Of a DNA stretch of 38,652 nt, positions 1-38,652 are shown in pieces. Under the pieces are notes generated by a model. It worked only from the letters and a program-made list of their open reading frames with translations. It was not told the origin of the DNA and did not search any database. The DNA lies in the NCBI GenBank assembly GCA_964441535.1, contig CAYTXQ010000001.1:1-38652 (forward strand), written 5' to 3'. The position numbers and the translations under genes were made by a program. Each line of letters opens with the position of its first letter. Within the stretch, counting starts at the first letter, position 1. The stretch is from an uncultured Muribaculaceae bacterium. Its GTDB lineage: Bacteria; Bacillota_I; Bacilli_A; RF39; UBA660.

Positions 1-753
1 AGAGGATTTGAAAAAAGTATACCAATAGGATTTTTAACATATCCAATTAGTCAAGCAGCTGATATAACAGCATTTGATGCAGAATTAGTTCCTGGTGGGG
101 AAGATCAAGAACCGATTTTAGAACAAGATAGAGAGATTGTTAGAGCGTTTAATTCTATATATGGCGAAACATTAGTTGAACCATATTTAATAACACCAGA
201 AAAAGATATTTGTAAGAGATTACCAGGAATAGATGGCAAAAATAAAATGAGTAAATCTTTCGGAAATTGCATATATTTATCAGATGAACCAGAAGTGGTA
301 CAGAAGAAAATAATGGGAATGTTTACTGACCCAAATCATTTAAAAGTAGAAGATCCAGGTGATGTTGAAAACAATGCGGTATTTAAATATTTGGATGCTT
401 TATGTACTGATGAATATTTTACAAAATATTTACCAGAATACAAAAATTTAAATCAATTAAAAGAACATTATAAACGTGGTGGTTTAGGCGATGTAAAAAT
501 AAAAACATTTTTAAATAATGTAATACAAGAAATTTTAACTCCTATAAGAGAAAAAAGACATTATTATGAACAACATATTGATTATGTTTATGATATGTTA
601 GAAGAAGGAAGCAAGATTGCAAGAAAAAAAGCAATTGAAGTATTAAAGAGAGTTAGAAAATCAATAGGAATAGAATATTTTGAAGATTTGGAATTAAAAC
701 ACAGTATATATACAAATGTTGATAAAGAATTGAATGAAAAAAATGAATTATAA
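1..753 (+). CDS. trpS: tryptophan--tRNA ligase, 3' portion (5' end lies upstream of window)
   Basis: Frame 1 is open from base 1 and joins tracked ORF 247-753. My translation of 1-258 reads ..GFLTYPISQAADITAF..LVPGGEDQEPILEQDREIVRAFN..GIDGKNKMSKS. This gives the class I KMSKS loop at 244-258 plus TrpRS-like QAADI and GxDQ motifs. The Met at 247 is the M of KMSKS, not a start. Confidence 0.85.
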   Translation, partial: RGFEKSIPIGFLTYPISQAADITAFDAELVPGGEDQEPILEQDREIVRAFNSIYGETLVEPYLITPEKDICKRLPGIDGKNKMSKSFGNCIYLSDEPEVVQKKIMGMFTDPNHLKVEDPGDVENNAVFKYLDALCTDEYFTKYLPEYKNLNQLKEHYKRGGLGDVKIKTFLNNVIQEILTPIREKRHYYEQHIDYVYDMLEEGSKIARKKAIEVLKRVRKSIGIEYFEDLELKHSIYTNVDKELNEKNEL

Positions 754-758
754 ATTAT

Positions 759-787
759 TTGACTTTAATTGTTAGAAGTGTTAGAGT
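759..787 (+). promoter_or_regulatory. sigma-A-like promoter candidate for the ABC-F gene
   Basis: TTGACT (759-764), 17 nt spacer, TAGAGT (782-787). An SD AAGGTGGGA lies just before the ATG at 836. Confidence 0.45.
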
Positions 788-835
788 AATAAGCGTTATG
801 AGGATATTTAAAAATATTGATTAAGGTGGGATTTT

Positions 836-2344
836 ATGTCTGTAATTACTGTTTCAAATTTATCATTTCATTATGATGGAAGTTATGACAATATTTTTGA
901 AAATGTTTCTTTTTCAATTGATACTAATTGGAAACTTGGTTTTATTGGACGTAATGGAAGAGGCAAAACCACTTTTTTAAATCTTTTAATGGGCAAATAT
1001 GAATACAGTGGTACGATTTCTGCAAATGTGAATTTCGATTATTTTCCTTATGAAGTTAAAAACAAAAGTATTAGTTCGTTTGAAATAGCTTCTGAAATTA
1101 ATCAAAATTATGAACAATGGGAATTAGAAAAAGAAATTTCACTTTTAGAAATGGATCCAAATATTTTAACAAGACCTTTTGAAACATTAAGCAAAGGAGA
1201 ACAAACTAAGGTTTTATTAGCAATTATGTTTTTGAAAGAAAATGATTTTTTACTTATTGATGAACCTACCAATCACTTAGATGCAGGATCTCGTATAGCT
1301 GTTGCAAAATATTTAAAAAGTAAACGTAGTTTTATTTTAGTTTCACATGACCGAATATTTCTTGACACTTGTATTGACCATGTTTTGTCTATAAATCGTG
1401 CGAACATTGAAATTCAGCAAGGTAATTTTTCTTCTTGGTGGGAAAATAAAGAACGACAAGATAATTTTGAATTAAATGAAAACGAAAAACTAAAAAAAGA
1501 TATTATAAGGTTAGAACAATCCGCAAGACAATCAGCAGGATGGTCTCATCAAATTGAAAATACAAAATTCCGCGATATAAGTCAAAGTGATAATAGAGTT
1601 GATAAAGGATTTATTGGTAAAAAAGCATCAAAAATGATGAAGAGATCTATAGCAGCACAAAATCGCAAAAATAAAGCCATTGAAGATAAATCAAAACTTT
1701 TAAAAAACATTGAAATGGCAGAAGATTTAAAATTAAGTCCATTAATTTATAGAGCTAATAGATTAATTGATATTTCAGATTTGTCAATTTCTTATGGTGA
1801 AAATATAGTTTGTAATAATGTGAATTTCACAGTTGAAAATGGTGACAGGCTTCAACTCAAAGGAAATAATGGATGTGGGAAGTCAAGTATTATAAAATTA
1901 ATTTTAGGTCAAAATCTTGAATATAGTGGGCATTTATATGTGGCAAACGATCTTATAGTTTCCTATGTTTCACAGGATACATCCTATTTAAACGGAAATT
2001 TGACTGATTTTTCAAAATCCAATAATATTGATGAGAGTCTTTTTAAATCTATTCTTCGTAAACTTGATTTTTCAAGAATTCAATTTGAAAAAAACATTGA
2101 AAATTATAGTGAAGGTCAAAAGAAAAAAATTTTAATAGCAAAAAGTTTGTGTGAGCAGGCAGATTTATATATTTGGGATGAACCTTTGAATTATATTGAT
2201 GTTTTATCTAGAATTCAAATTGAAGATGTAATTTTAAATTATTGTCCAACTATGATTTTTGTTGAACATGATCAATTGTTTTCAGAGAAAGTCGCAACTA
2301 AATCTCTTGTTTTAGAACCAAATTATAAAAATAAGCAAAGGTAA
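836..2344 (+). CDS. ABC-F family ATPase, Lsa-like (putative ribosomal protection type)
   Basis: 502 aa with no TM segments and two ABC cassettes. Cassette 1: GRNGRGKTT / LSKGEQTK / LLIDEPTNHLD. Cassette 2: GNNGCGKSS / YSEGQKKK / YIWDEPLNYID. A charged linker separates them. The N-terminus (NLSFHYDGSYDNIFENVSFSIDTNWKLGFIGRNGRGKTTFLNLL..YEYSG) resembles Lsa-family proteins as I remember them. Confidence 0.8.
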   Translation: MSVITVSNLSFHYDGSYDNIFENVSFSIDTNWKLGFIGRNGRGKTTFLNLLMGKYEYSGTISANVNFDYFPYEVKNKSISSFEIASEINQNYEQWELEKEISLLEMDPNILTRPFETLSKGEQTKVLLAIMFLKENDFLLIDEPTNHLDAGSRIAVAKYLKSKRSFILVSHDRIFLDTCIDHVLSINRANIEIQQGNFSSWWENKERQDNFELNENEKLKKDIIRLEQSARQSAGWSHQIENTKFRDISQSDNRVDKGFIGKKASKMMKRSIAAQNRKNKAIEDKSKLLKNIEMAEDLKLSPLIYRANRLIDISDLSISYGENIVCNNVNFTVENGDRLQLKGNNGCGKSSIIKLILGQNLEYSGHLYVANDLIVSYVSQDTSYLNGNLTDFSKSNNIDESLFKSILRKLDFSRIQFEKNIENYSEGQKKKILIAKSLCEQADLYIWDEPLNYIDVLSRIQIEDVILNYCPTMIFVEHDQLFSEKVATKSLVLEPNYKNKQR

Positions 2345-2365
2345 ATAATAAATTTTATTTTTATA

Positions 2366-2393
2366 TTGACAAATTACAAAAAAATGTTAATAT
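2366..2393 (+). promoter_or_regulatory. promoter candidate with extended -10
   Basis: TTGACA (2366-2371), 16 nt spacer ending in TGt, TAATAT (2388-2393). The TTG that the ORF track uses as a start is the -35 hexamer. Confidence 0.5.
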
Positions 2394-2416
2394 TACTATT
2401 AATTAGGAGGTATTTT

Positions 2417-3361
2417 ATGAAACCAAAAATTGCAGTGGTCATGCCAGTTTACAATGCAAAAAATTTTATTAGAGAAGGACTTGATAGTTTAATTAATCAA
2501 AGTTTTAAAGATATTATAATTATATGTGTAAACGATGCTTCTCCAGATAATTGTAACAAAATATTAACTGAATATGAAAAAAAAGATAATCGTATTGTGG
2601 TTATCAACCACGAAATAAACAAGGGTGCTGGTGCAGCTAGAAATACTGGACTGGATTATATTTATGAAAATTTACCTGATGTTGAATATATTTCTTTTGT
2701 GGATGCCGATGACCGAATTGAACTTAATACTTATGAAAAAACTTATAATGAAGCAAAAAAATCTGATGCTGATATTCTAAATTTTAATTTTCTACCAAGC
2801 ACTTATTGGCAATATAAAACAGAAGCCAATAGTGAACCACTTGATTATAAAAACGATTGTTTAGATGCATTATTTGAACATAAAGAATTTTATACCTTTG
2901 TTGTATGCTGGAGTAAACTTTACAAAAAAGAATTATTAAGGGATATACGTTTTTCTGATTTAGGATTCTTTGAAGATGGGAATTTTGCTTATAAAGTTCT
3001 TCCGAGAGCTAAAAAAATGCGAGTTATTCCAGATACACTTTATTTTTATAATATTGAAAATCCAGAATCTACATGTGGAAAAATTTCTAATGCAAATAGA
3101 TTGAAAGCAATTTTTAAGACAATAAAAGAAACTTTTAATGATTGGGAAAAACTTGGAATTCTTGAAAAGTACAAGTATCAATATATTCAACATATTCTTC
3201 TCTACACTTCATTGGTTTGTCCTGATGTTTTAGAGGGTAATTATATTAATGAGTTAAATAACTGTTTTGGACTAAATGTTTTAGATGAAAAAATTATGAA
3301 TAAAATGTCAGAAGAAACTAAAAGTCTAATTTTAAAAATGACTAAAAAAATTGAGGACTAG
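2417..3361 (+). CDS. family 2 glycosyltransferase
   Basis: Start moved to the ATG at 2417, preceded by AGGAGG (2405-2410). GT2 hallmarks are present: KIAVVMPVYNAKNFI..LDSLINQSF, VNDASPD and FVDADD. Confidence 0.8.
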   Translation: MKPKIAVVMPVYNAKNFIREGLDSLINQSFKDIIIICVNDASPDNCNKILTEYEKKDNRIVVINHEINKGAGAARNTGLDYIYENLPDVEYISFVDADDRIELNTYEKTYNEAKKSDADILNFNFLPSTYWQYKTEANSEPLDYKNDCLDALFEHKEFYTFVVCWSKLYKKELLRDIRFSDLGFFEDGNFAYKVLPRAKKMRVIPDTLYFYNIENPESTCGKISNANRLKAIFKTIKETFNDWEKLGILEKYKYQYIQHILLYTSLVCPDVLEGNYINELNNCFGLNVLDEKIMNKMSEETKSLILKMTKKIED

Positions 3362-3404
3362 ATTTTCTAGTTCTTTATTTATAAATATAACAAAGGAGAT
3401 AAAT

Positions 3405-4370
3405 ATGATAACTTTACCAGAAAAATACAAAAATAATATAGTGTCTATGTTTGGTATTATAGGAGAAAATTGGATAGCAAATGTTCCAAAAATTATAGAT
3501 AAATATATTAAAAAATTTAATTTAAAAAATATAAAAATTCCAAATGATTTTACTTATAATATAATTTTATTTGCTGATAGTAAAGATTTTGGGCAGGTAG
3601 TATTAAAGGCAGAAATTCCATTTAAAGAAATGACTTTAAGAGAATCAGTAGCTTTAAAGTTAAATGATGGCAAGGGAGCTTGTAAATGCTATTATAGCAA
3701 CATAGATGATGGTATTTTAATAATAGAAAGGCTTTTACCTGGTAAATCATTAAATACAATTAATAATATAGATGAAAGAATAAAGGTTTTTTCTGAAGTT
3801 GCTTCAAAATTTAATATTAGAGTTAAAGATAGTCAAGGATTACCATCATATAGAGAAATCTTAAATAGATCAATTAATATAGCAAATAATGATCCACAAA
3901 AATTTAAACCAGTAAAAAATTTGTTATCTGTAGCAAATTCAATATATAATGAAATAGAAGAAAAAAATGATTCTAATTATTTATTACATTCTGATTTATA
4001 TTGTGATAATATTCTAACAACTAATGACGGATGGAAAACAATTGATCCTCATGGTTTTATTGGAGAGAAAATATTAGACTCTGCAATATTTATTATGAAA
4101 GAACTTGAAAATTCAAATTTTAGCAGTGATGATATTTGTAATATTTTAACATTAATGGGAAAATATTATGATTCAGATGAATTAGAGTTATGCAAAGCTC
4201 TATTCGTAAATTATGTATTAAACGTATGTTGGGATATTGAAGTCAATTTAGATTTAAAATATATTGAAGATTGTGTTAATAAAGCAAAAACAATACTTAA
4301 TTACTTAACAAATCAAACATTAAATAATCAAAATCAACAAGAATCAAATAGTAAAAAATTAATAAAATAA
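3405..4370 (+). CDS. aminoglycoside phosphotransferase family kinase, APH(6)/streptomycin-kinase-like
   Basis: Start moved to the ATG at 3405 after AAAGGAGA. The Brenner-type catalytic loop is LLHSDLYCDNIL, followed by GWKTIDPHGFIGE. This parallels HGDLHHENI...GWLVIDPVGLVGE of APH(6) enzymes. ESVALKLNDGKGA and ILIIERLLPGKSL match the N-lobe. Confidence 0.65.
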   Translation: MITLPEKYKNNIVSMFGIIGENWIANVPKIIDKYIKKFNLKNIKIPNDFTYNIILFADSKDFGQVVLKAEIPFKEMTLRESVALKLNDGKGACKCYYSNIDDGILIIERLLPGKSLNTINNIDERIKVFSEVASKFNIRVKDSQGLPSYREILNRSINIANNDPQKFKPVKNLLSVANSIYNEIEEKNDSNYLLHSDLYCDNILTTNDGWKTIDPHGFIGEKILDSAIFIMKELENSNFSSDDICNILTLMGKYYDSDELELCKALFVNYVLNVCWDIEVNLDLKYIEDCVNKAKTILNYLTNQTLNNQNQQESNSKKLIK

Positions 4371-4482
4371 ATCTATTTACGATTTATTATGAAAGAATTA
4401 ATATTTACTTTTTTCTATGTGAAGAATAAAATTCTAGGATATACTTATACCATATTATTTTCTACAATTGATTATAATCTTC

Positions 4483-4511
4483 TTGTATTTTTTACCAAAA
4501 AGTGGTATAAT
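4483..4511 (+). promoter_or_regulatory. strong promoter candidate (extended -10) in the aph / orphan ORF spacer
   Basis: TTGTAT (4483-4488), 17 nt spacer, TGg-TATAAT (4503-4511). Confidence 0.5.
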
Positions 4512-4599
4512 TACAATGTAATTAAGAAATGACATCTTAATTATATAATTGGTACTGTATAACAGTAACTAAATAATTAAAAATTTTATATAATATATT

Positions 4600-4645
4600 A
4601 AGCAGTACCTAATATTAATTAAAAAATATTTTGTGCTGCTTTTTA
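4600..4645 (+). terminator. intrinsic terminator-like hairpin
   Basis: AAGCAGTAC (4600-4608) pairs with GTGCTGCTT (4633-4641) with one G.U. An inner AATATT/AATATT helix is present, and a run of 5 T follows (4640-4644). Confidence 0.55.
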
Positions 4646-4648
4646 CGT

Positions 4649-4673
4649 AACAGATTAAAATTATCTGTTTTAT
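4649..4673 (+). terminator. second, weaker hairpin plus U-tract
   Basis: AACAGAT (4649-4655) pairs with ATCTGTT (4663-4669), followed by TTAT. Confidence 0.3.
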
Positions 4674-4705
4674 AAAAATATTAGCTTTAATGGAGGAAAA
4701 TTTTT

Positions 4706-5401
4706 ATGAAAGAATTTGATAATAATATGTCTAAGGTTTTAGATATTCAACTTGCTTTGGAAAATTATCAAGATAATACAGGAGAAAATACAGATTTAAT
4801 AAATAAAGCATTTTCAGAAATATCAATTTTAAGAAAAAGTGAGAATGAATTATCTGAAGAAGAACGACTTAATTCATCAAAAAACTTATTAATAAAACTA
4901 AATAAATTATTAGATGAAATAGGTAGAGAAAAATTTATATTTTATGATGATGGTGATATAGATTATATATGGAAACACATAAACAGTAAAACGAGAGATA
5001 CAAATAATAAAGATGATAAAGCTTTGGAATATGCGAGATATAATGAAGATGAAAATATTAAAATAGAAAATTTAAATCAAGAAGTGGAAATTATGTTTAG
5101 TCATCTAGTTGCGGCAATTACAAAAATATTATCTTTTAAATCATATAAAGAAGCACATAAAGAGTATAAAAAAGTATTATCTATTATACTTAAATGGTCA
5201 AATAAATATAATATCAGTAAAAAATTATCATTAATAAATCACAAAGATTTGTTAGATGTATATAAAAAATTAGAAGAGTTAAAAAGTAAATGGTTATTTG
5301 ATGCCAATCTAGGCGAAGAAAGTGAATTAAGTGATGAAGTAATCGTTTGGATGTGGGAATTAATGCAATTAAGAAAATTAGAAATTGAAAAGGAAAAATA
5401 A
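4706..5401 (+). CDS. hypothetical acidic, helix-rich protein (no family recognised)
   Basis: 231-aa ORF with an SD GGAGGA 8 nt upstream. Composition is K/E/N-rich with no TM segment and no recognisable motif. Confidence 0.6.
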   Translation: MKEFDNNMSKVLDIQLALENYQDNTGENTDLINKAFSEISILRKSENELSEEERLNSSKNLLIKLNKLLDEIGREKFIFYDDGDIDYIWKHINSKTRDTNNKDDKALEYARYNEDENIKIENLNQEVEIMFSHLVAAITKILSFKSYKEAHKEYKKVLSIILKWSNKYNISKKLSLINHKDLLDVYKKLEELKSKWLFDANLGEESELSDEVIVWMWELMQLRKLEIEKEK

Positions 5402-5522
5402 TTTATATCGTTTTTACGTAAAGTAAGTAAAAATAACATAAATATGTAATAGTCTTATTTACTTATATGTTAAAATATAATTATAGGGGGAATATACTGT
5501 ACAATGAAAGGAGGGAAGAAAC

Positions 5523-5570
5523 ATGAATTGGAGATTATTTATAAGAAACGTACTTGGAAGATTTGCTTAA
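5523..5570 (+). CDS. 15-codon micro-ORF (MNWRLFIRNVLGRFA), cationic and amphipathic
   Basis: The ATG at 5523 lies 7 nt downstream of a near-perfect SD AAAGGAGGG (5508-5516). TAA is at 5568-5570 and a strong terminator follows at 5619-5657. The ORF is not in the six-frame track because of its size. Confidence 0.35.
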   Translation: MNWRLFIRNVLGRFA

Positions 5571-5618
5571 AAAATAAATAATTGTTTTCTATAGGCAATA
5601 ATTATTTAATTGTAAGAA

Positions 5619-5657
5619 GAGAAACTTTAAAAATTTTAATTTTAAGTTTCTTTTTTT
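5619..5657 (+). terminator. intrinsic terminator
   Basis: GAAACTT(T)AAAA (5621-) pairs with TTTTAAGTTTC (-5650), followed by 7 T (5651-5657). Confidence 0.65.
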
Positions 5658-5667
5658 AAATTAAACA

Positions 5668-5696
5668 TTGAATAAAAATAAGATTGTTGTTATAAT
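5668..5696 (+). promoter_or_regulatory. promoter candidate for the CPBP gene
   Basis: TTGAAT (5668-5673), 17 nt spacer, TATAAT (5691-5696). Confidence 0.5.
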
Positions 5697-5723
5697 AAAC
5701 ATTAGAAAGTAGGTTTTTTATTT

Positions 5724-6416
5724 ATGGAAAAAGGTAGTTTTAAATTAAATAATATAACAAAAACTTTAGCAGTCTTTCTATTATATTTTACTTATACAAA
5801 TATTACTATGTATATTTGTAATACTTTTGGAATTAAATATGATTTAAGTATTGCATTATATGTTGATTGTGTTTTTATGTTTATACTCGTATATATATAT
5901 CAAAATAATATTAAAGCTGATATAAAAAATCTTAAAGAAAATTATTCACTAAAGAAAATTCTAAAGACTATAATTTTTACTGTTTTAATAATTTTCTTTG
6001 CATATCTTTTATTTACTTTAATTGTTACTGTTTTTTTCCCAAATGTTCAAACAAGTAGTGATGATAATACCGAAAAAATAAGAGATTTATACAATATTTC
6101 AGTTTTTTACACTATATTTAAAACCTTAATTTTTGGTGTTGTTGCTGAAGAATTGTTATTTAGAGAGGCTGTTAGAGATATAATAAAAAGAAAATGGCTA
6201 TTTATAATAATAAGTGTTTTAATTTATACAACTATAAATTTTATATATACAGATTTTACAACTAAAACACTACTATTTGATATTATTTTTAAATTATATT
6301 GGGGTTTTATGTTTTCCATTACTTATATTAAAAATAATAGTAATATAGTAATATTGATATTAATTAAATTTGTGTATAATTTAATTCCATTGACAATTTT
6401 GTTATTGGGATTATAA
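5724..6416 (+). CDS. CPBP (CAAX/Abi) family intramembrane glutamic endopeptidase
   Basis: Polytopic membrane protein with the CPBP motif 1 EExxxR in GVVAEELLFREAV. Size (230 aa) and topology are typical of the family. Confidence 0.75.
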   Translation: MEKGSFKLNNITKTLAVFLLYFTYTNITMYICNTFGIKYDLSIALYVDCVFMFILVYIYQNNIKADIKNLKENYSLKKILKTIIFTVLIIFFAYLLFTLIVTVFFPNVQTSSDDNTEKIRDLYNISVFYTIFKTLIFGVVAEELLFREAVRDIIKRKWLFIIISVLIYTTINFIYTDFTTKTLLFDIIFKLYWGFMFSITYIKNNSNIVILILIKFVYNLIPLTILLLGL

Positions 6417-6452
6417 AATATATGATTTAATTATTTAGAGAGGAGTTTTATC

Positions 6453-7124
6453 TTGAGAAAGAATGGTTTAATTTTATTTATTATTACAGCAATATTTGTT
6501 TTTATATTTATTTTAGGATCTACTATTAATAAAAAATTAATTAATAAAGAAGATAAAACTTCTAATAAAGTTGCTAATAGCAAAGAAACTAAAATAATTA
6601 AAACAGAAAGTAAAAATTATATTTCTTATTTAGTGGAAGACCAAGAAAGAGATTTGACATATACATGGAGTTTTAAAAAGACTAAGGATTTTAATGATAA
6701 AGTTAATAATTTAATTGAAAATTTAAGTTTAAGATTAATGATAGATGCTACTACAGAAAGTACTAAAGAAATAAATGAATTAGTTAATCAAGATAAAACT
6801 ATAGTTAGTTTTGATTATCATGGTACTTTACCAGAAAAAGCAGTTGTAAAGATTAATGTATCAGATAAATTTAAAGATGGAGATAAATTATATTTATATT
6901 ATTATAATGAAGATAAAAGTCAAATTGAATTTATAGATGATAATATAATAGTAAATGATGGTTATGCTGAATTTAGTATAGATCATTGCTCTGATTATTT
7001 TTTAACAGCAGCAGTAGTAAATGATGTTGCTAAAAATCCTAAGAGTATTAATTATATTATTATTGGTTTAGGTCTTGTTGTATTTGGATTAGTTGCATAT
7101 ACTTTAGCGCAGAGTAAGAAATAG
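6453..7124 (+). CDS. hypothetical bitopic membrane or surface protein
   Basis: TTG start 8 nt after GAGAGGAG. There is an N-terminal TM (LILFIITAIFVFIFILG) and a C-terminal TM (YIIIGLGLVVFGLVAYTLA) followed by QSKK. No family was recognised. Confidence 0.6.
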   Translation: MRKNGLILFIITAIFVFIFILGSTINKKLINKEDKTSNKVANSKETKIIKTESKNYISYLVEDQERDLTYTWSFKKTKDFNDKVNNLIENLSLRLMIDATTESTKEINELVNQDKTIVSFDYHGTLPEKAVVKINVSDKFKDGDKLYLYYYNEDKSQIEFIDDNIIVNDGYAEFSIDHCSDYFLTAAVVNDVAKNPKSINYIIIGLGLVVFGLVAYTLAQSKK

Positions 7125-8759
<1,635 letters not shown>

Positions 8760-8769
8760 CTCTATATAA

Positions 8770-8778
8770 ATTATACCA
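8770..8778 (-). promoter_or_regulatory. extended -10 (TGgTATAAT on the minus strand) very close to the DUF192 start
   Basis: The reverse complement of 8757-8780 reads agTGgTATAATttatatagagGTG. Only about 10 nt separate the -10 from the GTG, implying a very short or leaderless 5' UTR. Confidence 0.35.
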
Positions 8779-8842
8779 CTTATATTAAATTAATTAAAAT
8801 TTATTATTAAAATTTATTTATTACAAAAAAAGATCCATGATA

Positions 8843-8871
8843 TTTACTTTATATTAAAAATGTGTTATATT
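8843..8871 (+). promoter_or_regulatory. promoter candidate of the repeat-RNA / toxin-like operon
   Basis: TTTACT (8843-8848), 17 nt spacer, TGt-TATATT (8863-8871). Confidence 0.5.
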
Positions 8872-8876
8872 ATCTT

Positions 8877-8893
8877 TGCAATCAAAGATTGCA
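8877..8893 (+). promoter_or_regulatory. perfect 7-bp inverted repeat at the predicted transcript 5' end (operator or 5' hairpin)
   Basis: TGCAATC-AAA-GATTGCA. Confidence 0.4.
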
Positions 8894-8902
8894 TGTGCTA
8901 GT

Positions 8903-9013
8903 GTAGTAAATGTTAATCGCTCCCGGATGGTGCGAACAATAAATTATTCCGGTAGTTAAATTTTAATCGCTTCTAGATGGTGCGAGCAATAAATTATTCT
9001 AGATGAAAATGTT
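8903..9013 (+). ncRNA. tandem direct repeat array (2 full units of 49-50 nt plus a partial third), candidate type III antitoxin RNA
   Basis: Unit 1 (8903-8951): gtagtaaatgTTAATCGCTcCCGGATGGTGCGAaCAATAAATTATTCCGG. Unit 2 (8952-9001): gtagttaaatttTAATCGCTtCTAGATGGTGCGAgCAATAAATTATTCTAG. A partial unit runs from about 9002 (atgaaaatgtt..). The array sits between a promoter and a terminator, upstream of a toxin-like ORF. Confidence 0.6.
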
Positions 9014-9049
9014 GAAAACTTTATCTGATTTGATAGAGTTTTCTTTTTT
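9014..9049 (+). terminator. intrinsic terminator between the repeat array and the downstream ORF
   Basis: GAAAACTTTATC (9014-9025) pairs with GATAGAGTTTTC (9032-9043) with one G.U, followed by 6 T (9044-9049). Confidence 0.7.
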
Positions 9050-9081
9050 GTTATGTTAAAATTATGTTAGGAGTTGATTAT

Positions 9082-9216
9082 ATGCAAATTAAGACAGGAT
9101 ACATTTATCATATTAAAGAAAGTTTTTTTGATAAAGTTAAAGATAAGGGATTAATGACAAATCATGAAGCCGGTCACTTTAGACCAACATATTTTACAAT
9201 TAAGTACGTGATATAA
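9082..9216 (+). pseudogene. truncated (44-codon) ToxN/AbiQ/CptN-like type III toxin N-terminus
   Basis: SD TAGGAG (9068-9073), ATG at 9082. The product is MQIKTGYIYHIKESFFDKVKDKGLMTNHEAGHFRPTYFTIKYVI*. The G-[FY]-Y..(8-10)F.DK......N....RP.Y pattern resembles N-termini of type III endoribonuclease toxins from memory. It stops at TAA 9214-9216, far short of the roughly 155-190 aa usual for such toxins. Confidence 0.5.
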
Positions 9217-9669
9217 ATGACAGAAATTATAAAAGAAGAATACTTTAAACAAAATTACCAGAATCCAAGTTATATATTTCATGGTTCTAAACAATTATTA
9301 GAAGTTCTTAATCCAAATTTAGCCCACGATGAAAATGGAAATAAAATGAATATTCAGAATGCAATATATGGAAGTTCAGTATTTATTGGAGCAATACCTT
9401 ATGCTATAAAAGGTAGAGGTAAATATGATTGTTCAATTGGTTATAATATTGATGATTTAACGATGAAAATCACTAGAGGAATAGTACCAGAAGATGATTT
9501 TGGATATATTTATGTATGTGATGCCAGATGTTTTTCTCAATGTGAAGATACTTGTCAATATGTTTCCTACGAAAGTATTAAACCTTTAGAAATAATAAAG
9601 ATATATTATAAGGATTTTAAGGATTGTTTTCTGTATATAGACGAAAATAAAAGTGAAAAAAGATTTTAA
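9217..9669 (+). CDS. hypothetical 150-aa protein (no family recognised), in frame with the preceding toxin-like fragment
   Basis: The ATG at 9217 directly abuts the TAA of the upstream fragment in the same reading frame, and no SD is visible. The sequence contains YIFHGSKQLLEVLNP, AIYGSSVFIGAIPYA and several Cys (CDARCFSQCEDTC). Confidence 0.5.
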   Translation: MTEIIKEEYFKQNYQNPSYIFHGSKQLLEVLNPNLAHDENGNKMNIQNAIYGSSVFIGAIPYAIKGRGKYDCSIGYNIDDLTMKITRGIVPEDDFGYIYVCDARCFSQCEDTCQYVSYESIKPLEIIKIYYKDFKDCFLYIDENKSEKRF

Positions 9670-9674
9670 AAATA

Positions 9675-9702
9675 AAAACTTGGTATTAAAATATCAAGTT
9701 TT
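9675..9702 (+). terminator. intrinsic terminator
   Basis: AAAACTTGGTAT (9675-9686) pairs with ATATCAAGTTTT (9691-9702) with one G.U and a 4-nt loop. Confidence 0.55.
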
Positions 9703-9761
9703 ATTAATATAGTATAAATAGGTGATATTTTAAAAAATATTTAATAAATAAAGGAGTTTTA

Positions 9762-9790
9762 TTGACAAAATAGTCAAAAACATTTATTAT
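9762..9790 (+). promoter_or_regulatory. promoter candidate of the flp/tad operon
   Basis: TTGACA (9762-9767), 17 nt spacer, TATTAT (9785-9790). The -35 is part of the inverted repeat TTGAC-aaaata-GTCAA. Confidence 0.55.
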
Positions 9791-9811
9791 TAATAATAGA
9801 GGTGGTTATAT

Positions 9812-10027
9812 ATGTTGAACCAAAAAGGACAAGCGTTGGTTGAATATGTTTTGATTATAGCAATTATAAGTGTTATTGCTATTGCTTTAGTAAATTATTT
9901 TGGAGGATATTTAAAAGATAGTATAACAAAGACTTCTTGTTCTTTAGTTGATGAAGTATATGTTGGATATCCAGATGCTCCTAGAGGAGAGGCTAAATGC
10001 GTTCCTGAAGGATCAATTTCACAATAA
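9812..10027 (+). CDS. flp: Flp family type IVb pilin
   Basis: 71 aa. It has the class III signal-peptide / Flp motif MLNQKG|QALVEYVLIIAIISVIAIAL (G-xxxxEY). The SD is GAGGTGG. Confidence 0.8.
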   Translation: MLNQKGQALVEYVLIIAIISVIAIALVNYFGGYLKDSITKTSCSLVDEVYVGYPDAPRGEAKCVPEGSISQ

Positions 10028-10055
10028 CATTATTCATAACCATAGGGGTGATATA

Positions 10056-10412
10056 GTGAGGAATAAAAAGGGACAGGCATTAATTGAATTTATACTTATA
10101 TTACCTGTATTTTTAATGTTAGTTTTATGTGCAATAGATTTTGGTAAAATTATATATACACAGAATACATTAGAAAATATAGTAGGGGATATAGTTACAT
10201 TACATAAAGAAAATAAAACTTATGATGAGATTAATACTATTTTAAAAAAATATGATAAAAAGGCTTCATTGGAATTAGTTAATGATAATAATGAATATGT
10301 AAAAATAATATTAACTAAAAAAGTAGATTTAAATGCTCCTGGAATAAATTTAATTATAAATGATCCATATACAGTTAAAGTTAGTAGGGTAATTTATTAT
10401 GAAGAACAATAG
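10056..10412 (+). CDS. TadE-like pseudopilin
   Basis: Start moved to the GTG at 10056 after AGGGGTGA. The N-terminus VRNKKGQALIEFILILPVFLMLVLCAIDFGKIIY matches the TadE N-terminal motif. The tracked extension 9948-10055 overlaps flp and is discarded. Confidence 0.7.
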   Translation: MRNKKGQALIEFILILPVFLMLVLCAIDFGKIIYTQNTLENIVGDIVTLHKENKTYDEINTILKKYDKKASLELVNDNNEYVKIILTKKVDLNAPGINLIINDPYTVKVSRVIYYEEQ

Positions 10413-10782
10413 AGGACAGGCATTAATATTATTTGTTTTATTTATACCATTACTATGTTTTATCTCTGCTTTCGTTATTGATTCAGGATTAATGATAAAA
10501 AATAAGATAAAATTAGATGATACTACTAAGATAATTATTAAAGAAGTATTTGATAATAAAGAAAATTCTGAAGATATAGCCAGAAATTTATATAAAGAAA
10601 ATAATTTCAGTACTGAAAAATTTAAATATAAAATTGATGGTAATATTTTGTATATTGAAAATGAAATAACAGTAGAAAGTATATTTGGAGGGGTTATCGG
10701 GTTACAGGATTACAATATTAAATCTAAATATAAAGCTTATTTAGATGGGGATGTATTAATTATAGAAAAGAATAAAGAATAG
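10399..10782 (+). CDS. TadE/TadG-like pseudopilin
   Basis: MKNNRGQALILFVLFIPLLCFISAFVIDSGLMI has the same G|QAL prepilin-like N-terminus. It overlaps the previous gene by 14 nt. Confidence 0.6.
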   Translation: MKNNRGQALILFVLFIPLLCFISAFVIDSGLMIKNKIKLDDTTKIIIKEVFDNKENSEDIARNLYKENNFSTEKFKYKIDGNILYIENEITVESIFGGVIGLQDYNIKSKYKAYLDGDVLIIEKNKE

Positions 10783-10793
10783 AGGGAATATTA

Positions 10794-11564
10794 GTGGCTG
10801 GTGGAAGAGGAAAAACATTATGTTTATTTTCTGCTAAAGGTGGAGTAGGAAAAACTGTAACTGCATTAAATTTAGCAGGTGTTTTTGAGTCACTTAAAAA
10901 GCGAGTATTATTAGTAGATTTAGCTTTATATGGCGGTGGAATAAATGTTGCACTAAATGTAGTGTCAGAAAAAAGTATATATCATTTAGCAGATGACTTA
11001 AATAATAATAGATATAAAGATTTTAATTCTTATATTACTAAATATGATGAATTCATAGATATACTAAGTGCTCCTAAAGATCCTAGAATGGCTAATAAGA
11101 TAGATTCAAAATATGTAGATTTAATATTAGATAGAGCAGAAGCTATATATGATATTATTTTAATAGATACCAACCATGTATTAAATGAAATTAATTTAGT
11201 GGCTTTAGATAGAGTAGATTCAATTCTATTTGTAATTACAAATGATCCTTTTGATTTAAAGAATATGAAATCTATAATAAGTATATTCAAGGATTTAGAT
11301 ATAAATAAATTTAAGATACTATTAAATAACAGTGAAGATCCATATAAGAATTATTTTTCTTCATATGATTTAAAACAATTATTAAAATCTAATATAGATT
11401 ATGTATTAAGTAGTAATATGCATATAAAAAATATGGATAATTATATTATGAATGGCAAGATAGTTTCTTTAGATAAAAAGATTGCTTTTCTATGTAATAA
11501 AGATTATAAAGTGCTTGTAAAAATAGCCAAGGATAATTTAGATAAAGAAGGTGATGCAAGATGA
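10794..11564 (+). CDS. CpaE/TadZ-like ParA/MinD-family ATPase of Tad pili
   Basis: GTG start. It has the deviant Walker A LFSAKGGVGKTVTALNLA and sits immediately upstream of the CpaF-type ATPase. Confidence 0.75.
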   Translation: MAGGRGKTLCLFSAKGGVGKTVTALNLAGVFESLKKRVLLVDLALYGGGINVALNVVSEKSIYHLADDLNNNRYKDFNSYITKYDEFIDILSAPKDPRMANKIDSKYVDLILDRAEAIYDIILIDTNHVLNEINLVALDRVDSILFVITNDPFDLKNMKSIISIFKDLDINKFKILLNNSEDPYKNYFSSYDLKQLLKSNIDYVLSSNMHIKNMDNYIMNGKIVSLDKKIAFLCNKDYKVLVKIAKDNLDKEGDAR

Positions 11565-12889
11565 GTAAAACATCATTACTTAAGTCTTTTAATGTAGAAG
11601 AAAGAAAAACTAGAGTAACTTCAGTTACTGACTATGAAATATTTAAAGATAAGGCTTTACTTGATAGTTTAAGAAATAAAATTATAGAAAATCTTATTGA
11701 TAAAGAAATACCAAAAGATGTAATATTAAATGAATTTATTAATAATGAAATAGATAATGCAATTGAAGGATATGATTTAAGTAATTTAGAGAGAAGTTTC
11801 ATATTTAATTTAATTGATGATGAAATAAATGGTTATGGCCCTATTACTGAACTATTAGAAGATAAAAACATCACTGAAATAATGGTAAATGGTCCAGATG
11901 AAGTATATATTGAAATAGATGGGGCTTTAGTAAAAGATGATAGTGTATCTTTTATTAATGATGAACATATAGTTAGAACTATTCAAAGATTAATACAACC
12001 TTTAGGAAGAACTATAGATGCTACTAATCCAATGGTAGATTCAAGACTAGCCGATGGTTCAAGAATAAATGCTGTTATTCCTCCGTTATCTGTAAGAGGT
12101 CCAGTTATTACTATAAGAAAGTTTAAGAAAAGTATGACAACTGTAGATGATTTAATTCGTATAGGATCTTTAACTGCAGATATGGCTAGATTCCTAGAGG
12201 CTGCTGTTGTAAGTAAATTAAATATTATAGTATGCGGTGGTACTGGTAGTGGTAAAACAACTCTTTTAAATATATTAAGTAATTTTATTAAAGATAATGA
12301 ACGTGTTATTACTATAGAAGATGCAGCAGAATTAAGATTAAATCTTGCTCATGTTATTTCTCTAGAAACTAGAACAGTAAATTATGAAAGTGAAGGAGAA
12401 GTAACTATCAGAGATTTAGTAATAAATAGTTTACGTATGAGACCTGATAGAATTATAGTAGGAGAAGTTCGTGGTAAAGAGGCTTTTGATATGCTTCAGG
12501 CTATGAATACAGGTCATGATGGATCATTGACTACATTACATGCAAATAGTCCAAAAGATGCTTTAAATCGTCTTGAAACTATGGTTTTAATGAGTGGATT
12601 AGATATACCTGTTAAAGCAGTAAGAGAATATATAGATAATGCTATAGACTTAGTAGTAAATATAGATCGTATGAGTGATGGAAAAAGAAAAGTAACAAGT
12701 ATTTGTGAAGTTCAAAATATGGAGAATGATGAATTAATATTGAAAGATATATTTATATTTAATCAAAAAGGTCTTACTAATAACGGAGAAGTTGATGGAG
12801 AATATCGTATAATTAATAAAAAACCTAAGTGTATGGATAAGATAATTGCTAAGGGAATTATAGATATTAATGATATATTTTTAAAATAA
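11561..12889 (+). CDS. cpaF: CpaF/TadA family type IV pilus / secretion ATPase
   Basis: 442 aa. Motifs are Walker A GGTGSGKTT, the Asp box ITIEDAAEL, Walker B RPDRIIVGEVRG and the His box TGHDGSLTTLHAN. Confidence 0.92.
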   Translation: MSKTSLLKSFNVEERKTRVTSVTDYEIFKDKALLDSLRNKIIENLIDKEIPKDVILNEFINNEIDNAIEGYDLSNLERSFIFNLIDDEINGYGPITELLEDKNITEIMVNGPDEVYIEIDGALVKDDSVSFINDEHIVRTIQRLIQPLGRTIDATNPMVDSRLADGSRINAVIPPLSVRGPVITIRKFKKSMTTVDDLIRIGSLTADMARFLEAAVVSKLNIIVCGGTGSGKTTLLNILSNFIKDNERVITIEDAAELRLNLAHVISLETRTVNYESEGEVTIRDLVINSLRMRPDRIIVGEVRGKEAFDMLQAMNTGHDGSLTTLHANSPKDALNRLETMVLMSGLDIPVKAVREYIDNAIDLVVNIDRMSDGKRKVTSICEVQNMENDELILKDIFIFNQKGLTNNGEVDGEYRIINKKPKCMDKIIAKGIIDINDIFLK

Positions 12890-12908
12890 TTAGAAAGGGG
12901 ATAATATT

Positions 12909-13919
12909 ATGGTAAAAGAATTTATTTTAGATGCTTTTGTTCTACAAATAATATCTATATTTATTCTTTTAATTATTATATTTAAACTACTTAGAATTAC
13001 TAAATCTATTAAATATGAAAAAAGAATTGGTAAATATTCATTATCTCCTTTAAAAGAAATAGATAAATCTTTCTTTGATAAAGTAAATGAAATAATATGG
13101 AAATTTATAAAAAATATATCATCCGTTTTAAATAAATCAGCAGTATTTAAAAAATATGGTGATACTTTTGAAAAACATATAACATATGAAGATAAAACTC
13201 ATATAGAAGGTACTGATTATGTATCTATAAAATTTTTATGTGGCATTATACTTGTAATGCTTAATTTTATTACAATAATGTTTACATATAAAAGTATTAA
13301 TTCAATACTACTTTTATTTACTTTTATAATAGGTTTTTTTATTACAGATATTATATTATTTGTTAGATATAAAAATAAAAGAAAAAGAATAGAAGAAGAT
13401 TTACTTAAATCTATAATTATAATGAATAATGCATTTAAATCTGGAAGAAATATAGTACAGGCTATAGAAATTGTTAAAGATCAGTTAGATGGCCCTATAA
13501 GTGATGAATTTAAGAAAATTCTAATGGATATTACTTACGGATTAAGTCTAGAAGTAGTATTTGATAGATTTTATCATAGAGTAAAATTAGAAGATGCTAG
13601 ATATATTACATCATCTTTAACTTTATTAAATAAAACTGGTGGTAATATAGTAAGAGTTTTTGCTTCTATAGAAAAGTCTTTCTATAATAAAAAGAAACTT
13701 AGAGATGAATTAAAGAGTATGACCGCTTCTAGTACATTTGTATTTAGAGTATTAACTTTTTTACCTTTTGTTTTAGGATTAATTATATATATATTAAACC
13801 CTACATATTTTGTTCCTTTTATTAGTTCAACTTTAGGAGTTTTATTTTTACTATTATTAATATTTTTATTAGCTCTATATGTAATAGTAGTAAAAAGAGT
13901 AATGAGGGTTAGAATATGA
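12909..13919 (+). CDS. tadB: TadB-like type II secretion system F family platform protein
   Basis: Polytopic protein with a T2SSF-type cytoplasmic domain (LLKSIIIMNNAFKSGRNIVQAIEIV...ISDEFKKIL). Its position after cpaF supports the call. Confidence 0.75.
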   Translation: MVKEFILDAFVLQIISIFILLIIIFKLLRITKSIKYEKRIGKYSLSPLKEIDKSFFDKVNEIIWKFIKNISSVLNKSAVFKKYGDTFEKHITYEDKTHIEGTDYVSIKFLCGIILVMLNFITIMFTYKSINSILLLFTFIIGFFITDIILFVRYKNKRKRIEEDLLKSIIIMNNAFKSGRNIVQAIEIVKDQLDGPISDEFKKILMDITYGLSLEVVFDRFYHRVKLEDARYITSSLTLLNKTGGNIVRVFASIEKSFYNKKKLRDELKSMTASSTFVFRVLTFLPFVLGLIIYILNPTYFVPFISSTLGVLFLLLLIFLLALYVIVVKRVMRVRI

Positions 13920-14623
13920 AAAATGATAATAATAGATTAATTAAAAGAATATATACTAAAAAAACTATTAATAAAATGAATAAGAAAGAACGTTTACTTG
14001 GAATATATTATAACTATGATGTAATAGATTTATTAAACTACAGACTTCTAATAACTGCTTTTTTATTATTTATATTTTTAGTTACTAATGATTTAGGATA
14101 TATTTATGGTCCATTATCAGCAATATTATTCTATATCTTTAGTGAATATTTCTTTTTTGATTTTAGAATCAAAAGAAGAGAAAAAAGACTTAATAATGAA
14201 GCATTATTCTTCTTTGAAGTTTTAACATTAACTTTAGAAAGTGGAAGAAATTTAAAAAGAGCATTAGATCTTACAGTTCAAAATGTCTCTGGAGAAATAA
14301 GTGATGAATTTAAAAAAACATTATCAGATGTTAAATTAGGTAAAAGTTTAACTGAAGCATTGAAAGATATGAAACAAAGAATACCTAGCGATACAATTAA
14401 TACAGTAATATTAAATATTATTCAATCTAATGAATTTGGTAATAGTATTGTAGAATCTTTAAATAATCAAGTAGATTTTTTAAGAGAAAAAAAATTACAA
14501 GAAGTTAAAAGTCAAATAGGAAAATTACCTGTAAAAATAAGTGTAATATCAGTAATATTTTTTATTCCAATAATGTTATTAATGGTTTTAGTACCAGTAA
14601 TATTAACATATATTGTTTCATAA
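13916..14623 (+). CDS. tadC: TadC-like type II secretion system F family platform protein
   Basis: It has a T2SSF domain (FFFEVLTLTLESGRNLKRALDLTV...ISDEFKKTLSDVKLGKSLTEAL). It overlaps tadB by 4 nt. Confidence 0.75.
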   Translation: MKNDNNRLIKRIYTKKTINKMNKKERLLGIYYNYDVIDLLNYRLLITAFLLFIFLVTNDLGYIYGPLSAILFYIFSEYFFFDFRIKRREKRLNNEALFFFEVLTLTLESGRNLKRALDLTVQNVSGEISDEFKKTLSDVKLGKSLTEALKDMKQRIPSDTINTVILNIIQSNEFGNSIVESLNNQVDFLREKKLQEVKSQIGKLPVKISVISVIFFIPIMLLMVLVPVILTYIVS

Positions 14624-14625
14624 AA

Positions 14626-14654
14626 TTGTAAATTTCATCTATTTTTAGTATAAT
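14626..14654 (+). promoter_or_regulatory. promoter candidate
   Basis: TTGTAA (14626-14631), 17 nt spacer, TATAAT (14649-14654). Confidence 0.5.
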
Positions 14655-14677
14655 ATTCTTAGAAAAGAGGTAAATAA

Positions 14678-15001
14678 ATGAAATATTGCAGTAAATGTGG
14701 TAAAGAAATACAAGAAAGTACTACTTTTTGTCCTAATTGCGGAGCACAGATAGGAAATTATAATATTCAAGATAGAAAATCTAAACTTGTTGCAGGATTA
14801 CTTGCTATTTTTGTAGGTACTTTAGGAATACATAACTTTTATTTAGGATATACAAATAAAGGAGTTACTCAATTACTATTAACTTTATTATCTTGTGGTA
14901 TACTAAGTTTTGTAACATATATTTGGTCTTTAATAGAAGGAATATATATACTAATTGGAAAAATAGATACTGATGCTAAAGGAATAAAACTTACTGATTA
15001 A
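14678..15001 (+). CDS. zinc-ribbon plus TM2 domain membrane protein
   Basis: The N-terminus carries CSKCG...CPNCG. A TM2-like double-TM follows (GLLAIFVGTLGIHNFYLGYTNKGVTQLLL...). Confidence 0.75.
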   Translation: MKYCSKCGKEIQESTTFCPNCGAQIGNYNIQDRKSKLVAGLLAIFVGTLGIHNFYLGYTNKGVTQLLLTLLSCGILSFVTYIWSLIEGIYILIGKIDTDAKGIKLTD

Positions 15002-15372
15002 TGAAAAAAAGTAATAAGAAAATTATTAATGGATTATTTCTAACTATTTTAATTATGGGAATAATTCTTTTTATTTTTGATATTAAATTAGGATGTTTAT
15101 TTAAAAAATATTTACATATTCCATGTCCTGGATGTGGCCTAACAAGATCATTTAAAGCCATATTTAAATTAGATTTTATTAATGCATTTAAATATAATAT
15201 ATTAGGTATTCCTTTATTTATATCTATCTTATTATTCTTAATTACATACATAATAAGTTTTATATTTAAAAAAGATTATATAAATAAATTATTCAAATTT
15301 TATACTAAATATTCTTTAATTATTATTATATTTATCTTAATAAGTTGGATATACAATATAATTAAGTATTGA
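15001..15372 (+). CDS. DUF2752 domain membrane protein
   Basis: It has the HIPCPGCGLTRSF motif. The start overlaps the TM2 gene stop (TAATG). Confidence 0.7.
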   Translation: MKKSNKKIINGLFLTILIMGIILFIFDIKLGCLFKKYLHIPCPGCGLTRSFKAIFKLDFINAFKYNILGIPLFISILLFLITYIISFIFKKDYINKLFKFYTKYSLIIIIFILISWIYNIIKY

Positions 15373-15387
15373 AATAGTACAAATGTA

Positions 15388-15396
15388 TGCTATAAT
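15388..15396 (+). promoter_or_regulatory. extended -10 (TGcTATAAT) upstream of ruvA
   Basis: This is the same TGCTATAAT string as upstream of obg. It lies inside the discarded N-terminal extension of the tracked ORF. Confidence 0.4.
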
Positions 15397-15415
15397 TAAT
15401 TTAGGATGTGATAAT

Positions 15416-15970
15416 ATGTATAATTATATTAAAGGTATTATTATGGATTTAGAAAGTAATTATATAGTGCTAGATAATAATGGTATAGGGTATCAAATAT
15501 ATGTGGCCAATCCATATAGTTTTAAATTAAATGAAGAAGCAATAGTTTATATTTATAATCATTTAAGAGAAGATGAAAATAGTTTATATGGATTTAAAAC
15601 TAAAGAAGAAAAAGATTTATTTTTAAAACTGATTGAAGTAAAAGGTTTAGGTCCTAAAATGACTTTACCTATGTTAGCAACTGGCAGTGTAAGTGGTATA
15701 TTAGATGCTATCGAAAGAGAAAACATATTATATTTAACTAAGTTTCCTAAAATAGGAGAGAAAATTGCTAGACAAATAATATTAGATTTAAAAGGAAAAT
15801 TAGTAAATAAAGAGAGTGTTATTAAAACTACAGAATTTGAAGAACTAATTAGTGTTTTAGAAAGTTTAGGATATAAAAATAATGATATTAAAAGGATTAT
15901 AGCAAATGTTAATATAAATATAAGTATAGAAGAACAAGTAAAAGAAGCATTAAGATTATTAATGAAATAA
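15416..15970 (+). CDS. ruvA: Holliday junction DNA helicase subunit RuvA
   Basis: Start at the ATG at 15416 (MYNYIKGIIMDLESNYIVLDNNGIGYQIYV). HhH region: LIEVKGLGPKMTLPML. It is followed by ruvB. Confidence 0.9.
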   Translation: MYNYIKGIIMDLESNYIVLDNNGIGYQIYVANPYSFKLNEEAIVYIYNHLREDENSLYGFKTKEEKDLFLKLIEVKGLGPKMTLPMLATGSVSGILDAIERENILYLTKFPKIGEKIARQIILDLKGKLVNKESVIKTTEFEELISVLESLGYKNNDIKRIIANVNINISIEEQVKEALRLLMK

Positions 15971-15978
15971 GGTGAATT

Positions 15979-16977
15979 ATGGAAAATGTTTTAGATAAAA
16001 ATAAGTTGGAAGAAGATAATGATCTGAATATAAGACCTAAAACTTTAGATGAGTATGTAGGTCAGAATGAAATAAAAGAAAATATTAATGTATTTATTAA
16101 AGCAAGTAAGATGAGAGATGAAGTTTTGGATCATGTATTATTATATGGCCCTCCTGGATTAGGTAAAACTACACTTGCTCATATAATAGCAAATGAATTA
16201 GGAGCTAATATTAAAACTGCTAGTGGTCCTTCTATAGAAAAATCTGGAGATTTAGCAGCAGTTTTAAGTACTTTAGAACCAGGTGATGTATTATTTATTG
16301 ATGAAATACATAGAATTCCTAGATTTGTTGAAGAAATATTATATTCAGCTATGGAAGATTTTGTTTTAGATATAATAATAGGTACAGAATCATCTTCTAA
16401 GAGTATTAAAATAGATTTACCACCATTCACATTAGTTGGTGCTACAACTCGTGCAGGAGATCTTTCAAATCCATTAAGAGATAGATTTGGTATAGTATGT
16501 AAATTAGAGTACTATAATGAAGAAGAATTAAAACAAATTATTAAAAGAACTAGTAGAGTTTTAGAAGTAGATATTGATGATAAAGCATCTACTGAACTAG
16601 CTAAAAGAAGTAGAAGAACTCCTAGAGTAGCAAATAGGTTGTTTAAAAGAGTTAGAGACTTTGCAATAGTTGAAGGTAATGGATCAATTACTTATGATGT
16701 AGCTAAAAAATCTTTAAATAGATTAAAAGTAGATGAATACGGATTAGATGCAATAGATATAGAATATCTATATACATTAATTACTAAATTTAATGGTGGC
16801 CCTGTAGGTATAGATACTTTATCTTCTGCTATAGGAGAAGAATTAACTACAATAGAAGATGTGGTTGAACCATATTTATTACAAGAAGGTTTTATTAAAA
16901 GAACTTCTAGAGGTAGAGTAGCTACAGATAAGGCTCATAAACATTTAAAAATAGATGGGAATATTAGTTTATTTTAA
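15979..16977 (+). CDS. ruvB: Holliday junction DNA helicase RuvB
   Basis: [12 protein letters not shown], Walker [10 protein letters not shown], Walker B LFIDEIHR and sensor GATTRAG are all present. Confidence 0.95.
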
Positions 16978-17040
16978 ATAATTAATAGACTTTTCTATCT
17001 TTTTTTTATATAATAATTTGGACGGAAAAGGGGAATGTTT

Positions 17041-19523
<2,483 letters not shown>

Positions 19524-19536
19524 AAGAAGGAGTAAT

Positions 19537-20244
19537 ATGAAAACTAAAACTGTTGGTGTAATTGGAGGATTAGGGCCTTTAGCAACAATTTATTTTATGA
19601 ATTTAGTTATGAAATATACAAAAGTAGATACAGAACAAGATTATATAGATATGATTGTTATAAATCAAGCTTCTATTCCAGACAGAACTAAATTCATTTT
19701 AGGTTTATCAAAAGAAAATCCTGAAAAAGACATATTAAAAAATGCTAAAATTCTACAAAAATTAAATTGTGATTTTTTAGTAATGCCTTGTAATACTGCT
19801 CATTTTATTTATGAAAAAATAGAAAATAAAATAAAAATTCCTTTAATTAATATAGTTAAAGAAACAGTAGATTCAGTTTTTAAACAAAATAATAATATAA
19901 AGAAAATTGGACTGATGGCAACTGAAGGTACAATAAAAGCAAATATATATAAAAAAGAAATACAAAACAGAAATGTATGTGTTTTTATTCCAAACCAAAA
20001 AATTCAAGATAAAATTACAAGTTTTATTTATGATTATGTTAAAAAAAATAGAAAAGTTCCTGATAAGAATTTCTTTGATGTTATAAACTATTTTTATAAA
20101 AATAACTGTGATGCTATAATAATAGGATGCACAGAATTGTCAGTAATAATCGAAGATAAAAATGTTAATGATCCAAGAATAATTGATTCATTGAAAGTTC
20201 TAGCTTTAGAAACAATAAAGAAAGCTGGAAAAAAGAAGCTTTGA
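19537..20244 (+). CDS. aspartate/glutamate racemase family protein (aspartate racemase-like)
   Basis: Start at the ATG at 19537 after AAGGAG. VGVIGGLGPLAT is present, with catalytic Cys motifs MPCNTAH and GCTELS. Confidence 0.85.
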   Translation: MKTKTVGVIGGLGPLATIYFMNLVMKYTKVDTEQDYIDMIVINQASIPDRTKFILGLSKENPEKDILKNAKILQKLNCDFLVMPCNTAHFIYEKIENKIKIPLINIVKETVDSVFKQNNNIKKIGLMATEGTIKANIYKKEIQNRNVCVFIPNQKIQDKITSFIYDYVKKNRKVPDKNFFDVINYFYKNNCDAIIIGCTELSVIIEDKNVNDPRIIDSLKVLALETIKKAGKKKL

Positions 20245-20258
20245 TTAGGGCTTCTTTT
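20231..20258. terminator. bidirectional terminator hairpin spanning both convergent stop codons
   Basis: AAAAGAAGC (20231-20239) pairs with GCTTCTTTT (20250-20258). The 10-nt loop contains TGA (20242-20244, + gene) and TTA (20245-20247, stop of the - gene). Confidence 0.55.
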
Positions 20259-20607
20259 TAGCTATTCCAAACATACCTCCTAGTATAGAAGAAATTAATA
20301 ATATTAAATAATATATAAACACTTTAAAAGATAAATCACATCTAAATATTAAAGAAAGAAAAAAGAATATAATAATTAAAACGAGTCCATTTTTCAATCC
20401 CCAATACCATCCTTTATTATCTTTTTTCTTAGATAATCTATAACCAGTAAAGAAAAACAAAACAATTGAAAACACTATATTTATTAATAAACTAAAGAAA
20501 CCACTTAATAAATTAAAACTGTCTATAATTGATAATATTAGTAAATATAACATTACTACTCCTATAAATATTATCTTTTTTTTATGTTTTGAAATAAATT
20601 TTTTCAT
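20245..20607 (-). CDS. small four-TM membrane protein (YrzE/TIGR04086-like by size, topology and position)
   Basis: 120 aa and very hydrophobic. The family call is tentative and rests on synteny with the B. subtilis tgt-yajC-yrzE region. Confidence 0.5.
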   Translation of the reverse strand: MKKFISKHKKKIIFIGVVMLYLLILSIIDSFNLLSGFFSLLINIVFSIVLFFFTGYRLSKKKDNKGWYWGLKNGLVLIIIFFFLSLIFRCDLSFKVFIYYLILLISSILGGMFGIAKKKP

Positions 20608-20680
20608 TAAATCACCTAATAAATAATATGTTATGTTTAAATTTATATTCTTTGTAACATAATAATTATAGGTGATAATA

Positions 20681-21334
20681 ATGGATTTATTTTTAGTAAT
20701 GTATAGAACTTTATTTTTTTATTTTTTTGTTTTACTTTGCTATAGATTAATGGGTAAAAGAGAAATAGGACAGTTAGGAGTAATGGATTTAATAGTATCC
20801 ATATTAATTGCAGAATTAATGGCAATAAGTATTGAAAATCGTAAAGATCCAATAATATTAACAGTAATACCAATATCATTATTAGTAATGTTAGAACTTT
20901 TACTTGCTTTTATATCAATAAAATCAAGAAAATTTAGAAATGTTTTTGATGGAAAACCTTCATTAATTATATCTAATGGTAAAATTGATTATAAAAATAT
21001 GGTAAGCCAAAGATACACTTTAGATGATTTACTTTTAGAATTAAGACAATCAGGAATAAAATCTATAGAAGAAGTAGAATATGCAGTATTAGAACTAAAT
21101 GGTAAATTATCTATATTTAAATATAACTTTTTAAAGACCAAAAGCAGTTATCCGATACCGCTAATTATAGATGGCAAAATTCAAGATAAAACATTAGTAT
21201 ATATAAGAAAAGATAAAAATTGGTTATATGATTATTTAAACAGAAATAATATTAAAATAGAAAATGTATTTTATGCATTCTTAAAAAACAATAAAGTATT
21301 CTTAATAACTAATAAAGATTTTGTAGAAAATTAA
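20681..21334 (+). CDS. DUF421 (YetF-like) membrane protein
   Basis: Start at the ATG at 20681. The N-terminal TM region carries RLMGKREIGQLGVMDLIVSILIAE. The C-terminal soluble domain has the YTLDDLLLELRQSGI..IEEVEYAVLELNGKLS pattern typical of DUF421. Confidence 0.75.
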   Translation: MDLFLVMYRTLFFYFFVLLCYRLMGKREIGQLGVMDLIVSILIAELMAISIENRKDPIILTVIPISLLVMLELLLAFISIKSRKFRNVFDGKPSLIISNGKIDYKNMVSQRYTLDDLLLELRQSGIKSIEEVEYAVLELNGKLSIFKYNFLKTKSSYPIPLIIDGKIQDKTLVYIRKDKNWLYDYLNRNNIKIENVFYAFLKNNKVFLITNKDFVEN

Positions 21335-21350
21335 ATTAGATTTATAAATC

Positions 21351-21379
21351 TTGCTTTTTTGAATAAAATATAATATAAT
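21351..21379 (+). promoter_or_regulatory. promoter candidate of the valS leader
   Basis: TTGCTT (21351-21356), 17 nt spacer, TATAAT (21374-21379). Confidence 0.5.
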
Positions 21380-21385
21380 TTTTAC

Positions 21386-21612
21386 ATAAACAAAGAACAA
21401 GAGGAGTAAATTATTTAATAGTTTATAGAGAGAAATAGTCTTTGGTTGAAAACTATTTTAAATGAAAGATAATTGAAGGTAGCTTGGGAGTTATATATCT
21501 GAAATAGTAGTAAGATATATCGTATATATGCGTTAAATATTTGAGGTAATTAATAATTACAAATTAAGGTGGTACCACGTAATCACGTCCTTATGGATGT
21601 GGTTACTTTTTT
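21386..21612 (+). promoter_or_regulatory. T-box leader (tRNA-sensing riboswitch), probable Val (GUA) specifier
   Basis: Stem I elements: AGTA (21405-21408), AGAGA (21427-21431), and an apical helix AAATAGT/ACTATTT with a GGTTGAAA loop. The helix AATTAT (21409-21414) / ATAATT (21469-21474) lies above a specifier loop GAAGGUAG, and CAAG (21398-21401) / CTTG (21483-21486) lies below it. GUA (21479-21481) plus a purine sits directly before the lower helix. The T-box sequence is AAATTAAGGTGGTACCACGT (21561-21580). The terminator is GTAATCACGTCC-ttat-GGATGTGGTTAC plus T6 (21579-21612). Confidence 0.8.
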
Positions 21613-21631
21613 ATTAGAAAGGAAAATATTT

Positions 21632-24034
21632 ATGTTAGATAAGAAATATAATTTTAAAGAAAAGGAATTAAAATGGTTAAATTATTGGGATGAAAACAAA
21701 ATATATGAATTTAAAGAAGATGAAAGAGAAGTATATTCTATTGATACTCCTCCTCCTACAGTAAGTGGTAAAATTCATATAGGGCATATATTTTCTTTTT
21801 CTCAAGCAGAAATGATTGCCAGATATAAAAGATTATGTGGATATAATGTATTCTATCCTTTTGGATTTGATGATAATGGACTTCCTACTGAAAGATTAGT
21901 AGAAAAAGAATTAGGAATTAAGGCTCATCAAGTAGGAAGAGAAGAATTTCAAAAACATTGTTATGAAATATCTACAAAATATGAAGAAGAATTTATTAAA
22001 TTATTTAAAAGAATAGGAGTTTCAGCTGATTGGAATAATATTTATAAGACAGTAAGTCCGTCTACTACAAAAATAAGTCAGTTATCATTTATAGAATTAG
22101 TTAAAAAAGGTAGTGCTTATTATAAAGAAAGTCCAGCATTGTGGTGTAATGAATGTATGACTTCAATAGCTCAAGCAGAACTTGAAACAGAAACCATTGA
22201 TACTGTATTTAATTATATTAATTTTAAAACTGATGATGGCGAAACTTTCACAATTGCAACTACAAGACCAGAATTAATACCTGCTATAGTTTGTGTATTT
22301 GTTAATCCTTTAGATGAAAAAAATAAACATTTAATAAATAAAAAAGCAATAATACCAGTATTAGATATAGAAGTACCAATATTAAGTGATGAAAAAGTAA
22401 GTATGGATAAAGGTACAGGAATAGTTATGTGTTGTACTTTTGGAGATCAGACTGATATTGAATGGTGGAAGAAATATAAATTACCATTAAAAAATATATT
22501 TACTAATAATGGATATATTATTGATTCAGTAGAAAAATATGGTGGTATGAAAATAAAAGAAGCTAGAGAAGCAATAATTAATGACATAGATAAGATAGGC
22601 GCTTTAGTAAAGAAAGAAAATTTAACTCATGAAGTTCAAGTACATGAAAGATGTCACAAAGAAATAGAGTATACTATTATTAAACAATGGTTTATAGACA
22701 TAATTAATCATAAAGAAGATTTTATTAAATTAGGTAGTGAAGTTTCATGGAGACCTAAACATATGTATTCTAGATATTTAGAATGGGTAGAAAACATATC
22801 ATGGGACTGGTGTATTTCTAGACAAAGATATTTTGGAGTACCATTTCCAGTATGGTATTGTGCTAGTTGTGGTAATATTATTCTAGCCGAAAAAGAAGAT
22901 TTGCCAGTAGATCCTTTAGTAGATAAACCTAAAGAAGCATGTAAATGTGGCTGTAACGAATTCATTCCAGAAAAAGACATTATGGATACATGGGCTACAT
23001 CTAGTTCTACTCCAATGATTAATATGAAATATGGTGAAGTTGATAATTATGAATCTATATTAAAACCTATGAGTTTAAGACCTAATGCTCACGATATAAT
23101 TAGAACCTGGGATTTTTATACTATAGTTAAAAGTTTTTATCATTTTAATGAAATACCATGGAAAAATGTGATGTTGTCAGGATTTATACTTGCGGATAAA
23201 GGAGAAAAAATAAGTAAAAGTAAATCTAATAGTAAATGTGAACCAATATCCTTAATAGATGAATATAGTAGTGATGTAGTAAGATACTGGGCTGGTTCTG
23301 GTAAATTAGGAACAGATATAATATTTAATGAAGAAACTTTATTACGTGGTAAAAAAATTATAAACAAGTTATATAATGTTGCAAGTTTTATAAATATGCA
23401 TTTAGAAGATTATAAAGATTTACCATTCGATAATTTTGAATATATGGATAAGTGGATTATAGAAAAATTTTCTAATACTGAACTTCAATATAAAAAATAT
23501 TTGGAAGATTATGAAATTGGTCTTGCTCTTAATGTATTAGAGAAATTCTTTTGGAATTTCTGTGATAATTATATTGAGATTGTTAAACACAGACTTTATA
23601 GACCTGAAGAATTTAAAGAAGGAGCTAGACTTTCTGGTCAGAAAACCATATATATACTTCTATATAAAATACTTCAAGATTTTTCTATATTCTTTCCATT
23701 TATTACAGAGGAATTATTTATGAATATATATCCTAATAATAAATCTATTCATTTAACTAAAATGGAGGATTTAAAATATAATTTTAAAGAAAATTATGGA
23801 GATAAAATAGTAGAATTAATAAGTGAAGCAAGAGGATATAAAACTAATAATAATGTATCTTTAAAAACTCAAATTAGTTTTATTGATATAGATGTTAATT
23901 CTTATTTAAATGAAGCATTAAAAGAATCAATAGATGACTTTAAAGCCACTTTAAATATAAAAGAATTGAATATAAATATAAAAGATATAGATTCTTATAA
24001 AATAAATGAATTAAAGTTAAATATAGAAAACTAA
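21632..24034 (+). CDS. valS: valine--tRNA ligase (short form of the actinobacterial/archaeal-like type)
   Basis: Start at the ATG at 21632; the tracked 21569 start lies inside the T-box terminator. The class I HIGH motif is TPPPTVSGKIHIGH, and GFDDNGLPTERLVEK and KISKSK (KMSKS) are present. At 800 aa it has no long C-terminal coiled coil. Confidence 0.85.
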   Translation: MLDKKYNFKEKELKWLNYWDENKIYEFKEDEREVYSIDTPPPTVSGKIHIGHIFSFSQAEMIARYKRLCGYNVFYPFGFDDNGLPTERLVEKELGIKAHQVGREEFQKHCYEISTKYEEEFIKLFKRIGVSADWNNIYKTVSPSTTKISQLSFIELVKKGSAYYKESPALWCNECMTSIAQAELETETIDTVFNYINFKTDDGETFTIATTRPELIPAIVCVFVNPLDEKNKHLINKKAIIPVLDIEVPILSDEKVSMDKGTGIVMCCTFGDQTDIEWWKKYKLPLKNIFTNNGYIIDSVEKYGGMKIKEAREAIINDIDKIGALVKKENLTHEVQVHERCHKEIEYTIIKQWFIDIINHKEDFIKLGSEVSWRPKHMYSRYLEWVENISWDWCISRQRYFGVPFPVWYCASCGNIILAEKEDLPVDPLVDKPKEACKCGCNEFIPEKDIMDTWATSSSTPMINMKYGEVDNYESILKPMSLRPNAHDIIRTWDFYTIVKSFYHFNEIPWKNVMLSGFILADKGEKISKSKSNSKCEPISLIDEYSSDVVRYWAGSGKLGTDIIFNEETLLRGKKIINKLYNVASFINMHLEDYKDLPFDNFEYMDKWIIEKFSNTELQYKKYLEDYEIGLALNVLEKFFWNFCDNYIEIVKHRLYRPEEFKEGARLSGQKTIYILLYKILQDFSIFFPFITEELFMNIYPNNKSIHLTKMEDLKYNFKENYGDKIVELISEARGYKTNNNVSLKTQISFIDIDVNSYLNEALKESIDDFKATLNIKELNINIKDIDSYKINELKLNIEN

Positions 24035-25332
24035 GTCATATTAATATATGACTTTTTTAATTCTATATAATTATAATAAACTACAAATAAAATACTTGTT
24101 ATTTCTGCAATTACTAAAGAATATATTCCTATATGAAAGAAACTTGTTACAGTTAATACAATTGTTTTTATGATAACTCCATTTAATGTAATACGAGCAG
24201 TTTCTTTGGGTTTATCCATTGCCTGAAGTATACTGGATAAGGGAGCTTCTATATAAAATAAAAGAAAAAATGGTGCTAGTACTCTTATATAATTAATACC
24301 TTCTGTAGTATTAAAAATTATTTTTAATATAAAAGGAGCAAATATAAAGAGAAAAATATTACATATAAGACCTAAGAAAAAAGAAGAATATAATGATTGT
24401 TTTATTCTTTTTAAAAGCATTTTTTTATCTTTTCTAATAAATATTTTACTTACTTCAGGAACTAGCGAAGTGGTAATGGCAGCTAAAAAGAAAGATGGCA
24501 TTAATAAAAGAGTAATAGCATAAGCATTATATGTACCATATTCCATTAATATAAAATTTTTAGAATATCCCGTAAATAGTAATATATTAGTAAGTATTAT
24601 TGGTTCAAAAAAATATCCTATATTACCTATGAGTCTTGCTCCAGTAGTAGGTATACTTACTTTTAATGTATCCTTTACTATGGTAGGGTCTAATTTAAAA
24701 TCATTCTTATTAATTTTAACATTTTTAGGAAGAAAAAACAGAAATATTATTATTGAAAATATTTCTGATATAATATTTAATAAAATTAATCCTATGACAG
24801 CTAAATTAGTACTATATGATTTTAATATTGGTAATACAGTAATAATTAATATTAATCTTAATACTTGTTCTAAAACATTTGAAATAGCATAAGGACTCAT
24901 TCTTTGTTTTCCAAAAAAATAACCTTTTATTAAACTGGATAAGCTTACAAAAGGTAATACTAATCCCATTGATATTATATAGTCTTTAGTACTAGGCTGA
25001 TGTAATAAATTAGATGCGATAAATGGACTTGAAATAATTACTAACACTATGGTTATTATATTTATTAATAATACTAAAGGATATATTGATATTAATATAT
25101 GTTTGCTTCTTCTATTTTCTAAAGAAACTAATTTAGAAATAGAAATAGGTAATGATAAAGTAGCAACAGTAAGTAATAGTGAATATGTAGGAAGTACTAA
25201 ACTATATAGAGAAATTCCTGTTTGTCCTATTATTCTTGTATAAATTACTTTTATTATAAATCCTAATGATCTAGTAAGAAGTGAACCAACAATTAGTATT
25301 AATGTACCCATAACAAACTTATTATTTTTCAT
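24031..25332 (-). CDS. spoVB: SpoVB/MurJ-like MOP-superfamily flippase (polysaccharide / lipid II type)
   Basis: 433 aa and polytopic. The N-terminus KFVMGTLILIVGSLLTRSLGFIIKVIYTRIIGQTGISLYSLVLPTY..LSLPISISKLVS parallels B. subtilis SpoVB. The position, antisense and just upstream of the comN-like gene, also matches. It is shorter than SpoVB, which is about 518 aa from memory. Confidence 0.65.
   Translation of the reverse strand: MKNNKFVMGTLILIVGSLLTRSLGFIIKVIYTRIIGQTGISLYSLVLPTYSLLLTVATLSLPISISKLVSLENRRSKHILISIYPLVLLINIITIVLVIISSPFIASNLLHQPSTKDYIISMGLVLPFVSLSSLIKGYFFGKQRMSPYAISNVLEQVLRLILIITVLPILKSYSTNLAVIGLILLNIISEIFSIIIFLFFLPKNVKINKNDFKLDPTIVKDTLKVSIPTTGARLIGNIGYFFEPIILTNILLFTGYSKNFILMEYGTYNAYAITLLLMPSFFLAAITTSLVPEVSKIFIRKDKKMLLKRIKQSLYSSFFLGLICNIFLFIFAPFILKIIFNTTEGINYIRVLAPFFLLFYIEAPLSSILQAMDKPKETARITLNGVIIKTIVLTVTSFFHIGIYSLVIAEITSILFVVYYNYIELKKSYINMT
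24034..24058 (+). terminator. valS terminator hairpin, lying in the 3' coding end of the convergent gene
   Basis: AGTCATAT (24034-24041), loop TAAT, ATATGACT (24046-24053), then TTTTT. Confidence 0.55.
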
Positions 25333-25415
25333 ATATTCTCCTTTAATATTTAAGTAATTTATTATATAATATATATATGTTAAGTTATAGTTTTTATTAA
25401 AAGGGTGATTTATTT

Positions 25416-25703
25416 ATGGATGAAATTAAGTTTAATTCTTTAACAGATTTATATAGTAGACTTCTGCCTGCACTTAGATGTAGAAGTAATGAAATAAAAA
25501 GATTAGGTTATTCTTATATTCATGAAGAGGATATATGGAACTTTTTAAAAGAAACAAAATGGATAAATGATACAAATTTATCTTTAGCTGATATGGTAGC
25601 AAATATTATGGAAGCAAACGAATTAAATATAGATAATTATATTAAAAAGAGAATTGAAAATGAAAGAAGAAATATAATTAAAGATGAAGATAATTTATTA
25701 TAA
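25416..25703 (+). CDS. comN: post-transcriptional regulator, ComN/YrzD-like
   Basis: 95 aa. LLPALRCRSNEIKRLGYSYIHEEDIWNFLKETKW is typical of the Post_transc_reg family, and synteny is conserved next to the spoVB-like gene. Confidence 0.6.
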   Translation: MDEIKFNSLTDLYSRLLPALRCRSNEIKRLGYSYIHEEDIWNFLKETKWINDTNLSLADMVANIMEANELNIDNYIKKRIENERRNIIKDEDNLL

Positions 25704-25715
25704 AAAAGGAATAAA

Positions 25716-27863
25716 ATGAATACAGATATTAAAATACTTGAATTTAAGGATTTAAAAGAAAAGTTAAATAGCTTTTCAAATGAAGAGATAAATCTTATTG
25801 AGAAAGCCTATAATTTTGCTTTTGAATGCCATAAAAATGAAAAACGAAAAAGTGGAGAAGATTATATACAGCATCCACTAAATGTTGCTTATATATTAGT
25901 TTCTTTAAATGTAGATTCAACTACTATAATAGCAGGTTTACTACATGAATGTCCTAAACATTGTGATATTAAACTTATTGAAGAAAAATTTGGTGAAGAT
26001 GTAGCTAGATTAATAACTAATTTAATTAAAATTAATGATTTAACTTCAAATGACAGTGAATCATCTATTTTATATGCAAGAAAAATATTAGTAGGTTTAT
26101 CTGAAGATGTAAGAGTAATATTTATAAAATTAGCCGATAGACTTCATAACATGAGAACAGTGTGGGCTTTAGATGCAAATTTTCAAAAAATCAAAGCCAA
26201 AGAAACATTAAATATTTTAATACCAATAGCACATCGTCTAGGAATTCATTCAATTCAAAGTGAACTAGAAGATTTATCATTAAAATATTTAAAACCTGAT
26301 GTTTATCAAAGTATACTTGAAAAATTAGAAGATTCAAGAGAAGCATTAAATGAAGTATTAAAAGATATGAAAGAAAATATTACAGAACTACTAGATGAAC
26401 ATGAAATAAAATTCAAAATAAAAGCTAGAGTAAAAAGTGTATACAGTATATATAAAAAGTTAGAAACAGGCAGAAAATGGAGTGAAATATATGATATTTT
26501 AGCCCTAAGAATATTAGTGGAAGAACCAACTGACTGTTATCTAGTTATAGGATTAATACATGCTAAATATAGACAAGTTCCTAAAAGATTTAAAGATTAT
26601 ATTGCTATGCCTAAAGAAAATATGTATCAGTCATTACATACATCAATATTTGGGGATAAGGGATATATATTTGAAATACAGATAAGAACTTATGAAATGG
26701 ATGATATTAATGAAAATGGTCTAGCATCTCACTGGTCATATAAGGAACATACATCTGCAAAAGTAAAGAATGTAATGGATCAGAAATTAGAAATGTTTAA
26801 AAATTTAATTGAATCTAATAATGATAATACTTCTGAAAAAGAATTAAATGAAGTAGTAAACAATGAATTCTTAAAGGAATTAATTTATGTATATACTCCT
26901 AAAGGAGATGTAGTAGAGTTACCTGAAGACAGTACTCCTATTGATTTTGCCTACAGAATACATTCAAATGTAGGAGAAAAAACAGTAGGGGCCATAGTTA
27001 ATGATAATATAGTTACATTAGATTATAAATTAAATGATGGTGATATTATTAATATAAAAACTAACAACAATAGTACTCCAAAAAAAGAATGGTTAAGTTT
27101 TATAAAAACATCTCAGGCTAAAAATAAAATTAAAGCATATTTTAGTAAAGAATATAGAAATGAATATATAGAAAAAGGTCAAAACTTAATAGAAAAAGAA
27201 ATAAGAAAAAGAAAATTACCATTTGATAACATCATTAATGATAAAAATATAGAAAAAATTAAAAAAGATTTAAAACTAAATACTTTGGAAGATATATATC
27301 TTTCAGTAGGTTCTTTAAGATATACTCCTAGTTATGTGTTAGATCTAATTGATAAAGATAAAAATGAAGTTAAAGATATGCTTATTACAAAATTATCTAA
27401 TAAAGATTATATTGATACAGAGAATTATAATTATAAAGGTAAAGTAATAGTAGCAGGTATCGATGACATAAAAGTTAATATGGCTAAATGCTGTAAACCA
27501 GTATTTGGTGAACCAATAGCAGGTTATATTACTAAGGGTTCAGGGGTTACAATTCATAATAAAGAATGTTATAATATAAAAGATGAGACTGCAAGACTTA
27601 TTGATGTTAAATGGAATGACAATACTCCTAGTAATTATATTACAGACATTACAATAAAAGCTTACAAAAAAGAAAATTCATTTTTAGAAATAGTAACAAT
27701 AGCTGGATTAAAAAAATGTTATATTGAAGCTTCTAAATCTAAAGAAGTAGATGATTATATAGTTTATAATTTAACTGTAAAAGTTGAAAGTATAGATAAT
27801 TTAAATAACTTTATAGATGCTTTAAAATCATTGGATTTTATTATAGAAGTTAGAAGAGGTTAG
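25716..27863 (+). CDS. rel: long RelA/SpoT-homologue (p)ppGpp synthetase, with a variant hydrolase motif
   Basis: The HD region is RKSGEDYIQHPLNVA...ADRLHNMRT. Synthetase motifs are RVKSVYSIYKKL, DILALRILV, RFKDYIAMPKENMYQSLHT and EIQIRT. TGS (VYTPKGDVVELPEDSTPIDFAYRIHS) and a C-terminal ACT-like region follow. Confidence 0.92.
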   Translation: MNTDIKILEFKDLKEKLNSFSNEEINLIEKAYNFAFECHKNEKRKSGEDYIQHPLNVAYILVSLNVDSTTIIAGLLHECPKHCDIKLIEEKFGEDVARLITNLIKINDLTSNDSESSILYARKILVGLSEDVRVIFIKLADRLHNMRTVWALDANFQKIKAKETLNILIPIAHRLGIHSIQSELEDLSLKYLKPDVYQSILEKLEDSREALNEVLKDMKENITELLDEHEIKFKIKARVKSVYSIYKKLETGRKWSEIYDILALRILVEEPTDCYLVIGLIHAKYRQVPKRFKDYIAMPKENMYQSLHTSIFGDKGYIFEIQIRTYEMDDINENGLASHWSYKEHTSAKVKNVMDQKLEMFKNLIESNNDNTSEKELNEVVNNEFLKELIYVYTPKGDVVELPEDSTPIDFAYRIHSNVGEKTVGAIVNDNIVTLDYKLNDGDIINIKTNNNSTPKKEWLSFIKTSQAKNKIKAYFSKEYRNEYIEKGQNLIEKEIRKRKLPFDNIINDKNIEKIKKDLKLNTLEDIYLSVGSLRYTPSYVLDLIDKDKNEVKDMLITKLSNKDYIDTENYNYKGKVIVAGIDDIKVNMAKCCKPVFGEPIAGYITKGSGVTIHNKECYNIKDETARLIDVKWNDNTPSNYITDITIKAYKKENSFLEIVTIAGLKKCYIEASKSKEVDDYIVYNLTVKVESIDNLNNFIDALKSLDFIIEVRRG

Positions 27864-27865
27864 TT

Positions 27866-28318
27866 ATGAAAGTAGTTATTCAAAGATGTAAACATAGTAG
27901 TGTATCTATTAATAATAAACTATATAATGAAATAGATAACGGATTATGTATATTAGTAGGATTTACTGATACAGATAATGAAGAAATTATAGATTATATG
28001 GTGAAAAAAATTATTAACTTAAGAATCTTTGATGACGAAAATGGAATAATGAATAGAAACATCTTAGAGACTGATGGCAGTATTCTATCTATAAGTCAGT
28101 TTACTTTATATGCTGATACTACTAAAGGTAACAGACCTTCATATTATAAAGCAATGAAATCTGAAAACGCTACAAAATTATATAATATATTTAATGAAAG
28201 ATTAAAAGATAAAGTAAATACAAAAACAGGTGTTTTTGGAGAAGAAATGCTTGTAAATATAGAAAATGATGGTCCAGTGACAATAATTATAGAAAAGAGT
28301 GATAATAATGATAACTAA
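27866..28318 (+). CDS. dtd: D-aminoacyl-tRNA deacylase
   Basis: MKVVIQR, SQFTLYADT.KGNRPS and the NDGPVT motif are present. Confidence 0.92.
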   Translation: MKVVIQRCKHSSVSINNKLYNEIDNGLCILVGFTDTDNEEIIDYMVKKIINLRIFDDENGIMNRNILETDGSILSISQFTLYADTTKGNRPSYYKAMKSENATKLYNIFNERLKDKVNTKTGVFGEEMLVNIENDGPVTIIIEKSDNNDN

Positions 28319-29573
28319 ACAAAAAGGTACTAATGACATATATGGAATAGAGGCTAAAAAATGGCAGTATATAAATAACTTAATAGATGAATTATGTGAA
28401 AAATATAATTATAATTTTATAAGAACACCTGTGTTTGAAGCTACTGAATTATTTCATAGAGGAGTAGGTGAAACTACTGATATAGTAACTAAAGAAACTT
28501 ATGATTTTATAGATAGAGGAGAAAGAAATATAACTCTAAGACCAGAAGGTACTGCTGGAGTAGTAAGAAGTTATATAGAAAATAAAATGTATGGAGAAGC
28601 AATTCAGCCTATAAAATTATATTACAATGAAACAATGTATAGATATGAAAGACCTCAATCTGGTAGAGATAGAGAATTTGTTCAATTTGGAATAGAGGTA
28701 TTAGGAAGTAGTGATCCTTTAATAGATGCTGAAGTAATTTCATTACCAGTTAATTTATTTAAACTTTTAGGACTTAAGGGAATAAAAGTAAATATTAATT
28801 CTTTAGGAGATACCCAGTCAAGAAATAATTACAAAAAAATCCTAGTAGATTATTTTAAACCTCATATAGATGAATTATGTGAAGATTGTAGAATTAGATT
28901 AGAGAAAAATCCTCTAAGAATTTTAGATTGTAAAGTTGATAAAGACAATGAACTATTAAAAAATGCTCCTAGAATAATAGATTATTTAAATAAAGAATCT
29001 TCTGATAGATTTGAAAAAGTAAAAGAATATCTTGATTTAATGGAAATAGAGTATGTTGTAAATCCTAAAATAGTAAGAGGATTAGACTATTACAATCATA
29101 CAGTGTTTGAAATTGAAGCAACAGTAAAAGATTTTGGAAGCCAGAATGTTTTAGGTGGAGGAGGCAGATATGATAATCTAGTTCAAGAACTAGGTGGTCC
29201 ATCTACTTCATGTATGGGTTTTGCTGGTGGACTTGAAAGACTTATTATGGCATTAGATAAAGAAGATATAGCATTAAACTTAAATTTAACTACAGACTGT
29301 TATATTATGTATGTAAATGATGAAGAAAAAAAATATGCCGTAACTCTTTCACAAGAATTAAGAATGAATGGTTTTAAAACTGAAATAGAATCAATGAGTA
29401 GAAGTTTAAAATCTCAATTTAAAAATGCAGATAGACTTAATACTAAAATGTTGATTATATTAAATAGTGAAGATATCAAAAATGGAGTTATCAACATAAA
29501 AGATAATTTAACCAAAGAGGAAAAAAAGATAAAAGAAACAGAAATAATAGATTATTTAGATGCTAATATATAG
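28308..29573 (+). CDS. hisS: histidine--tRNA ligase
   Basis: ATG at 28308 (MITKQKGTNDIYG). LRPEGTAGVVR, YRYERPQSGRDREFVQFGIE and GGGRYDNL are present. It overlaps the dtd stop. Confidence 0.93.
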   Translation: MITKQKGTNDIYGIEAKKWQYINNLIDELCEKYNYNFIRTPVFEATELFHRGVGETTDIVTKETYDFIDRGERNITLRPEGTAGVVRSYIENKMYGEAIQPIKLYYNETMYRYERPQSGRDREFVQFGIEVLGSSDPLIDAEVISLPVNLFKLLGLKGIKVNINSLGDTQSRNNYKKILVDYFKPHIDELCEDCRIRLEKNPLRILDCKVDKDNELLKNAPRIIDYLNKESSDRFEKVKEYLDLMEIEYVVNPKIVRGLDYYNHTVFEIEATVKDFGSQNVLGGGGRYDNLVQELGGPSTSCMGFAGGLERLIMALDKEDIALNLNLTTDCYIMYVNDEEKKYAVTLSQELRMNGFKTEIESMSRSLKSQFKNADRLNTKMLIILNSEDIKNGVINIKDNLTKEEKKIKETEIIDYLDANI

Positions 29574-29583
29574 GAGGTAAAAT

Positions 29584-29883
29584 ATGAGTAAGTTTACAAA
29601 AGAATTAATTAATGATTACTCTAATAAACTTCTTATAGGATTAACTGAAGAAGAAAATGAACTTGTATTAAGTGAATTTGAAGTAATTGAAAAAAATATG
29701 AATTTAATTAATGAAATACCCAATATAGAGAATGTTGAACCTATGACTCATCCTTTTGATTTATATGAAACTTCTCTAAGAGAAGATATTGATAGTGATA
29801 GCGAAGACATTGAAGATATATTAAAAAATTGTGATAAAAAAATAGATAGAGAAATCAAAGTACCAAGGGTGGTGGAAGAATGA
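29584..29883 (+). CDS. gatC: Asp/Glu-tRNA amidotransferase subunit C
   Basis: 99 aa, with the typical L.EEE......F..I......L.E.....VEP pattern. It immediately precedes gatA-gatB. Confidence 0.85.
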   Translation: MSKFTKELINDYSNKLLIGLTEEENELVLSEFEVIEKNMNLINEIPNIENVEPMTHPFDLYETSLREDIDSDSEDIEDILKNCDKKIDREIKVPRVVEE

Positions 29884-31349
29884 AAAATACTGCACCCAAT
29901 ATATTGGATTTAAGAAAAAAATTAGATAATAATGAAGTAACAAAAGAAGAATTAATTATAGAATTTTTAAATTTAGCAAATAAATATCAGAATATCTATA
30001 ATCCATTTGTAACTATTTTAAATGACACTAAACAAATAGTAGATAATAAAAACAGTTTATTAAATGGAATACCATATGCTATTAAAGATAATTTATCTAC
30101 AAAAGATATTCTTTCAACAGGTTCTTCCAATACATTAAAAGATTATGTACCTTTTTTTGATGCAACAGTAGTAAAAAAATTAAAAGCTTCTGGTGCAATT
30201 AATATAGGTAAAACAGTAATGGATGAATTAGGTATGGGAGGAACTGGTACAACAAGTAATACTGGAATAGTAAAAAATCCATATGATAAAACAAGAATAT
30301 CTGGAGGTTCTTCTGCAGGAAGTGCAGTTTCTGTTGCTTTAGGTATAGTACCATTTTCATTAGGTAGCGATACAGGAGACTCTATAAGAAAACCTGCAGC
30401 ATATTGTGGTATAGTAGGATATAAACCTACTTATGGATTAGTAAGTAGATATGGTTTATTTCCTTTTGCATGTTCTTTAGATCATGTAGGATGTTTTACT
30501 AGAAATGTTAAAGATGCTGCTATAGTAATTGATACTATAAAAGGTAAAGATGAAAATGATATGACAACACTTAAAGATACAGATGAATCATTATATGAAA
30601 AAATAGATGGTAAAGTTAATGGTAGAAAATTATTTTATATAAAAGAAATAGCTAATATTGAATCATATACCAATCCTTCTAAAGAATTAACTGAAACTTT
30701 AAATATTTTTAAAGATACTGTTAGTAAATTAAATGACATTGGAATAGAAGTAGATGAAATATCTATAGATAAGACTCTATTAAATGCTATATTACCAACA
30801 TATTTATGTATATCATGTGCTGAAGCCACAAGTAATTATTCTAATCTTACAGGTATTATTTTTGGACCTAGAGGAAGAGGAAAAAGCATAGAAGAAATTA
30901 TGCTAGATCACAGAACTAATGGCTTTTGTACTTTAATTAAAAGAAGATTTATAATAGGTAGTTATGTACTTCAAAAAGAGAATCAAGAAAAATATTTCTT
31001 AAATGCTTCAAGAGTTAGAAGATTAATAGTAGATAAAATGAATGAACTATTTAAAATTTATGATGGTTTAATTTTACCATGTGGTGAAATAGCACCATTA
31101 ATAGAAAAAGAAAAAGAAGTAATAAGTGAAGATGAGGATAGAGAATTGGCAGTATTAGAAAATCATATGGCTATTGGTAATTTCGGAGGATTTCCTAGTA
31201 TTACAATTCCTAATGGTTTTGTTGATAATCTTCCAATAGGTGTAAATATTACTGGTAAAGTCCTAGATGATGCAAATATATTAAATATAGCATATGCATT
31301 AGAAGAAACTCTGGATTTTAAAAATATGATTTCTAAGGGGGAATGCTAG
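29880..31349 (+). CDS. gatA: Asp/Glu-tRNA amidotransferase subunit A
   Basis: The amidase signature GGSSAGSAVSVA...GSDTGDSIRKPAAYCG is present. Confidence 0.93.
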   Translation: MKNTAPNILDLRKKLDNNEVTKEELIIEFLNLANKYQNIYNPFVTILNDTKQIVDNKNSLLNGIPYAIKDNLSTKDILSTGSSNTLKDYVPFFDATVVKKLKASGAINIGKTVMDELGMGGTGTTSNTGIVKNPYDKTRISGGSSAGSAVSVALGIVPFSLGSDTGDSIRKPAAYCGIVGYKPTYGLVSRYGLFPFACSLDHVGCFTRNVKDAAIVIDTIKGKDENDMTTLKDTDESLYEKIDGKVNGRKLFYIKEIANIESYTNPSKELTETLNIFKDTVSKLNDIGIEVDEISIDKTLLNAILPTYLCISCAEATSNYSNLTGIIFGPRGRGKSIEEIMLDHRTNGFCTLIKRRFIIGSYVLQKENQEKYFLNASRVRRLIVDKMNELFKIYDGLILPCGEIAPLIEKEKEVISEDEDRELAVLENHMAIGNFGGFPSITIPNGFVDNLPIGVNITGKVLDDANILNIAYALEETLDFKNMISKGEC

Positions 31350-31350
31350 T

Positions 31351-32781
31351 ATGGATTATAAAGTTGTAATAGGATTAGAACTACATTGTGAACTAAAAAC
31401 AAATTCTAAAGTATTTAGTACAGCAAAAAATGATTTTAATGATGTACCTAATTCTAATATAAAGCCTCTTGATATGGCTTTTCCTGGTACACTGCCTGTT
31501 GTAAACAAAGAAGCAGTGAGAAAAGCACTAAAAATGTCTTTAGCATTAAATTGTAAAACTCCTGATGAAATATTATTTGATAGAAAAAATTACTATTATC
31601 CTGATTTACCAAAAGGATATCAGATTACTCAAACTAATAAACCTATGGGTATAGATGGTCATATAGATATATTACTAAATGGAGAAACACATACTATATT
31701 AATTCATGATTTACACTTAGAAGAAGATACAGCAAGTTTAGATCATTATAATGAATATTCTCTTATAAATTATAATAGAAGTGGAGTACCTCTAATAGAA
31801 ATAGTGACCGAACCATGTATATATTCAGCTGATATAGCAGTTTCTTTTCTTGAAAATTTAAGAAATATAATAAGATATTGTGGTATATCTGAAGCAGATA
31901 CTAAAAGAGGTCAGATAAGATGTGACGCCAACATATCATTAATGAAAAAAGATGCAAAAGAATTAGGTACTAAAGTAGAAATTAAAAATATAAATTCATT
32001 TAATAATGTTAAAGAAGCTATTCTTTATGAAATAAAAAGACAAAGTGAATTATTAGATAGTGGTAGAGCTAATGAAATAATACAGGAAACTAGAAGATAT
32101 AGTGACACTACAAATACTACAATAAGAATGAGAGAAAAAGTAGAAAATTTAGATTATAAATATTTTGTAGAACCTAATATTCCTAAAATTAAAATATCTA
32201 ATAATTTAATTGAGGAATTAAAAAAAGAAATACCGGTTTTACCTAATGAAAGAAAGAAAAAATATATAGAAGAATATAATCTTAATGATTATGATGCATC
32301 TATTCTCATTAAAGAAAAAGATATTTCTGATTATTTTGAAGAATGCATAGAACTTAAACTAGATCCTAAAACTTCTTCAAACTGGGTTACAGGAAGCATA
32401 TTAGGTTATATAAATAAATATAACATAGAAATTAAAGACTTCTTTATAAAACCAGATATGTTAAAAACATTAATAGATGCTGTTGATGATAATAAAATTT
32501 CTTCAAAACAGGCTAAAGACATATTCTTTAAATCAATAGAGGAAAGTAAAGATCCTAAAGAATTTATAAATAGTGAAAATTCTATGATTTCAGATGAATC
32601 AGAAATATTAAATATTATTAAAAAAATATTAACTGACTATTCTAAAGAAGTATCTGAATATAAAAATGGTAAAGACAATTTATTTCAATTCTTTGTAGGA
32701 CAAGTTATGAAGGAAACAAAAGGAAAAGCAAATCCAATAACAACTAAAAAATTATTATTAGAGGAAATAGATAAAATATAA
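31351..32781 (+). CDS. gatB: Asp/Glu-tRNA amidotransferase subunit B
   Basis: [43 protein letters not shown] and the C-terminal GatB_Yqey tail ([16 protein letters not shown]) are present. Confidence 0.94.
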
Positions 32782-32806
32782 ATTGATTGATGAAGGTGTG
32801 GTAGTA

Positions 32807-35029
32807 ATGAACGAATGGCAAGGATTTAAAGGAACAAAATGGAAAAACGAAATAAATGTTCATGATTTTATATTAAATAATTATACTGAATATAAAGGGG
32901 ATGATTCTTTTTTAGAAAAAATTTCCAATAAAACCAGTAAAATATTAACTGAAGTCAATCATTTATTAAAGTTAGAACTTAAAAAGAAAGTTCATGATAT
33001 TGAAGATAATATAATTTCAGGTATAAATAACTTTAATCCTGGCTACATTGATAAAAGAAATGAAGTAATAGTAGGATTGCAGACAGATAAACCATTAAAA
33101 AGAATAGTAAATCCATATGGTGGAATGAGAATGGTTTATAAAGAATTAGAATGTTATAATTACAAACTTAATCCTACAATAGATAAATACTTTAATGAAT
33201 TTAGAAAGACTCATAATGATGGAGTATTTTCTGCCTACACTAAAGAAATAAGATTAGCAAGATCTTCAGGTTTAATTACAGGACTTCCTGATGCTTATGG
33301 AAGAGGAAGGATAATAGGAGATTATCGTAGAGTACCACTTTATGGTATAGATCATTTAATAATTAGTAAACAAAAAGATTTAGATAAAATTAAAAACATA
33401 GATGAAAAATCTATAAGATTAAGAGAAGAAGTATCTCTACAGATTCAAGCATTAAATGAAATTAAAGAAATGGCTCATAGTTATGGATTTGATATCAGTA
33501 AACCTGCTAAAAATGCTAAAGAAGCAGTTCAATGGTTATATTTTGCATATTTGGCTTCAGTAAAAGAAAATAATGGAGCAGCTATGAGTTTAGGTAGAAC
33601 TTCTACTTTTTTAGATATTTATATTGAAAAAGATTTAAATATGGGATTAATTACTGAAAGAGATGCTCAAGAATTAATTGATCAGTTTGTATTGAAATTA
33701 AGATTAGTAAGACATTTAAGAACAAGTGATTATAATGAACTATTTGCGGGAGATCCTACATGGGTTACTGAATCTATTGGTGGAATGGAAAATAATCAAA
33801 AATCTCTAGTAACTAAAAATTCATTTAGATTTATACATACATTAACTAATTTAGGAACATCACCTGAACCTAATATTACAATACTGTGGAGTAAGAATTT
33901 ACCTGATAATTTTAAAAAGTACAGCACTAAAATGAGTATATTAACTTCATCAATTCAATATGAAAACGATGATTTAATGAAACCTATTTATGGTAACGAT
34001 TATGGTATATCATGTTGTGTTTCTGCAATGACTTTAGGTAAACAGATGCAGTTTTTTGGAGCCCGTTGCAATTTAGCAAAAGCTTTATTATATGCAATAA
34101 ATGGCGGGATAGATGAAATAACAGGTAAAAAAATAGTAGATGGTATAGATCCTGTAAATAATAAAATATTAAAATACGATGAAGTAATGAAAAATTATGA
34201 AAAGACTTTAAATATAGTGGCTAAAACTTATGTAGATGCTATGAATGTAATTCATTACATGCATGATAAATATGCTTATGAAGCAAGCCAAATGGCATTA
34301 CATGATACTTATGTAGAAAAATTAATGGCTTTTGGAATTGCAGGTCTTTCAGTAGTAGCAGATTCATTATCAGCAATTAAATACGCAAAAGTTAAACCAA
34401 TAAGGAACGAAGATGGAATTGCAATAGATTTTAAAATAACTGGAAATTACCCTAAATATGGTAACGATATAGATGATGTTGATAAATTAGCTGTAGATAT
34501 AGTAACTAAATTCAAGAAAATGTTAAAGAAACATAAATTATATAAAGATGCTATTCATACATTATCAGTTCTTACTATAACTTCTAATATAGTTTATGGT
34601 AAAAAAACAGGATCAACTCCTGATGGAAGAAAAAAAGGCATTCCTTTTGCACCTGGAGCTAATCCAATGCATGGAAGAGATAATAATGGTGCTTTAGCTT
34701 CATTAAATTCAGTATCTAAAATACCTTATAAAAATATATGTGATGACGGAGTATCAAATACTTTTTCAATAGTTCCAGAAGCATTAGGACATTCTATAGA
34801 TGAAGAAATATCTAATTTAATAAACATATTAGATGGTTATTTTCATAAGAATGCTCAACATATTAATATTAATGTTTTAAATAAAGAAACGCTTATAAAT
34901 GCAATGAAGAATCCAGAAGATTATCCCAATTTAACAATAAGAGTATCGGGATATGCTGTAAAATTTAATAGATTAAGTAAAGAACAGCAATTAGAAGTAA
35001 TTAATAGAACTTTTCATGAGGACTTATGA
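32807..35029 (+). CDS. pflB: formate C-acetyltransferase (pyruvate formate-lyase)
   Basis: ATG at 32807 ([12 protein letters not shown]). The catalytic Cys-Cys is in GISCCVSAM and the glycyl-radical motif is [11 protein letters not shown]. Confidence 0.95.
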
Positions 35030-35724
35030 AAGGGTACATTAACTCCATAGAAACAATGGGTTTAGTAGATGGACCAGGAGTAAGATATGTAGTATTTTTA
35101 AATGGATGCAATTTACGTTGCATATTTTGTCATAACCCTGAGACATGGAATATTAATAAAAAAGAATATACTACTCCTAAAAAATTAATGCAGGATATTA
35201 AAAAATATCTGCCATATTATACAAACGGAGGAGTTACATTTTCTGGAGGAGAACCTTTAATACAAAATAAATTTTTATTACAGTGTTTAAAATTATGTAA
35301 AAAAAATAAAATACATACTGCAATAGATACATCTGGAGTAGGTAACGGTAATTATAAAAATATATTAAAATATGTAGATTTAGTAATTCTTGATATTAAA
35401 GCGATTGACGAAGAAAATTATAATAAAATAACTGGTAAAAATATGAAAGAGTTTAATAAATTTTTAGATTGCTGCCAGAAATTAAATAAGAAATTATGGT
35501 TAAGACAAGTAATAATTCCTACTATAAATGATAAAAAAGAATACATAGAAAAATTAAATAATTATATATCTAATATTAAAAATGTAGAAAGAGTAGAGTT
35601 GCTACCTTACCATACTTTAGGAATAGAAAAGTATAAAAAATTAAATATTCCTTATAAACTAAAAGATATTAAAGATTTATCACAAAAAAAATTAAAAATG
35701 TTAAAAAAATATATTAAATATTGA
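35026..35724 (+). CDS. pflA: pyruvate formate-lyase activating enzyme (radical SAM)
   Basis: [13 protein letters not shown] (CxxxCxxC) and [11 protein letters not shown] are present. It overlaps pflB by 4 nt. Confidence 0.93.
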
Positions 35725-35730
35725 TTTTTA

Positions 35731-35739
35731 TGATATAAT
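35731..35739 (+). promoter_or_regulatory. extended -10 (TGaTATAAT) upstream of the HerA-like gene
   Basis: TGATATAAT lies 27 nt upstream of the ATG at 35766. The SD AAAGAGGTG lies between them. Confidence 0.45.
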
Positions 35740-35765
35740 TATATTTGAATAAAGAGGTGTTTTTA

Positions 35766-37532
35766 ATGTTTGGAAAAATAATATATATAAATAATAATGA
35801 GGCTCATGTTGAAAATACACAAAATAATAATACTCTAGAAAATAACTTAATGAATATCCATGTAGTATTTGAAAGTACTAATCAAAAAACTCTTGGAGAA
35901 ATCAAAGATATTGATCCAGAAATAATTAGAATAAAATTTTTAGGCGAATTTATAGATGGGAAATATATTTCCGGTATTATAAAAAAACCTTCATTAAATT
36001 CTACAATTAGAGTTATTACAGGTGAAGAATTATCTCTTATTATTGAAAATGAAGGAGTTAATTCCTTATTATTAGGGACAAGCCCTTTATATCAAAATTA
36101 TCCTATACATGTGAATATAAATAATTTATTTTCAAATCATTTAGCAGTTTTAGGTAATTCTGGTAGTGGTAAAAGTTGTGGAGTATCTAGAATAGTTCAA
36201 AATATATTTTTAAATAAAAATATGATTTCTTATAATGCAAATTTATTTATATTTGATGCTTATGGGGAATATAAAACAGCATTTTCTAAAATACATGAAA
36301 TTAATCCTAATTATTCATATAAATTTATTACTACAAATCCTGTAGATCCTAATGATTCTTTATTACAAATACCTATATATTTATTAAATTTAGATGATAT
36401 GGCACTGTTACTTCAAGCTACTAATCATAGTCAGCTTCCTATAATAGAAAGAATGTTAAAATTAGCAAATATTTTTTCTAAAAATGATGAAAAAGCAGTT
36501 GAATACAAAAATCATTTAATTGCAAAAGCATTACTTGCTGTATTATTTTCTAATCAAACAACTACTTCAAAGAAAAACGAAATATTTTCAGTAATAGAAG
36601 CGTGCAGTACAGATAAATTTAATTTTAATGCTAATATACAGGGAATAGGTTATACACGTAAACTAAGTGAATGCTTCGAAATAGATAGTAATGGAAACTT
36701 TGGAGAAAGTGTACTGATTAATGACTACATATTATCCTTTCTAAAAGATGATATAGATACAATGGAAACTTCTACTGATACTTTCTATACATTAAATGAT
36801 TTAGAAAAAGCGTTAGATTTCACAATGATTTCAGAAGGATTTCAACATAACACTTCTCTTTATGACCAAGCTATTATATTAAAAGTAAGATTACATACTA
36901 TTGTTAATAGTGAAATAGGAAAATACTTTAATTATTCTCAACAAATAACAATAAATCAATTTATATCATCTTTAGTAGTAGGAAACAACAATAGAAAAGC
37001 TCAAATAGTAAATATTAATCTTGAAGATTTAGATGATTCTTATGCAAAAATTATAGTAAAAATATTTAGTAGATTATTTTTTACTTTTGCAAAAAATAGA
37101 GAAGACAGAGCTTCAGTACCATTTCATTTATTTATTGAAGAAGCACACAGATATATACAAAATGACACTGATAAATTTTTAATTGGATATAATATATTTG
37201 AAAGAATAGCTAAAGAAGGAAGAAAATATGGAATATTATTAAATATAATTACTCAAAGACCAGTAGAATTATCTGAAACAATAATTTCTCAATGTTCTAA
37301 TTTCTTTATATTTAAGATGACACATCCAAGAGACTTATTATACATGAAAAAAATGTTACCTAATATTTCTTCAGGTACAATTGAAAAACAAAAATCATTA
37401 CAACCAGGAACATGTGTAGCATTTGGTTCAGCATTTAAAATACCAATGATAATTAAAATGGAAATGCCAAATCCTTCAAATTATAGTAGTAATTGTGATG
37501 TTAGAAATAGATGGGATGCATCTAATCATTAA
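35766..37532 (+). CDS. HerA/FtsK-superfamily ATPase (DUF87 / HerA-like)
   Basis: The ATG at 35766 is preferred to the TTG at 35745. The N-terminal barrel-like segment is GKIIYINNNEAHVE...IRIKFLGEF. Motifs are Walker A HLAVLGNSGSGKSCGV, Walker B PFHLFIEEAHRYI, and EGRKYGILLNIITQRPVELSETIISQCSNFFIFKM. Confidence 0.8.
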   Translation: MFGKIIYINNNEAHVENTQNNNTLENNLMNIHVVFESTNQKTLGEIKDIDPEIIRIKFLGEFIDGKYISGIIKKPSLNSTIRVITGEELSLIIENEGVNSLLLGTSPLYQNYPIHVNINNLFSNHLAVLGNSGSGKSCGVSRIVQNIFLNKNMISYNANLFIFDAYGEYKTAFSKIHEINPNYSYKFITTNPVDPNDSLLQIPIYLLNLDDMALLLQATNHSQLPIIERMLKLANIFSKNDEKAVEYKNHLIAKALLAVLFSNQTTTSKKNEIFSVIEACSTDKFNFNANIQGIGYTRKLSECFEIDSNGNFGESVLINDYILSFLKDDIDTMETSTDTFYTLNDLEKALDFTMISEGFQHNTSLYDQAIILKVRLHTIVNSEIGKYFNYSQQITINQFISSLVVGNNNRKAQIVNINLEDLDDSYAKIIVKIFSRLFFTFAKNREDRASVPFHLFIEEAHRYIQNDTDKFLIGYNIFERIAKEGRKYGILLNIITQRPVELSETIISQCSNFFIFKMTHPRDLLYMKKMLPNISSGTIEKQKSLQPGTCVAFGSAFKIPMIIKMEMPNPSNYSSNCDVRNRWDASNH

Positions 37533-37536
37533 TAAC

Positions 37537-37565
37537 TTGACTCAAAATTAAAATTTTGATAGAAT
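37537..37565 (+). promoter_or_regulatory. promoter candidate for the DUF1292 / coiled-coil pair
   Basis: TTGACT (37537-37542), 17 nt spacer, TGa-TAGAAT (37557-37565). The spacer holds the inverted repeat TCAAAAT-taaa-ATTTTGA. Confidence 0.5.
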
Positions 37566-37590
37566 ACATATAGTAAGGAGGATTAAAACT

Positions 37591-37851
37591 ATGGATGATA
37601 ACAAATTAACTGTATCTGCTGAAGATGGTAAAAGATTAGATATAGATGTAATAGATATAATTGATGCCAATAATAGATTTAATAAAGAATACATAATATA
37701 TACTATTTCTGGTAATAAAGACAATGTATTTGCTTCTGTATTAAAAGAAGATGATAATAGTTTTACTTTAGAAACAATACCAACTCAAGAAGAATATGAA
37801 TTTGTAAATAGTAAAATCTTAGAATTAGATTTAGATACCATTGAGGGGTGA
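37591..37851 (+). CDS. DUF1292 domain protein
   Basis: 86 aa and acidic. The ...DIDVIDIID....NKEYIIYT......VFASVLKEDDN.FTLETIPTQEEYEFV pattern is typical of DUF1292. The SD is AAGGAGG. Confidence 0.7.
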   Translation: MDDNKLTVSAEDGKRLDIDVIDIIDANNRFNKEYIIYTISGNKDNVFASVLKEDDNSFTLETIPTQEEYEFVNSKILELDLDTIEG

Positions 37852-37857
37852 TTTATA

Positions 37858-38652
37858 ATGGATGAAACAGAATTATATAATATAATAAATGAAACTGTAA
37901 GAAAATATGAAGAAATTTTTGATAAATTAACAGAAGCAGCAGATTTAATAATTAAACAGGATGAAAAAAGTACATCTAAAATTCAAGAATTAAAATTAGA
38001 CAAACAATATGACAAACTTGTTGAAATTAGTAAAGAAATACAGCAAATTATAGCTGATATTAAAAGAATTCCTGAATTAATAGAAAGTAACAACATGGAA
38101 AAATTATATTCATTAAGTCCAGCAGCAGTAAATATTGTTAAAGGAATTAAAGGATATCAAATAGAAGATGAAAAAACTGAAAAATTAGAAGGAAAAAGTG
38201 AAAAATTAGATGATTCTATTTTTAAAGAATTGGGAGAAGTTTTACCTAATAATAGAATATTAAGTAGTATAAACAAACATAGGGAAGCAAGACAACAACG
38301 TATTAAAAATAAAATAGAGGCTTTAAGAAAAAAATCTGGTAATATTTTATCTAAGCAAATTTCATTAACTGATAAAGATGTATTAGAAAAAATAAAAGCA
38401 ATAGAAAAGATTAATGCATCAATCAAGATTAGCAACATTATTAGTAATAGACAAGAAAGAAACGAGCTAGAAATAAATTCTTTACAAGAGCAAATAAATA
38501 TAAACAAAGAAGAAATTGAAATAGTAAAAGAACATGATGATGAAGTATATGGTTTAACTTCTAAAAACAGACAATTACAAAGAAAATTAGCAATATTAAA
38601 ACTTAAAAATGGATTGTTAAAGGGTAGTAATTCCTTAAGAACAATTCCAGAA
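37858..38652 (+). CDS. hypothetical coiled-coil protein, 5' part (continues beyond the window); absent from the ORF track
   Basis: The ATG at 37858 lies 7 nt after GAGGGGTGA. My translation is open for all 265 codons to the window edge (MDETELYNIINETVRKYEEIFDKLTEAADL...RQLQRKLAILKLKNGLLKGSNSLRTIPE). It is heptad-like and K/E/I/L-rich. The tracked minus ORF 38157-38507 is its antisense shadow. Confidence 0.65.
   Translation, partial: MDETELYNIINETVRKYEEIFDKLTEAADLIIKQDEKSTSKIQELKLDKQYDKLVEISKEIQQIIADIKRIPELIESNNMEKLYSLSPAAVNIVKGIKGYQIEDEKTEKLEGKSEKLDDSIFKELGEVLPNNRILSSINKHREARQQRIKNKIEALRKKSGNILSKQISLTDKDVLEKIKAIEKINASIKISNIISNRQERNELEINSLQEQININKEEIEIVKEHDDEVYGLTSKNRQLQRKLAILKLKNGLLKGSNSLRTIPE

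Follow-up and report, generated by a model that had tools for sequence, protein, structure and literature searches.

A probably degenerate CptIN-family type III toxin-antitoxin locus between obg/DUF192 and Tad pilus genes

Organisation of the locus

The stretch of DNA examined (hereafter the window) was 38.7 kb (38,652 nucleotides) of the genome of a bacterium with a very low GC content (24%); the contig matched Logan SRR8925767. The locus of interest was located on the forward strand and was composed, in this order, of a promoter-like site, a 5' hairpin, two units of the antitoxin RNA CptI followed by 4 nt that begin a third, a terminator, a Shine-Dalgarno sequence, a remnant of the toxin gene (cptN') and a further gene (orf150). 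Obg and a DUF192 protein were encoded upstream, and the Flp/TadE/CpaF pilus operon lay downstream, so that the location between obg/DUF192 and the Tad operon proposed in an earlier note on this DNA was confirmed. The elements listed in that note (promoter-like site, inverted repeat, repeats, terminator, Shine-Dalgarno and ORF) were likewise all recovered at the same positions. The features were as follows:

8843-8871, + strand: promoter-like site with an extended -10 (TTTACT-17-TGnTATATT; 9/12 consensus matches and an upstream TG), for the cptI-cptN' transcript
8877-8893, + strand: 5' leader hairpin, 7-bp perfect stem (TGCAATC/GATTGCA) and 3-nt loop, found by repeat search and in the MFE and centroid folds
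8910-8959, + strand: CptI antitoxin unit 1, 50 nt (nhmmer E=1.8e-14)
8917-8920/8932-8935 (S1) and 8923-8927/8948-8952 (S2), + strand: predicted H-type pseudoknot of unit 1, all pairs standard
8960-9009, + strand: CptI antitoxin unit 2, 50 nt (nhmmer E=4.9e-12)
8967-8970/8982-8985 (S1) and 8972-8977/8998-9003 (S2), + strand: predicted H-type pseudoknot of unit 2, fully paired
9010-9013, + strand: start of a third CptI unit (TGTT), completing the conserved AAAUGUU boundary motif ahead of the terminator
9014-9049, + strand: intrinsic terminator separating the CptI array from the toxin ORF (12-bp stem, 6-nt loop, T-run)
9069-9073, + strand: Shine-Dalgarno sequence AGGAG, 8 nt ahead of the ATG at 9082 (read from the sequence)
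9082-9216, + strand: cptN', 5' remnant, with 44 codons and a TAA stop, of the gene for a CptN endoribonuclease (match to NF047359)
9217-9669, + strand: orf150, 150 aa, unrelated gene now in the place of the toxin (own family; no CptN, Pfam or NCBIfam match)

Promoter-like sites of the quality of the one at 8843-8871 were not found above chance (13 found, 11.2 expected). In position, this site equals the near-consensus promoters of related loci (TTGAC[AT]-17-TATAyT), which in most cases precede the first CptI unit by 16-38 nt. The arms of the leader inverted repeat were mapped to 8877-8883 and 8887-8893. The terminator consisted of a stem-loop (9014-9043, also present in the MFE fold) and a T-run extending to 9049; it was the single terminator-like site in the region 8700-9850 (0.1 expected), and a homologous hairpin was present at the matching place in relatives of the locus. 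The other ORFs of the window had normal ends under translation table 11.

The CptI repeat array

The array was delimited with three procedures: Tandem Repeats Finder (TRF) reported 2.0 copies of period 50 at 8903-8999 (87% matches), a gap-free repeat search returned a 43-nt core (8907-8949 and 8957-8999, 88% identical, spacing 50), and a unit HMM built from relatives placed the full units at 8910-8959 and 8960-9009. Unit 1 agreed with every position conserved in at least 90% of 97 distinct units, and unit 2 departed once from the consensus of the family, with T in place of G at its position 3 (8962 in the window). In nearly all related loci, a truncated third unit stood directly before the terminator, and the AAAUGUU boundary completed at 9010-9013 is presumed to be the last processing site. 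Further CptI units were sought elsewhere in the 38.7-kb window and none was found. Rfam returned no type III antitoxin or CptI family for the region, and its matches (PyrR, snoRNAs) all scored below the gathering score, by chance.

Related arrays were collected with an autocorrelation scan over the 300 nt that precede each cptN gene of a genome scan (see below) and with an nhmmer unit search, used in place of TRF, by which many arrays were overlooked, as the paired units within a locus often differ by 25-35%. Tandem units were thereby detected upstream of cptN in 60 loci, intact toxins being present among these relatives. The periods were 48 nt (n=5), 49 nt (n=21), 50 nt (n=31) and 51 nt (n=3). 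The spacing in the window (50 nt, then 49 nt) was identical to that of L005, a locus with a frameshifted toxin gene. L005 and about 60 genome loci also shared the layout, the 50/49-nt spacing, the terminator position and a gap of ~72 nt to the start codon, which bears out the type III toxin-antitoxin layout recognised in the earlier note.

The same note had called the repeat length unusual and had suggested an undescribed family or sub-family. Neither suggestion held: 50 nt is not unusual, since it is the modal period of the CptIN clade among the 60 related loci, and intact relatives with 48-51-nt repeats fell within the known CptIN family when their proteins were scored (see below). In the published survey, the repeats of 33 cptIN loci measured 40-48 nt with a mean of 44.8 nt (Blower et al. 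2012, PMC3401426), in arrays of 1.9-3.4 copies (PMC3401426), and the crystallised CptI unit of Eubacterium rectale has 45 nt (PMC4627078). The 50-nt unit lies 2-3 nt beyond the published range and marks a CptIN sub-clade, not a new family. The related loci make up a large clade of CptIN modules from uncultured gut Bacilli of low GC content, with CptI units of 48-51 nt that extend the published 40-48 nt.

For the RNA structure, a pseudoknot model was read from the window units and was tested for covariation on the alignment of the 97 distinct units, with S1 formed by columns 8-11 and 25-28 and S2 by columns 13-18 and 42-47. Standard pairs occupied 87.9% of the cells, compared with 28-52% when the 3' partners were slid by 1-3 columns. 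Changes on both sides of a pair were counted in 168 cells, versus 54 in shuffles, and the observed pairing or covariation score was reached in 0 of 500 shuffles. S1 was paired in 99.5% of cells, one of its pairs being divided between UA and CG in a ratio of 69:28, and 13-45 double changes were recorded at each of four S2 pairs. Compensation was visible between the window units themselves, S2 being formed by CCGGA/UCCGG in unit 1 and by UCUAGA/UCUAGA in unit 2 (CG->UA). This strong covariation identifies the CptI units as H-type pseudoknots, and both window units are predicted to keep every pair. The 97 units, with their clean pseudoknot covariation, could seed a covariance model, no CptI family having been returned by Rfam.

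The toxin remnant, its relatives and orf150

The ORF that contains cptN' was listed from 9064, and its start was set at the Met codon at 9082, as in all homologues. The earlier note had likened its N-terminus to toxins of the ToxN/AbiQ/CptN type; profile searches narrowed this to the CptN type. Positions 1-36 of the 150 positions of NCBIfam NF047359 (type III TA system CptIN family toxin) matched residues 6-41 of the fragment (E=1.9e-9), with a score of 37.5 bits that lies below the curated 90-bit cut-off of the family because the protein is truncated. In a tblastn search with a reconstructed relative, residues 1-41 aligned with 9082-9204 at 71% identity, and no other piece of cptN, C-terminal remnant included, was found in the 38.7-kb window. 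CptIN was the only NCBIfam match of either the fragment or the 195-aa product obtained by reading through its stop codon. Pfam and PADLOC searches with both sequences returned no relevant match, even at E<=10, and a phmmer search of the 44-aa fragment against the PDB, for which the query is too short, gave no match.

What remains of cptN is codons 1 to ~41 of ~156, with ~115 codons absent, those of the active site among them. The active site of CptN is composed of a Ser-Ser-Arg triad, Asp81, Ser85 and Tyr104 (PMC4627078), and the conserved PLSS motif begins at about residue 51, past the end of the homology at residue 41. The breakpoint precedes all the catalytic residues, and the CptN toxin encoded here is, as far as its sequence tells, dead; on these matches, its membership in the CptN family is one of descent only. 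Processing of the transcript by the toxin of this locus, and a kill/rescue effect, would be expected to fail, the catalytic core being absent. Two metagenomic contigs (L009 and L010) carried this locus, junction included, at ~98-99% identity to the window. A 1-nt deletion was present in L009, in a T-run at about codon 16 of cptN', and a 1-nt insertion in L010, at the cptN'-orf150 junction. The remnant ORF thus differs in each of the three strains, which is the look of an unselected pseudogene.

A word-indexed protein search with the cptN' product retrieved only proteins of 43-77 aa. A conserved family of small proteins was considered and ruled out: the contexts were those of frameshifted cptN genes, and at least 51 full-length relatives were present in the genome scan. 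In four of the loci (L005-L008), a 65-aa ORF was followed by an overlapping 94-aa ORF, which together represent a frameshifted cptN; the L005 protein, reconstructed across the frameshift, matched the CptN of E. rectale (PDB 4RMO) with E=7.6e-17. The scan itself (one genome per species) yielded 73 cptN loci, most of them encoding intact proteins of 154-163 aa, and the four intact relatives that were compared with the NCBIfam CptIN equivalog scored 152-190 bits (cut-off 90). The hosts were mainly metagenome-assembled genomes (MAGs) labelled uncultured Bacilli/Tenericutes, or Clostridium sp. CAG:628 and CAG:914; more distant cptN loci were found in Lachnospiraceae. About 12 of the 51 Bacilli-type loci had a broken cptN. 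A repeat unit had been lost from 4 of the 12 broken loci and from 1 of the 39 intact ones (Fisher p=0.009, not corrected for phylogeny). [quoted passage not shown]

Directly behind cptN', orf150 shares its frame (9082-9216 and 9217-9669), the TAA at 9214-9216 standing between them. No similarity to CptN was detected in the orf150 product with Pfam, NCBIfam or the 195-aa conceptual product. Its close homologues measured 147-161 aa and began at the same Met, and the family comprised 775 cluster representatives at E<=0.001, of which some were fused to transglutaminase-like, P-loop or HD domains and others stood alone. The homologues in four further loci (L001-L004) lay beside unrelated genes, and tandem repeats were sought upstream of orf150 homologues and none was found. 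Because the homologues lie in other contexts without tandem repeats, orf150 is considered foreign to the toxin-antitoxin module; judged by these comparisons, it is no part of the module by descent and belongs to a separate, widespread family. The architecture had been described in the earlier note as complete, with a broken or remodelled toxin. Of this, only "broken" stood: ~41 of ~156 codons do not make a complete module, and orf150 is unrelated to the toxin that it was thought to remodel.

AlphaFold (AF2) models of the orf150 family had pLDDT values of 86.5 and 91.5. When the PDB was searched with Foldseek, the best eight matches were all ADP-ribosyltransferases (ART), namely Arr, Arr-2, the Rhs toxins TreTu and TreX, PARP1 and TNKS2, with weak scores (E 0.05-0.5, TM 0.28-0.45). 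A sequence-profile search of the family against the PDB gave no meaningful match, and family members had weak Pfam matches to DUF6886 (33/105), ART-PolyVal, NarE and DUF3990. H22 was invariant in a 17-sequence alignment and conserved in at least 90% of a 105-sequence alignment, G23 was invariant in both, and the conserved motifs of the family were H-G-S, A-V-Y-A/G-S/T (AVYAT) and G-Y-V-Y-V. The motifs and weak Pfam matches fit an H-Y-[E/Q] ART without amounting to proof. Like the rifampin ADP-ribosyltransferase Arr and other minimal ART-fold proteins, orf150 has ~140-150 aa and carries H-G-S, Y-G/A-S/T and G-Y-I/V-Y-V in the same order; it has no significant sequence match to them, and the TM to Arr structures is only 0.34-0.42. 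On the structural models, the gene in the place of the toxin would represent an uncharacterised family of about 775 representatives with a probable ADP-ribosyltransferase-like fold.

Origin of the locus and competing readings

The bases immediately ahead of the start codon of orf150, GTGATATAA, resemble the GGTGAT Shine-Dalgarno region of orf150 homologues in two of the loci with unrelated neighbours (L001, L003). They also resemble codons 42-46 of cptN in relatives, cGTGATAATGAC, and the cptN'-orf150 junction may have formed at such a short shared stretch. A deletion or an illegitimate recombination would have fused cptN, at about codon 42-46, to the ribosome-binding region and start of orf150, the joining possibly having occurred at a GTGATAA(A)ATGA-like stretch common to both parents; this microhomology is conjecture. 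With this event the core of the toxin would have been lost and orf150 would have come to occupy the place of the toxin, being transcribed now by read-through of the cptI terminator. CptI RNA is perhaps still made, with no cognate toxin at the locus that could process the RNA or that the RNA could neutralise, and the locus would be decaying neutrally. We infer that the locus no longer works as a toxin-antitoxin or abortive-infection module, because CptI has no cognate toxin here. The region 8843-9216 is, with good confidence, a degenerate CptIN-family type III toxin-antitoxin module that was inactivated by deletion or recombination, and it is a decayed example of a known family, not a new one.

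The features shared with the characterised CptIN systems (Coprococcus catus, E. rectale; PDB 4RMO; NF047359) are the promoter, about 2.1 repeats, the intrinsic terminator and the toxin in this order, the homologous toxin N-terminus, the chromosomal location, and repeats folding as H-type pseudoknots in which the first loop is short and a long loop is rich in A. The locus differs from them in its unit of 50 nt (versus 45 nt in E. rectale and 40-48 nt in the 2012 survey), in a toxin reduced to ~41 homologous residues without the active site, whereas known toxins are full-length at ~150-165 aa, and in the unrelated gene in frame downstream. With ToxIN/AbiQ-antiQ and TenpIN, only the overall operon logic is common, in which a toxin is neutralised by an RNA that the toxin processes; unlike in these systems (Pfam ToxN_toxin for ToxIN/AbiQ), no Pfam, NCBIfam or PADLOC match to their toxins was obtained, and the repeats are unrelated in sequence.

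The closest precedents are truncated cptN genes of 45, 54, 66, 81 and 101 aa, for which complete repeat sets and terminators were reported (Blower et al. 2012, PMC3401426). In those of Bryantella formatexigens (45 and 66 aa) and Lachnospiraceae 9_1_43BFAA (54 aa), a remnant stands behind the full repeats and the terminator as it does here, and the 44-aa product is essentially in the situation of the published 45-aa one. The differences are the host lineage (the relatives of the present locus being uncultured Bacilli/Tenericutes MAGs and Clostridium sp. CAG:628) and the possibility, here, of defining both the breakpoint and the gene that took the place of the toxin. The locus itself adds little, since a pseudogenised CptIN of this type had already been reported in 2012.

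The array, the promoter and the terminator show almost no decay, which could mean that the event was recent or that selection has retained these elements. Under the second explanation, the CptI array would have been kept after the loss of the toxin as an orphan antitoxin, serving as an anti-addiction or immunity element that neutralises a related CptN introduced by phages or mobile elements, or a CptN paralogue from another part of the genome. The promoter, both pseudoknots, the boundary motif and the terminator are indeed intact, with one conserved position deviating, and two units are still present in 8 of the 12 broken Bacilli-type loci. Some genomes are known to carry several cptIN loci (PMC3401426), and the present genome was visible only in part (38.7 kb). 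Against this, CptI is highly specific for its cognate CptN, non-cognate pairs giving no rescue (PMC4627078, Figure 6 legend), and the release of single units requires CptN itself. Units were moreover lost significantly more often from broken than from intact loci, as neutral decay predicts, and the compared strains, being ~98-99% identical, are too close to reveal constraint. We consider selective retention unlikely.

Alternatively, the toxin might have been exchanged: an ART-like effector, orf150, would have replaced CptN, and the repeat RNA and leaky terminator would regulate or even neutralise it. The gene does occupy the exact place of the toxin, downstream of the terminator and Shine-Dalgarno sequence; its ATG directly follows the TAA of the remnant (TAAATG), which makes translational coupling possible in the window, and its predicted fold resembles ART enzymes that include the Rhs toxins TreTu and TreX. 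The early stop of the remnant ORF in L009 abolishes such coupling, however, and the orf150 homologues are stand-alone or domain-fused, without upstream repeats. Binding of an unrelated fold is also unlikely given the extensive, co-evolved CptI-CptN interface (PMC4627078), and the ART assignment is itself weak (Foldseek E 0.05-0.5), the window protein having no Pfam match. If true, this would be a toxin exchange within an RNA-antitoxin system, its cassette captured by an ART-fold effector gene, a scenario to which we attach very little probability.

The idea that ribosomes read through the in-frame TAA (9214-9216) and make one fusion protein of 195 aa, considered in the earlier note as a remodelled toxin, can practically be discarded: both ORFs share one frame in the window, but the 150-aa part has no similarity to CptN, the conceptual product gains no match past its N-terminal CptN fragment, the remnant and orf150 stand in different frames in both near-identical strains (L009 and L010), the orf150 homologues start at the same Met, and other window ORFs terminate normally under table 11.

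For the degenerate CptIN module, which remains the preferred reading, an intact orthologous cptIN between obg/DUF192 and the tad genes was sought in other genomes and none was found. Among the genomes searched for this placement, a single one (L053) carried a decayed cptIN 2.9 kb upstream of an flp gene.

Family and predicted fold of orf150

The 150-aa orf150 (window 9217-9669, + strand), which occupies the former toxin slot, belongs to a widespread family of 775 cluster representatives (E≤0.001). A Pfam profile search returned no match for orf150 itself; members of the family matched DUF6886 and ART-PolyVal weakly, and fusions to domains of the transglutaminase-like, P-loop kinase or HD type occur in some of them. 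The AF2 model of orf150 was confident, and its closest structural matches were ADP-ribosyltransferases (Arr, the Rhs toxins TreTu and TreX, and PARPs), every score being weak. At L001, one of the loci with an orf150 homologue, a P-loop kinase-like gene lies directly upstream of the homologue, and Pyr_excise and Metallophos genes lie downstream.

Sequences flanking orf150

Three features flank orf150, the first of them seen in a comparison with L010, a metagenomic contig carrying the same cptN'-orf150 junction:

Window 9196-9216: variable patch before orf150 (AAGTAC-GTGAT in the window vs AAAGATAGTAAT in L010)
Window 9678-9706: weak hairpin, AT-rich (ACTTGGTAT/ATATCAAGT), then TTTTATT
Window 9762-9790: strong flp promoter-like site (TTGACA-17-TATTAT)

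The window and L010 strains are otherwise about 99% identical, and about 5 differences and an indel fall within the roughly 12 nt immediately 5' of the orf150 start. With the window allele of this patch, a partial SD (GTGA) arises and the stop and start codons overlap as TAAATG; the differences could be due either to adjustment of how orf150 is translated or to a small patch of recombination. At the other end, the hairpin is placed between orf150 and the flp promoter-like site, and was not called by the terminator scan because it contains too few G-C pairs.

Frameshifts, unit divergence and decay at related cptIN loci

Independent cptN frameshift alleles were concentrated in a single A-rich tract, at codons ~63-66:

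L005-L008 (cptN relatives) 4180-4200; L012 (intact cptN) about 3183-3203: cptN A-rich tract (proteins P0037, P0041, P0046)

Compared with L012, where the sequence is intact, the L005-type genes have lost 2 nt of GATAAAAAAATT; the index of the assembly collection lists their 65-aa product in 166 blocks. For P0037 and P0041, both 75 aa long, the protein sequence alone implies a 1-nt loss, from the reading frame past the KK codons. A mutational hot spot is one possible reading of this tract, and a switch that turns the toxin on and off is another.

Arrays upstream of cptN were also compared in Lachnospiraceae-type loci (L061-L063, L066, L070, L071, L076 and L080). The two CptI units of the same array are strongly divergent (e.g. 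S1 CCGC/GCGG vs CCAC/GUGG), and each, judged by eye, is apparently still self-complementary; the family HMM, built from the CptI units of relatives, finds only one of the two per array.

A decayed cptIN locus was observed in L053, a different uncultured Bacilli MAG:

L053 2823-3180 and 5950-6165: region with decayed cptIN and flp

Here the repeats are kept, but of the toxin only a piece cut at 58 aa is left, with the N-terminus missing. The locus lies 2.9 kb upstream of a flp pilin gene (52% identical to that of the window), with a 549-aa gene on the opposite strand and a partial duplicate of the same gene in between. The adjoining of cptIN and the tad operon may thus be ancestral to a wider group.

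T-box leader

Elsewhere in the window, one further element was detected, which has no connection to the CptIN finding:

Window 21384-21595, + strand: T-box leader, matching Rfam RF00230 at E=4.6e-25 (115.5 bits)
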